Origin: Oligoflexia bacterium
Lineage (GTDB): Bacteria > Bdellovibrionota > UBA1018
Length of the DNA stretch: 64,000 nucleotides
Assembly (NCBI GenBank): GCA_963758495.1
Contig: CAVWVI010000003.1
Location: forward strand, 1,248,001-1,312,000
Direction of reading: 5' to 3'
Position numbers and translations under genes: made by a program. Below, piece by piece: positions 1-64,000 of the stretch (position 1 is the first letter of the stretch; each line of letters opens with the position of its first letter). The notes under the pieces are model-generated. The model was not told the DNA's origin. It made no database searches and was given only the letters and a program-made list of their open reading frames with translations.

Positions 1-51
1 TGATCCAAATTTCTATTTGTCAGATAATAAATCTATAGTGACAGGAGGCGT

Positions 52-405
52 ATGCAGGGACTCCTCAGATTTTTATTACTTTATTGTGCTTTGTTTTTCA
101 TAGCCGCTGTTGGGTGCAGTAAAGTGACCTTAAATAGTCCAGACGATGCCTCAACTACTCCCGTTGGAATTCTACCCAATGCTACCCCTTCCTCTCCCCC
201 GGTTACTTCTACTTCTATATCGGCAGGAGCAACTCTGACTGGCCCTACCATTGGCACAGGTGCAGGGATCACTCGAGGACAAGGCATCACTCTTATTGCT
301 TCAATAGGAAGTACGGCCCATGCTTTAAACTCGATTCAATCCATGCAAAGTTCCGTAAATATTCAATGTATTCCTGGAAATTCGGATATCATTCCAAACC
401 ATTAG
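52..405 (+). CDS. Small predicted lipoprotein consisting mostly of a ~80-aa domain shared with the C-terminus of the 1666..5466 protein
   Basis: AGGAGG RBS; hydrophobic signal peptide with lipobox-like AAVG-C; aligns by eye with the C-terminus of the Ig-repeat protein. Confidence 0.7.
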   Translation: MQGLLRFLLLYCALFFIAAVGCSKVTLNSPDDASTTPVGILPNATPSSPPVTSTSISAGATLTGPTIGTGAGITRGQGITLIASIGSTAHALNSIQSMQSSVNIQCIPGNSDIIPNH

Positions 406-500
406 GCCAAACCACTAGTTCGCTCACACTCCCTGAAACTCAAATTAGATTTAAAAAATATTTTATATAATTACTAAAACTAATATAATATATTAAACAT

Positions 501-1262
501 ATGACAAACTCACTTTCTATTCGCACTGCACTCAAGGCCGGCCTATTACTTACTGTTTTATTTTTGGGATACTGCGGTGTCCATTTTCTTTACGTAAAAA
601 GAACTATGGAAACCACTCGCGCGGCACTCAATCAGGGTTTTACTATGTTAGCTGTAGAAAGACTGGAGCCTGTGAAAAAGGATATCCCTAAGAAAGCAGG
701 GGGATGTGAGTTATTGGTTGAAACTTATTTCGCAGCAAAAAGAGTGGATCTCCTTCAATGGGCTGCAGAAGCTTGCATGGATGCAGGAAAAGATAATCCG
801 ACCATTTCTATCGCCTTGGCCACCAGCTATGAATTGCGAAATCAAGATGGCATTGCAGCACAAATTATGCAAGGCGCTATCAAAAAATTTGAGAAAAGTG
901 CTGATGTTTATTTTCACTCCGCTCAAATTTTAAAACGGAATAAAAATGTAGAAGAAGCGTCAAAATTTCTATCCATGGCCATTGATCGCGCACCGCAGAA
1001 TCAAAATATGGTTTTAGATGCCTTGCAATATTATTTAGAAACAAAACAAAATGATTTAGCGCGAACGATGGCAACCCGATTAAAGGCGACTAAAATCGAC
1101 AATCCAGAAGTCAAGCTCGTGATTGCCCGAGGTCTTAAAAAAGGTGGAGATTCAGCGGGTGCAAAAGCGCAGGTTCAAGAAGCCCTCCAGATAGCGAGTT
1201 CTGATCCAAAGCTTAAAGCACAGCTAGAAGCAGCCTATAAGGATGTGATTTCCACGCAGTAA
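501..1262 (+). CDS. N-terminally membrane-anchored TPR-repeat protein (copy 1)
   Basis: N-terminal hydrophobic helix and helical TPR-like repeats (e.g. ADVYFHSAQIL...EEASKFLSMAIDRAP); near-identical paralog at 5528..6289. Confidence 0.8.
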   Translation: MTNSLSIRTALKAGLLLTVLFLGYCGVHFLYVKRTMETTRAALNQGFTMLAVERLEPVKKDIPKKAGGCELLVETYFAAKRVDLLQWAAEACMDAGKDNPTISIALATSYELRNQDGIAAQIMQGAIKKFEKSADVYFHSAQILKRNKNVEEASKFLSMAIDRAPQNQNMVLDALQYYLETKQNDLARTMATRLKATKIDNPEVKLVIARGLKKGGDSAGAKAQVQEALQIASSDPKLKAQLEAAYKDVISTQ

Positions 1263-1304
1263 TCAGCCACGAACGCCTTTTGAAGCGTGAAAAAAACGCA
1301 GCTC

Positions 1305-1340
1305 GGGCAGTCAGCAAAAATTTGTTGACTGCCCTTTTTT
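1305..1340 (+). terminator. Rho-independent terminator
   Basis: GGGCAGTCAGCAAA/TTTGTTGACTGCCC stem followed by a T run, just after the TPR gene. Confidence 0.75.
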
Positions 1341-1386
1341 ATGCCTAAAACGAAAAATCCTACCACATGGCCTCTGATTAAAACCG

Positions 1387-1422
1387 CCACAGCGTTAACC
1401 ACAGCGTTAACCACAGCGTTAA
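1387..1422. repeat. 12-bp tandem repeat CCACAGCGTTAA x3
   Basis: Read directly from the sequence. Confidence 0.9.
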
Positions 1423-1665
1423 TAAGATCCCCCATTCGTTCCGAAGCTATTTATTTTTTACCAATACTAATTCATTCATTTTAATTTAATTAATTATACA
1501 TACTTACACTTATTAAGTTTAACTAAGCCCGCGTCTTCTTAGACATATTGGAGGCTCAATCTGAACATGCTAGCCTAGTAACTGTATTAGACTGTATTAG
1601 ATAGAGTCTGCATATACACCTCTCCTATAAATGGGAGAAGTTACTGGAGACAAAGAGAATACAAA

Positions 1666-4600
1666 ATGAAGCAGTTTGTAATAAAAAATTTTTTAGCAGT
1701 TACCCACTTCCTTCCTCGCTTATTTAAAGGATGTAGAATTGCGCCAACTCTTGCCCTCCTTACATTTTTAAGCTACTCAAGCCCTTTCGCATTTGCAGGT
1801 ACTGCCACCCAGATTATTTTCAGCACCCAACCCGGAGGGGGGTCAGCCGGATCCCCATGGAACACGCAACCTGTACTCACTCTCATAGATGCTAATGGAA
1901 ATACGACGACTTCTGATTACACCACAAGAGTCACGCTTTCTCTCACTTCAGGAACAGGTGTACTCAGTGGGCAGGTGAGCAAAGCAGTTACACAAGGTGT
2001 AGCGACTTTCTCGGGCTTAAATCTCAATTTAGTAGGCACAAAAAGACTCACAGCGAGCACAGCAACATTGACAGCAACGAGTAATTCCTTTTCCATTGTT
2101 CCTGGAGCTGAATATCAGATTGGTTTCCTAGTTCAGCCAATCGGAGCATTAGCAGGATCCGTCTTGAGTTCTCAGCCCATAATTGCGATGCTGGATTACG
2201 ATGGTAATGTCGTGACTTCTGATTCCATCACCCAAGTCACGCTCTCTCTCAATACAGGTAACACGGGGACGCTGAATGGCACAGTTGTGCAAACGTTCTC
2301 ATCAGGCTTAGCCTCCTTCTCAGGGCTGAGTATTAACCTGCCTGGGCCGAAGACTTTTCTAGCGAAAACCTCCAATTCAAGCCTAGGCATAATTGCCTCT
2401 AATTCTGTTCAAATTACCGACGTTCCTACGCAGCTCGCTTTTATTACCCAGCCGCCAAGCAGTCAAAACGCAAGTACTACGTGGAGTACCGCTCCCGTGA
2501 TTGCAATCCAAGATGCCAATGGTAATACCATCACGACTAATTCCACGACACAAGTCACACTTTCTCTTGGCACGGGTACAGGCACCCTAGGTGGAACACT
2601 CGTACAAACCGCTTCTGCTGGACTGGTGACTTTCCCAGGATTAAGTATTAATCTCACGGGCTCAAAACAACTCTCCGCATCTTCTGGATCACTCACATCC
2701 GCCACGAGTAATTCCTTTTCGATCGTCCCCATTCCGATCAGCATAGCTAAATCAACGGTCAGTGCCAGTCCGAATTCAGTAAACGCAGATGGAATTCAGA
2801 CTTCTACAATTACAGTTAATTTATTAAGCGCAAACTCGATCCCCATTGTAGGTCATGCAGTCAGTCTTTCTTCAAGTCGCGGAGCACTGGATACCATCTC
2901 GGCTCCTTCTGGAGTCAGTGACAGCAATGGAAACGTCACTTTCACGGTAAGTTCCACCAAAGTCAGTTCAAGTCCCTCTACATTTACTGCAACAGATACG
3001 ACAGCTTTGGTTACGATTATACCCAGTGTAGGGACGGTAACTTTTGTCACTGCGCCCGCTGCAAAGCTTGCTTTTACAACACAACCGAGCGGAGGGACCG
3101 CAGGTACCGCTTGGATTACTCAGCCAGTAGTGACACTCCAAGATGCGAGTGGAAATACAGTTCTTTCTGACTCAAGCACCCAGATCACCCTTTCTCTGAG
3201 TTCTGGTACAGGCACTCTCAGTGGTACTGTCATTCAGACCGTCTCTTCTGGAGTGGCCATTTTCTCAGGCTTAAATATGAATCTCGTAGGCTCCAAACAA
3301 CTCTCCGCTTCCTCAGGATCTCTGACTTCAGCCACCAGTAATTCGTTTTCGATTACTGCTGGAGTAGGCACCCACTTAGCCTTCATTTCTCAGCCGAGTG
3401 GAGGAGTCGCTGGAACTGCTTTTACGACTCAGCCGGCAGTAGCAGTCCTAGATGCTTACGGAAATACAGCCACATCTTCGAGCGCCTACATTGTCCTCAC
3501 TCTCACGTCTGGCTCAGGCACTCTCAGCGGCCAGCCTAGCAAAACCGCGAGTTCGGGAGTTGCTACTTTCTCAGGTCTCAGTATGAATTTAGTGGGCACA
3601 GACCAGGTCACCGCGTCCTCAGGCACTCTCACTCCGGTGACCAGTAATTCCTTTTCGATTACTCCTGGCCCCCTGGCGCAAATCATTTTCAGCAGACAGC
3701 CGAGTGGGGCGCCCGCAGGGACTGCATTCGCGACACAACCTATAATAGCACTCCAGGATACTTTTGGAAATCTTCTCACTTCTAATTCAAGTTCGCAGGT
3801 CACACTCTCTCTTGCTACGGGATCGACAGGGACCCTAAGCGGAACCTTGACACAAACCGCTTCTGCTGGACTGGTCACTTTTACCAACCTATCTGCCAGC
3901 ATGACAGGCTCTCAGCGCCTGATGGCCAAGTTAGGTTCTCTCCTCATCCAAAGTAGCGCTATTTCAATTACACAAGCAACGGCGAATGCCGCTAACTCTA
4001 CTCTCAGTGCAAGTCCAAGTTCAGTGACCGCGGATGGCGTACATACTTCTACTATTACGGTGACTCTATATGACATATTTAATAACCTGGTTACGGGTGA
4101 TGCAGTCAGTCTTTCTTCGAGCCGTGGAGCACTGGATACCATCTCGGCTCCTTCTGGAGTCAGTGACTCAAATGGTCATGTGACTTTTACAGTAAAATCC
4201 ACGACCGCAAGCACAACCCCTGCAACCTTTACCGCAATAGATACTTCAGCTTCAGTTACGGTTCTGCCTTCGGTGGCATCGGTCACGTTTACGCCTGGAA
4301 CGGCTACACAACTTGTTTTCACGACGCAACCCGTCGGAGGGACCATGGGGTCCGCTTGGAGTACCCAACCGATTGTGGCCCTTGAAGATGCCAACGGGAA
4401 CAAGGTTATTTCTAATTCAATCTCTCAAGTCACCCTAGCTCTCAATTCGGGAACAGGCACTCTGAATGGAACTTTGGTAAAAACCGCCTCTTCTGGATAC
4501 GCCTCTTTTACAAACGTAAGTGCAAGTATGATCGGCACGAAGCAACTGGTGGCAACCTCGGGTTCATTAACGGCAGCGACCAGTAGTTCCTTTACGATTG

Positions 4601-5466
4601 CAGCTAACCTCGTGAGTGCTTTCAATTCTACCTTAGCTGCAAGTCCAACTTCAATAACGGCAGATGGAGTCCACACTTCTACCATTACAGTGACGTTAAA
4701 GAGCTCGAGCAATAATCCCATCGTTGGCGACACAGTGAGTCTTTCTTCGAGTCGAGAACCACTGGATACCATCTCGGCTCCTTCTGGAGTCAGTGACTCA
4801 AATGGTCATGTGACTTTTACAGTAAAATCCACGACCGCAAGCGATGGCGCTGTGACCTTTACCGCAACAGATACTTCGGCTTTGGTTACGATTCTACCCG
4901 CAGTCGCCTCGGTAACTTTCACTCCTGGCGCCGCTGCAAAGCTCGCTTTCACAACTCAACCTATACCTTCAAACTCGGGCGGAGCTTTAAGTACTCAGCC
5001 AGTAGTTACGATAGAAGATGCCAATGGAAATACCATTACATCTGATTCAAGTTCACAAATCACACTTTCTCTTGTTTCTAGTATAGGTACTCTCAGTGGA
5101 ACACTCATTGAGACCGCTTCTGGCGGCGTGGCTGTTTTCTCCGGCTTAAGCGTTGATCTGACAGGCCCCATACAGTTGACCGCCACTTCAGGCGCATTCA
5201 CGGTAAGCAGTTTAAATGATAATCCTGTTGGAATTCTGGGATCATCACCGTCTCCCTCCCCGACCCCAGATACAGTATCGGCTGGAAAACCCCTGCCCAA
5301 TTTTGCGATTGCGGCTAGCGGAGGATTCGCCCAAGGAACAGGGGTTATAGCCTTTGCTTCCGTCGGAACTGCCGTTCATTCTATCAATGCTGTTCAACCT
5401 ATTACCCAAAGCTCCGGAAGCATCCAAGCTGTTGCAGGACTCTCAACCATTCTCAAACTTCCTTAA
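1666..5466 (+). CDS. Secreted Ig-like repeat adhesin (invasin/Big_1-type domains alternating with LAFTTQP-type repeats)
   Basis: Signal peptide ending AFA; three Big_1-like units (ASPxSVxADG..TSTITVxL...SDSNGxVTFTV); several ~100-aa (L/I)xFxTQP repeats; Ser/Thr/Gly rich. Confidence 0.8.
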   Translation: MKQFVIKNFLAVTHFLPRLFKGCRIAPTLALLTFLSYSSPFAFAGTATQIIFSTQPGGGSAGSPWNTQPVLTLIDANGNTTTSDYTTRVTLSLTSGTGVLSGQVSKAVTQGVATFSGLNLNLVGTKRLTASTATLTATSNSFSIVPGAEYQIGFLVQPIGALAGSVLSSQPIIAMLDYDGNVVTSDSITQVTLSLNTGNTGTLNGTVVQTFSSGLASFSGLSINLPGPKTFLAKTSNSSLGIIASNSVQITDVPTQLAFITQPPSSQNASTTWSTAPVIAIQDANGNTITTNSTTQVTLSLGTGTGTLGGTLVQTASAGLVTFPGLSINLTGSKQLSASSGSLTSATSNSFSIVPIPISIAKSTVSASPNSVNADGIQTSTITVNLLSANSIPIVGHAVSLSSSRGALDTISAPSGVSDSNGNVTFTVSSTKVSSSPSTFTATDTTALVTIIPSVGTVTFVTAPAAKLAFTTQPSGGTAGTAWITQPVVTLQDASGNTVLSDSSTQITLSLSSGTGTLSGTVIQTVSSGVAIFSGLNMNLVGSKQLSASSGSLTSATSNSFSITAGVGTHLAFISQPSGGVAGTAFTTQPAVAVLDAYGNTATSSSAYIVLTLTSGSGTLSGQPSKTASSGVATFSGLSMNLVGTDQVTASSGTLTPVTSNSFSITPGPLAQIIFSRQPSGAPAGTAFATQPIIALQDTFGNLLTSNSSSQVTLSLATGSTGTLSGTLTQTASAGLVTFTNLSASMTGSQRLMAKLGSLLIQSSAISITQATANAANSTLSASPSSVTADGVHTSTITVTLYDIFNNLVTGDAVSLSSSRGALDTISAPSGVSDSNGHVTFTVKSTTASTTPATFTAIDTSASVTVLPSVASVTFTPGTATQLVFTTQPVGGTMGSAWSTQPIVALEDANGNKVISNSISQVTLALNSGTGTLNGTLVKTASSGYASFTNVSASMIGTKQLVATSGSLTAATSSSFTIAANLVSAFNSTLAASPTSITADGVHTSTITVTLKSSSNNPIVGDTVSLSSSREPLDTISAPSGVSDSNGHVTFTVKSTTASDGAVTFTATDTSALVTILPAVASVTFTPGAAAKLAFTTQPIPSNSGGALSTQPVVTIEDANGNTITSDSSSQITLSLVSSIGTLSGTLIETASGGVAVFSGLSVDLTGPIQLTATSGAFTVSSLNDNPVGILGSSPSPSPTPDTVSAGKPLPNFAIAASGGFAQGTGVIAFASVGTAVHSINAVQPITQSSGSIQAVAGLSTILKLP

Positions 5467-5527
5467 AATTAATTAAGTTTAAAAAAATATTTGAGATAGT
5501 TATTAAAACTAATATAATATATTAAAT

Positions 5528-6289
5528 ATGACAAACGCACTTTCCATACGCACTGCACTCAAGGCTGGCCTATTACTCACTGTTTTATTTTTGGGATACT
5601 GCGGTGTCCATTTTCTTTGTATAAAAAGAACTATGGAAACCACTCGCGCGGCACTCAATCAGGGTTTTACTATGTTAGCTGTAGAAAGACTGGAGCCTGT
5701 GAAAAAGGATATCCCTAAGAAAGCAGGGGGATGTGAGTTATTGGTTGAAACTTATTTCGCAGCAAAAAGAGTGGATCTCCTTCAATGGGCTGCAGAAGCT
5801 TGCATGGATGCAGGGAAAGATAATCCGACCATTTCTATCGCCTTGGCCACCAGCTATGAATTGCGAAATCAAGATGGCATTGCAGCACAAATTATGCAAG
5901 GCGCTATCAAAAAATTTGAGAAAAGTGCTGATGTTTATTTTCACTCCGCTCAAATTTTAAAACGGAATAAAAATGTAGAAGAAGCGTCAAAATTTCTATC
6001 CATGGCCATTGATCGCGCACCGCAGAATCAAAATATGGTTTTAGATGCCTTGCAATATTATTTAGAAACAAAACAAAATGATTTAGCGCGAACGATGGCA
6101 ACCCGATTAAAGGCGACTAAAATCGACAATCCGGAAGTCAAACTCGTGATTGCCCGAGGTCTTAAAAAAGGCGGAGATTCAGCGGGTGCAAAAGCGCAGG
6201 TTCAAGAAGCCCTCCAGATAGCGAGTTCTGATCCAAAGCTTAAAGCGCAACTCGAAGAAGCCTATAAGGATGTGGTTTCCACGAAGTAA
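5528..6289 (+). CDS. N-terminally membrane-anchored TPR-repeat protein (copy 2)
   Basis: Differs from 501..1262 at only 5 residues. Confidence 0.8.
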   Translation: MTNALSIRTALKAGLLLTVLFLGYCGVHFLCIKRTMETTRAALNQGFTMLAVERLEPVKKDIPKKAGGCELLVETYFAAKRVDLLQWAAEACMDAGKDNPTISIALATSYELRNQDGIAAQIMQGAIKKFEKSADVYFHSAQILKRNKNVEEASKFLSMAIDRAPQNQNMVLDALQYYLETKQNDLARTMATRLKATKIDNPEVKLVIARGLKKGGDSAGAKAQVQEALQIASSDPKLKAQLEEAYKDVVSTK

Positions 6290-6319
6290 TCTCCTCCAGT
6301 GCTGATGATTGAACTCTCG

Positions 6320-6352
6320 AAGACCTCCTGGAAAAACCCAGGGGGTCTTTTT
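6320..6352 (+). terminator. Rho-independent terminator
   Basis: AAGACCTCCTGG/CCAGGGGGTCTT stem plus T run after TPR copy 2. Confidence 0.7.
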
Positions 6353-6631
6353 GTTTTATAAGCGTTCTACCATAGTACCATATAACCTGACAAAACTACT
6401 TCACTCAGAACTATGCACGCTTGTGTCAAACTGTAAACTTTATTTTTTCCTGAGTCCCTAGTAACTGCATTAGCTTGATTTTTATATTTTATATAAGTTA
6501 ATTATTTAATTTTTAATTCATAACTATTTAAATTAATTACTATAATTCAAATCCCCAATCCGTGTCCAACACTACACAACTATACGATTAGCGTCAAAAT
6601 GTTATTCTTTATTTAATATTTATGAAGAACT

Positions 6632-6660
6632 TAACAATTCGCCAGAAAATATCCGATAGA
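6632..6660 (+). promoter_or_regulatory. Putative sigma-28 (FliA)-type promoter of fibre gene 1
   Basis: TAAC-N16-TCCGATAG, with CCGATA 8 nt upstream of the ATG at 6667; same arrangement before fibre gene 2. Confidence 0.4.
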
Positions 6661-6666
6661 TCCACA

Positions 6667-9600
6667 ATGAACTCAAAAATAGGGCTGTTCTTTGCCTTGT
6701 ATTTTGTATTTTTGTCAAATGCCTTCGCGTCAGCGGTCTCTGACAGTTTCTCCTATCAAGGTCAATTCTTGAATAGCGCAGGAACAGGACCGCTTTTAAG
6801 CGTGGTTGATTTGACATTGGGGATTTATGATCCGAGCGGGACCTGCTTACTCTACGAAGAAAAACAAACGGGTCTTGATCTTTCCGTTTCGGGAGGCGTT
6901 TTTTCTGTTCAAGTAGGATCAGCGGTCGGGGCTTCGCAACGCGATTCCAATGACCATGGTCTCAGCATGGATACAATCTTTGCGAATACTCCTGTCCCCA
7001 TCTTAGCAGCCGCTTCACCCAACTGTACGAACGGCTACACTCCGAGTGCTACTGATGTCAGAGAACTTCGAGTCACTGTCACTCCAGAGGATACTGGGGT
7101 GCCCTCAACTCTGAGCCCCGATCTCGTCATTGGGTCCACTCCTTATGCAAAAGTTGCAGAATCCATTCAAGGCATCTTACCTACCGGCATTATTCAAGTC
7201 ATAGGGAATGTCACTCAGGCTAATTTAACCACACTCACTGGAGGTTCCACTACTGATGCCAGTGCTTTGCATAACCATGACTCTCTCTATGTTAAATTGG
7301 GAACAAATAACCAAAGTTTCAATTTAGGTTCCAATACGACTTTAAGTATGGGCAACTCAAGTACTCTGGGTCTGGGTACAGGAAGCTTATTAGGACTCGG
7401 TACTTTCTCGACCACCCCTAGTGGATTAGGAATCTCAGACCAAGGCAAAACTTGGTACAATACTTCTACCAATGAAGTTGACTATTGGAATGGCACCACC
7501 TCTGTACCCATGGGCGGAACGGGAACGACTTCCGTTACTCTCGGAGGAGATGTCACAGGAGCTTCTGGCTCCAACACACTTTCTAGTGTAGGCACTCCAG
7601 GAACTTATACAAAAGTTACCACGGATTCTAAAGGACGAGTCATTAGTGGAACATCCCTAAGTTCAAGTGACGTGACTACCGCACTGAACTTTACTCCTCT
7701 CAGCAGCACAGGAGCGACGTCTTATTCATTACTGGGAGCCACTTCCGGTTCTCTCTCCCTGACTGTTCCTGCTACTGTCACTTCTTATTCTCTTAAATGG
7801 CCCAGTGCTGTCGCTTCCTCCTCAGGACAAGTCCTGAGTTCTGATGCCAGCGGAAATCTCAGTTGGACCTCTCCTACTAGCGGATCTGTCACCTCTGTCG
7901 CTCTTTCCGCTCCTTCATTTTTAAGCGTAACGGGTTCTCCTATCACTTCGAGCGGTACTTTATCGATGAGTCTTGCTACTCAAACTCAGAACTCAATTTT
8001 TGCCGCTCCGAATGGGAGCACAGGAACTCCTTCTTTCAGATCTTTAGTGGGAGCAGACTTACCTACTCCTTCATCCAGCTCTTTGGGTGGCGTTCAATCT
8101 CTCGCTCCTACAAGCAGCAAGTGGATTAATTCTATTTCGACTAGCGGTATTCCTACGGCTTCTCAACCTGCTTTCACCGACCTCACTGGCACTGCTACTG
8201 TAGCTCAAGGTGGAACGGGCACGACTTCTCTCACTTCAAACGGTATCCTCTTAGGAGGCGGAACGGGCGCTATCTCTGCTACTGCTACTGGAACTTCTGG
8301 ACAAGTCCTCACCAGCAATGGCACCAGTGCTCCTACCTTCCAAGCTCTTCCTTCTTCTGTAAGTAGCGTTGGAGCTTCTGCTCCTCTCGCTTCTTCCGGT
8401 GGAACCACTCCTACCATTTCTCTCACTGGAACGATTCCTGTCGCTAATGGCGGTACGGGTTCTGCCTCCGCTCTCACCCCAGGGGGCATTCTCTACGGTA
8501 ACTCTTCTACTGCTACCGGCACTACTGCTGCGGGTTCTTCTGGAAGCGTCTTGATCAGCAACGGGACTTCTGCTCCTTCTTGGACTGCTACTCCTTCTTT
8601 CTCTTCGATTTCTTCTTCGACTCAAAATTTAAATGGAGCCACTGCCGGGACTCTCTCCCTGACTGTTCCTGCTACCGTCACTTCTTACTCTCTTAAATGG
8701 CCAAGTGCTGTCGCTTCCTCCTCAGGACAAGTCCTGAGTTCTGATGCCAGTGGAAATCTCAGTTGGACCTCTCCTACTAGCGGATCTGTCACCTCTGTCG
8801 CTCTCTCCGCTCCTTCATTTTTAAGTGTAAGTGGCTCTCCTCTCACTTCGAGTGGTACTTTATCGATGAGTCTTGCTACTCAAACTCAGAACTCAATTTT
8901 TGCCGCTCCGAATGGGAGCACAGGAACTCCTTCTTTCAGATCTTTAGTGGGAGCAGACTTACCTCTTCCTTCATCGAGTACCTTGGGAGGTGTTGAAAGC
9001 ATAGCTTCAGTCCTAACAGCAATGGATCAATTCTATCTCCACGAGCGGTGTGCCTACGTTTATCTCAACCTGCTTTCACTGATCTCACGGGCACTGCTAC
9101 TGTAGCTCAAGGCGGTACAGGCACGACTTCTCTCACTTCAAACGGTATCCTCTTAGGAGGCGGAACGGGCGCTATCTCTGCTACTGCTACTGGAACTTCT
9201 GGACAAGTCCTCACCAGCAATGGCACCAGTGCTCCTACCTTCCAGGCTCTTCCTTCTTCTGTAAGTAGCGTTGGAGCTTCTGCTCCTCTCGCTTCTTCCG
9301 GTGGAACCACTCCTACCATTTCTCTCACTGGAACGATTCCTGTCGCTAATGGCGGTACGGGTTCTGGCACCGCTCTCACCCCAGGGGGCATTCTCTACGG
9401 TAACTCTTCTACTGCTACCGGTACTTCTGCTGCGGGTTCTTCTGGAAGCGTCTTAGTCAGCAACGGGGCTTCTGCTCCTTCTTGGACTGCTACTCCTTCT
9501 TTCACTTCGGTTTCTTCTTCGACTTCAATTTCTTCTTCGACTCAAAATTTAAATGGAGCCACTGCCGGGACTCTCTCCCTGACTGTTCCTGCTACCGTCA

Positions 9601-12600
9601 CTTCTTATTCTCTTAAATGGCCAAGTGCTGTCGCTTCCTCCTCAGGACAAGCCCTTACCTCGGATGGCAGTGGCAATCTCAGTTGGACCACTCCTAATAG
9701 CGGATCTGTCACCTCTGTCGCTCTCTCCGCTCCTTCTTTCTTAAGTGTAAGTGGCTCTCCTATCACTTCGAGCGGTACTTTATCGATGAGTCTCGCTACT
9801 CAAACTCAGAACACGATTTTTGCCGCTCCCAATGGAAGCACAGGAGCCCCTGTTTTCAGGGCTCTTGCAGGAGCAGACTTACCTCTTCCTTCATCGAGTA
9901 CTTTGGGAGGTGTTGAAAGCATAGCTTCAGTCTCTCACCAATGGATCAATTCTATCTCCACGAGCGGTGTGCCTAGTTTATCTCAACCTGCTTTCACTGA
10001 CCTCACGGGCACCGCTACTGTAGCTCAAGGCGGTACAGGCACGACTTCTCTCACTTCAAATGGTATCCTCTTAGGAGGCGGAACGGGCGCTATCTCTGCT
10101 ACTGCAACAGGAACTTCTGGACAAGTCCTCACCAGCAATGGCACCAGTGCTCCTACCTTCCAAGCTCTTCCTTCTTCTGTAAGCAGCGTTGGAGCTTCTG
10201 CTCCTCTCGCTTCTTCCGGTGGAACCACTCCTACCATTTCTCTCACTGGAACGATTCCTGTCGCTAATGGTGGTACGGGTTCCGGCACCGCTCTCACCCC
10301 AGGAGGCATTCTCTACGGTAACTCTTCTACTGCTACCGGTACTTCTGCTGCCGGTTCTGCTGGAAACGTCTTAGTCAGCAACGGCGCTTCTGCTCCTTCT
10401 TGGACTGCTACTCCTTCTTTCACTTCGGTTTCTTCTTCGACTTCAATTTCTTCTTCGACTCAAAATTTAAATGGAGCCACTGCCGGGACTCTCTCCCTGA
10501 CTGTTCCTGCTACCGTCACTTCTTATTCTCTTAAATGGCCAAGTGCAGTCGCTTCCTCCGCTGGACAAGCCCTTACCTCGGATGGCAGTGGTAATCTCAG
10601 TTGGACCACTCCTAATAGCGGATCTGTCACCTCTGTCGCTCTCTCCGCTCCTTCGTTCTTAAGTGTAAGTGGCTCTCCTATCACTTCGAGCGGTACTTTA
10701 TCGATGAGTCTTGCGACTCAAACTCAGAACACGATTTTTGCCGCTCCCAATGGAAGCACAGGAGCCCCTGTTTTCAGGGCTCTTGCAGGAGCAGACTTAC
10801 CTAATCCTTCGTCCTCTACATTAGGCGGTATTGAAAGCATAGCTTCAGTCTCTCACCAATGGATCAATTCTATCTCCACGAGCGGTGTGCCTAGTTTATC
10901 TCAACCTGCTTTCACTGACCTCACGGGCACCGCTACTGTAGCTCAAGGCGGTACAGGCACGACTTCTCTCACTTCAAACGGTATCCTCTTAGGAGGCGGA
11001 ACGGGCGCTATCTCTGCTACTGCTACTGGAACTTCTGGACAAGTCCTCACCAGCAATGGCACCAGTGCTCCTACCTTCCAGGCTCTTCCTTCTTCTGTAA
11101 GCAGTGTAGGAGCTTCTGCTCCTCTCGCTTCTTCCGGTGGAACCACTCCGACCATTTCTCTGACTGGAACCATTCCTGTCGCTAATGGCGGTACGGGTTC
11201 TGGCACCGCTCTCACCCCAGGGGGCGTTCTCTACGGCAGCTCTGCTACCGCTTCCGGTTCTTCTGCAGCGGGTTCTGCTGGAAACGTCTTGATCAGCAAC
11301 GGGACTTCTGCTCCTTCTTGGACTGCTACTCCTTCTTTCACTTCGATTTCTGCTCCTTCTCATTTACTCACAGGAGCTACTTCTGGAACTCTCACCATGA
11401 ACGTTCCTGCTACCGTCACTTCTTATTCTCTTAAATGGCCAAGCGCTGTCGCTTCCTCGGGACAAGCCCTCACCTCTGATGCCAGTGGCAATCTCAGTTG
11501 GACCACTCTCAGTAACGGAACCACAAGCGTTGGAGCTCTGGACGGACAAACTGCAAACTCAAATGGCTTAACGATCTCAGGCACAAGTATTTATGCTCAA
11601 AGTGCTTCTGCTTCCAATCCTGGATTAGTGAACACTGCGACACAAACACTTGCAGGTGCTAAAACCTTTAGTTCTGCCCTTACCGCCTCAAACGGTTTCA
11701 GTGTGACAAGTGGAAACGTCGGTATCGGAACGAGTTCTACTTCTCCTATGAGTATTCTGGGTATTTCCAATTGGGGAGTGATCGACGTGATGGGCAATGG
11801 GTCTAACGCTGAAAGCTCTGTGGGTTTTCACTCTTCAAATATTTCAAAAGGAAGTCCAGGACAGTGGTTAATTGGAACTAATATCGGTTCTTCGTCAGGT
11901 GCTAATAACTTCGCTATTTTATCTCAAGGTAATTCCATCATGACAATGCAACAGGCCGGCAACGTCGGCATTGGCACTGCTACACCTGCATACACCCTTG
12001 ATATCAGTGGAACTGGACATATCTCAGGTGCTGTAACATTATCTGCTCTAGGCACGGGTATCGTTCGTGCCAACTCAAGTGGTCTCCTTTCTTCATCTAC
12101 CTTAGCAGGAGCAGACTTACCTCTTCCTTCGTCTAGCTCTTTGGGAGGTGTCCAATCTCTCGCTCCTACCACCAGTAAGTGGATTAATTCTATCTCGACT
12201 AGCGGTGTTCCTACGGCTTCTCAACCTGCTTTCACCGATATCTCTGGCACTGCTACTGTGGCTCAAGGGGGTACAGGCGCTACTTCTCTCACCTCAAACG
12301 GAATCCTCTTAGGAGGCGGGACAGGTGCTATCACGGCTACTGCTACTGGATCTTCTGGACAAGTCCTCACCAGCAATGGCACCAGTGCTCCTACCTTCCA
12401 GGCTCTTCCTTCTTCTGTAAGCAGTGTAGGAGCTTCTGCTCCTCTGGCTTCTTCCGGTGGAACCACTCCGACCATTTCTCTCACTGGAACGATTCCTGTC
12501 GCTAATGGCGGTACGGGTTCTACCGCGGCTCTCACCCCAGGAGGTCTTCTCTACAGCAGCTCTACTACTGCTTCCGGCACCACTGCTGCGGGTTCTTCTG

Positions 12601-15600
12601 GAAATGTCTTAGTCAGCAACGGGGCCTCTGCTCCTTCTTGGACGACTACCCTGAATGTGACCAGTGGCAACGTCGGCATCGGAACGACAAGCCCTGGAGG
12701 GGAACTGGAACTTTTTAACTCCACACAACTTTCCTCTCGGCTCAATCTTACAGGCCAGGAATTTTATAATGCAGGCAATAGCTCAACAAGCGGTATTGCT
12801 TTCCTACTCGGAGTCAATCGTACTAACAATAGACAACTTTGGATTGGTGATAGCGCTGCTATGACGCAGAACTCTACCAATGCCGTATTCCGTCTTCAAA
12901 CCAATTCGGGAGGTGGCATAGTAACAATAGATTCCGTAGGAACAGACGGAATCACGGCTAAGCCATTGGCTATTGGAAATACGGGCGCCAATGTGACTCT
13001 GCTAGGCAACGTCGGTATCGGAACTACCACTCCGAACACTCAGTTTGAAGTTGCATCATCCTCTGGTCCGACCCTCACATTAAACAATACCGGCGATGGG
13101 AGTGCTACGATCCAGTTTCGTACCCTCGGTGGATATACCCCCTCCGCTCAGATCCAAGCAGCTGATGACGGTAATTTTGCTGGCAACATGATGTTCTCGA
13201 CTAAAACCACAGGTAATAGTGGTACTAACCCACTGGCAGAAAGAATGAGGATCACATCCACTGGCAACGTCGGCATTGGAACGACGAGTCCGTCTGGTAT
13301 ACTCGACGTTGCAGGAGGGAATAACAATGCGATGTACGTTCGCGACGGTAGCGGCGGAAACAATGGAACACTCCGGTTCCTTAATTCCGGTGGCACAAAC
13401 TACATCCAAAGCGGTACTTCGACATCCAACAGCAGCGCACCTCTCGTTTTTGCAAGCATGAATAGCGGTACTCCTTGGATGACTATCGCATCAACCGGCA
13501 ACGTCGGCATCGGCACAACAAGTCCTGCATACACCCTTGACGTCAGTGGAACGGGTCGCTTTACAACCAGTCTCACTGCTCCTTCTCATTTACTCACAGG
13601 AAGCACTTCGGGAACTCTCACCATGGCCGTTCCTGCTACCGTCACTTCTTATTCTCTTAAATGGCCAAGTGCTGTCGCTTCCTCCGCTGGACAAGCCCTC
13701 ACCTCGGATGGCAGTGGTAATCTCAGTTGGACCACTCCTAATAGCGGATCTGTCACCTCTGTCGCTCTCTCCGCTCCTTCATTTTTAAGTGTAAGTGGCT
13801 CTCCTATCACTTCGAGCGGTACTTTATCGATGAGTCTTGCGACTCAAACTCAGAACACGATTTTTGCCGCTCCCAATGGAAGCACAGGAGCCCCTGTTTT
13901 CAGGGCTCTTGCAGGAGCAGACTTACCTCTTCCTTCATCGAGTACTTTGGGAGGTGTTGAAAGCATAGCTTCAGTCTCTCACCAATGGATCAATTCTATC
14001 TCCACGAGCGGTGTGCCTAGTTTATCTCAACCTGCTTTCACCGACCTCACGGGCACCGCAACTGTAGCTCAAGGCGGTACAGGTGCTACTTCTCTCACTT
14101 CAAATGGAATCCTCTTAGGAGGCGGAACAGGCTCTATCACTGCTACTGCAACAGGAACTTCTGGACAAGTCCTCACCAGCAATGGCACCAGTGCTCCTAC
14201 CTTCCAAGCTCTTCCTTCTTCTGTGACGAGCGTAGGAGCTTCTGCTCCTCTCGCTTCTTCTGGTGGAACCACTCCTACCATTTCTCTGACTGGAACGATT
14301 CCTGTCGCTAATGGCGGTACGGGATCTGGCACCGCTCTCACCCCAGGGGGCGTTCTCTACGGCAGCTCTGCTACCGCTTCCGGTACTACCTCCGCTGGCA
14401 CCTCTGGAAACGTCTTAATCAGCAACGGCACTTCTGCTCCTTCTTGGACTGCTACTCCTTCTTTCACTTCTATTTCTGCTCCTTCTCATTTACTCACAGG
14501 AGCTACTTCTGGAACTCTCACCATGAACGTTCCTGCTACCGTCACTTCTTATTCTCTTAAATGGCCAAGCGCTGTCGCTTCCTCGGGACAAGCCCTCACC
14601 TCTGATGCCAGTGGAAATCTCAGTTGGACCACTCTGAGTAACGGAACCACAAGCGTTGGCGCTCTGGACGGACAAACTGCAAACTCAAATGGCTTAACGA
14701 TCTCAGGCACAAGTATTTATGCTCAAAGTGCTTCTTCCTCCAATCCAGGATTAATGAACACGACAACACAAACACTTGCAGGTGCCAAAACCTTTAGCTC
14801 TCTCATGACAGGCTCAAACGGCCTTAACGTGACAAGTGGAAACGTCGGTATCGGCACAACGAGTCCGGCTACCGCCCTTCAAGTGAATGGTAGCATTTCT
14901 CAATATGGGGCTGCTGCTGCGAATCAGAGCAGCTACCTTCAAACTAATGCTTCAAATCAAGTCAGCACTACATTATTGAATCCTGGCATTCTCGTTTATG
15001 GTGATACACTCAGTCGTTATGGAATGGATTTGGGTTATAATAATTCCCGCTATCGGAATCGAATTTTCGTGCCAAATGCGAATGATATTTCCTTCGCTAC
15101 CCATGTTGCAGGAACGGTTCCAACCGCACAGTCCAGCTTTACCGAATTAATGACTATTCGAGGGGACTCCGGCAACGTCGGCATCGGCACAACAAGTCCT
15201 GCATACACCCTTGACGTCAGTGGAACGGGTCGCTTTACAACCAGTCTCACGGCTCCTTCTCATTTACTCACAGGAAGCACTTCGGGAACTCTCACCATGG
15301 CCGTTCCTGCTACCGTCACTTCTTATTCTCTTAAATGGCCAAGTGCTGTCGCTTCCTCCGCTGGACAAGCCCTCACCTCGGATGGCAGTGGTAATCTCAG
15401 TTGGACCACTCTGAGTAGTGGATCTGTCACCAGCGTAGGGGCTTCTGCTCCTCTCGCTTCTTCTGGTGGAACCACTCCTACTATTTCTCTCACTGGAACA
15501 ATTCCTGTCGCTAATGGCGGTACAGGCACGACTTCTCTCACTTCAAACGGTATCCTCTTAGGAGGCGGAACAGGCTCTATCACCGCTACTGCTACTGGAA

Positions 15601-17507
15601 CTTCCGGACAAGTCCTCACCAGCAATGGCACCAGTGCTCCTACCTTCCAGGCTCTTCCTTCTTCTGTAAGCAGTGTAGGAGCCTCTGCTCCTCTCGCTTC
15701 TTCCGGTGGAACCACTCCGACCATTTCTCTCACTGGAACGATTCCTGTCGCTAATGGCGGTACGGGTTCTGGCACCGCTCTGACCCCAGGGGGCGTTCTC
15801 TACGGCAGCTCTGCTACCGCTTCCGGTACTACCTCCGCTGGCACCTCTGGAAACGTCTTAATCAGCAACGGCACTTCTGCTCCTTCTTGGACGGCTACCC
15901 CTTCTTTCACTTCGATTTCTGCTCCTTCTCATTTACTCACAGGAAGCACTTCTGGAACTCTCACCATGACCGTTCCTGCTACCGTCACTTCTTATTCTCT
16001 TAAATGGCCAAGTGCTGTCGCTTCCTCCGCTGGACAAGTTCTCTCCTCTGATGGCAGTGGAAATCTCAGTTGGAGCGCTCCTACTAGCGGAATCACAAGC
16101 GTTGGCGCTCTGGACGGAGGCACTGCAAACTCAAATGGCTTAACCATCTCAGGCTCAAGTATTTATGCGCAAAGTGCTTCTGCTACCAATGCAGGATTAG
16201 TGAACACTACGACACAAACACTTGCAGGCGCTAAAACCTTTAGTTCTCTCATGACAGGCTCAAGTGGTCTTAATGTGACAAGTGGCAACGTCGGCATCGG
16301 AACAACAAGTCCTAATAATGCCTTGGAAATAGGTGTAAGTGGCGGAGCTTTGAGCTTCCGCAACACCTCTGGAAACTATACTGCAGTCGGCATGACTTAT
16401 GATTCTACAACCGACACGCTCCAAATCCAAAGTAATAACGGCTCTAGTCAGTTAAATCGGACTAATATGGCGATTGCCCGAACCTCTGGCAACGTCGGCA
16501 TTGGAACTACTGCACCTGCATACAACCTTGACGTAACAGGCACGGGTCGTTACACAAGTGATTTGGCAGTCAACGGCATAGAGCGGCTCACCGGTGCTTT
16601 GGAAGCCGGTGGAAACGTACTCCTTCCAAATAACAGTGGTAGCACTGGTAGTTTTGCCTATAAAATTTATCTAGCTGGATCAAATATTAATGGATCAACA
16701 TATGACGCGAACCACTACCTTTACTCTTCCGGTTCAGCTGGAAACAACATGTTTTTTGGTGAATATGGGGGTAATTTTAACTTCTATGATACTTCCGCCA
16801 ACGCTAATGTCATGACCATCACTGGAGGCAACGTCGGCATTGGAACATCAAGCCCTGGTGGTGAACTCGAGCTTTTCAATTCTACACAAAATTCCTCTCG
16901 GCTCAATCTTACAGGCCAGGAATTTTATAATGCAGGCTATAGCTCAACAAGCGGTATTGCTTTCCTACTCGGAGTCAATCGTACTAACAATAGACAACTT
17001 TGGATTGGTGATAGCGCTGCTATGGCGCAGAGCTCTTCGAATGCCGTATTCCGTCTTCAAACCAACTCGGGGGGAGGCACCGTGACAATAGATTCCGTAG
17101 GAACAGACGGAGTCACGGCTAAGCCATTGGCTGTTGGAAATACGGGCGCCAATCTGACTCTGCAAGGCAACTCCCTCAAAGCTACATCTTTAGGCGGAGG
17201 ATCCGCAAATGGATATGTACGTGCTGACACCAGTGGTAACCTCACATCAGTCAGCAATATCCATGCAGCTACCTGTACAGTAACGACTGCATCTAACGTA
17301 AGTAGCATCTCTTGCCCCGCTAACATGACTGCGATGAGCGGAGGAGCACAATGTATTAATGGAGATAAACAAGTTTTACAGGCCTCTTATCCTACTGGTG
17401 GTAGTTCTAGCTCTGGTCCCACTGGATGGGCCGTCTCCTGCGTGAATTCCACTGCAACGAATACTTTCGAGAACCCTAGCACCATCTGGGTCACTTGCTG
17501 CCTGTAG
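6667..17507 (+). CDS. Giant fibre-like adhesin 1 (~3,600 aa; resembles Bdellovibrio mosaic adhesive trimer fibres) with Cys-rich tip; frameshifted near 9012-9057
   Basis: ORFs 6622..9105 and 9048..17507 join across a net +2 indel. Signal peptide after Met 6667; N-terminal FSYQG...GSTPYAKVA domain; long S/T/G repeats; 11 GNVGIGT motifs; C-terminal CP...SGG..C...S.P...GW.V.C...W.TCC domain. Confidence 0.8.
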
Positions 17508-17545
17508 AAATTGAAAGCGATGTGAGCTACATCCATCCTGATGCT

Positions 17546-18145
17546 TTATTGTTGGATCACACAACGTACCGAACTATCCTGAAAACTCCTGTGGCCGAGG
17601 TAAATGCCGCCACCATTGCCATAGAAGTAGTAGAAATAAAAAGCATCGGAGGGATGGATCGACGACGACCAAAACCAATTGTTCACCATATCAGGGATTA
17701 CATTACGATCATAATGATTTGGAGCCCCCATCGCTCTTGCTAAAGCCTCGTACTCTTCCCGAGTGGGCAATCTTGCTCCTCCTCCCAAATTTTGACAAAA
17801 CTCCTCTGCGCTAGGTTGATTCATTTTCTTCACAACGAGATCTACTCCACGATCGAAAATACCTCTTCGCTGCTCTCGTTTTGCAGCCCCACTCCAAATC
17901 ACGTTCCCCACTTGATACATGCTCCCAAGCCGAACAAACGCAGGAGTTCCTCGAACTCGCTCATCGTCCTCCCTCACTGGGATCAGCCGCTCTGCTGAAG
18001 GCTGGGCAACAGGAACTCTGAGTGCAGCACCACGATCGGGGTTAGCAGACTTTGCAGCCTCCGAAAGTCGTTCATCCAGGACTAGAACTAACGAGGAAAC
18101 CACTAAAAACCCAAAAAGGATCGATATAAACCTATCTCTTTTCAT
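17546..18145 (-). CDS. Membrane-anchored protein with C-terminal C-type-lectin-fold (DUF1566/Lcl-like) domain
   Basis: N-terminal TM helix; AEEFCQNLGGGARLPTREE...WFWSSS...SVRCV motif pattern. Confidence 0.7.
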   Translation of the reverse strand: MKRDRFISILFGFLVVSSLVLVLDERLSEAAKSANPDRGAALRVPVAQPSAERLIPVREDDERVRGTPAFVRLGSMYQVGNVIWSGAAKREQRRGIFDRGVDLVVKKMNQPSAEEFCQNLGGGARLPTREEYEALARAMGAPNHYDRNVIPDMVNNWFWSSSIHPSDAFYFYYFYGNGGGIYLGHRSFQDSSVRCVIQQ

Positions 18146-18230
18146 GCATCGCCTCAATTCGGTAATCTAACCAAGAGCTTGCTGGCTCGATCCGAACACC
18201 TCTGATCTCCAACGGCTTTTCCATATGCAG

Positions 18231-18933
18231 TTAGACTATCTGGTCCGACCAGAGTTGCTCCAGAAAATACTCTACCGGAAGGATTTCAATTCCCTTCACC
18301 GTCCGATGTGTTGTTTCTCGGCAAACGACGATCCTACGTCTCAATTTCTGCTCTTCCGAAAGAGCAAGGAGCCCTTTTAAATCGTCTTGAATAATCCGCC
18401 GACTTGCTTTCACTTCAATTCCAATTTCGCCGTTGACTAGAAAATCCACTTCAAATCCGCTCTGAGAGCGCCAAAAATTAAGATCTTCGATATTCCGATA
18501 ATCACAATAGGTTTTTAATTCATGAAAGAAATAGGTTTCCAACGATTCCCCAAACTGCGGGGAATTCGACTCTAGAATTTTTATTTTTCTTAAATAATTT
18601 ACAATTCCAATATCAAAAAAATAGAACTTGGAAGTCAGAATAGCCTTACGATTTTGAGTCCGCCGCCAAGGTTCTAGGTTGTATCCAATCAGAGTATCTA
18701 TCAAGATTTGAAAATAATTCTGCACAGTCGAACGGGGAACTGCAGAATCCTGAGAAATCTTCTCACTGCGCAAGTTGAAGATAAATCTCCTCATCCAGCA
18801 AATCAATGATTCTCGCATGGGGGAGTGCACGCTGAATGAGAGAAGTCTTTCCAGTCTGTCGTGGCCCCAAAAGAAAACATGATTTTTGCTTAAGAATAGA
18901 GCCCAAGTCTAATAATCGATGAATATATTCCAT
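18231..18933 (-). pseudogene. AAA_14/DUF4143 ATPase with large internal deletion
   Basis: N-terminal Walker A LLGPRQTGKT in one frame joins, out of frame, to a C-terminal DUF4143 part (KFYFFDIG...FWRSQSGFEVDF...IEVK); the middle, including Walker B, is absent. Confidence 0.75.
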
Positions 18934-18992
18934 AATCGCCCCGTCGCCAACTGATCCGGCATTTATGATCATAATCGCCGGGTTCGTTGGCG
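18931..18992. promoter_or_regulatory. Palindromic operator-like structure at the AAA/DUF4143 start
   Basis: CGCCAAC...GTTGGCG arms, core palindrome TTATGATCATAA (18963-18974), CATAATCGCC repeated twice. Confidence 0.55.
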
Positions 18993-19048
18993 CAGGCAAG
19001 CTAAATTTTGAACAAAAGTCATCCGCAATCCTTCTTTTAGTGCATACC

Positions 19049-19092
19049 GGCGCACAGATTACCGTCGAAAAACTTGAATCAATGGATACTTG
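19049..19092. repeat. 44-bp exact direct repeat of an internal mazF segment (other copy 30332..30375)
   Basis: GGCGCACAGATTACCGTCGAAAAACTTGAATCAATGGATACTTG present at both sites. Confidence 0.9.
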
Positions 19093-19237
19093 GCTTCCAA
19101 TAGCCCCTAATGTCTTGACCTCTCAACCAAAACTACACTATTAGACTTTAATTCGAATACACAACCCGTGTCAGACCCTACACAGCTACGCAGTTAGCGT
19201 CAAAATGTTATCCTTTATTTAATAGTTATGAAGGACT

Positions 19238-19266
19238 TAATAATTCGTCGGAAAATATCCGATATA
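19238..19266 (+). promoter_or_regulatory. Putative sigma-28 (FliA)-type promoter of fibre gene 2
   Basis: TAAT-N16-TCCGATAT, with CCGATA 8 nt upstream of the ATG at 19273; ~80 bp further upstream also conserved with fibre gene 1. Confidence 0.4.
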
Positions 19267-19272
19267 TTCTCA

Positions 19273-22200
19273 ATGAGCGTAAAAGTAGGTCTGTACTTTG
19301 CCTTGTGTTTTGCTTTTTTATCAAATGCGTTCGCGTCACCTATCTCTAACAGCTTCTCCTTTCAAGGTAAGTTCTTGAATAGCGATGGGACGGCGCCCCT
19401 TTTAAGTGTGATTGATTTAACACTGGGGATTTATGATCCGAGCGGGAGCTGCTTACTCTACGAAGAAAAACAAACGGGTCTTGACCTTTCCGTTTCAGGA
19501 GGCATTTTTTCTGTTCAAGTAGGGTCAGCGGTGGGTGCTTCACAACGCGATTCCAATGACCAGGGCCTCAGCATGGATGGAGTCTTTGCGAATACGCCTC
19601 TCCCCATTTTACCAGCCGCTTCACCCAACTGTACAAACGGCTACATTCCGACTGCTACTGATGCCAGAGTACTTCGAGTCACTGTAACCCCAGAGGATAC
19701 TGGAATTCCCACCACTCTGAGTCCCGATCTAGTCCTCGGGTCCACTCCTTATGCAAAGGTTGCAGAATCAGTTCAAGGCATCTTACCTACCGGTTTTGTT
19801 CAAGTCATAGGGAATGTCACTCAGGCCAATCTCACCACCTTAACTGGAGGTGCCACTACTGATGCGAGTTCTTTACATAACCATGACTCTCTCTATGTTA
19901 AATTGGGGACCAATAACCAAAGTTTCAATTTAGGTACCAATACGACTTTAAGTATGGGCAGCTCAAGTACTCTGGGCTTGGGTGCGGGAAGCTTATTAGG
20001 GCTCGGTACTTTCGCCGGCACTCCTACTGGATTAGGAATCTCAAACCAAGGCACAACCTGGTACAATACTTCTACCAATGAAGTTGACTATTGGAATGGC
20101 ACTAGTGCGGTATCTATGGGTGGAACTGGAGCGAGTTCAGTCACTCTGGCAGGAGATGTCACAGGGCCTTCTGGCTCCAATACACTTTCTAGTGTAGGGA
20201 CTCCAGGAACTTATACAAAAGTCACCACGGATTCTAAAGGACGAGTTATCAGTGGTACATCCTTGAGTGCAAGTGACGTAACTACCGCACTTACCTTCAC
20301 TCCTCTCAGCAACACAGGCGCTACGTCTTATTCATTACTGGGAGCCACTTCCGGCACTCTCAGCATGACTGTTCCTGCTACCGTCACTTCTTATTCTCTT
20401 AAATGGCCCAGTGCTGTCGCTTCCTCCGCTGGACAAGCTCTCACTTCCGATGCGAGTGGAAATCTCAGTTGGACTTCTTTAGGTACCGGGTCAGTGAGTT
20501 CGGTCGCTCTCTCCGCTCCTTCGTTCTTAAGCGTCACTGGCTCTCCTATCACTTCCAGTGGTACTTTATCGATGAGTCTCGCTACTCAAACTCAAAACAC
20601 GATCTTCGCCGCTCCCAACGGAAGCTCAGGAACTCCTTCTTTCAGATCTTTAGTGGGAGCAGACTTACCTCTTCCTTCATCCAGCTCTTTGGGAGGCGTT
20701 CAATCTCTCACTCCTACAAGCAGTAAGTGGATTAATTCTATTTCGACTAGCGGTGTTCCTACGGCTTCTCAACCTGCTTTCACCGATATCTCTGGCACTG
20801 CCACTGTAGCTCAAGGCGGTACAGGTGCTACTTCTCTCACTTCAAACGGTATCCTCTTAGGAGGCGGAACAGGCGCTATCACGGCTACTGCAACGGGGAC
20901 CTCTGGACAAGTCCTCACCAGCAACGGCACCAGTGCTCCTACCTTTCAAACTCTTGCTTCTTCTGTCACCAGCGTAGGAGCTTCTGCTCCGCTCGCTTCT
21001 TCCGGTGGAACCACTCCTACCATTTCTCTCACTGGAACGATTCCTGTCGCTAATGGGGGTACGGGATCTGCCACAGCTCTCACCCCAGGCGGTATTCTCT
21101 ACGGTAACTCTTCTACTGCTACCGGTACTTCTGCTGCCGGTTCTGCTGGAAACGTCTTGATCAGCAACGGCGCTTCTGCTCCTTCTTGGACCGCTACTCC
21201 TTCTTTCACTTCGGTTTCTTCTTCGACTTCAGTTTCTTCTTCGACTCAAAATTTAAATGGAGCCACTGCCGGGACTCTCTCCCTGACTGTCCCTGCTACC
21301 GTCACTTCTTATTCTCTTAAATGGCCCAGTGCTGTCGCTTCCTCCGCTGGACAAGCCCTCACCTCGGATGCCAGTGGGAATCTCAGTTGGACTTCTTTAC
21401 AGACTTCGGGAAATTACGTCACAACCGTGGGATCTTTTGACGGACAAACTGCAAACTCAAATGGCTTAACGATCTCAGGTACAAGCATTTATGCACAAAG
21501 CGCTTCTTCTACTAACCCAGGATTAGTGAACACTACGACACAAACTTTTGCAGGTGCTAAAACCTTTAGCTCAACCATTACTGGAACGACTTCTGGAAAC
21601 ACCACTTACACAGCAAACCAATACGGGGTGGTTCTCAGCGGTTCTGGAAATGCGATGAATGTATTGGCTCCTAACTCCTCCACCTCACTTCCTTTCATCA
21701 GCGGAGGTTCCTCAGCTAATCCTTCTTGGGGAGTCTTAAGCGTGGCCGGCGGTGGAACAGGCGCTACTTCTCTCACCTCAAACGGCATCCTCTTAGGAGG
21801 CGGAACAGGCTCTATCACGGCTACTGCAACTGGATCTACAGGACAAGTCCTCACCAGCAATGGCACCAGTGCTCCTTCCTTCCAAGCTCTTCCTTCTTCT
21901 GTAACGAGCGTTGGGGCTTCTGCTCCTCTCGCTTCTTCCGGTGGAACCACTCCTACCATTTCTCTGACTGGAACGATTCCTGTCGCTAATGGTGGTACGG
22001 GATCTGCCACAGCTCTCACCCCAGGAGGCATTCTCTACGGTAACTCTTCTACTGCTTCCGGTACTTCTGCTGCCGGTTCTGCTGGAAACGTCTTGATCAG
22101 CAACGGAGCTTCTGCTCCTTCTTGGACTGCTACTCCTTCTTTCACTTCGATTTCTGCTTCTTCTTATTCACTGTCAGGAAACACTTCTGGTACTGTCACC

Positions 22201-25200
22201 CTAAACGTTCCCGCTACTGTCAATTCTTACTCTCTGACTTGGCCAAGTACTCAGGCTGCATCCGGACAAGTTCTCACTTCAGATGCGAGTGGAAATCTCA
22301 GTTGGGCTAATTTAAGTACCGGAACTGGATCAGTCACTTCTGTCGCTCTCTCTGCTCCTTCGTTCTTATCCGTCAGTGGCTCTCCGATTACTTCCGTAGG
22401 CACACTCGCCCTGGGGCTCAATACTCAAACTCAAAACACGATCTTTGCCGCTCCCAATGGAAGCTCAGGAACCCCTGTTTTCAGGGCTCTTGCAGGAGCA
22501 GACTTACCTCTTCCTTCATCCAGCTCTTTGGGAGGCGTTCAATCTCTCACTCCTACAAGCAGTCAATGGATTAATTCTATTTCGACTAGCGGTATTCCTA
22601 CGGCTTCTCAACCTGCTTTCACCGACCTCACTGGCACTGCCACTGTAGCTCAAGGGGGTACAGGCGCTACTTCTCTCACCTCAAACGGTATCCTCTTAGG
22701 AGGCGGAACAGGTGCTATCACGGCTACTGCAACAGGAACTTCTGGACAAGTCCTCACCAGCAACGGCACCAGTGCTCCTACCTTCCAAACTCTTGCTTCT
22801 TCTGTCACCAGCGTAGGAGCTTCTGCTCCTCTCGCTTCTTCCGGTGGAACCACTCCTACTATTTCTCTCACTGGAACGATTCCTGTCGCTAATGGCGGTA
22901 CGGGTTCTGGCACCGCTCTCACCCCAGGGGGCGTTCTCTACGGTAACTCTTCTACTGCTACCGGTACTACCTCCGCTGGCACCTCTGGAAACGTCTTAGT
23001 CAGCAACGGGGCTTCCGCTCCTTCTTGGACTGCTACTCCTTCTTTCACTTCGGTTTCTTCTTCGACTTCAGTTTCTTCTTCGACTCAAAATTTAAATGGA
23101 GCGACTTCCGGCACTCTCAGCATGACTGTTCCTGCTACCGTCACTTCTTACTCTCTGACTTGGCCAAGTGCTGTCGCTTCCTCCGCTGGACAAGCCCTCA
23201 CCTCGGATGGCAGTGGTAATCTCAGTTGGACTTCTTTACAGGCTTCGGGAAATTACGTCACGACCGTGGGATCTTTTGACGGACAAACTGCAAACTCAAA
23301 TGGCTTAACGATCTCAGGTACAAGCATTTATGCACAAAGCGCTTCTTCTACTAACCCAGGATTAGTGAACACTACGACACAAACTTTTGCAGGTGCTAAA
23401 ACCTTTAGCTCAACCATTACTGGAACGACTTCTGGAAATACCACTTACACAGCAAACCAATACGGGGTGGTTCTCAGCGGTTCTGGAAATGCGATGAATG
23501 TATTGACTCCTAACTCCTCCACCTCACTTCCTCTCATCAGCGGAGGTTCCTCGGCTAATCCTTCTTGGGGAGTCTTAAGCGTGGCTGGCGGTGGTACAGG
23601 CGCTACTTCTCTCACCTCAAACGGTATCCTCTTAGGAGGCGGAACAGGCTCTATCACGGCTACTGCAACAGGAACTTCTGGACAAGTCCTCACCAGCAAC
23701 GGCACCAGTGCTCCTACCTTCCAAGCTCTTCCTTCTTCTGTGAGCAGCGTTGGAGCTTCTGCTCCTCTCGCTTCTTCCGGTGGAACCACTCCTACTATTT
23801 CTCTGACTGGAACGATTCCTGTCGCTAATGGCGGTACGGGTTCTGCCACAGCTCTCACCCCAGGAGGTATTCTCTACGGCAGTTCTGCTACTGCTTCTGG
23901 TACTTCTGCTGCCGGTTCTGCTGGAAACGTCTTGATCAGCAACGGGGCTTCTGCTCCTTCTTGGACTGCTACCCCTTCTTTCACTTCGATTTCTGCTCCT
24001 TCTCATTTACTCACAGGAAGCACTTCTGGAACTCTCACCCTGACTGTCCCTGCTACCGTCACTTCTTATTCTCTTAAATGGCCCAGTGCTGTCGCTTCCG
24101 CTGGACAAGCTCTCACCTCGGATGCCAGTGGGAATCTCAGTTGGACTTCTTTACAGACTTCGGGAAATTACGTCACAACCGTGGGATCTTTTGACGGACA
24201 AACTGCAAACTCAAATGGCTTAACGATCTCAGGTACAAGCATTTATGCACAAAGCGCTTCTTCTACTAACCCAGGATTAGTGAACACTACGACACAAACT
24301 TTTGCAGGTGCTAAAACCTTTAGCTCAACCATTACTGGAACGACTTCTGGAAACACCACTTACACAGCAAACCAATACGGGGTGGTTCTCAGCGGTTCTG
24401 GAAATGCGATGAATGTATTGGCTCCTAACTCCTCCACCTCACTTCCTCTCATCAGCGGAGGCTCTTCGGCTAATCCTTCTTGGGGAGTCTTAAGCGTGGC
24501 TGGCGGTGGTACAGGCGCTACTTCTCTCACCTCAAACGGCATCCTCTTAGGAGGCGGAACAGGTGCTATCACGGCTACTGCAACAGGAACTTCTGGACAA
24601 GTCCTCACCAGCAACGGCACCAGTGCTCCTACCTTCCAAGCTCTTCCTTCTTCTGTGAGCAGCGTTGGAGCTTCTGCTCCTCTCGCTTCTTCCGGTGGAA
24701 CCACTCCTACTATTTCTCTCACTGGAACGATTCCTGTCGCTAATGGCGGTACGGGTTCTGCCACAGCTCTCACCCCAGGGGGCGTTCTCTACGGCAGCTC
24801 TGCTACTGCTTCTGGTACTTCTGCTGCCGGTTCTGCTGGAAACGTCTTGATCAGCAACGGCGCTTCTGCTCCTTATTGGAGTAGTTCTCTTACTCTCAAT
24901 GCCGCTGCTTCACCTAGTTATTATATTACTAGCGGATCCGGCGGCTATACCAACATGATCGTTCCTAATTCGATGACTAATCACTTTAATCTTACATGGC
25001 CAGGTGCTCTAGCTTCTTCTTCTGGACAGGTTCTTTCTTCTGATACCAGTGGGAATCTCAGTTGGACCACTCCTACTTCTTCTGTGACGAGCGTAAGCGC
25101 TTCTGCTCCTCTCGCTTCTTCCGGTGGACTCACTCCTACTCTTTCTCTGACTGGAACTATTCCTGTCGCTAATGGCGGTACGGGTTCTACCACCGCTCTC

Positions 25201-28200
25201 ACCCCAGGGGGCGTTCTCTACGGCAGCTCTGCTACTGCTTCTGGTACTTCTGCTGCCGGTTCTGCTGGAAACGTCTTGATCAGCAACGGCGCTTCTGCTC
25301 CTTCTTGGACGGCTACCCCTTCTTTCACTTCGATTTCTGCTCCTTCTCATTTACTCACAGGAAGCACTTCTGGAACTCTCACCCTGACTGTCCCTGCTAC
25401 CGTCACTTCTTATTCTCTTAAATGGCCCAGTACTGTCGCTTCCGCTGGGCAAGCTCTCACCTCGGATGCCAGTGGGAATCTCAGTTGGACTTCTTTACAG
25501 GCTTCGGGAAATTACGTCACAACCGTGGGATCTTTTGACGGACAAACTGCAAACTCAAATGGCTTAACGATCTCAGGTACAAGCATTTATGCACAAAGTG
25601 CTTCTTCTACTAACCCAGGATTAGTGAACACTACGACACAAACTTTTGCAGGTGCTAAAACCTTTAGCTCAACCATTACTGGAACGACTTCTGGAAATAC
25701 CACTTACACAGCAAACCAATACGGGGTGGTTCTCAGCGGTTCTGGAAATGCGATGAATGTATTGGCTCCTAACTCCTCCACCTCACTTCCTCTCATCAGC
25801 GGAGGTTCCTCAGCTAATCCTTCTTGGGGAGTCTTAAGCGTTGCGGGGGGCGGTACAGGTGCAACGAGTGCAAGCATTGCTTTCAATAACCTCTCTCCTA
25901 TGACTACTTTAGGTGATACGATCTATGGAGGCACTTCCGGCGCTGGCACTCGACTGGCGGGAAATACCTCATCGACTAAACAGTTTTTAACTTCGACTGG
26001 AACTGGCTCAGTCTCTGCTGCACCTATCTGGGGTACTCTCAGTGCAAGTGATATCCCTAACATCTCTGCTTCTCTCATTACCTCAGGTACACTCGCTGTG
26101 GCTCAAGGCGGTACGGGTTCTGGCACAGCTCTCACCCCAGGGGGCGTTCTCTACGGTAGCTCTGCTACTGCTTCCGGTACCACTGCTGCCGGTTCTGCTG
26201 GAAACGTCTTGATCAGCAACGGCGCTTCTGCTCCTTCTTGGACTGCTACTCCTTCTTTCACTTCGATTTCTGCTCCTTCTCATTTACTCACAGGAAGCAC
26301 TTCCGGAACTCTCACCATGGCCGTTCCTGCTACTGTCACTTCTTATTCTCTTAAATGGCCCAGTACTGTCGCTTCCGCTGGGCAAGCTCTCACCTCGGAT
26401 GCCAGTGGGAATCTCAGTTGGACTTCTTTACAGACTTCGGGAAATTACGTCACAACCGTGGGATCTTTTGACGGACAAACTGCAAACTCAAATGGCTTAA
26501 CGATCTCAGGTACAAGCATTTATGCACAAAGTGCTTCTTCTACTAACCCAGGATTAGTGAACACTACGACACAAACTTTTGCAGGTGCTAAAACCTTTAG
26601 CTCAACCATTACTGGAACGACTTCTGGAAATACCACTTACACAGCAAACCAATACGGGGTGGTTCTCAGCGGTTCTGGAAATGCGATGAATGTATTGGCT
26701 CCTAACTCCTCCACCTCACTTCCTCTCATCAGCGGAGGTTCCTCGGCTAATCCTTCTTGGGGAGTCTTAAGCGTGGCTGGCGGTGGTACAGGTGCAACGA
26801 GTGCAAGCATTGCTTTCAATAACCTCTCTCCTATGACTACTTTAGGTGATACGATCTATGGAGGCACTTCCGGCGCTGGCACTCGACTGGCGGGAAATAC
26901 CTCATCGACTAAACAGTTTTTAACTTCGACTGGAACTGGCTCAGTCTCTGCTGCACCTATCTGGGGTACTCTCAGTGCAAGTGACATCCCTAACATCTCT
27001 GCTTCTCTTATCACCTCAGGTACACTCGCTGTGGCTCAAGGCGGTACGGGTTCTGGCACAGCTCTCACCCCAGGGGGCGTTCTCTACGGTAGCTCTGCTA
27101 CTGCTTCCGGTACCACTGCTGCCGGTTCTGCTGGAAACGTCTTGATCAGCAACGGCGCTTCTGCTCCTTCTTGGACTGCTACTCCTTCTTTCACTTCGAT
27201 TTCTGCTCCTTCCCATTTACTCACAGGCAGCACTTCTGGAACTCTCACCCTGACTGTCCCTGCTACTGTCACTTCTTATTCTCTTAAATGGCCCAGTGCT
27301 GTCGCTTCCGCTGGGCAAGCTCTCACCTCGGATGCCAGTGGGAATCTCAGTTGGACTTCTTTACAGGCTTCGGGAAATTACGTCACAACCGTGGGATCTT
27401 TTGACGGACAAACTGCAAACTCAAATGGCTTAACGATCTCAGGTACAAGCATTTATGCACAAAGCGCTTCTTCTACTAACCCAGGATTAGTGAACACTAC
27501 GACACAAACTTTTGCAGGCGCTAAAACCTTTAGTTCTCTCATGACAGGCTCAAACGGCCTTAATGTGACCAGTGGCAACGTCGGCATCGGAACGACAAGC
27601 CCTGGAGGGGAACTGGAACTTTTTAACTCCACACAACTTTCCTCTCGACTCAATCTGACAGGCCAGGAATTTTATAATGCAGGCAATAGCTCAACAAGCG
27701 GTGTTGCTTTCCTACTCGGAGTCAATCGTACTAACAATAGACAACTTTGGATTGGTGATAGCGCTACTATGACGCAGAACTCTACCAATGCCGTATTCCG
27801 TCTTCAAACCAATTCGGGAGGTGGCATAGTAACAATAGATTCCGTAGGAACAGACGGAATCACGGCTAAGCCATTGTCTATTGGAAATACGGGCGCCAAT
27901 GTGACTCTGCTAGGCAACGTCGGAATTGGGACGACGAGTCCGAACACTCAGTTTGAAGTTGCATCATCCTCTGGTCCGACCCTCACATTAAACAATACCG
28001 GCGATGGGAGTGCTACGATCCAGTTTCGTACCCTCGGTGGATATACCCCCTCCGCTCAGATCCAAGCAGCTGATGACGGTAATTTTGCTGGCAACATGAT
28101 GTTCTCGACTAAAACCACAGGTAATAGTGGTACTAACCCACTGGCAGAAAGAATGAGGATCACATCCACTGGCAACGTCGGCATTGGAACGACGAGTCCT

Positions 28201-30043
28201 GCTAACCCTCTGAGTATTCTTGGTACTGCCAGTTGGGGAGTACTAGAAGTGATGGGTAATGGAACTAACACTGAAAGCTCTATAGGTTTTCGCTCTTCAA
28301 ATATCTCTGCAGGCGGCGCAGGACAGTGGTTAATGGGAACCAATATCGGTGCTTCAACAGCGAATAACTTCTCTTTTTATCTCAATACCAATATACATCA
28401 TGACAATGACACAAGCAGGCAACGTCGGCATCGGCACAACAAGTCCTGCATACAACCTTGACGTCAGTGGAACGGGTCGCTTTACAACCAGTCTCACGGC
28501 TCCTTCTCATTTACTCACAGGAAGCACTTCGGGAACTCTCACCATGGCCGTTCCTGCTACCGTCACTTCTTATTCTCTTAAATGGCCAAGTGCTGTCGCT
28601 TCCTCCGCTGGACAAGCCCTCACGTCGGATGGCAGTGGGAATCTCAGTTGGACCACTCTGAGTAGTGGATCTGTCACCAGCGTAGGGGCTTCTGCTCCTC
28701 TCGCTTCTTCCGGTGGAACCACTCCTACTATTTCTCTCACTGGAACAATTCCTGTCGCTAATGGCGGTACGGGTTCTGCCTCCGCTCTCACCCCAGGGGG
28801 CATTCTCTACGGCAGCTCTGCTACTGCTTCCGGTACTTCTGCTGCGGGAACTACTGGGCAGCTCCTCACCAGCAACGGGGCTTCTGCTCCTTATTGGAGT
28901 AGTTCTCTTACTCTCAATGCCGCTGCTTCACCTAGTTATTATATTACTAGCGGATCCGGCGGCTATACCAACATGATCGTTCCTAATTCGATGACTAATC
29001 ACTTTAATCTTACATGGCCAGGTGCTCTAGCTTCTTCTTCTGGACAGGTTCTTTCTTCTGATACCAGTGGGAATCTCAGTTGGACCACTCCTACTTCTTC
29101 TGTGACGAGCGTAAGCGCTTCTGCTCCTCTCGCTTCTTCCGGTGGACTCACTCCTACTCTTTCTCTGACTGGAACTATTCCTGTCGCTAATGGCGGTACG
29201 GGTTCTACCACCGCTCTCACCCCAGGGGGCATTCTCTACGGCAGCTCTGCTACTGCTTCCGGTACTACCTCCGCTGGCGCCGCTGGAGGCCTCTTAGTCA
29301 GCAACGGGGCTTCTGCTCCTTCTTGGACGGGTACTGGTGCTCCTGGATACACATTGATCTACAACGCACCTAATGCTCCCTTTTGGTCATACTTGAGCGT
29401 AGCGGGGGGTGGAACAGGAGCTGTTTCTTTCACCCAAAACGGAATCCTCTTAGGAGGCGGAACAGGTCCTATCACGGCTACTGCTACTGGAACTTCTGGA
29501 CAAGTCCTCACCAGCAACGGGGCCTCTGCTCCTTCTTGGACGACTACCCTGAATGTGACCAGTGGCAACGTCGGTATCGGAACAACAAGTCCTAGTTATA
29601 CCCTCCAAGTGAATGGTTCTGTGGCAGGAACGTCAGCCTATAACAATACATCAGATATCCGCTTAAAAAAGGACATTGCCCACATTCCAGATGCGCTTAA
29701 CAAAATTAAAGATCTTCGAGGAGTTACTTTTAATTGGCGTAAGAATGAGCACCCAGAAATGAACCTTAGCGATCGGCAGGAACTAGGAGTCATTGCTCAA
29801 GAAGTTGAAAAGATCTTCCCTCAAGCAGTATCGGAGAACAAGAATACTGGATTCAAATCTGTTGCATACTCCATGCTGATTGCCCCTATCATAGAGGCCA
29901 TGAAAGAGGTCCGCACTTGGCTTATAATGCATGATCAATCCATTGCCTCGGTCAAGGCCGAGAATGCCACACTAAAGCAAGAGAACGCCCAGATCAAAGC
30001 CTACCTCTGCGCCAAAGACCCGCAGGCTCCTTTCTGTAAGTAA
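19273..30043 (+). CDS. Giant fibre-like adhesin 2 (~3,590 aa) with C-terminal peptidase S74 intramolecular chaperone; frameshifted near 28390
   Basis: ORFs 19228..28461 and 28349..30043 join across a +1 indel. N-terminal domain paralogous to fibre 1; SDIRLKKDI...LRGVTFNW...GVIAQEVEKIFP...VAYSMLIAPIIEAMKE plus coiled coil is the S74 pattern. Confidence 0.85.
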
Positions 30044-30132
30044 ACTTAACACTAGAGGTCTCTTTTGACTTGAGCGACCGAGTGAGCTGAAAGCGTGAAG
30101 TGGAGTGCGGAGATGAGACACTAAATTTCGAA

Positions 30133-30459
30133 TTATTCCACACCTACTGCGATTTTGAGGCACTTTTCTAGCTGTGCTATTTTTCGCGAGTCTAGCGACC
30201 CAATTAAATGAGTGAGCTTAGATTTTTCAATACTCAGCAATTCATCACAAAATACAGAAGAATTTTTTTTCAACCCCTCTGAAACTCCTACTTCAAACTG
30301 AGTAGATAGACCATCCGAACGAGAATATACTGGCGCACAGATTACCGTCGAAAAACTTGAATCAATGGATACTTGCCTGCTCACAACTACGAAGACACGA
30401 AAATCTTTAGGGTCATTTTTATTTCCACGATAAATCCGATAAAGTTCGCCTCGCTTCAT
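30133..30459 (-). CDS. mazF: MazF/PemK family toxin
   Basis: MKRGELY...RVFVVVSR...TVICAPVYS...[13 protein letters not shown] pattern. Confidence 0.85.
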
Positions 30460-30471
30460 TCTTTATGCCCT

Positions 30472-30699
30472 CTAGATGGAAGATTGAAACTCCAACGCAT
30501 CCAAGGCTTCTTCATTGAGTGCTTTGCTGTGTTGATTCAAAATAGCTAAATCAGAATTATCCCGTTCGATGGCCTTACGATTCCTAAAATAAAGAACAAG
30601 TGCCTCTTCAACAACCTCTGAGCGAGTCGGCTTTTGGGGAAGTTGATCAATCATTTTAAGTAACTGTTCTGAAACGGAAATAGAAGCTTTTTTCTTCAT
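30472..30699 (-). CDS. Ribbon-helix-helix antitoxin (MazE-like)
   Basis: KASISVSEQLLKMID...TRSEVVEEAL; directly upstream of the toxin. Confidence 0.8.
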   Translation of the reverse strand: MKKKASISVSEQLLKMIDQLPQKPTRSEVVEEALVLYFRNRKAIERDNSDLAILNQHSKALNEEALDALEFQSSI

Positions 30700-30718
30700 A
30701 CTACTATAGTAGTATGAA
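30695..30718. promoter_or_regulatory. 24-bp perfect palindrome overlapping the antitoxin start (probable TA operator)
   Basis: TTCATACTACTATAGTAGTATGAA. Confidence 0.7.
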
Positions 30719-31487
30719 AGTAGGACAAAAGCAAGTCCTTGAGAGGAATCGGGCCTTGAAAGATCATTTTACCCGATCTCAAAAAAATTCCTGTATCCGC
30801 CCACTCTGAAACCAGATTCACATCCCGAGCCACTAAAAGCACCGACCAACCTTCCGTCGTTAGACCCTTTAACATTTTCCCTATCGCGACTTGATGATGG
30901 AGATCCATCGCAGAAAGCGCTTCATCTAAGAAAAGAATTTTTGAGCCTTGGGCGAGAGCACGTGCTAAAGCCACAAGCTGCCTCTCTCCTCTATTTAAAC
31001 TATTTAAATTTCTATCTTTCAAATTCCAACATAAACACTTTTCCATAGCCCAACGAACCGCAGCACGATCCGCATCGGAATCACATCCATGGCCACGACC
31101 CTGGCAAGTTCGGCCTAAAAATACGACTTCTTCCGCAGTCAAAGGGAATTCTGCTTTTAAGTCGGGTGCAACATACGCAATCGTTTGCGCACGCCGATAG
31201 TGCGGTAGGGTTAAAAACTCATGTCCTAAATACCGAACTAGCCCTGAACATCGAGGCCGCACAATCGGAAGGATACCCGAGACGACTTTCATCAAAGTTG
31301 ATTTTCCAGAACCGCTGGGCCCCAGAAGTGCGACAAATTCACCACGAGAAAGCTCAAAGGATACGTCTTCAAGAACGTTCTTTCGCTCCATCTTGTGCGG
31401 TCTGTGATTCCAGTTGTAACAGATTCCGTAAGCTCCTAAAACGACCGACACACTCACTGAACCTCCACTCTTCTCAACATAACCCAT
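30696..31487 (-). CDS. Cobalamin/Fe-chelate ABC transporter ATPase (BtuD/FepC-like), degenerate motifs
   Basis: Walker A GPSGSGKST and Walker B ILFLDE present; signature reads LNRGERQ and H-loop reads VARDVN; start uncertain. Confidence 0.75.
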   Translation of the reverse strand: MGYVEKSGGSVSVSVVLGAYGICYNWNHRPHKMERKNVLEDVSFELSRGEFVALLGPSGSGKSTLMKVVSGILPIVRPRCSGLVRYLGHEFLTLPHYRRAQTIAYVAPDLKAEFPLTAEEVVFLGRTCQGRGHGCDSDADRAAVRWAMEKCLCWNLKDRNLNSLNRGERQLVALARALAQGSKILFLDEALSAMDLHHQVAIGKMLKGLTTEGWSVLLVARDVNLVSEWADTGIFLRSGKMIFQGPIPLKDLLLSYFHTTIVV

Positions 31488-32401
31488 AGAAATAAAGGTG
31501 CACCGACCAAAGCCGTCACAATTCCAACCGGAATCTCATAGGGCTGCAAAATCACTCTCGAAGCACAGTCTGCAACAATGAGTGCGATCGCGCCGCCCAT
31601 TGCACAAAGAGGAATAAGAGTGATATGTAATGAACCCACTAATCGTCTTGCAAAATGAGGTATGACTAAACCTACAAATCCAATCATTCCACCGGCGCTG
31701 ACACAAAGTCCGATCAAAAGAGAAGTCAGCACAATCACTCTTCTCCGCACATTTGCGACATCCACTCCCAACGCACAAGCCCCCTCTTCGCCCATGAGGA
31801 GCGCATCCAACTCTTTCCATTGCCCCCAGATTAAGGTCGTCAACCCCAGTACACCGCCCATCGTAAAAACCGCACCCTTCAAGCGAGCTCTAGATAAATC
31901 TCCAAAAAGCCATCCCACAGCGCCCTGTATTCCATTCGGATTCGAAAACGTAAGCCAGATCGCCACCAGACTTGACCCTAAGAAACCCAACATCATTCCT
32001 ACCAACAAAAGTGTGACATTTCCAATTCCTGGCCTCAATGAAATCAAGTAGAGAATGACGGCAAATAAAATCGCACCCACAAACGCTGTCCCCGCCACTC
32101 CTACAACCATCCACTGGAGACCGAGGGAAATACCCAGCACCGCACCTAAAGCCGATCCAGATGAAATCCCCAAAGTATAAGGCTCACACAGTGGATTTGA
32201 GAAAAGGGTCTGCAAAGAAGCGCCTGCAACCGAAAGCCCGACTCCTAAAGCTGACGCTAAAAGCGTTCTTGGAAATCTAATCTGAAAGATCAACTCCGAG
32301 TCCGCGTCATGAACTACCCCTAATCTAAGGGCTAAGAAAAAAGCCCCAACCCACAAGAAAACACCTCCAGCGTAAATTTTAAAAAGTTTATTTTTTCCCA
32401 T
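31454..32401 (-). CDS. FecCD/BtuC family ABC permease
   Basis: RFPR...LQTLFSNPLCEPYTLGISSG...IGFVGLVIPHFAR...EIPVGIVTALVGAP. Confidence 0.9.
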   Translation of the reverse strand: MGKNKLFKIYAGGVFLWVGAFFLALRLGVVHDADSELIFQIRFPRTLLASALGVGLSVAGASLQTLFSNPLCEPYTLGISSGSALGAVLGISLGLQWMVVGVAGTAFVGAILFAVILYLISLRPGIGNVTLLLVGMMLGFLGSSLVAIWLTFSNPNGIQGAVGWLFGDLSRARLKGAVFTMGGVLGLTTLIWGQWKELDALLMGEEGACALGVDVANVRRRVIVLTSLLIGLCVSAGGMIGFVGLVIPHFARRLVGSLHITLIPLCAMGGAIALIVADCASRVILQPYEIPVGIVTALVGAPLFLWVMLRRVEVQ

Positions 32402-33371
32402 AGATTGTTTGCTCCAAAAGGGACAACCCTTCCAAAATTCGTAATGAGGGACGCAGAAGCGCATCGCTTTTTAGCACATGAACTCGGTGATTTTTCACTG
32501 CCTTCAATTGAGGAAACTGGGACCAGTTTGCCGCCATCTCTTGAAACGGCCTTATATTATCCCCCAAGGCAATAAGAATAATCACATCTGGATTCCGGTG
32601 TAAAATATCTTCCAAAGAAGGCCGCGGGTAAGGAGCCTCTAAATCTTGATAAAGATTAGCAGCCCCAACCGTCAGGAGCGCCGAGTGTAGAAAAGATTTT
32701 TTACCTACTACAATCACGGGATCATCTTGAATTTGAAGCAGTACTTTCAGAGGAGCATGAGAGTTTGCTCTGGCACGGATTCGATCCAAACCTCTTGTGA
32801 GCTGAGAAACCATTTGATTTCCGACATCAGAAAAACCTAGAGCAAGAGAAACTAAATGAATTGAGTCTTGCACTTCCTGAAAGTCACTCGTGGCTACCGT
32901 AACGACCGAGATGCCCATCTCTCTCAAGTGACTCACCTGATCCTGAGGGTTTTCATCTAAGGTTGCAAGAACAAGGTCCGGCTTAAGTGAAATCACTTTC
33001 TCGAAATTAAAAGAATGAGAAGGCCCTAGATTGGGTACCTTTTTTAACCCAGGGGGATAATCGGTAGATTCACTGACACCTATAATTCTATTTAAATCAT
33101 TTCCCAACACATCTGCTGCAAGCTCAGCGAGGGAAGGCGTCAATGTCACCACTCTCTGAGGGTGATCCACCACCTGAATTTTACTTTTCGTAGCATCAAC
33201 GATTTCACGAGCCTGACTGATCGAACCAAAACAAAGAAAATTACAAAGACAAATACAAAGACAAATACAAAAATAGAAAAAGATCTCTATTCTCAATAAT
33301 TTTTTAATAGAAAGGCTTTTCTGTATTTTCCAATAATGCATCAATATTGACCTCATGTCGAATGAGCACAA
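32388..33371 (-). CDS. BtuF-like periplasmic substrate-binding protein
   Basis: PQRVVTLTPSLAE...EKVISLKPDLV...AVKNHRV...LLRPSLR; true start probably downstream of 33371. Confidence 0.85.
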   Translation of the reverse strand: MCSFDMRSILMHYWKIQKSLSIKKLLRIEIFFYFCICLCICLCNFLCFGSISQAREIVDATKSKIQVVDHPQRVVTLTPSLAELAADVLGNDLNRIIGVSESTDYPPGLKKVPNLGPSHSFNFEKVISLKPDLVLATLDENPQDQVSHLREMGISVVTVATSDFQEVQDSIHLVSLALGFSDVGNQMVSQLTRGLDRIRARANSHAPLKVLLQIQDDPVIVVGKKSFLHSALLTVGAANLYQDLEAPYPRPSLEDILHRNPDVIILIALGDNIRPFQEMAANWSQFPQLKAVKNHRVHVLKSDALLRPSLRILEGLSLLEQTIYGKK

Positions 33372-33939
33372 GAAATAACATCGCCACGCCTATCCAAAGA
33401 TGAACCCCTATTGGATTCCAAATCAGACAAGCAATCGCCGCTACCAGTAATCCAGAAATACTGGCAAGCGAAACAATTCGTTTATGAATAAATGCTAAAA
33501 CAAACCCAATCACCCCCGCCAATGCGGCAATGGGGGAAAGAATCAAAATGACTCCAAAGGCAGTCGCAACGCCCTTGCCTCCTTTAAAGTTGAGCCAGGG
33601 AGAATAACAATGACCCAGCATCACTAAAAGTCCAGTAGCCCATTGAAGTGAAGGCGTAATGTCCAGACTCGTAAATTCGACGACCCCTCCAAAAAGTAAG
33701 GTTAAAAATTGAACACCCAAAGAAGTCACCAAGAAAACCGCCAATGAGCCTTTTCCTACATCTAAAAGAAAGGTTACAAAACCAGCCGGCCAAAATCCAA
33801 TGACCCGAGATACATTAGTTGCTCCTATGTTACCACTTCCTCTTTGGTCCAAGTTTTTAACTTTAAAAATTCGCGCCACCAAGAGACCAAACGGGATGGA
33901 TCCGAGGAAAAAGGCAAAACTGAACAGATAGACTGTCAC
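33304..33939 (-). CDS. plsY: Glycerol-3-phosphate acyltransferase
   Basis: LGSIPFG, GSGNIGATNVSR, GH...FKGGKGVAT, RH..NI motifs. Confidence 0.95.
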   Translation of the reverse strand: MTVYLFSFAFFLGSIPFGLLVARIFKVKNLDQRGSGNIGATNVSRVIGFWPAGFVTFLLDVGKGSLAVFLVTSLGVQFLTLLFGGVVEFTSLDITPSLQWATGLLVMLGHCYSPWLNFKGGKGVATAFGVILILSPIAALAGVIGFVLAFIHKRIVSLASISGLLVAAIACLIWNPIGVHLWIGVAMLFLVLIRHEVNIDALLENTEKPFY

Positions 33940-34772
33940 GCGCTACTCACCCCTTTATCATCCTTTATATTTTGGGCCTTTATATTTTGCATCGATTGAT
34001 CTTTATTTTCAACTTGCTTCAGTCGTAAAAACAAGGCGATTGCTGCACCTATAAAGATAAAAATACAGATAAATTGACTGGTAGACAAAACATCATCAAT
34101 AACAAATCCTCGAATTAAATCTCCTCGAAAAACTTCAATCACACTTCGTATAATCGGATAAATCAATAAATAAGTAAGAGCCACTTGGCCATCAAACAAC
34201 TTACGACGAAACACCACCAAAAGGCCTAAAAAAAGCAAAAATAGCGAACCCGATTCATACAATTGCGTAGGGTGAAGGGGTATCCCTTGAAATTGCCGTT
34301 CCACTAGCTCTGAATACAAACGAACGCCAAAAGAAGTTCCTGTCGGTTTTCCATAACAGCAACCCGCTGCTAAGCAACCTAAGCGACCAAACGCATGAGC
34401 AATGACTAGCCCCGGAGTCAAAACGTCGAGTACTTTCCAAACAGGTAATTTATGTTTGCGGACATACCAAATCACAAATGGAATAGTCGCGATCGGCCCC
34501 CCCAGGAATACGAGCCCACCTTCCCAAATTCGGAAGATATCTAACGGATCATTTGCAAAGGAATTCCAACGCGTAATGACGTAGAGGATTCGAGCCCCTA
34601 AGAATCCCACTAAGAGACTCCAAAAAGTTAAATCGAGTACTTTTTCAACATCAAGTTTTGTTCGAATAGATAGCCGCTTAATCACTGAAAGGGCAATTAA
34701 AAACCCCGTCGCAATCAAGAACCCGTAAGTATGAATTGGAATTGGCCCTATTTTAAGAAGTAAAGGATGCAT
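33936..34772 (-). CDS. lgt: Prolipoprotein diacylglyceryl transferase
   Basis: GARILYV, IWEGGLVFLGG, GRLGCLAAGCCYG, HPTQLYE motifs. Confidence 0.95.
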   Translation of the reverse strand: MHPLLLKIGPIPIHTYGFLIATGFLIALSVIKRLSIRTKLDVEKVLDLTFWSLLVGFLGARILYVITRWNSFANDPLDIFRIWEGGLVFLGGPIATIPFVIWYVRKHKLPVWKVLDVLTPGLVIAHAFGRLGCLAAGCCYGKPTGTSFGVRLYSELVERQFQGIPLHPTQLYESGSLFLLFLGLLVVFRRKLFDGQVALTYLLIYPIIRSVIEVFRGDLIRGFVIDDVLSTSQFICIFIFIGAAIALFLRLKQVENKDQSMQNIKAQNIKDDKGVSSA

Positions 34773-35286
34773 GAACTTGATGTCCCTTTTGAGTAAATAG
34801 ATCCAACATGATTAAACCCACTCCCACACAAATTGCGGAATCCGCTATATTAAATGCGGGGAAATGGTATCCCCACTTCCAATGAAAATCGAGAAAATCA
34901 ATCACAAATCCTAATGTCAATCGATCATATAGATTTCCAATGGCTCCCGCAATCACAAGAGAAAGCGCCGTTGCAAGTTTCTTATCCTGATCTGGAACCT
35001 TCTGAAAAACATAAATAATCGAAAATAAAGCGACTATAGGAACCACAATAAAGAAGGGGACTCGAAACTTTGGATCCGCCTGGGCTAAGAGTCCAAAAGC
35101 CGCCCCTTTATTCTGAACGTAAGTTAAATTGAAAAAATCTAATACTACCGGAAGACTTTCACCTAATTTAAATCGATCTAGAATCCAAGCTTTAGTCAAT
35201 TGATCAAAAAGAATGACTGAGCCGGTAACAATCAATAAAATGACGTACTTGTTTATTGTAGTCGACTTTTTTAACGCTCGTTTCAT
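34753..35286 (-). CDS. lspA: Lipoprotein signal peptidase II
   Basis: DQLTK, NKGAAFG, GAIGNLYDR, VIDFLD, FNIADS motifs; GGAGG RBS before ATG 35286. Confidence 0.95.
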   Translation of the reverse strand: MKRALKKSTTINKYVILLIVTGSVILFDQLTKAWILDRFKLGESLPVVLDFFNLTYVQNKGAAFGLLAQADPKFRVPFFIVVPIVALFSIIYVFQKVPDQDKKLATALSLVIAGAIGNLYDRLTLGFVIDFLDFHWKWGYHFPAFNIADSAICVGVGLIMLDLFTQKGHQVHASFTS

Positions 35287-35325
35287 GAAACTCCCTCCAC
35301 ACATCTATGACACAGATCTAAGTAG

Positions 35326-36009
35326 TTATCGACCGCGAATAGATTGATTAGTTGTTGTTCGTAAAATAACCGGTGAGCGGCAACGCCCACAATAGGGATC
35401 CCTTTGTTGAATATCTTGGCATGCTACTAAAAGACTTCCTGATTCTTGAAGTTCAGCAATGATTGGCCCATCCGATTGAAGTTCGACAGGTGCACCATGA
35501 ACTACACTCGTTCCGACACCGAGTGTACCCAGTGTACCCCATGTGCCCATTGGACAATGATCTCCAACACTCATCAGGAGCTTTTTCGGCAAGAAAGGAT
35601 GTTGAACAGACTGTCGATCTAACCTCTCTGCGTTAAATATCAGGAGAGGTTCAGATAATTTTTCAAAGCCTGCGATTTTTTCTATCGCTTCTTGAAATGG
35701 CTGTCCCAAAATCCAGATTTCATTCCCATCCAAAGTAGGAATGAGAATGGCGATGTATTGCATTCGTGAGCTCAACGTAATGCCAAGAGTTTCAGAGAGA
35801 ATCCCAGGCGTCTTTGTCCAAACTAAAATACTCGTTCGAACAGCGCCTGCATTTAATGCAACATTTTTCAACTCAGAAAACTCCGCTAAGGCCTCCCGCG
35901 TTAAATCAAACTTCACATAAATGGATAGACTGTTTTTTTCCTCATACCGAATCTCCGCATCGGGAAGAACAGTGACACAGTGGGCACACCAAAACTTATT
36001 TTCATTCAT
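35326..36009 (-). CDS. Stand-alone degenerate IleRS CP1 (editing) region at the usual ileS position upstream of lspA
   Basis: WCAHCVTVLPDAEIRY...SIYVKF, VWTKTPG, HPF, GTSVVHGAP and PYCGRCRSPVILR match the IleRS CP1 landmarks; no HIGH or KMSKS. Confidence 0.7.
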   Translation of the reverse strand: MNENKFWCAHCVTVLPDAEIRYEEKNSLSIYVKFDLTREALAEFSELKNVALNAGAVRTSILVWTKTPGILSETLGITLSSRMQYIAILIPTLDGNEIWILGQPFQEAIEKIAGFEKLSEPLLIFNAERLDRQSVQHPFLPKKLLMSVGDHCPMGTWGTLGTLGVGTSVVHGAPVELQSDGPIIAELQESGSLLVACQDIQQRDPYCGRCRSPVILRTTTNQSIRGR

Positions 36010-36044
36010 CTTCTAAATATATATCGCAGATGAATGACGTTTGC

Positions 36045-36989
36045 TCAAGAACACTGATTGATATGTGTAATGTTATGAAAATAACAACCCCTCGGCAACT
36101 TACATTCAGGTAACGCACTGCTTCCGCCAGCCGAAGGTGTTGAAGGCATTCCTGAAGGAGTCGCTGATGGATGTATCACGGGAAGCGGAGATGGCACTGA
36201 GGACGGTAGAGTTGTTATCGGCACCATTGAAGGAACGGACGAAGGTAATGACTCAGGAGATAAGGCCCATGAAACTTCGGATCTTCTAAGCGGTAAGGAA
36301 GGAGACGGAGAAGGAGACGGAATTGGAGACAAAGATGGCGACGGAGATAAAGTTGGAGTTGGAGTTGAATCTGGGGTTGAAGTTGAGGTTGGAGTTGAAG
36401 AAGAACCCGGATAGGGAGTGCGAGAAGGGTATGGAAAAGGAGCAATCACTGACTGATAAGGTTGTCCAAGCCACCACACTGTCTCTACGTGAATCTTTGC
36501 TTTATCCCGATCTGTACAATCAATTTTTCCCCAGAGATTCCCGGTCAAGGGAGTCGCACAATTGAGAGTCCCTGAGCCATCATTTTTCAACTTAGCCATT
36601 CCAGCATCAATGATCAGATAAAAGCTTCCATCAGGCATCACTTCCCACGTATTTGCTGCACCAGAATGCGGAGTAATCCCTCGTATATCTAAAGTCTTCT
36701 TTTTACAATCCGCCTGCAAGACCAGAGGCTGCAATGGCTCGACGAGTTCAACTGAAGGTAATCCTATTGGACAACTCCAAAGCTCCAATGGAACCTCATG
36801 GGGAGCAGAAAATGATCCATATGGACACTGGCTGCCAAATTGAGCAGAACCCACTACAGTTGTCATACCTGGGGAAAATTCCATGGGAGGATTACTAGAA
36901 ATAGGCAAGGAAGAATCCAAATCCCCCCTACCACAGCCACAAATACCGATCAAAAGCGCCAGGATCGCCAGCCATGTTCTCACATTCAT
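36045..36989 (-). CDS. Cys-rich predicted lipoprotein with internal Pro/Ser/Thr-rich segment
   Basis: Signal peptide ending ICG-C; several Cys; long (SP/TP)n tract before the final CxLPxGC...C. Confidence 0.65.
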   Translation of the reverse strand: MNVRTWLAILALLIGICGCGRGDLDSSLPISSNPPMEFSPGMTTVVGSAQFGSQCPYGSFSAPHEVPLELWSCPIGLPSVELVEPLQPLVLQADCKKKTLDIRGITPHSGAANTWEVMPDGSFYLIIDAGMAKLKNDGSGTLNCATPLTGNLWGKIDCTDRDKAKIHVETVWWLGQPYQSVIAPFPYPSRTPYPGSSSTPTSTSTPDSTPTPTLSPSPSLSPIPSPSPSPSLPLRRSEVSWALSPESLPSSVPSMVPITTLPSSVPSPLPVIHPSATPSGMPSTPSAGGSSALPECKLPRGCYFHNITHINQCS

Positions 36990-37409
36990 GAAAACGGCAA
37001 TTGCAATTCAAAAGCCAACCAGCCATGTGCTCAACGCGTGATGTTCTCAGACCTATGCACCGTGGACTTGATTCATTAAAAATAATGCAATTAAAGTTAA
37101 AACAATCAACGTCACCGGAATGATAATCCCCGCTGGGAACCCCTCCTTTTTTTTTGCCATCTATCCCCCTGCTCTGAAGTGTCTGCGCAAGATGTGCCAT
37201 AAACTCAGATTCAAGCATTCGTCCAAAAATAGCCAATATAAAGGATAACTTTAAGATAAATATATAATATATACTATTAATAGAGCGCGCCTGGGGCCAA
37301 ATCGAATCCAGTTCTTTTGAGCAAAATGGACCTGATACTTCACCTATCTCGCATTCTTCCTAACAAGTGAAAAATAACCCTCAAGGTGCCCCACCTTCAC
37401 TGCCTTTCT

Positions 37410-39060
37410 TCACTCATTCGGTATTTGACTGAGAAGGTGCCGAGCTTCCTCCATTTTGCCCAACTGTTTATAGGACCATGCAGCGTTAAAGTAGATTTCC
37501 TTAAATTGAGCGCCCGCCTGAATACCCAAAAGAAACTCATTGAGAGCATTCGAATGTGCGCCTCGTCTTGAATAATAGTTTCCCAAGTTATTATGAGCCT
37601 CTGCATAGCTCGGATTCAACTCAATGGCTTTTTTGTAATCAGTTGCGGCGTCCTCAAACTGACTCAGATGCTCTGCCACCAATCCCAAATTATAATAAGC
37701 CTTATCTAAATCTGGACGAGCATCTCTGGCTTTTTGAAACTCACCCAACGCCAATGGCCAATCGCCTCTCTCAAAATAAACCCTTCCTAAATTATTATGA
37801 GCCATGGCAGTTCCAGGATACTTCTCTAAAACATCTTTCCATAAACTCTCACCATCCGCCCACACCAGCGATCTCTCAGAAGTGAAAAGACCCTGCGTAC
37901 AAACCAGAATTACGATAAAAAATAAGAAAACAGGAGCCAAATACCCTTTATACCCTTTTTTGCTTTTTAAGAACTGATGCGCAGTACCCACTACGAAAAA
38001 CAGTAAACCAATACTAGAAAGATAAAGATACCTGTCATTAAAAATAGAATATTCTCCAAATGGAATTATTTTTAAAACGGGGACCAAAGCAAGAACGAAA
38101 AACATCATTCCAAATGTCGCACCTTTCGAACGCAAACCCGGAGTAATGCAATACACAAAGAGGAGCAATCCGAGGATCAACACCGGAATATACATATGAT
38201 TAGATAAATGAATCAGCCGAATATCATAATAAGCCGACAACTTCAGAGGATAGACAAATTGATAAAGGTAAAACACAAGACCCTTTGCCGCCCAGATTCC
38301 CCTTCTCAATAAAGATAAGCTGAAAATTTCGGGTGGATGAAGCAAATGATTTGAATAACCTTGAGCAGTGAATAACCCCATCCCGAGAGATAGAATAAAA
38401 AATGGAACCTTCTCCAGAACCATGCGAGTTGTGATCTTTCGTTTTTCAAGCTGATCTAATGCAAAAAACAAAACAGGAAGTACAACGGCAATGGATTTAG
38501 AAAGAAGCGTTAAAACGAACACGACCCAAACGACACAATAACTTTTCCAACTCAATGAAACACGAATGTACCGAATATAGGCCAAAAGAGTGAGTAAGAA
38601 AAAAAAGAGTAGAGACTGTATAATTACGTGCAGCAACCCAGGATACCGCTTCCACATGCACAGGGTGCGTCAAAAAAAGTAACGCGATCAAAAGTGCAAT
38701 GATGCGATTTCCATCCCACAACTTCACACAAAGGCTAACCACTAATATTGAATTGATGACATGCAAAATAAGACTCGTTAGATGAAAAACGAATGGGCTT
38801 CCACCTCCTAATTGATAATCCAAACTGAGACTAAATAAGGTCAAAGGATAATAATTACTGACTAATACAGTATTGAGAATTCTCTTAAGATCAAAATGCT
38901 GGATCGCAGCATTCCCTAGAAAAATCGAATCATCCCAATTCGTAAAGCCGTTCCCCAGGCTTTTCCCGTAAATACAAAATGCAAGGAGAGTGAGCCAGAA
39001 TAGGATAAGAACAGTTTGAAGATTTTTATTTTTTAAAATTTCCAGCTTCTTATAATTCAC
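37410..39060 (-). CDS. TMTC-like (GT-C fold) membrane glycosyltransferase with C-terminal TPRs; frameshift at the T8 tract 38599-38606
   Basis: FTNWDD, YYPLT, FHLTSLILH, HPVHVEAVSWVAAR, LLSKS, DRYLY and TPRs (AHNNLG) spread over ORFs 38497..39060 and 37410..38657. Confidence 0.8.
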
Positions 39061-40385
39061 TGATCTAGTTTAGCAAGTAATCGAGGAATGTGTTTAATCA
39101 AATAAAAAGGCACTGAAAGAATATTTCCATCTAATGATAAAGGTGCAGCAGAAATTTTTAACCCCATGGGGGCTTTTTTTTCCTCCATAAACTTGTGAAG
39201 TGATTTAAGGTGACCTCCTTTTCCAGACTTAACCTCAATTGGCATAATACGAGATCCCACTTGAACTACATAATCAACTTCTGCTGAGCTATTCTTCTTT
39301 TCTCGTTTCCAGAAATAAAGATGAGGGGTCTCGTAGCAGTCTTGATATGCAAGTAACTCTTGTCCTACCACTTGCTCGGCCAGCGCTCCTGAACGAATTT
39401 GTAAAATATCTTCTTCCCATGGCATCTGTGGATTCACTTTCCCCGCAGCTTGTAACAAACCGACATCTAGAAATAGAAGCTTAAATTTTTTCTCATCAAC
39501 TTGAGATTGCAGCGGAATACCTGAAGCATTTGTTTCAAAAATGCAGTGAACTAGCCCAGACCATGTGAGCTGTTGAAGTGCTACTTTAAGCTCACGAGAA
39601 CGAGCTTCAGGATCAATTTCAACATACTTGAAGTGCTGCCCTACGACTCCAGGAGCTTTCTCGAAAAAGCGCTGAAGGTATTTATGCTGTGCCTTGGTGG
39701 AATACTTTCCGAAATCACTTTGATAGGATTGCAAGAGTGCTTGATGAATTCGATAAGACTCTAAAAACGTTTTACTTTCCACAAAAGCTTTTACAGCCGC
39801 CGGCATTCCCCCCACAAGGAGATATTGTTTGAATAGAATCAATATATGTTCATGAAGCCCACTCTCGAACTGGTCTGATAAAGTAATTTTAGATAAATAC
39901 TCTATTATTTTATTTTCCCCCAATGCGTCTAAGAACTCTTGAAATGAGAGAGGTTTTAAATAAATGAATTGAACCCTACCTACCGGAAAGGAGAACTTTT
40001 CTTCCTGCAATGTAAACTCTAAAAGTGAACCTGCGCCTATCACATGAAGCTGCGGAAGCTTTTCTTTGAAATAGCGTAATGACAGCAAAGCTTTTGGACA
40101 TTCTTGAATTTCATCAAAAAACAACAAACATTCACCTGGGCGAATACTCCTATTCGTCAAGATTTCAAGAGTTGAAATAATTTTAAAAGGATCCAGAGCC
40201 TCAAAGGCCCTACCCAAAGAAGGCTGAAGCTCAAAATTAAGAGTGATCACCGACTTAAAATGTTCACTGCCAAAGTTTTCAACAAGATAGCTCTTACCCA
40301 CCTGCCTGGCACCTCGAAGAATAAGAGGGAGGCGTTCCGCTTGGTTTTTCCACTGAATCAGGACGTCTTGTAATTCACGTTTCAT
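39057..40385 (-). CDS. AAA_14/DUF4143 ATP-binding protein
   Basis: GARQVGKS, FFDEIQ, GGMP, EVDYV...IEVKSG; the ORF extension upstream of 40385 is an inverted repeat. Confidence 0.9.
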   Translation of the reverse strand: MKRELQDVLIQWKNQAERLPLILRGARQVGKSYLVENFGSEHFKSVITLNFELQPSLGRAFEALDPFKIISTLEILTNRSIRPGECLLFFDEIQECPKALLSLRYFKEKLPQLHVIGAGSLLEFTLQEEKFSFPVGRVQFIYLKPLSFQEFLDALGENKIIEYLSKITLSDQFESGLHEHILILFKQYLLVGGMPAAVKAFVESKTFLESYRIHQALLQSYQSDFGKYSTKAQHKYLQRFFEKAPGVVGQHFKYVEIDPEARSRELKVALQQLTWSGLVHCIFETNASGIPLQSQVDEKKFKLLFLDVGLLQAAGKVNPQMPWEEDILQIRSGALAEQVVGQELLAYQDCYETPHLYFWKREKKNSSAEVDYVVQVGSRIMPIEVKSGKGGHLKSLHKFMEEKKAPMGLKISAAPLSLDGNILSVPFYLIKHIPRLLAKLDQ

Positions 40386-40386
40386 A

Positions 40387-40462
40387 TTACCTTGGATAAT
40401 AACCAAATAATGGACATTATCCAAGGTAATTATATCCATTATTTGGTTATTATCCAAGGTAA
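40387..40462. promoter_or_regulatory. Perfect 28-bp inverted repeat immediately upstream of the AAA/DUF4143 start
   Basis: TTACCTTGGATAATAACCAAATAATGGA (40387-40414) and its reverse complement (40435-40462); the loop carries a third ATTATCCAAGGTAA. Confidence 0.8.
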
Positions 40463-40650
40463 GTTACAATTCTGGACTAAAATGCATAGGAGTAAAGAAT
40501 GCAGGACTCAGTGCCCAAACTACAATCAAGCTCAACTCTGGGCACTTTGAGAGCAGTAATGGTGGAGCTTGATTGCAGTCTGGGTCGTACTGAATCAAAG
40601 ATAGGGACTTGTGACAGCGGGGGACGGGATCTTTACGCTGCCACAAGTCC

Positions 40651-41988
40651 CTATCCTTTTGTTATCGTCTCAATCATCCCCCGCAAACTCACCTGGCCAG
40701 TATAGTTTCCAAAGAGAATTCTTCCAGGCTGAGAACACCATCCGCTTTTTGCCATCTCCCATGCCGTCATCAACTTTTCGCCGTACTGAGGTATTGCTTG
40801 TTGCCATTGATGAATCACACAACCATCCACGGTGCCCCGTAGCCCAAAAAGAAAGCGTAGCTCCGTCTCGATGACTTCCTGAATACGGCTTTCTTCAGAG
40901 TGAAACACTTCCACATGCGCAGCTCCACCCAACATGACCGTCATTGAAACAAATTCATCCTCATTTAAGACACGATCTACAAAAGCACTCGAATTAAAGA
41001 GAACCCCCAGACAACTACGTCCTTCCTTTTCAGGAATCAGGACACCCACACCTTGAGGAACGCGTGCCAATTTGTCTTTTTTCACAAAAACACTGGCGCA
41101 GACCAATGACGTATAAGGAACCTCCTGTAACGCACGAGACAGCTTATGATCATGCCCTTCTAGTAACCCCCCCGCAACACCTGCCGGAACAGTCAGAATG
41201 ATATTCCCGGCTACGGGCAGTTCCTTTACAGGCATTCCAGTCACTAATCGGTCTCCCAATCTTTCACGCAGTCTCTTCTCCAAATGATGAACGAGATCCT
41301 CCATACCGTTCTTCGGAGCCATCATGACGGGTTTTGTATTCCCATCCTGATTGTGAACTTTCTTCCACATTTTTTTTCCAAAATTTTTCCACTGATTTTT
41401 CCAGTGATTTCTATGGATTAATTTTGACAATTGATAACTCAAGAAAGAATGTCCACGCGGCACGACTAACGATGGAAAAGCAGCGCCTATTGAAATTTCC
41501 AGGGGATCCGCTCCGTAGATCCCATGGATCATAGGATTAAATAAATAATCCAGTGAAGCCTGACCCAAATACCTTTTTACCCACTGACTCACACTCAATT
41601 TCTCTGGCTCGGTTTTCGAATCCGCTAAAACAAAGTAAGCACGAGTGAACGCCTCAATCACTTCGCTCGCCCGAAGAGGAAAGCGTTTCATTTTTCCATT
41701 TCTTAAAATAAAGCGCGCCTTTGAATCACGTCGGATTCCGACTAATTCAACTCCCAGCTCATCACAAAAACGACGTACCTTTTCGGTCACTAAAATCGAA
41801 TGCGCCGCTCTTTCCGCTATCCCCCACGGGGTTCGCTCAGTTCGGATCAAACCCCCCAAAGTAGTTTCCGATTCAATCAACCGAACATGATACCCTTTTT
41901 TATCAAGCTTATATGCAATCAGTAGCCCGGCGATTCCGCCTCCTACTACTGTCACATCTCGTTGATTTAAATTGAGCGTTCCAATCAT
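40651..41988 (-). CDS. hemY: Protoporphyrinogen/coproporphyrinogen oxidase, HemY type
   Basis: FAD motif VVGGGIAGL, GIYGADP, WQQAIPQY; last gene of the hem operon. Confidence 0.85.
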   Translation of the reverse strand: MIGTLNLNQRDVTVVGGGIAGLLIAYKLDKKGYHVRLIESETTLGGLIRTERTPWGIAERAAHSILVTEKVRRFCDELGVELVGIRRDSKARFILRNGKMKRFPLRASEVIEAFTRAYFVLADSKTEPEKLSVSQWVKRYLGQASLDYLFNPMIHGIYGADPLEISIGAAFPSLVVPRGHSFLSYQLSKLIHRNHWKNQWKNFGKKMWKKVHNQDGNTKPVMMAPKNGMEDLVHHLEKRLRERLGDRLVTGMPVKELPVAGNIILTVPAGVAGGLLEGHDHKLSRALQEVPYTSLVCASVFVKKDKLARVPQGVGVLIPEKEGRSCLGVLFNSSAFVDRVLNEDEFVSMTVMLGGAAHVEVFHSEESRIQEVIETELRFLFGLRGTVDGCVIHQWQQAIPQYGEKLMTAWEMAKSGWCSQPGRILFGNYTGQVSLRGMIETITKG

Positions 41989-41990
41989 TT

Positions 41991-43370
41991 TTAAACCGTT
42001 CGACTAAACAGTTCCGTCGTAGGTGCCTTTTGAATTAAACGTGCATCAAAGGCCATACAAATATTTCTTAAAAAAACCCGCCCCTTTTCAGTGATTTGAC
42101 AAGAATTCGATGACAATTGAACCAAACCATCCGCTTCGAGTTCTTTCAATCGCCCTGGAACAGTCGCCAAATGAGGTGTATCCAACTCAGCCGAACTCCA
42201 TTCTGTTTGCATCCGTGTCATTAAATTTAAAATATGTCGTCGGAGAATTCGATCTTCATCAGTTAAAATATGCCCTCTATGAATAGGAATTTCACCCTTT
42301 TCAACTCTGGCCTGGTAAGTCTCAACGAGTTTTTCATTTTGCGCAAAGGCGCTCCAAGAATCTCCTATGGCAGAAACTCCCAAACCAATCAGAGGAGAAA
42401 CCTGCTTTGCAGTGTAACCCATAAAGTTTCGATGCAATGATTCATTCAAAGCCGATTTCCAAAGAGTATCCGATTCAAGTGCAAAATGATCCATCCCTAT
42501 TTCGTGATATCCCACCTCTTCAAGCATCTTCCGACCCAGCTCATAAAGCGCTCGTTTGTCATCTCCAGACGGCAAATCAGCTTCCGTAAACCGACGCTGA
42601 CCCGGCTTGATCCAAGGCACATGGGCGTACCCATAGAAAGCGATACGATCAGGGCGATGCTTTCGAACGACCTCCACTGTATTCGCCACACTCTGCAAAG
42701 TTTGATAGGGCAATCCATAAATCAAATCATAATTGATACTGGTATAACCCATCTCCCTCGCCGCTTGTGTCACCCTCAAAACTTCTTCTTCGGATTGAAC
42801 TCGATGAACAATCTCCTGAACCTTAGGATCAAAATCCTGAATTCCCAAGCTCAACCGCTTAAATCCTCTTTTATAGAGCGCCAGTAAATGCTCTGGCTGC
42901 GTGACTCTGGGGTCCGCCTCTACAGAAAACTCTGCTGTTTGCGTGACCTCGGCAGCAGATAAGATGCCGTCAACTAACTCCTCCAATTCAGATGGACTTA
43001 AAAAAGTCGGGGTGCCTCCTCCTAAATGGATCTCTCCTATTGTGATTTTTGGTGTGATTTTTCGATTGAGCCGAGCTAAATAAAGTGCCCACTCTTTCAA
43101 TACACTAGAAATGTAGGACTTAGCGACACTATGATTCCGAGTGATGCGAGTATTACATCCACAGTACGTGCAAAGACTTTGACAATAAGGGATATGAATA
43201 TACAGTGCGGCTCCAATCCCCCGCTTTTCACTTTCATCTAACGCCTGAGCAATACTTTCCAGCCACTCTTCTTCGGTAGGAGTAACAGCCCAATAAGGCA
43301 CTGTAGGATAGCTCGTATAACGAGGTCCTGGAATATTATATTTCTTAAGTAAAGACGAAGAAACTTTCAT
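41991..43370 (-). CDS. hemN: Oxygen-independent coproporphyrinogen III oxidase
   Basis: GPRYTSYPT, HIPYCQSLCTYCGC, GGGTPT, RNFMGYT. Confidence 0.95.
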   Translation of the reverse strand: MKVSSSLLKKYNIPGPRYTSYPTVPYWAVTPTEEEWLESIAQALDESEKRGIGAALYIHIPYCQSLCTYCGCNTRITRNHSVAKSYISSVLKEWALYLARLNRKITPKITIGEIHLGGGTPTFLSPSELEELVDGILSAAEVTQTAEFSVEADPRVTQPEHLLALYKRGFKRLSLGIQDFDPKVQEIVHRVQSEEEVLRVTQAAREMGYTSINYDLIYGLPYQTLQSVANTVEVVRKHRPDRIAFYGYAHVPWIKPGQRRFTEADLPSGDDKRALYELGRKMLEEVGYHEIGMDHFALESDTLWKSALNESLHRNFMGYTAKQVSPLIGLGVSAIGDSWSAFAQNEKLVETYQARVEKGEIPIHRGHILTDEDRILRRHILNLMTRMQTEWSSAELDTPHLATVPGRLKELEADGLVQLSSNSCQITEKGRVFLRNICMAFDARLIQKAPTTELFSRTV

Positions 43371-44416
43371 TTTACAACCCCTGAAAACATTTGTTTCTGA
43401 AGTCTTAAAAAAAGCCGTACATTAGCCTCTGGAGTTTTAGGTAATACACCGTGACCTAATCCACAGATCCAGCCACGTCTCTTCTCCGCTGGTAATTGTT
43501 TGACCGCCCCAAAAACTCTCTTCAAGCGAAGCTCCAACTCAACCGGATCCAGAAAGAGCCATTGAGGATCTATATTCCCTTGAATTGCCCAAGTACCACC
43601 CCAGTCCGATAAAACCTGCGCTAAATCGTGATGCCAATCCACACCTAACCCTTGAATGGGTAACCCTTTCAAGCTCTCCCAATGTTCAGGCCCAGTCCTT
43701 TTAGAATAATAAATAACAGGGGTAGCGGGACAACTCTCTTTAAACTGACGCAACACTATCTCCAAATAAGGAACCACTGTTTTTTTGTAGATAGAAGAAT
43801 CAAACTCCCCCGCACAAGTGTCCATGACTGCAATCACGTCAGCACCTGCATTGGTTTGTAGAACCATATTCTCAACTAAAAGATCCACAAGCTTTTCAAA
43901 AAAACCATTCCATCTTCCGTCATGAAGTCCCTGACGAGCGGAACTGAGATCTCCCTTATGACTTCCTTCAACCGCGTAACAAAATAAAGTTAATGGACCA
44001 CCTACAAATCCTAAAAGACCTTTATCCTGCGGCAATTCCTTTCTAATTAACTCCAAAGCTCGTGCTTGAAACGAAAGCGATTCGACCAGCGAACGCCCCC
44101 CCTTCAAACGCTTGAGATCCGATACGTCTCGAAGATGCCAGTCCAACTGAGGACCCTCTTCATACTTAAGCCCCATCCCCATGGCTTCCAGTGGAAAAAG
44201 TAAATCTGAAAACAAAATTGCGGCATCAAAATTAAAATCTCGAATCGGTCCCATCGTTGCTTCACAAGCGATTTCCGGGATTTTACAAAGATCTATAAAT
44301 GAAGAACTTTTTCTCAATCTCTGATAATGCGAATGATAACGCCCCGCTTGACGCATAAACCAAACGGGTGGCCTTAAATCATTTTGCTTCAAAATCGCTT
44401 TAGTAAATAAACTCAT
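43367..44416 (-). CDS. hemE: Uroporphyrinogen decarboxylase
   Basis: PVWFMRQAGRY, DAAILFSDLL, QGNIDP, LGHGVLP. Confidence 0.95.
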   Translation of the reverse strand: MSLFTKAILKQNDLRPPVWFMRQAGRYHSHYQRLRKSSSFIDLCKIPEIACEATMGPIRDFNFDAAILFSDLLFPLEAMGMGLKYEEGPQLDWHLRDVSDLKRLKGGRSLVESLSFQARALELIRKELPQDKGLLGFVGGPLTLFCYAVEGSHKGDLSSARQGLHDGRWNGFFEKLVDLLVENMVLQTNAGADVIAVMDTCAGEFDSSIYKKTVVPYLEIVLRQFKESCPATPVIYYSKRTGPEHWESLKGLPIQGLGVDWHHDLAQVLSDWGGTWAIQGNIDPQWLFLDPVELELRLKRVFGAVKQLPAEKRRGWICGLGHGVLPKTPEANVRLFLRLQKQMFSGVVK

Positions 44417-45117
44417 AATAATTGGTACCCTATCCCCCGCACACTTTTAATGATTTCAGGACTATCTGGATTCACTTCAACTAATCGCCTCAATCGCATA
44501 ATAAAATTATCTACGGTTCTGGGAGTTGGAAACTCATCTTCAGACCATACATGGTTGAGGATATCATCGCGACTGACGACACAACCCCTTCTTTCGACAA
44601 GAAGTTTTAATAAAGATGCTTCTTTATGAGTCAATGGATGGACTTCACCGTGCACTTCTGCTTCGAACCTCTGAAAATGAATTTTCGCTCTTCCTACAAT
44701 CACACTCGAATTTTCATCTTCACTATTGCCTGCTAAATATTTTGCTCGCTTGAGTCCATTACGTACTCTTAAAATCAATTCTTTCAGATGAAAGGGCTTC
44801 ACTACATAATCCTCTGCCCCCAACTCTAGACCCCGAATTCGATCTTCTGGAGTGCCAAATGCCGTGAGAAAAATAACTGCTGTACCGGGTTGTCTTTCTC
44901 TCAAAAAACTAGCCACTTCAAAACCGGATCCATCTGGTAATCCGACATCAAGAAGAGCCAAGCCAAAACTGCGCTGAGAAATTTCCAATTGTGCTGCTGC
45001 AACGGAGGACACCCAAACTACCTCAAACCCTTCTTTTTCGAGACGCTCAACAAGGGTTAAGCCTACATTTTTTTCATCCTCTAGAAGAAGAAGCCTTGAA
45101 GAATAGCGATCAACCAT
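44413..45117 (-). CDS. OmpR/PhoB family response regulator
   Basis: AAGGAGG RBS before ATG 45117; LLLEDE...LLDVGLPD...KPF; wHTH RTVDNFIMRLR...SVRGIGY. Confidence 0.9.
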   Translation of the reverse strand: MVDRYSSRLLLLEDEKNVGLTLVERLEKEGFEVVWVSSVAAAQLEISQRSFGLALLDVGLPDGSGFEVASFLRERQPGTAVIFLTAFGTPEDRIRGLELGAEDYVVKPFHLKELILRVRNGLKRAKYLAGNSEDENSSVIVGRAKIHFQRFEAEVHGEVHPLTHKEASLLKLLVERRGCVVSRDDILNHVWSEDEFPTPRTVDNFIMRLRRLVEVNPDSPEIIKSVRGIGYQLL

Positions 45118-46137
45118 GAAGCATCCCCTCCTTAAAACAGAGTGAAACTTCAAAGCCTGAGGGATTATACCGGAAGGATTATTACCGGAAGGATTATTAC
45201 TTGAGGGATTATTACCTAAGGCATTACTACAAGAAGAATAGTGAACCCACCCTCCCATTCTTTTCATCAATACTTTTACTAAATAGAGCCCCACTCCTGT
45301 GCCAGAAGAAGACACTCCCTTTTGAAAAATCTTGCCCAGCTTTTTCTCATCCCCTAAAAATCCTTGTCCATCATCCTTCAATACAAGGATGATGGTTTTG
45401 TCCTTGAAAACAGACGTAATGGAAATGATCACCTTTTCGCGTTTCGCATGTCTCACAGAATTTTCTAAGAGGTTTTTAAATATCACTTTTAAAGCTGTGG
45501 GATCCGCCTCAATGATCGCATCGTCAATCTTAGACTGACATTCTACTTTTTCCCGATAATCAGCAGCCCAAGATTTCAAAAATCGATCTAACCAAGGCTT
45601 GACCTCTATTTGTTGTATATAAACAGGTCCGCCGCCCTCCACTCTCGCCAATTCTAAAGTTCTTTCAACTTGCGCCTCTAAGCGAATGCTATCTTCCATA
45701 AGTCGATGCACGAGCTTTTTCTGAGAAGCATCCTCTAAAAGATTATCGGCAATGGATTCAGCTTGAAGACGAATGCTGGTAAGTGGCGTTCTGAGTTCAT
45801 GAGTCACTGATGCAAAAAATGCTTGCAGCCCACGTGCCCGTTTTACATCTCTCCAATAAAGCCAAAACAAAAGAGCGGTACTCGCTAAAAGCAGACTAAA
45901 AAAAGTAGCAGACTCCCAGAAAAGCATTCGCTGAGTTCGATGCCAATAATTTTCTGTCAGGTTTTTAGCCCAACCTTGACTTTGTTCTAGCTCGGCAATT
46001 CTTCCCGCTTGTCTTAATAAAAGGCGCCACCACCAACCCCCAAGAAGGCACACTACCCCTAGCCACACAAAATGGGCTCCGAGCATCACTCGGAGGCGAC
46101 GATCAGCGGTTGATTTAGTATTGATTTTTTGTGTCAT
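45110..46137 (-). CDS. Sensor histidine kinase; a 1-nt deletion near 45168 reads it through into the regulator
   Basis: Two TM helices, THELRTPL, NLLENS, DDGQG, GTGVGL; restoring one A gives the ending GFEVSLCFKEGMLHG*. Confidence 0.85.
45158..45216. repeat. 15-bp tandem repeat x4 encoding (G/S)NNPS, last copy one base short
   Basis: Minus strand GGTAATAATCCCTCA AGTAATAATCCTTCC GGTAATAATCCTTCC GGT-ATAATCCCTCA. Confidence 0.85.
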
Positions 46138-47462
46138 CGAGGTAATTTTTGGATCGCCTTCGCCATTGCATGGATGAACTTTTCATTTTGTTTTTCATGA
46201 TGAGCCGTTGAAAGAAAAGAAACTTCATAAGCACTCGGAGCCAGATAAACCCCCTCATGCAAAAGAGTATGAAAAATTTTTGAATACTTTTCTTTGTGAC
46301 CCACGGGAGTTTCGCAAGGAGTTCTCACCCAACCATCCGCTGTTTTAACTTCGCCTATTAAAATCCAAAAAAGGGACGAAAACCTTTGTACGCGAGTAGG
46401 CAACCCGGCTTTTCGTGCTACCTCTTCTAAAGAATCAGCGAGTTCATTTGTACTTCTCTCCAGTGCGGCGTAAGGTTTTTCATGCTTCAATTTTTTCAAG
46501 GTCGCAATCCCTGCAGCCATAGCCACCGGATTAGCACTCAAAGTCCCCGCCTGATAGACGGGACCTAGGGGCGCTACCCAATCCATCAAATCCGCACGTC
46601 CGCCATAAGCTCCGACCGGAAAGCCTCCGCCAATAATTTTGCCATAAGTGACAAGATCCGGTCGTATCCCAGTTCGTTCTGCCATGCCACCAAACGCGAC
46701 ACGAAACCCCGTAATGACTTCATCGAAAATCACTAGACTTCCCGCAGCGCGTGCTAATTGAGTCATTTTATGTAAAAACTCATCCGTTTGGACTAGTAAT
46801 CCATTATTTGCAGGCACGGGCTCCACAATCACCGCAGCGATTTCGCTTCCATGAAGTTGAAATACTTTTTCAAGTTGCGCTAAATCATTCAATGACACCA
46901 CAATCGTTTCAGAAGCCACATTCGTAGAGACCCCTGCACTATCTGGAGACGCCATTTCAGCCAACCCTGACCCCGCTCGAACCAACATCGAGTCTACATG
47001 ACCATGATAACATCCATCAAATTTAAGAATCTTATTCCGACCGGTTGCCGCGCGTGCAACCCGAAGAGCCGCCATGACTGCTTCGGTACCTGAATTGACA
47101 AAGCGAATTTTCTGTACCCATGGCAAGGCTCCCGTAATGATTTCAGCTAACTCGAGCGAATAGGGTTCTGCCGTTCCATAAGACCAGCCCCGTTTCAAGG
47201 CTTTTTGAACCGCTTCGAAAATCTCTGGATTCTGATGTCCAAAAATCAAAGGCCCCCAAGACATACAATAATCCAGGTAACGATTCCCATCCACATCCTC
47301 AAGCTCAACTCCTGTTGCAGATTGGATAAATCTCGGAGTTCCACCTACTCCACGAAAAGCCCTCACAGGAGAATGAACTCCTCCTGGAGTCATTTGTTTT
47401 GATTTTTCGAATAAGGATTCTGACAATTGAGTCAATTGCTGAGTAGGTTGTGGAACACTCAT
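46134..47462 (-). CDS. hemL: Glutamate-1-semialdehyde 2,1-aminomutase
   Basis: PGGVHSPVRAF, RFVNSGTEA, FDEVITGFR, GKIIGGGFPVGAYGG, YQAGTLSANP. Confidence 0.95.
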   Translation of the reverse strand: MSVPQPTQQLTQLSESLFEKSKQMTPGGVHSPVRAFRGVGGTPRFIQSATGVELEDVDGNRYLDYCMSWGPLIFGHQNPEIFEAVQKALKRGWSYGTAEPYSLELAEIITGALPWVQKIRFVNSGTEAVMAALRVARAATGRNKILKFDGCYHGHVDSMLVRAGSGLAEMASPDSAGVSTNVASETIVVSLNDLAQLEKVFQLHGSEIAAVIVEPVPANNGLLVQTDEFLHKMTQLARAAGSLVIFDEVITGFRVAFGGMAERTGIRPDLVTYGKIIGGGFPVGAYGGRADLMDWVAPLGPVYQAGTLSANPVAMAAGIATLKKLKHEKPYAALERSTNELADSLEEVARKAGLPTRVQRFSSLFWILIGEVKTADGWVRTPCETPVGHKEKYSKIFHTLLHEGVYLAPSAYEVSFLSTAHHEKQNEKFIHAMAKAIQKLPR

Positions 47463-48451
47463 GAGTTTCTCCCTAAATATTGACGCGCATACCTCGCGCC
47501 ATAAGTAATAATCATAGACGCACCGGCACGAACAAAAGCTGTCCAAGCCTCCACATGCGCAGCAGGTGCGTTAATAAGGCCGTTTTGAGCAAGAACTTCA
47601 ATGGCTGCAAACTCGCCACTCACCTCATAAACAGCCCAAGGTTTTTGAATTTCAGTAGAAAGTTTGGAAAGAATATCTAAATAAGGAAGTCCTGGCTTGA
47701 CCATAAGAATGTCCGCCCCTTCTTCCACATCCCGAAGTGAACTTTGAAGTGCATCGCGAGGGGATGCTGGATCGAGCTGATAAGTCGCTCGATCTTTCAA
47801 ACTACTTTCTCCCTTAGGGGCCGAATCAGCCGCCACTCTAAAAGGTCCATAAAATTTTGAATGAAATTTTGCAGAATAGCTCATAATCAAAACTGAATCG
47901 AGACCCGCACGATCGAGTTCTTTTCGAATCGCCCCGACTCTTCCGTCCATCATATCGCTCGGAGCCACGCAATCCACCCCTGCCTGTGCATAGGCTAGCC
48001 CTTGTTTTGCAAGTTCTTCCACCGTAGAAGCATTATCCACATGATCCAATTCGGCAGAGAGAATCCCACACTGGCCATGAGTTGTAGCGGAACAAAGGCA
48101 GACATCCGCGGCTAAAAAAATGTCCTTCCCAAATCTCTTACGAATCGATTGAATTTGATTCGCAGTAAATCCAGGATTAAAATCTTTTGCTCTTTTCTCT
48201 CCAGGTACACCAAAGAGAATAAATTTCTTTACCCCCGCTTCAAGATCACTCTCAATCGTTTTAAGAATAGATTCTGAAGTTTCTCGAAAGGTGCCCGTGA
48301 TACCGGGAACTGCCTCACGCACTCCCAAGCCCTCGACCACAAAGAGAGGCTGAATGAGTTGATCTACTGAAACTCGATATTCCTGCACTAACTCTCGAAT
48401 ATTTGAATTTTGGCGCAACCGTCTTAAATTCATTAAGTAATTTTTAGCCAT
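47459..48451 (-). CDS. hemB: Porphobilinogen synthase
   Basis: DVCLC...HGQCG, APSDMMDGR, SYSAKF..FYGPFR, MVKPG; start at 48451 or 48433. Confidence 0.95.
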   Translation of the reverse strand: MAKNYLMNLRRLRQNSNIRELVQEYRVSVDQLIQPLFVVEGLGVREAVPGITGTFRETSESILKTIESDLEAGVKKFILFGVPGEKRAKDFNPGFTANQIQSIRKRFGKDIFLAADVCLCSATTHGQCGILSAELDHVDNASTVEELAKQGLAYAQAGVDCVAPSDMMDGRVGAIRKELDRAGLDSVLIMSYSAKFHSKFYGPFRVAADSAPKGESSLKDRATYQLDPASPRDALQSSLRDVEEGADILMVKPGLPYLDILSKLSTEIQKPWAVYEVSGEFAAIEVLAQNGLINAPAAHVEAWTAFVRAGASMIITYGARYARQYLGRNS

Positions 48452-50043
48452 TTTCTCCATTCCTCTACTGACGGAAAAACTTCTGGTTCCACTCCAGCCT
48501 CACGCAAGTGGGCCACCGTCTTACCCGGCCCGCAGGCCTGCCGACTCATGGGTTGTATGTATTCTTTTAACTCATCAAACTGGGTTCCGCTGCTCCAAAA
48601 TACGTGAGTAGCCTCTTTGAGCGCGGATTTCGCGGCTTCTCCATAATTCAGTCTATCATTCACACTAGAATGAGGTCCATAATCAGAGTTTACTTTGTAA
48701 GTCGCTATCGCCCGAAATCCTTTTGACACCCAGTCTTCCAAAGCATCTGAATGAGTCAAAATAATCCAATCTTTCAATGCAGACAGTCCAAGTGATGCTT
48801 CTCTCAGGGTAGGCTCCAAATGCTCAAACCCTAACCCTTCCGCACAGCCTTCAACCCAAACCCCTTGATCAGCCAGCCGAAACCAACTCGGTGTTCCAGA
48901 AGTCCAAACTCGGGCATTTTGAATCTGATGGATGCCATTTTTCCCTAAAGCACGCGAATGTGCGACAAATACGGCCTTATTTTCTAGATTCAGGTTCACT
49001 TCAAAGGGAGTACTCCCCTTTGGTCTCCCCTTTGCCCTCCAGCTGCTTCCATCCCAAGCGCGAATCCCACTCAAGGAAGAAAAACTTAAAACCGGAGCTT
49101 GCCAAGTAACCTCGCTCACCCGATTTCCATCTGGCTTAACTCCTTGAATAAAAAGCACTTCCCCTAAATATTCCGTTTGAATAGAAGTAGCACCAAATCG
49201 TTGATGACACCCCCCTCCCCAATCCGCCAGTAATTGACGTTCCGACGTCACTTGCCGAGCAGTCTGCTCATTGTGAAGCCGACTCAGTATATTTTTAACT
49301 TTTTCATCGTTCGCTCGACATTCAATTGCCAAAGCGCCTTGAGCGGGCGCAGAGGGGCACTCTTTCAAGGGCAAAACCATCCAACGAACCCCCTGAAGTA
49401 ACCGACTCATCTCCTTCTGACCCATAGGGTCATTCCAAAGTCGAATCAGGCCGGCGAACGCCAAAACTACACCATCTAAATATTTCTCAGAATCCACAGA
49501 CTCATGAACTCGACTTAAACGTGTATTTACATTGCCACGGATTTCTTTGAATTCAAACTGAGGCCTTCCCAAGTCGGTGGCCTCAATATTAAATTGCACC
49601 CTTGGAAAAGCTCGCTCTAGAAATCCTGGAATATTTTCAATTCGACGAGGTGAAGATGTGCCAATTTTTAAGGACTTCCCTGACCGAGCATTGTGAAGTG
49701 CCTGAGGACCAAATAAAATGACATCCCGTGGATTTTCCCGCTTGGGTATTGCTCCACAAATCAATGCAGAGGGTCGCTCGAGACTCAAATCCTTCATCGA
49801 ATGCACGGTAAAATCAACTTCACCTGCTGCTAATGCTTGATCAATTTCAGCGACAAAAAACTCTTTTCCTTGAATGCTTTGAAGAGGAACATCCAAAATT
49901 CGATCGCCTCGAGTTTCGATTCCCTGAAGCTCGACACACACTCCCGGATTTAATCTCTCCACCTCTCGTGCTACCCAGCTACTTTGGGCCCATGCCAAAA
50001 GTGATCTACGAGTTCCCAACTTAAGTATTATTGATGTCATCAT
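48433..50043 (-). CDS. hemC: Hydroxymethylbilane synthase with C-terminal HemD-like extension
   Basis: GTRRSLLAWAQ, VHSMKD, GTSSPRR, IRGNVNTR, PAQGAL, GGGC; ~220 extra C-terminal residues ending ACGPGKT...VFPS. Confidence 0.85.
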   Translation of the reverse strand: MMTSIILKLGTRRSLLAWAQSSWVAREVERLNPGVCVELQGIETRGDRILDVPLQSIQGKEFFVAEIDQALAAGEVDFTVHSMKDLSLERPSALICGAIPKRENPRDVILFGPQALHNARSGKSLKIGTSSPRRIENIPGFLERAFPRVQFNIEATDLGRPQFEFKEIRGNVNTRLSRVHESVDSEKYLDGVVLAFAGLIRLWNDPMGQKEMSRLLQGVRWMVLPLKECPSAPAQGALAIECRANDEKVKNILSRLHNEQTARQVTSERQLLADWGGGCHQRFGATSIQTEYLGEVLFIQGVKPDGNRVSEVTWQAPVLSFSSLSGIRAWDGSSWRAKGRPKGSTPFEVNLNLENKAVFVAHSRALGKNGIHQIQNARVWTSGTPSWFRLADQGVWVEGCAEGLGFEHLEPTLREASLGLSALKDWIILTHSDALEDWVSKGFRAIATYKVNSDYGPHSSVNDRLNYGEAAKSALKEATHVFWSSGTQFDELKEYIQPMSRQACGPGKTVAHLREAGVEPEVFPSVEEWRKWLKIT

Positions 50044-50044
50044 T

Positions 50045-50103
50045 TTAAAACCTGCGTTAAATCTACGTTAAAATCTACGTTAAAACCTGCATTAAAACCT
50101 GTG
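50045..50103. repeat. Imperfect 12-bp tandem repeat x5 (TTAAAACCTGCG / TTAAAATCTACG variants)
   Basis: Read directly in the hemA-hemC intergenic region. Confidence 0.8.
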
Positions 50104-50123
50104 TTTTATAGTATTATATAGTA

Positions 50124-51101
50124 TTACGCAAAACAGGCTAAGTCTTCCCAGCCATGCGATATAGAAAGTGACGCTCCTAATGAGCGCAATTTAGATCTCT
50201 CATCACAAGCACGTTCGGCATAGCCAATCTGCACCGAACGAACATTTCCTAAAGAATTTTGAAGTTTAAAAAGATCATTCAAACAGTAAAACTGAGGTAA
50301 TTGACTCCAGTTTCCACAATGCTTTTTCATTCCACCTAGATGAATGACAAGACGATTTCCAGATCGACTTTTTATTTGGCCTTTTCGAAACCATTCTATC
50401 CTCTCTGGATCCTGAACAGCGTCAAAGGGAATGCAAACGACTACGTGGGCGGCCGTTTCCCAAGCTTTCATTTCTTCTTCCCGGCTCCTGATTTTTTTCA
50501 CGGCTAGAGGAGAGCGCTTTAAAAGCTGATTATGGAAGTCAGATAAATGTGCTGCATTTCGATTGGAAAGCCAAAGTTCATAATCTTCCAACAAGAGAGG
50601 CCCAATGGATTGAGCAATTTGCCCTGCACCGACAATCAGAATCGGTCCATCCAAAGATCCTTTTTGATCTTTAATCAGTCTTCTGATTAAAGTTCCATAA
50701 GACGAACCGCCGAGATTTTGTAAATATCGATTTCGAATTTCTTTGGTGTCTTCAAAAAGCTTTTGAATCCAAAAATTTAACTCAGAAACTTTAGACTTCT
50801 CTGCAGACTCCGCCTTACGCCAAGCCTCCTTTACCTGTCCAAAAACATCAGTTTCCCCGAGTACTTCGCTTTCAAGACCTGTGGCCAGTCTCAACAAAAA
50901 GCGATACGCATCATGACCTTGATAATAGATCGAACCAGGGGTCTCAATTGGACAGCTTTTGAAGTGCTCTGAACTTGAAATCCAAAGCAATCTTTGACAG
51001 GTCTCTAAGCAAAACACGCCCTCAATCCCTTCTGCAAAAGCAGGTAGGCATTGGGTACGATTCTTAGCTAGATGTAGAACTCGGAGATCCTCAAGCTGCA
51101 T
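50124..51101 (-). CDS. hemA: Short, divergent glutamyl-tRNA reductase
   Basis: ETCQR, GLESEVLGETDVFGQVK, IVGAGQIA; first gene of the hem operon. Confidence 0.8.
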   Translation of the reverse strand: MQLEDLRVLHLAKNRTQCLPAFAEGIEGVFCLETCQRLLWISSSEHFKSCPIETPGSIYYQGHDAYRFLLRLATGLESEVLGETDVFGQVKEAWRKAESAEKSKVSELNFWIQKLFEDTKEIRNRYLQNLGGSSYGTLIRRLIKDQKGSLDGPILIVGAGQIAQSIGPLLLEDYELWLSNRNAAHLSDFHNQLLKRSPLAVKKIRSREEEMKAWETAAHVVVCIPFDAVQDPERIEWFRKGQIKSRSGNRLVIHLGGMKKHCGNWSQLPQFYCLNDLFKLQNSLGNVRSVQIGYAERACDERSKLRSLGASLSISHGWEDLACFA

Positions 51102-51133
51102 CCCATGACTATACTTGAAACCCAGCTTAAGAA

Positions 51134-51170
51134 TGTCATGGGATTGTCACAGAAATGTCGCAAATTGTGG
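51134..51170. promoter_or_regulatory. Putative OmpR/PhoB-type direct-repeat boxes between hemA and rnhA
   Basis: TGTCA (51134), TGTCA (51145), TGTCG (51156) at 11-bp spacing, then TGTGG (51166). Confidence 0.5.
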
Positions 51171-51183
51171 TAAGTGACTCCAA

Positions 51184-51933
51184 ATGAGCACTCAAACTGA
51201 AAACCCCACTCTCATCTTTTGTGATGGGGCTAGTTCTGGAAATCCAGGTCCAGGGGGATGGGGAGCCATTATCGCCACCCCCGAAGGAAAAATTACTGAG
51301 CTTGGGGGCCGCGAAGTCCCGACGACAAATAATCGAATGGAGCTTACCGGCGCTATCCGAGCCCTTGAGGTCACAAAAGAAATTAAAAACCAGGAAAACA
51401 AAAGTCGGATAGAAATCTACACGGATTCAACCTACGTCATTCGGGGAATTACACAATGGATTTGGGGTTGGCGAAAACGCAACTGGATCACTGCTGAGGG
51501 TAAAGAAGTCGCCAACACTGACCTATGGAAAAAACTCTCCCTCGCTATTCAAGGACAAGAAATTGAATGGAAATACGTCCGTGGCCATACGGGAGTTCCC
51601 GGAAATGAAAGAACAGATCAAATTGCCGTAGCCTTTTCTCAAGGAAAATTTATCCAACTCTATAGGGGTCCTTTACTTCAATACGAATTTCCGATTTATG
51701 ACCTCCCTGACACTACCGATCTTCCAGAAATGAAGCCTAAGCAAACTCCTTCCAAACCTTATTCATATCTAAGCTATGTTGACAATATTCCCATGCGCCA
51801 CTCAACTTGGCGAGAATGCGAAGGACGTGTCAAGGGGCGTCCAGGAGCAAAATTTAAAAAAGCGATGACCCCCGAAGACGAAGTCAAAATACTAAAATCA
51901 TGGGGATTAGAGCCAAAAAAGCTTCTAGATTGA
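51184..51933 (+). CDS. rnhA: Ribonuclease HI with C-terminal hybrid-binding (Cauli_VI-like) domain
   Basis: DGASSGNPGPGGWG, TNNRMEL, TDSTY, VRGHTG..GNERTD; C-terminal TWRECEGRVKGRPGAKFKK. Confidence 0.9.
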   Translation: MSTQTENPTLIFCDGASSGNPGPGGWGAIIATPEGKITELGGREVPTTNNRMELTGAIRALEVTKEIKNQENKSRIEIYTDSTYVIRGITQWIWGWRKRNWITAEGKEVANTDLWKKLSLAIQGQEIEWKYVRGHTGVPGNERTDQIAVAFSQGKFIQLYRGPLLQYEFPIYDLPDTTDLPEMKPKQTPSKPYSYLSYVDNIPMRHSTWRECEGRVKGRPGAKFKKAMTPEDEVKILKSWGLEPKKLLD

Positions 51934-52006
51934 CTAGTCTCCTTATTAATTTGGTGTTAATAATGCATAGACAACTCGCAGTCAATGTCCTAGGAGGAAG
52001 GAAATC

Positions 52007-52333
52007 ATGAGTAAAAAACTCTATGTTGGTAATTTACCGTTTACAACCACAGATCAAGATTTAAATGAAATTTTCACTCAGGCAGGCGAAGTCGCCTCGG
52101 CTAAAGTCATCATGGATCGTGACTCAGGTCGATCCAAAGGTTTTGGTTTTGTTGAGATGAATTCCGCTTCTGATGCTCTCAATGCAATTTCGCAATTTAA
52201 CGGTGCTCAGCTCAATGGTCGGCCGTTAACTGTCAACGAAGCTCGTCCCATGACTCCCCGAGATTCTAATGCCGGTGGGTACGGTAATAGCCGTAACAAT
52301 GAACGTAACAATGAACGTAACAACCGTTGGTAA
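52007..52333 (+). CDS. RRM RNA-binding protein
   Basis: RNP2 LYVGNL and RNP1 KGFGFVEM. Confidence 0.95.
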   Translation: MSKKLYVGNLPFTTTDQDLNEIFTQAGEVASAKVIMDRDSGRSKGFGFVEMNSASDALNAISQFNGAQLNGRPLTVNEARPMTPRDSNAGGYGNSRNNERNNERNNRW

Positions 52334-52339
52334 AATACC

Positions 52340-52603
52340 TTGTCACGCGAAGATTTAGCTCAAGTCGATGGAGTCATTTTGGATGTCTTAGCAGGGGGTA
52401 ACTTCACCGTTCAACTTCCCAACGGACAAACTATTTCCGCTAAACTTTCTGGCAGAATGAGAAAATTCCATATCCGCGTTATCCTTGGAGATCGGGTCAC
52501 CGTAGGCGTTAGCCCTTACGATCCAACGCATGGACTCATTTTACACCGCCATAAAGCCGGTAGCAGTCCGCCATCGCAGGGGTTTGGCTCGGCTGCGCAT
52601 TAA
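52340..52603 (+). CDS. infA: Translation initiation factor IF-1
   Basis: SGRMRKFHIRVILGDRVTVGVSPYD; TTG start. Confidence 0.9.
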   Translation: MSREDLAQVDGVILDVLAGGNFTVQLPNGQTISAKLSGRMRKFHIRVILGDRVTVGVSPYDPTHGLILHRHKAGSSPPSQGFGSAAH

Positions 52604-52647
52604 TCAGCAAAGTTTAATTCTTTATTCTTAATATTTCATATAATAAT

Positions 52648-52707
52648 CCACATATTTAGCTACTGTTGAATAAGTCATTCAATATAGCCAAATATGTGGT
52701 TTTTTTA
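52648..52707 (+). terminator. Long hairpin plus T run between convergent infA and antitoxin genes
   Basis: CCACATATTTAGCTA...TAGCCAAATATGTGG followed by a T run. Confidence 0.55.
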
Positions 52708-52748
52708 TTTTTACTTTTTCTTTTGAATAAATTTTAAATTAGCAGTTA

Positions 52749-53054
52749 TTAACCTGCCTTTTTTGCATGAGTACTTCGACTCAGTTTCCTGATCTGCAAT
52801 CTACGATCAAGAGCATCACTGACGAGTGTTTTGATAACCGCTTGCCGACTAACATTAAGCCTTCGCGCTTCTGCGTCTAATTCTGAAAGCATTTCAGTAG
52901 TAAAATCCACGTTAACCCGCTGAATATCTTCTCTTGGAACCCCTGGCCTCATTTCCCATTTTTCACTAAAGAATCGCGTTATATCTTCACCTCTGTCAGC
53001 CATTTCAGCAATTTCATCTGGTGTTGGTACTTTTTTCTTACCGCTCTTCTTCAT
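52749..53054 (-). CDS. BrnA-like (CopG/RHH) antitoxin
   Basis: QRVNVDFTTEMLSELDAEARRLNVSRQAVIK; overlaps the 3' end of the brnT remnant. Confidence 0.8.
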   Translation of the reverse strand: MKKSGKKKVPTPDEIAEMADRGEDITRFFSEKWEMRPGVPREDIQRVNVDFTTEMLSELDAEARRLNVSRQAVIKTLVSDALDRRLQIRKLSRSTHAKKAG

Positions 53055-53166
53055 AAATTTTCCTTTCCACCAAAGTAGACTTCCAAAGAGTTACTAAATG
53101 GTATAATACTCACCTTCAATGTCAGTTCGAACTTCAAAAATAACAGAGTAGAGATTAGATTTTGCC
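53038..53166 (-). pseudogene. brnT-type toxin, 3' part (also carries a 2-nt frameshift near 53101)
   Basis: AKSNLYSVIFEVRTDIEGEYY / HLVTLWKSTLVERKIYEEER*. Confidence 0.75.
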
Positions 53167-53223
53167 GCTCTTCTTAATCTATACAAATCTGGATACGATC
53201 GAGTTTAGATTAAGACGTCTGGT

Positions 53224-54326
53224 TTAACCAGCACATTGAATTTCTTGGGGTTGCGATTGAACGCATCCACTGGCCCGCGAGACGTGAATCCCACTACCGT
53301 GGAACCGCCAAGCCCATCTCTGAGTGGGCTGGAGAATTTTTTCTTTCTCCACTTTCTCCCAGAGTTGGCCCGAGCAAGGCACCTGTAATATTTTTATTTC
53401 CTGAGCAACTTTTTTAAACCCATTCATGGCGGCATTCTCATCCCTGATGTGATGAGTTTTACATTGGCCACATTGCCATTGTCTCACCGAAGGGTCTTGA
53501 GTCGGGCCTGTGGGGTGATCACATTGGGAACAGGTTTTTGTGCTCTTAGCTTCATCCCACTCAAAGTAGTTCTTCCCTTCACGGGTACAAACCCAGCTCA
53601 AAGTTTGCTTGAACTTCCCAATTTGACTTTGGTTATTCATAGAGCGCCTCATTCCAGTGGAGATCCCTCCCCCACGAGGAGTGTAGTCGCCTACTGCAAT
53701 AAAATCATAGCGTTTCACCAGAGCATTGGAGATTGCATAGAGGGCTGACTTAATCTTTTCTCGTTTCACCCGATACAACTCATCCAAGTATTTTTGAAAG
53801 AACTTCCATCTTCGGGATGGTCGCGTCATCTTACTTCCATCTTCTCTTTTTATTAAAACTGAGTTTTTATTACATCGATCTCTCCTTGCTTTAATTTCAT
53901 CTATTCTTTGATCCAAAGACTTTACGAACCAAAGATTTTCAATTTCGACCCCATTGGCTTCCGTATCAATGAGATATCCTAGATTTTTATGGTTGGGATC
54001 TATGACTGCTACTGAGTTTATTTCGGCAATCGGAGCAGGCATTGTTTTATTGATGCTCAGGTAGCTGACGAACAAGCCCCTTCTTTTTTAATTCGAATGC
54101 CAGTGAATGAAAGAAGCTTTCGAATCGAGAGTAACTTTTCTTTGGATTTTTCTTTTTTCTTCTGTGCCTTCATTCTTTTATGCTCTTTTTCCGCATGAAG
54201 AAGTTGATCCGCTACGGACTCAGGCATCTCTTGAATCTCGATCCTATGCTTCAGGGGGCCTTCCTTGTTTTCACCTAACGATAAATCTAAGTACCATTGA
54301 TGGTTCACTCGCTTGATGCTGTACCC
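53224..54326 (-). CDS. tnpB: TnpB exon 2 (RuvC and Zn finger), 1-nt frameshift near 54078
   Basis: GYSIKRVNHQWYL... then VIDPNHKN, VGDY, WDEAKSTKTCSQC, CGQC, RDENAAMN. Confidence 0.85.
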
Positions 54327-56739
54327 GTCGAGTAAGAGGGATGTATTGCTACATCCCCCTCCTCTCAGAACCGTACGTGATACTTATCGCATCATACGGC
54401 TCAAGCAGATTGCTCACTTCTTTTAAAGTTATCTTTAGTTTCTTTAAGGTTCTGTCGGCGATGTTTGTTTCTGAGTTGCTGACAGTCGTAGTGCATGAGG
54501 TAACGGTTCTCAGCTAGTGGAGAGCCTCCAACTTTAGGACGAATAATTGGATATTCAAGAAGCCCTTCTCCGTTCAGTAAATCATTCCCACATTCTGGGC
54601 AGCGGAATTCCTGCCTTTTTGCGAGGATTTTCTGCTGTGGTTTGAGGTTCTTGATGTCTTTTCGTTTCCGTGATTCCCAATATGATTTTAGGCTCGGATC
54701 GTCAGGAGAAGAGCTTCCTTTGACCAACGTATGACGTTCAATAGGAAACCAATTGAATCGTAACATGTAGGCTCCGGTTTCTTTATCCCCGAATACCCAT
54801 TTATCGTTACGCTTTTCATTGAATTTCCCCCAGTATCTATTGCGCATCCATCGCATTGATTTATTGGGGTGTCGATATTTTACATATCGCATTTCCCGTT
54901 TGAACATCCAATTATCCATCTTACCGAAGATACGTTTTGCACAACTGGTTCTGAAGTAATTAGCCCACCCACGAATGATAGAGTTGAATTTTCCTATTAT
55001 CTCAATGGGAGAGTTCCCTTTCATTGAAAGCCATTTATCCTTCAGGTTCTTGCGAAGCTTCATTATGGATGCTTTGCTAGGCTTGATGATCAATTTCTTT
55101 CCAGATCGAGATGAACGAGGTGTGCTATATTGTCGGACATTGAAACCTAGAAAATCAAATCCTTCGGAGATGTGGACTATTCGTGTCTTTTCCTCCGAGA
55201 ATTGAAGTCCTCTTGGTCTTAACCAGTTATCGAGGATCTTACGTGATTTTTCAGCTTCTTCTTTGGATTCACAGAGCACGACTAAATCATCCGCGTATAT
55301 GATCACATCCCTTTTGGGCGAGCCATATTCTACGAATTTGTTATATCTCTGTGAATACCTTTGTTCCTTCAACGCATCTCCGATGCCGTGCAGGGCTATA
55401 TTTAATAATAATGGACTAATGACCCCTCCTTGTGGTGTCCCACTTTCAGTAGGGTTCCATTCCCCATCTTCCATGTATCCTGCTTTTAACCATTGTTTTA
55501 TCAATTCTCTTCCGGGAAATCCCGCAATGGTTTTCAGAAGAAATTCATGATTTATTTCATTAAATGCTCCCTTGAGATCGGCGTCTAAGATCCATTCTCT
55601 TTTGCCTTTACTTGGACGTACGTATCCAAATATTTTCTCTATAGCATCATGACAGCCCCGTCCTGGTCGAAATCCGTAGCATGATCCTTCGAATTTAGCC
55701 TCCCAGTATGGTTCAAGTGCATTCTTGACCATAGCTTGAAGAGAGCGATCGAGAATCACCGGAATTCCTAACGGATGGGGTTGCTTGTTTGCTTTTGGGA
55801 TATATACTCTTCTAGTTGGTTTAGCCTTCCAGAGAGTGTATTCTGATAGAGTATTCAGCAGTTGTCCTCTTTCAAAAGAGTCTTTTGCTACCACCTTATC
55901 GATTCCAGGTGTTTTCTTTCCAGAATTAATTTGCGTTACTCTCCTTACGCTTATAGCGCTGTTGGAGCGTGATCGCAGCATTAGTTTCTGTAGAGATCGT
56001 ACCTTTTTTAGATCTCCTGCTTGAGAAGCCCGAAAGATCCGGTGTCTTAGATTTCTTACAATTCGATTGGCCTCATCCCACTGGATAGATTCCCATTCAA
56101 TTTGTTCTTTGGTTACATTTGCTTGTCTTTTAACTCGCATCTAACTTTTCCCATAAGATTTAGAAACTTCACACCTTACTTTGGACAATCCACCAGACCC
56201 ACGTTAGCTCCCTTTTCAGGGCGGGTATTTTTTTTTCCCTATCTACCGAGTTATGTATTTCTCTTACCTTTCGGTTGGTAGCATTTGCTTCTTAGGTCCT
56301 CCTGTCCCCCAATGAGAATTAGATCTTTCTTGCGATCGACTTACCGAGTTATCTCGGACTCATTTGGGATTCCACGTTCCGCACATATGAGATTCGATAG
56401 GGTTGGGTTTCTTCTGTACTGCGGGAGCTTTGGTGTCTGTGCGCCTTCGCTAACAAGAAGGCTTTCATTTTGGGCTTCTCAACCCCTGCTCCATTTCAAT
56501 CGTCTTTAATTAGCCATCTTCCGATTGTTCGAATTATCGCAGCTTCATCGAAGATTTATTTGCATTAACCCTTTCTATCTTCCTCTAATCTGGTCTCCTA
56601 TTATGGTTATAGGGTCCTTAGACATTACTTCTCGCTTAGAACCCCACTGTTACCAGTGGCGCTCCGGGAAGTGAGGATATACCTAGACACTGGTATAGAG
56701 GCGTTAACCTCACTCATGGTGAGCGACCTCGTGTCGCAC
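54327..56739 (-). mobile_element. Group II intron (2,413 bp) interrupting tnpB
   Basis: 5' end GTGCGACACG at 56739; domain V GAGCCGTATGATGCGATAAGTATCACGTACGGTTC; domain VI hairpin; 3' end CTCGAC at 54327; encodes an RT/maturase. Confidence 0.92.
54401..56140 (-). CDS. ltrA: Group II intron reverse transcriptase/maturase with degenerate HNH domain
   Basis: GKKTPGID, YGFRPGR, GTPQGGVISPLL, YADD, GFDFLGF, maturase RGWANYF; stop codon abuts domain V. Confidence 0.95.
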   Translation of the reverse strand: MRVKRQANVTKEQIEWESIQWDEANRIVRNLRHRIFRASQAGDLKKVRSLQKLMLRSRSNSAISVRRVTQINSGKKTPGIDKVVAKDSFERGQLLNTLSEYTLWKAKPTRRVYIPKANKQPHPLGIPVILDRSLQAMVKNALEPYWEAKFEGSCYGFRPGRGCHDAIEKIFGYVRPSKGKREWILDADLKGAFNEINHEFLLKTIAGFPGRELIKQWLKAGYMEDGEWNPTESGTPQGGVISPLLLNIALHGIGDALKEQRYSQRYNKFVEYGSPKRDVIIYADDLVVLCESKEEAEKSRKILDNWLRPRGLQFSEEKTRIVHISEGFDFLGFNVRQYSTPRSSRSGKKLIIKPSKASIMKLRKNLKDKWLSMKGNSPIEIIGKFNSIIRGWANYFRTSCAKRIFGKMDNWMFKREMRYVKYRHPNKSMRWMRNRYWGKFNEKRNDKWVFGDKETGAYMLRFNWFPIERHTLVKGSSSPDDPSLKSYWESRKRKDIKNLKPQQKILAKRQEFRCPECGNDLLNGEGLLEYPIIRPKVGGSPLAENRYLMHYDCQQLRNKHRRQNLKETKDNFKRSEQSA

Positions 56740-57141
56740 GTTTGCATATTCATCATATTCCAAAGAAAAGAACTTTTTCTTGGACGAGCGAAACTTCGGC
56801 CACCCTACATTTTGTTGCTGATTCTTCGGAAGCTTACGATTTTTTTGAAATCGTTGAATCGATCGAGATAGTCTTAAAGCTGCATTTTTTAAGGGCGCAC
56901 AATGAGAGGTTAGTAAAAAAGGGTGTTCTTTCTTTAGACCAGGTACCAAATTTCTAAGTCCACGTTTCGTGTAAACCGTTTGCGATGCCTCAGAAGAACC
57001 TGTGAGCTTAAACGCTTCTTTCTCCTGATTGGCTCGTTCCAGAAGACGATTGTAAAGCCAATTGCAGATCCTTGACTGACCCTCCAAGGAGTACTCCTGC
57101 TCGGGAGTGAGGTTCAGGGGAATTTTAACCGCAAGCTTCAT
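56740..57141 (-). CDS. tnpB: TnpB exon 1 (134 codons)
   Basis: SRICNWLYNRLL...GWPKFRS...FFSLEYDE; overlaps the tnpA stop by 17 nt. Confidence 0.85.
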
Positions 57142-57745
57142 CAGCAGCCTCTTTCAATGCTTGTACAATTTTTTTATTCTTGTGGCTTCTGGCTCCATAG
57201 AGTCTCGCCGAAAAAACTGTGATGATCTCAAGCACGTCTTGGGCCAACTCTTCTTCAAACGAAAGTTCACTGCTCGCATTCATGATCACTACTTCAGTTT
57301 GAAACTGCTCACAAAGAGAAAATACAAGCTCAGATCCGAATCGTAAAAGGCGATCTTTGTGGGTCAATACAAGCCGATCGACTTCTCCTGAACAGATCTT
57401 TTTCATCAAAAGTCTGAGGTTCTTTTTTTGGAAGTTGAGTCCAGATCCCAGATCACTCAATACTTCATACTGCCAACCTCGAGCTGAACAAAACGACTCA
57501 AGCAATTGAATCTGGCGCTTCAAATCCGAAGTCTGATCTCGACCCGATACACGAGCATAACCAATTGTGCGACGAGCATCCTTCAAAATAGGTCCTGTCG
57601 ATCGAGTTCCAAAGGAAGTTAAATCATATCTTCGATGTCCTCCTGGAGTGCGTTCAGACTGAATTTTTCCGTCCGCTTCCCATCTACGAAGAGTCTCAAT
57701 AGTCACACCTAAAGCCTTAGCTGCTTGGTTTATACTGACTCGCAT
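57125..57745 (-). CDS. tnpA: IS607 TnpA serine recombinase (N-terminal MerR-type HTH)
   Basis: AAKALGVTIETLRRW...RTPGGHRRY, GYARVS, DLGSGLN, HKDRLLRFG, FSARLYG. Confidence 0.95.
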   Translation of the reverse strand: MRVSINQAAKALGVTIETLRRWEADGKIQSERTPGGHRRYDLTSFGTRSTGPILKDARRTIGYARVSGRDQTSDLKRQIQLLESFCSARGWQYEVLSDLGSGLNFQKKNLRLLMKKICSGEVDRLVLTHKDRLLRFGSELVFSLCEQFQTEVVIMNASSELSFEEELAQDVLEIITVFSARLYGARSHKNKKIVQALKEAADEACG

Positions 57746-57817
57746 GATTTCATTGCATTACTTATTTTTATAGATTTGTCTAGATAAGACTATATTTTTT
57801 GATGCTGTTTTATAACC

Positions 57818-57963
57818 CTTCCTATAGCAATGAATTGCTCTGGATCATCTGAACGATAGTTGACGCAATGAGGACCATAGAAAAGCTCCTTCACTTCCTC
57901 AAATCCGATACCTCGTGTTCTTCGGACTAATTCACTTTTTACCATATCAAATTTAAACCGCAC
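57818..57963 (-). pseudogene. brnT-type toxin, 5' part
   Basis: GTG start, RFKFDMVKSELVRRTRGIGFEEVKELF...DDPEQFIAIG, cut by the IS607 left end. Confidence 0.75.
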
Positions 57964-58039
57964 ACAAAAATGGTATAACAGATATACTATAATTGCAACG
58001 CCCAGAGCTGATGACTCATTCTCATAAAAACTTGTCCTA

Positions 58040-58640
58040 CCGACATCGAGGCCATACCTGGGGCACTCCGAGCGACTTAATGGAGGGGCTTATTTTGGCT
58101 GGTGAGACACTTACGAGAGCCTTCTTTGCAATAAAACGGAACCACAATCCGTCTACCCATGGAGGAGGTGCCTCGTTTTGTTCCGCTTTGGAGTTTGGGG
58201 TAGTGAGATGTGAGGTGTGGTGATACCAGGGGATATTTATTATTTATATTAAGTTTAGTATGCGCTCTTTTAGATAACTTCTCCTATGAGTTGCCTAAAA
58301 CCTGAAATAAAGAAGTGACCTACCGGCTAGTTGGTCAGTTTATTTCACATTCCAAGAAAAATATCGTTGAAGCACTTTGTGCGCGTTCCGCAGGCAAAAA
58401 GAAATATTGTTTATAGAAGGAATGAGACTGGAAAGCCTTACAACACCCCATAACTCACTGCCACTACTTCCAATAACGCACCTCTCCACTTTCTCCATAG
58501 AAAAACAAAACGAGCCCCCCTTGGCAAGCCGGATTGCGGTCCCGTTTTATTGCAAAGAAGGCTCTCGTAAGTGTCTCACCAGCCAAAATAAGCCCCTCCA
58601 TTAAGTCGCTCGGAGTGCTTCAGTATGACCTCGACGTCGG
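58040..58640. repeat. Long inverted repeat pair (~140-bp arms, 77-bp perfect core) around a ~320-bp spacer
   Basis: 58063-58139 is the exact reverse complement of 58542-58618; imperfect similarity extends on both sides. Confidence 0.9.
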
Positions 58641-58699
58641 AAACGGTCGCACTGGATTGGATTCTAACTTGAATGCGGCGCGGCCGTACTTCTACCTCG

Positions 58700-58839
58700 T
58701 TTAGGTGCATCCAGAGATTCAAGCCATGAAACAAAATCGGGCTGAAGTCTGTCCCGAAAATACGACTCCACCAGACCGCTCCAGCCCAGACTGTATAGGT
58801 CATAGGGATGTAAAGGTGCGCGCATAGGGCTGGGTCCAA
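58700..58839 (-). pseudogene. Short fragment of a TMTC-like membrane glycosyltransferase gene
   Basis: LYIPMTYTVW...PILFHGLNLWMHLN resembles YYPLT...PFVFHLTSLILHVIN of the gene at 37410..39060. Confidence 0.45.
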
Positions 58840-58961
58840 AACTCCAAAATTGACTGCCCTGAAAGTCGAAGAAAATGGGGGTTTTCTAAAAGTAGTTCAG
58901 AAATTCATAAGTTAAAGTTTGGCCATAAAGCGCGCATACCATAGCTGATAGCAACTCACAT

Positions 58962-59336
58962 TTATTTTTTTAGACTCGGACAATACCCAGGTCGAGGTCC
59001 GATCTTTGGAAATGACCGGCAAACTTCCGGTCTTTTTTCATAAACAGTACAGCGTCGATTTTTATCTAAATAAATGCAATCTCGGCCAGCCCTCTGCTCA
59101 AGAACAAAGAGCTGTGACTTGGCTTGAAATGCTTGGATAATTCCTTCTCGCATCAATCGTCTGGCTACTTTTTTTAAGGATTCTGCAGCCTCATCTTCAG
59201 TAATCAGCTCCAAACGCATCAGATCTCGGGCACTGACCTCCACGGGGAGGGTACAGCAACCCGACCAACAGCCCTCACACATCCCTTTTTTATACTTAAG
59301 CCAAGTTGAAGGCTCCTGAATTTGCACATGCTCCAT
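58962..59336 (-). CDS. YkgJ-family cysteine-cluster (CxxCxxxCC) protein
   Basis: CEGCWSGCC...CIYLD...CTVYEKRPEVCRSFP. Confidence 0.85.
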   Translation of the reverse strand: MEHVQIQEPSTWLKYKKGMCEGCWSGCCTLPVEVSARDLMRLELITEDEAAESLKKVARRLMREGIIQAFQAKSQLFVLEQRAGRDCIYLDKNRRCTVYEKRPEVCRSFPKIGPRPGYCPSLKK

Positions 59337-59357
59337 GTAAGTAATTCCTTGCAGTAC

Positions 59358-60347
59358 TTATTTAGCAGAAGCGGGTTCGTAAATCTGCTCAAAAAGAGCC
59401 CGAGTAAATGCTCGTCTATCATTCTCACTTGCCCCACAGAACACTCCACTTGATGTCAGTTCTATATGATCTGCCTGAACAATTCCCAAATCGACTCCAA
59501 ATTCCTCTAATTCGGGTTTGAATTTTTGTGCATCAGACAATAAAAGTCCGTCGTTTTTTTGCCCTGTCGAATCGAGATTAATACCGAATATTTTCCATAA
59601 TATCCGCACTCCAATACTCAATTCTCCCTTTTCCTTATAGCTCCTTAAATAAAAGATTTTATCGGAAATTTCCTTTTGCTTTTGCGCAACGACTTCATCT
59701 CCCAGGCTTCCAAATTCTTGTTTTAAATAAAATTTAAACTCTTGAAAAGCCTTTTCAAACCGCTGCTGAGAAGCAGCTTCTTTCATTTCTTTTACTGAAT
59801 CACCCCAAAATTTCATGGTCATCGTCGACATAAAGTTCTTGTGCGGTTCAGATAAAAACGCACAGCCCCCAATGGGGGCCTGAATCAGCACTACACGGTC
59901 TACAATATTCTTTAAAATCAAGTCAGAATGTTTCAAAATCAAATAAAGAACTGCCGCTCCCCCTTTACTATGCGCCACTAGAACCAAAGGTTGACTTGTT
60001 TCTTCACTTATTTCGAGTATTTTTTTATAAAGACATTCTGCGCTTTTATTTTCAGAATACCAAGAGGAAGGCCCATAATAAGTGGCTTTCATTCCCAACT
60101 CACTTTCAACTGTCTCTTGACTTGTTTTATAGTAAACTGAATAAAAGTAATTAAATTCATTTCCAAACCCTGAAATAAAGAGGACCTGTCTCTCTTTTAA
60201 GGTATGGAGAACTTCTTCCCTCATCCCACTCATCGGACTAACCTTCTCTAGCTCCCATCTTTTAGCAAACTCATCTTGAGCGCATACCCACTGGGGTGAG
60301 AACCAAAAACTCAATACAAACAACAAGTAGAGCCACACCGCTTTCAT
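59358..60347 (-). CDS. Secreted alpha/beta hydrolase (lipase-like)
   Basis: Signal peptide from Met 60347; nucleophile elbow AHSKGG; NDG and ADH as candidate Asp/His. Confidence 0.7.
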   Translation of the reverse strand: MKAVWLYLLFVLSFWFSPQWVCAQDEFAKRWELEKVSPMSGMREEVLHTLKERQVLFISGFGNEFNYFYSVYYKTSQETVESELGMKATYYGPSSWYSENKSAECLYKKILEISEETSQPLVLVAHSKGGAAVLYLILKHSDLILKNIVDRVVLIQAPIGGCAFLSEPHKNFMSTMTMKFWGDSVKEMKEAASQQRFEKAFQEFKFYLKQEFGSLGDEVVAQKQKEISDKIFYLRSYKEKGELSIGVRILWKIFGINLDSTGQKNDGLLLSDAQKFKPELEEFGVDLGIVQADHIELTSSGVFCGASENDRRAFTRALFEQIYEPASAK

Positions 60348-60436
60348 CGTGGATGGAGCATTTATGCGACCTGCCAAAAAAGTGCAAACAAAATGTGAGT
60401 CTTGACACTTTGTCTTAGACAAGACAAAAAGAGAGC

Positions 60437-61510
60437 ATGACAAAATTTGATCCCAATGCTGCAGCTTCAGAAGAGTCCGGTATCTTCGGCTTACCTTTTA
60501 CCGAAGATGAATCCGCACTTGTTTTCCTACCTGTTCCTTGGGAAGCCACAACTTCTTACGGGGGAGGAACTTCCTCTGGACCTTCCGCGATTTTTGAAGC
60601 AAGCAAACAAGTTGATCTTTATGACCTAGACGTTCTTCGACCTTATGAGCCTGGATTATTTATGATTCCAGAATCACAAAAACTAAAGGATTGGAACGAG
60701 ATTGCAAAACGCCATGCTCAACAAGTCATCGAAGTGGGTGGACTCATCGGCGAAAGCAAGGATCTGCAAAAGGATCTTGAGATTGTCAATGACTGGAGCA
60801 ACGAACTCAATCAGTATGTGTACAAAGAAACAAAACGACTTCTCCAAGCCGAAAAGTTAATTGGAATTATCGGAGGCGATCACTCGGTTCCTTTTGGTGC
60901 TCTTCAAGCAATTGCCGAAAAGCATACTTCTTTTGGAATTCTTCATTTTGATGCACATTCTGATACCCGACGTGCGTATGAGGGCTTCACCTTTTCCCAT
61001 GCCTCCATTATGTATAACGTTTTGGAAAATATTCCAGCCGTGAAAAAATTAGTTCAAGTGGGCATTCGAGACATCAGCGAAGATGAGGTCAACTACACAC
61101 TCAAACAAAAAGACAGAATGAGCGTTTTCTACGATCGTGATTTAGCTCGAAGAAAAATGAAAGGCACAAGCTGGAGCACCCTTTCAGAAGAGATTGTTTC
61201 AACCCTCCCTGAACTTGTGTGGGTTTCATTTGACATTGACGGCCTTGATCCTCGCTTTTGCCCCCATACAGGAACGCCGGTTCCGGGTGGACTCGATTTC
61301 CATGAAGCAAATTATCTGCTCTCTACTTTAGTGAAATCTGGTAAAAAAATTATTGGATTTGATTTGAATGAGGTTGCCCCCAATCTGGAAAATACGAATG
61401 ACGAATGGGATGCGAATGTAGGAGCACGATTGCTTTATAAACTCTCCAGCTGGACTCTTGCGAGTCAAGGAAAGGCTCAATTGCAGCAGGATGTCCATCC
61501 TACTCCCTAA
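60437..61510 (+). CDS. speB: Agmatinase (ureohydrolase family)
   Basis: GGDHS, HFDAHSD, SFDIDGLDP, GTPVPGG. Confidence 0.9.
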   Translation: MTKFDPNAAASEESGIFGLPFTEDESALVFLPVPWEATTSYGGGTSSGPSAIFEASKQVDLYDLDVLRPYEPGLFMIPESQKLKDWNEIAKRHAQQVIEVGGLIGESKDLQKDLEIVNDWSNELNQYVYKETKRLLQAEKLIGIIGGDHSVPFGALQAIAEKHTSFGILHFDAHSDTRRAYEGFTFSHASIMYNVLENIPAVKKLVQVGIRDISEDEVNYTLKQKDRMSVFYDRDLARRKMKGTSWSTLSEEIVSTLPELVWVSFDIDGLDPRFCPHTGTPVPGGLDFHEANYLLSTLVKSGKKIIGFDLNEVAPNLENTNDEWDANVGARLLYKLSSWTLASQGKAQLQQDVHPTP

Positions 61511-61671
61511 AGATCTTAGGGGTCTTTCATCTAAGATTTCAATAAGTTATGTCTATTTTGCATTGTCGTAAAGGTCCTTACCAGAATGCCTGGCATTTTG
61601 CCTAATGACCCTTATCCTACAAGAAAAAGGAGTTGATTTAATCTGTGATTGGTATTACTATTAGTATTACT

Positions 61672-61911
61672 ATGAAGTACTCAAAAATAGCCATATCAGT
61701 TCCTACAGAGCTATTAATTAAAGTAGACCGCCTCGTCAAAGAGAGTCGGTTCCCTAGCCGTAGCTTCGCTATTCAACAAGCGATTGAAGACGAATTAAAA
61801 CATCTTGACCGTACAAGTCTTGCCTATGCATGTAGTCAATTAAATCTAAAAGAAGAGCAAAGTATGGCGGAAGAGGGAAGCGAGGATCTTACAGAGTGGC
61901 CAGAATACTAA
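61672..61911 (+). CDS. Ribbon-helix-helix antitoxin
   Basis: KIAISVP...VDRLV...SRSFAIQQAI; GTATTACTA x2 just upstream. Confidence 0.8.
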   Translation: MKYSKIAISVPTELLIKVDRLVKESRFPSRSFAIQQAIEDELKHLDRTSLAYACSQLNLKEEQSMAEEGSEDLTEWPEY

Positions 61912-62234
61912 GGGGCGATGTTTATTGGGCTGACCTCGATCCTACACGTGGCAATGAGCAGCAGGGAAAAAGACCTATACTCATTTTAAGCCAAGATATC
62001 TTTAATGAGAGATCAGGAACAGTCATTGCTGTTGCCCTCACTAGCCAACCCCAGAGAGCACCATTCCCCCTCACATTAGAGCTTTCAAATCCAAAGCTAC
62101 CTAAAAAATCTTGGGTTAAGATTAGCCAAATTAGACCGCTCTCTACAGAAAGGCTCATAAAAAAGATTTGCCGCCTGACTCCAGAAGAACTTTCTCAAAT
62201 ACTAGAAGGCCTAAACGAGATTATTGGAGGCTAA
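61896..62234 (+). CDS. mazF: MazF/PemK family toxin
   Basis: RGDVYWADLDPTRGNEQQGKRPILILS...SQIRPLSTERL. Confidence 0.9.
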   Translation: MARILRGDVYWADLDPTRGNEQQGKRPILILSQDIFNERSGTVIAVALTSQPQRAPFPLTLELSNPKLPKKSWVKISQIRPLSTERLIKKICRLTPEELSQILEGLNEIIGG

Positions 62235-62240
62235 AAATCG

Positions 62241-63860
62241 TTACTCCGCACGCATGAACGGATAGCGATAATTCACGGGTGGCACAAATGTTTCTTTGAT
62301 GGAACGTGGTGACAGCCAGCGATAAAGATTCAGCGCACTTCCTGCTTTATCATTTGTGCCAGAGGCACGCCCCCCACCAAAGGGCTGTTGCCCCACCACC
62401 GCGCCTGTAGGTTTATCATTGATGTAAAAATTTCCAGCCGCATGTCTTAATTTAAAACTCAGTTCGCTTATGACTGAACGATCTCGAGCAAAAATCGCCC
62501 CCGTAAGCGCATAAGTGGTCGATTGATCACAGAGCGCCAGAGTTTCTTCTAGTTTTGATTCATCATAAATATAGACTGAAAGTACGGGTCCAAAAATTTC
62601 TTCCACCATACTTTTATAGTGAGGTTGTTTGGCAACAATGACGGTCGGCTCAATAAAGTAACCCACTTTTCCATGTGCATTGCCCCCCGCAATAATTTGC
62701 GCCTGAGAATCATTCTTTGCATGCTCTAAATAACTCGATATTTTCTTAAATGATCGCTCATCAATGACAGCATTCACGAAGTTTCTAAAATCACGTACAT
62801 CCCCCATGGATAAAGAGGAAATATCAGCAAGCATTTTCTCTTGCACACGACTCCATAAGCTCTTCGGAATATAAGCACGAGAAGCTGCCGAGCACTTCTG
62901 TCCTTGGTATTCAAACGCTCCTCTGACCAGTGCCGTAGCGAGAGCTTCAGGATCTGCTGAGGCGTGAGCAAAAACAAAATCCTTCCCGCCCGTCTCTCCT
63001 ACCAGTCGCGGATAGGTCCGATACCGAGAAATATTTTCGCCTACCGATCGCCAAATTGTTTGAAAGGCCCCAGTTGAACCTGTGAAATGCACTCCCGCCA
63101 AATCCTTCATAGGAAGAAAGGTTTTTCCAGCAAGGGGGCCGTCGGCAGGAATAAAATTAATCACGCCATCTGGCAACCCAGCCTCACGAAAAATCTGCAT
63201 CGTATAATAAGCTGACAAAACTTGTGTATCAGAAGGTTTCCAAATAACAGTATTTCCCAGCAATGCTGGAGCTGCAGGCAAATTACCTGCAATGGCTGTA
63301 AAATTAAAAGGAGTAATAGCCAATACAAATCCTTCTAATGGGCGATAATCAGTCCTATTCCAAATACCGGATGAGGATGTGGGTTGAGATTTGAGAATTT
63401 CTTGATAAAAATAAGCATTTAATCTTAGAAAATCAATCAGCTCACAAGCAGAATCAATTTCAGCTTGATAGACATTCTTGGATTGTCCGAGCATCGTAGC
63501 GGCATTGATAATATTTCGATAAGGACCTGCAATTAAATCAGCGGCTTTTAAGAAAATCGAAGCACGATCTTGCCAATCCATCGCTTCCCACTTTGGCTTT
63601 GCTTGAAGAGCTGCTTGCACAGCTAACTCCATCTCCGACGATCCTGCCAAGTGAAATTCTGCTAACACGTGTTTGTATTCATGAGGCATGACCACAGTGC
63701 GCTTGTTTTGAGTCCACACTTCACGCCCACCCATAATACATGGAATACTGACTTGAGAATGGGCCATTCGATCTAATTGATGCTTTAACTCCTCGCGCTC
63801 ACTGGAACCAGGATGATAGGATCGCGTAACCTCATTACTTGGACGTTCTAATGGAAACAT
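62241..63860 (-). CDS. pruA: L-glutamate gamma-semialdehyde (P5C) dehydrogenase
   Basis: ITPFNFTAI, FTGST, ETGGKD, YQGQKCSA, EEIFGPV, QQPFGGGRASGTNDKAG. Confidence 0.95.
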   Translation of the reverse strand: MFPLERPSNEVTRSYHPGSSEREELKHQLDRMAHSQVSIPCIMGGREVWTQNKRTVVMPHEYKHVLAEFHLAGSSEMELAVQAALQAKPKWEAMDWQDRASIFLKAADLIAGPYRNIINAATMLGQSKNVYQAEIDSACELIDFLRLNAYFYQEILKSQPTSSSGIWNRTDYRPLEGFVLAITPFNFTAIAGNLPAAPALLGNTVIWKPSDTQVLSAYYTMQIFREAGLPDGVINFIPADGPLAGKTFLPMKDLAGVHFTGSTGAFQTIWRSVGENISRYRTYPRLVGETGGKDFVFAHASADPEALATALVRGAFEYQGQKCSAASRAYIPKSLWSRVQEKMLADISSLSMGDVRDFRNFVNAVIDERSFKKISSYLEHAKNDSQAQIIAGGNAHGKVGYFIEPTVIVAKQPHYKSMVEEIFGPVLSVYIYDESKLEETLALCDQSTTYALTGAIFARDRSVISELSFKLRHAAGNFYINDKPTGAVVGQQPFGGGRASGTNDKAGSALNLYRWLSPRSIKETFVPPVNYRYPFMRAE

Positions 63861-64000
63861 TTAATTTGATTAGCATAAAACAACCGGGACGAAAGCGAAA
63901 AAAAAGGGGGGGAAAGCTTCGCCCCGGAAGTTAGGCAAAGACTATCTCACCATTCTTTGCCAGTAGGTGCCCACAGCGGAACGTGCATTCACACACTGAT

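Follow-up and report, generated by a model that had tools for sequence, protein, structure and literature searches.

A group II intron in tnpB of an IS607-family element that interrupts the brnT toxin gene of an Oligoflexia bacterium

A brnT/brnA toxin–antitoxin locus, an IS607-family element and an ORF-bearing group II intron lie one inside another in the window, by which we mean the whole stretch of 64,000 nt analysed here (Table 1). The three-level nesting is real: the intron sits in tnpB, this tnpB belongs to the IS607-family element, and the element sits in brnT. A preliminary description, made from the letters alone, had proposed this arrangement; its anatomy is borne out, with every part found where it had been placed and all parts on the minus strand.

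Table 1. Coordinates of the nested features in the window
Feature	Coordinates	Strand	Details and basis
Nested elements, all parts	52749..57963	minus	
brnA antitoxin gene, intact, 101 aa	52749..53054	minus	ORF; NCBIfam BrnA; Pfam RHH weak
brnT 3′ fragment, containing an additional frame change	53038..53166	minus	Three-frame translation against seven BrnT homologues
Second brnT lesion, frame change of +2 or −1 within TATTATAC	53101..53108	minus	7/7 homologues read ...YYHLVTLW or near variants, with no extra residue
IS607-family element with its intron	53167..57817	minus	4651 bp; 2238 bp without the intron; G runs at both junctions
tnpB 3′ end and IS right end, candidate guide-RNA (omega/reRNA) scaffold	53167..53420	minus	Assigned by position only
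tnpB exon 2, frame-broken in the window copy	53224..54326	minus	TNB domain (Pfam); read as two ORFs, each in its own frame
Group II intron, 2413 nt, ORF-bearing	54327..56739	minus (sense to tnpB)	5′ GUGCGAC, 3′ CUCGAC; exon junction colinear with homologues
Intron domains 5 and 6	54327..54404	minus	Rfam RF00029 (Intron_gpII), 59 bits with the gathering score at 40, E-value 5.4e-10
Intron-encoded protein, 579 aa, RT, maturase and degenerate HNH tail	54401..56140	minus	RVT_N, RVT_1, GIIM (Pfam)
Probable EBS1 (GUUAGC), hairpin loop	56449..56454	minus	Loop position in alignment to relatives
Probable EBS2 (AUUCG)	56530..56534	minus	Inferred from loop position
tnpB exon 1, 134 codons	56740..57141	minus	Pfam HTH_OrfB_IS605; NCBIfam guided_TnpB profile positions 2–110
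tnpA, IS607-type serine recombinase, 206 aa, intact	57125..57745	minus	Pfam, NCBIfam
IS left end	57791..57817	minus	27 nt recur at two other places; 20-nt core at five places in all
brnT 5′ fragment, 48 codons, GTG start	57818..57963	minus	Pfam BrnT_toxin profile positions 1–50 of 77

The gene order is that of a BrnT-fold toxin gene followed by an RHH antitoxin gene. The antitoxin gene brnA is uninterrupted, as had been claimed, and its ATG overlaps the end of brnT; the protein scores 59.6 bits against a cut-off of 60 with the NCBIfam BrnA profile, and, among 116 genomes of the same order, 30 (own genome counted) have a brnA homologue. The brnT fragments were compared with seven BrnT homologues drawn from genomes of the same order, each of which precedes a brnA homologue. 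Both fragments are colinear with all seven, and the 5′ fragment is 47–58% identical to them. Without 53167–57817 the rejoined gene reads AIG, five residues and LYSV, a spacing shared by 7/7 homologues, and it retains one G run and no target-site duplication. The claim that removal of this segment rejoins brnT thus holds at the junction itself, which is in frame; 60 nt beyond the junction the frame changes a second time. Three-frame translation of the 3′ fragment gives AKSNLYSVIFEVRTDIEGEYY in one frame and HLVTLWKSTLVERKIYEEER followed by a stop in another: past the lesion ...EGEYY meets two stops, and HLVTLWKST...EEER goes on in the other frame to the stop at 53038. BrnT and BrnA are predicted to be no longer functional as a pair because brnT is broken twice.

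Two independent sources confirm the ends of the IS: another copy in the same genome (see below) and a miniature element (locus L006) made up of left end, hairpin and right end. Each of the five left ends in the genome directly follows a GGG, and the right ends terminate in GAGCGG. The crossover at GG attributed to this element is in line with these counts (5/5 left ends after GG, 3/3 right ends ending in GG), and insertion at a GG dinucleotide is described for IS607 (PMC10711439). The junctions, said to be exact to the base, hold with an inherent uncertainty of 1–2 nt in the IS boundary, because of the shared G run; within that range the boundary of Table 1 was set only by the brnT frame, with the spacing of the seven homologues. 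The GGG before every left end would also allow an empty site of two Gs rather than three; this reading was rejected as it puts brnT out of frame. An alternative left boundary at 57801, where homology to the second copy ends, was also rejected: contig C5 opens with the missing 20 nt, and the left end is complete in the miniature elements. In the window, the left end appends VIKQHQKI and a stop to the truncated brnT. Elsewhere in the genome (locus L005) the left end likewise terminates the host ORF, with VIKQHQKM and a stop.

The TnpA protein scores 206 bits against a cut-off of 110 with the NCBIfam equivalog transpos_IS607 and has a MerR HTH domain (residues 4–40) followed by a Resolvase domain (61–190) in Pfam. 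Its sequence is identical in the two copies of the element. The start of tnpB (57141) overlaps tnpA by 17 nt on the same strand. Transposition of IS607 is reported to require tnpA only (PMC6188088).

The two tnpB exons together cover positions 2–110 and 134–385 of the NCBIfam guided_TnpB profile. Removal of 54327–56739, which had been claimed to rejoin the gene, joins ...EYDEYAN to GYSIKRV..., and the joined TnpB is colinear at this point, with no gap, with 6/6 uninterrupted homologues (496–506 aa). The closest of these (P0003, 80% identity) has 501 aa, as does the spliced TnpB of the second copy; other uninterrupted relatives show 53–59% identity over the exon-2 query. In the window copy the frame of exon 2 is broken by a 1-nt deletion at 54059/54060 (one T versus TT in the second copy, whose frame the uninterrupted homologues keep), so that the RuvC/TNB protein is not intact. 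The window copy also carries W220S (54070), a position where W is found in 6/6 homologues. The spliced TnpB of the second copy is intact over 501 aa, with the RuvC-I D, the alternative-E pattern and RDENAA. At the 3′ end, the region 53145–53420 folds with z = −4.18 (0/200 shuffles fold as well), and the IS right end matched no Rfam family at E ≤ 10. The probable guide-RNA region appears to be untouched by the intron because the intron lies ∼1.1 kb upstream of the 3′ end of the element.

The exon-2 protein matched only the own genome in a search of 41 related genomes. Among 401 genomes of the phylum, matches at E ≤ 1e-40 came from three, namely the own genome and a pair of others with 39–45% identity. 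A metagenome scan yielded a single locus, 65% identical, whose 1257 bp are too few to reveal an intron, and a viral scan yielded no relative of the composite.

The intron is inserted after codon 134 of tnpB (134/135). In addition to domains 5 and 6, it has a partial match to the Rfam D1-D4-7 family (28.7 bits, below the gathering score of 34); no group I intron match was found by Rfam in 52000–59000. The intron-encoded protein, an RT/maturase with its gene in domain 4, scores 326.6 bits against a cut-off of 300 with TIGR04416 and has the RT motif YADD at residue 282. A near-invariant Arg of the RT is changed in the window copy (R122H): R is present in the second copy and in 29/31 relatives. 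In both parts of the HNH motif residues are lost (HH to YP, CH to CQ), the HH being kept in 23/26 relatives, and no Pfam HNH match was found in the protein at E ≤ 0.01; an active HNH domain is required only by the homing route that depends on the endonuclease.

The exon-binding sequences were assigned by loop position in a seven-sequence alignment, and not from a full structural model. The probable EBS1 pairs with IBS1 (GCAAAC) at 5/6 positions, with an A·A mismatch that is present in both copies of the intron. In 5/6 aligned relatives the loop in the same column has 6–7 contiguous nt complementary to the 5′ exon of its own intron. A scan of the window intron for at least five contiguous EBS1 pairs found none, and the 5/6 pairing came to light only in the alignment to relatives. 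The probable EBS2 forms five pairs, one of them G·U, with UGAAU at exon positions −13 to −9. The EBS1/IBS1 mismatch and the degenerate HNH motif are signs of an intron that would be a weak homer at this site. We also considered an intron lineage tied to tnpB and rejected it for this intron, since 0/33 loci of RT relatives (37–69% identity, flanks checked with tblastn) had tnpB or tnpA in the flanks examined.

The second copy of the IS with its intron lies near the start of another contig (G000:C3:6-4644) and is 99.87% identical to the window copy over 4639 aligned bases, with different flanks. The two copies differ by five substitutions and one indel. In the second copy the frames of tnpA, the RT and spliced tnpB are all intact, the tnpB exons forming an uninterrupted frame once the intron is removed. 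Of these six differences the window copy carries every damaging one (the 1-nt deletion, W220S and RT R122H); the other three are synonymous. The intact frames of the second copy could reflect selection on a working composite, and they may equally reflect youth because there are only six differences. The left end of the second copy falls at a contig break: its first 20 nt open contig C5, and the initial 5 nt of C3 do not match, so that the left junction is a putative one. The right flank is unique, and C5 carries a plausible unique left flank.

The preliminary description had called for a search for IS copies with and without the intron, and had named a single copy and a real tnpB frameshift among the marks of a dead-end insertion. 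The frameshift is real in the window copy; the element is not single, the second copy likewise carrying the intron. In the own genome only these two copies match the intron DNA, with no free copy of the intron, and only these two match the IS exons, with no intron-less copy of the IS. The window copy is a decaying relic and dead on three counts: the frameshift (with W220S) in tnpB, R122H in the RT and the further lesion of brnT.

Each of the five loci in this genome that encode a group II RT is in or beside an insertion sequence. Two of them are the two copies described above. The third (L061) is a different intron with 35% RT identity, inserted after codon 43 of an IS605-type tnpB; it is of the same Rfam D1-D4 class as the IS607 tnpB intron, and the two tnpB introns have unrelated positions (codon 134 versus codon 43) and unrelated exon sequences. 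The remaining two loci carry a third intron type ∼260 nt behind an IS110-type transposase gene, which thus occurs as two IS plus intron units. The second, unrelated intron-bearing tnpB leaves room for the idea that tnpB genes may be a favoured, low-cost refuge for group II introns.

We consider it probable, at roughly 80%, that three independent selfish or addictive elements are stacked at this locus, hitch-hiking in the manner of RmInt1 in ISRm2011-2, and that they do not form an integrated machine. An IS607-family transposon whose tnpA encodes a serine recombinase and whose TnpB has the alternative RuvC-II glutamate would have entered the lineage, probably by horizontal transfer. The group II intron would have retrotransposed in sense orientation into tnpB at codon 134/135, a site imperfect for its exon-binding sequences. 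The intron-bearing IS would have given rise to at least two copies, most likely by transposing as a unit with TnpA alone and, less likely, by homing of the intron into a second IS copy. One copy would have crossed over at the G run of brnT, parting the toxin from its antitoxin brnA; the window copy and brnT would have decayed afterwards, with the three reading frames still whole in the sister copy that lies at the beginning of contig C3. We infer this order of events and the movement as a unit from sequence comparison, and also that TnpB of the sister copy would be made only from spliced RNA. The dependence on splicing had been put forward in the preliminary description, and any TnpB from an intron-bearing copy would indeed have to come from spliced RNA. 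The intron would gain a harmless landing site and be carried along by transposition, with no sign of a benefit to the IS.

The model for such hitch-hiking is RmInt1, which lives in ISRm2011-2 of Sinorhizobium meliloti with a reported in vivo splicing efficiency of 0.07% (PMC3035460, PMC4238363). As described, RmInt1 shares several features with the present intron: both are ORF-bearing bacterial group II introns in sense orientation in an IS gene, expression of the host gene needs splicing, the intron is present in the IS copies of the genome, and a working DNA endonuclease is lacking (absent in RmInt1, degenerate in the tnpB intron). The host gene there is the transposase, whereas here it is tnpB, an accessory RNA-guided nuclease, in an IS of the serine-recombinase type; an IS607 element would still be able to move without splicing. 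ISRm2011-2 is described as the cognate homing site of RmInt1, whereas the exon-binding match of the window intron is imperfect. RmInt1 has been studied experimentally and the window element is known from sequence alone. Were splicing here as inefficient as that of RmInt1, little TnpB would be made.

It is possible, if rather unlikely, that the IS was duplicated before it had an intron and that retrohoming then brought the intron into the second copy, with no transposition of the unit. Retrohoming into every copy of the host IS is described as the classical behaviour of RmInt1 (PMC3035460), and the intron copies in our case differ less (1/2413 positions) than the IS exons (5/2225), a trend that is not significant (Fisher p = 0.11) and that is as compatible with subsequent homing or gene conversion as with transposition of the whole unit. 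Homing, however, should be lowered by the A·A mismatch in EBS1/IBS1 of both copies and by the degenerate HNH, and no empty IS copy is left in the genome. Movement by transposition would need only the intact tnpA, tnpB being reported as dispensable for IS607 transposition (PMC6188088), and the IS110-linked intron type likewise occurs as two IS plus intron units.

A bolder extension of unit movement, which we hold to be doubtful, is that the IS607 element and the intron are now one travelling unit, a group II analogue of IStrons. The intron, without an endonuclease of its own and at a mismatched site, would then spread mainly by TnpA transposition, possibly also by TnpB-guided homing, and in the sister copy it would throttle an alternative-glutamate (Fanzor-ancestor-like) TnpB, because every TnpB molecule would need a spliced message and the downstream guide-RNA region is uninterrupted.

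The strongest proposal of the preliminary description, a functional composite, a group II counterpart of the IStron, where splicing gates TnpB and where DNA transposition, RNA-guided cleavage and homing, and retrohoming each strengthen the others, was not sustained, and we regard it as improbable. It would account for the intron at the same codon in both IS copies with no intron-less copy in the genome, for the intact tnpA, RT and spliced tnpB frames of the sister copy, for the sense orientation that leaves the 3′ guide-RNA region whole, and for the other intron-bearing tnpB of the genome, whose group II intron shares the Rfam D1-D4 class. The window copy, however, is dead, and the intron shows, in its mismatched EBS1 and degenerate HNH motif, the signs of a poor homer. 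Uninterrupted TnpB relatives exist (80% for P0003, 53–59% over the exon-2 query for others), the two tnpB introns of the genome share neither position nor exon sequence, and tnpB or tnpA adjoins 0/33 loci of RT relatives. The 401 genomes of the phylum, the metagenome scan and the viral scan likewise yielded no relative of the composite.

It is very hard to credit that the element is single-copy and that its second copy arose in assembly, from a repeat collapsed or duplicated where a contig ends: the copy does begin 6 nt from the start of C3, with its left end split onto C5 and the first 5 nt of C3 unmatched, but it differs from the window copy at six places, including a frame-changing indel, agrees at some of them with outside homologues where the window copy does not, and has a unique right flank and a plausible unique left flank on C5.

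The likeness to IStrons, suggested in the preliminary description, is a loose one. IStrons are described as chimeras of a group I intron with IS605 or IS607 elements in clostridia and bacilli (PMC10690162, PMC4227781). In both cases a self-splicing intron and a tnpA/tnpB transposon form one piece of DNA, and splicing and TnpB biology meet on one transcript. In the IStron, as described, the group I intron encloses the IS, and splicing removes the entire element from the host transcript; the window intron, in contrast, is of group II and lies inside a single IS gene, tnpB, it does not repair brnT, and it does not overlap the guide-RNA region. The window element is not an IStron.

IS607 TnpBs with an alternative RuvC-II glutamate are the proposed ancestors of Fanzors (Yoon et al. 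2023, PMC10711439). The spliced TnpB follows the pattern given there (E, six residues, CxxC, 12–18 residues, CxxC, 4–8 residues, D), and as in those elements its gene neighbours that of an IS607 serine recombinase, crossover taking place at G runs. Its RuvC-I motif is DPN, not the DPG of the first pattern of Yoon et al. (PMC10711439), and on its motifs the protein is a candidate member of that clade.

The locus offers a base-resolved case of selfish-element nesting, with a decaying and an intact copy in one genome as a natural comparison. If the intact copy splices, it would be a natural system for studying how intron removal limits an RNA-guided nuclease, whether an IS607 element carries a 2.4-kb passenger when it moves and whether an endonuclease-less intron depends on its host transposon to spread. 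Nesting of mobile elements is a known habit of bacterial mobile DNA. The locus is no new category, since group II introns in insertion sequences, IS605 elements included, have already been published.

Group II introns with RT-HNH inserted in IS605 transposons of Anabaena and Nostoc were reported by Kapitonov, Makarova and Koonin (2016, PMC4810608). The PCC 7107 case, like ours, is described from genome sequence as a group II intron with RT-HNH in a TnpB-carrying element of the IS200/IS605 superfamily. The hosts in that report are cyanobacterial IS605 elements with a Y1 transposase, whereas the window element is of the IS607 type with a serine recombinase. The present genome has an IS605-type case of its own, the intron-bearing tnpB of L061.

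The three-level nesting of the preliminary description, a group II intron in tnpB of an IS607-family element that lies in the toxin gene brnT, was confirmed, and both rejoined genes are colinear with their homologues. Taking out the intron, 54327-56739, fuses ...SLEYDEYAN to GYSIKRV..., and none of the six uninterrupted homologues (496-506 aa) aligned to both exon translations has a gap at this junction; the nearest of them, P0003, is 501 aa long and 80% identical. Taking out 53167-57817 makes brnT read AIG, RAKSN, LYSV, and the spacing from AIG/ATG to L[YF]SV is exactly five residues in all seven BrnT homologues, which come from genomes of the same order and each stand in front of a brnA homologue. 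The antitoxin gene is intact, as had been described. On the plus strand upstream (window 51184-52603) we assigned by eye, from translations, a 249-aa RNase H-like ORF, a 108-aa RRM-type RNA-binding protein and an IF-1-like ORF.

Features of the nested locus, which all lie on the minus strand from brnT through brnA (window coordinates), and the two copies of a third intron type of the same genome (G000; L, loci; C, contigs)
Feature	Coordinates	Strand	Evidence
brnT 5' part, first 48 codons	57963-57818	-	Pfam BrnT_toxin profile 1-50 of 77
IS left end	between brnT 5' part and tnpA	-	
tnpA	57745-57125	-	Pfam MerR-type HTH then resolvase catalytic domain; NCBIfam IS607-family transposase, 206 bits (cut-off 110)
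tnpB exon 1	57141-56740	-	
Group II intron	56739-54327	-	5' GUGCGAC, 3' CUCGAC; Rfam RF00029 domains 5-6, 59 bits (gathering score 40)
tnpB exon 2	54326-53224	-	TNB domain
IS right end, short	between tnpB exon 2 and brnT 3' part	-	
brnT remainder (3' part)	53166-53038	-	
brnA, intact, 101 aa	53054-52749	-	NCBIfam BrnA, 59.6 bits (cut-off 60)
Locus of third intron type, first copy	L062 3489-6608 (G000:C4 about 24.5-27.6 kb)		
Locus of third intron type, second copy	L063 3380-8058 (G000:C3 about 327.9-332.6 kb)		

The ends of the element were set independently of the preliminary description by a second copy, a miniature element and five left ends. The sequence common to both copies runs at the right end to ...AAGAGCGG; GGG precedes all five IS left ends in the genome; and the miniature element, in contig C4, consists of the left end followed by a perfect hairpin and then the terminal 14 nt of the right end. 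Of the junctions, all of which had been said to resolve to the base, the IS boundary, as far as sequence can place it, is inherently ambiguous by one or two bases in a G run. An empty site with two Gs would also be compatible with the junction sequences, and three Gs are preferred because of the brnT frame, the sole argument for three.

The window copy is a wreck, a point that the preliminary description overlooked. The brnT frame, said to be restored on removal of the element, is restored at the junction, but the gene stays broken by a second frame change within 53101-53108: ...DIEGEYY is followed by two stop codons, and HLVTLWKSTLVERKIYEEER is read in a different frame, which stays open as far as the stop at 53038. 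None of the seven BrnT homologues has an extra residue at this site, and all read through it. The tnpB frameshift considered earlier is real, exon 2 having one T against TT in the second copy (54059/54060), so that intron removal gives a frame open throughout only in the second copy. Eleven bases upstream of this 1-nt deletion the window copy encodes Ser in place of the Trp of the second copy and of all six homologues. Residue 122 of the intron reverse transcriptase (RT), in the RPLGIP motif, is His here and Arg in the second copy and in 29 of 31 relatives. In total the copies differ at six positions, three of them damaging, all in the window copy, and three synonymous; the TnpA protein is identical in both.

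The element is not present as a single copy. The second, at G000:C3:6-4644, is 99.87% identical over 4639 aligned bases, has a different right flank and, with the intron removed, an open tnpB frame of 501 aa. We infer its left junction, because the left end falls at a contig break and is split between C3 and C5: C3 begins inside the left end, its first five bases (G000:C3:1-5, GTTAC) match nothing, and the first 20 nt of the left end equal G000:C5:1-20 in reverse. C3 and C5 are probably neighbours joined across this repeat. In the genome as assembled (five contigs, 92% complete) the intron DNA has no match outside the two IS copies, the IS exons match only these beside two isolated 27-nt left ends, and neither an intron-less copy of the IS nor a free copy of the intron was found. 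The miniature derivative (L006 about 1470-1540; G000:C4:40190-40256) consists of GG, 26 nt of left end, the 11-bp hairpin and the 14 nt of right end, ending in GG; the left end with only part of the hairpin occurs at G000:C4:966688-966707 and G000:C3:102593-102612. At locus L005 a host ORF of 216 aa is closed by the IS left end, with VIKQHQKM-stop, in the way that brnT is in the window.

The earlier interpretation, a composite coupling DNA transposition, RNA-guided cleavage and retrohoming with TnpB production dependent on splicing, is partly supported: the anatomy and the need of spliced RNA for any TnpB are, the coupling is not. TnpA, intact in both copies, could mobilise the 4.65-kb unit, both excision and insertion taking place by GG crossover under the rule described in PMC10711439. 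The sister-copy TnpB would be translatable only from spliced RNA, and the window copy is predicted to make no TnpB. About 1.1 kb separates the intron from the downstream 3' end of the element, so that the candidate guide-RNA scaffold would be uninterrupted; the probable scaffold region has a fold z of -4.18 and matched no Rfam family. We rejected decay as the reason for the missing canonical RuvC-II glutamate. The spliced TnpB fits the published alternative pattern, with E six residues before the first CxxC, so the absence is a lineage trait; this pattern, which PMC10711439 (2023) describes for a TnpB group linked to the ancestry of eukaryotic Fanzors, occurs in 79 of 121 collected proteins and in six of the seven of the close set. 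RuvC-I reads DPN (window 53224-54326 with 56740-57141; copy 2, G000:C3:666-4581).

Did the intron spread aboard the IS or by homing on its own? The intron encodes a 579-aa protein with RVT_N, RVT_1 with YADD and a maturase domain, which passes a curated group II RT/maturase model (326.6 bits vs 300). Its C-terminal HNH is degenerate, with YP in place of HH, which 23 of 26 relatives have, and CQ in place of CH. The EBS1 loop was located from an alignment of intron domain 1 to those of six relatives: five have, at one aligned column, a hairpin loop with 6-7 nt complementary to the relative's own 5' exon (the sixth, L017, is not clear). The equivalent loop here is UUGUUAGC, whose putative EBS1, GUUAGC, pairs with five of the last six exon bases, GCAAAC, leaving one A.A mismatch inside the helix; exon bases -13 to -9, UGAAU, have a possible partner in another loop, AUUCG. 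The mismatch and the degenerate HNH suggest that homing at the tnpB site would be weak and at best endonuclease-independent, and for this reason we prefer a transposition of the IS that carried the intron along to homing by the intron itself. For transposition, IS607 elements reportedly require tnpA alone (PMC6188088). The nucleotide differences between copies, 1 of 2413 in the intron and 5 of 2225 in the IS (p = 0.11), do not discriminate between these two routes.

We saw nothing that binds this intron to tnpB in particular: the available flanks of the 33 loci encoding its closest RT relatives (identity 37-69%, from cyanobacteria, planctomycetes, Rickettsia and further endosymbionts) contain neither tnpB nor tnpA. 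Among related organisms the IS is rare: it was found in none of the 40 related genomes searched, and a TnpB at E <= 1e-40 in only 2 of 400 other genomes of the phylum (39-45% identity), which suggests recent import. The genome also has an IS607-type element of a different lineage, intact and without an intron, at L061 1081-2963 (G000:C1:317081-318963; tnpA 204 aa, tnpB 478 aa); other tnpA genes of IS607 type are at G000:C2:123245-123781 and G000:C3:747930-748373, the latter with an internal stop.

The nearest paradigm is RmInt1, which resides in a gene of ISRm2011-2, splices at 0.07% in vivo and has been argued to curb the spread of its host IS (PMC3035460, PMC4238363). IStrons, whose group I intron surrounds the IS, are of a different design (PMC10690162). 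Group II introns inside IS605 elements are already published: Kapitonov, Makarova and Koonin describe RT-HNH-encoding ones within IS605 transposons of Anabaena and Nostoc (PMC4810608). Specific to the present locus is one intact and one decayed copy in a genome where every group II intron is in or beside an insertion sequence.

This holds for all five group II RT loci, two being in the two copies of the window IS. The second intron type, at L061 7615-11594 (G000:C1:323615-327594), follows codon 43 of an IS605-type tnpB, with a Y1 tnpA divergently placed (L061 11097-11594). Its Rfam scores are 76.7 bits (D1-D4-7) and 53.9 bits (domains 5-6), and its 568-aa RT is 35% identical to the window RT with the HNH motif intact. 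This tnpB, rejoined as ...VNFVWNYC|NDTSFNAIR..., is colinear across the junction with five uninterrupted homologues (359-370 aa), and its RuvC-I reads GGDPG vs GIDLG in these. The third type (Rfam D1-D4-6, 118 bits) is present in two copies, both preceded at about 260 nt by an IS110-type transposase gene; the RT ORF of the L062 copy is split by a stop, and that of the L063 copy is separated from intron domain 1 by an inserted Tn5/IS4-like transposase gene.
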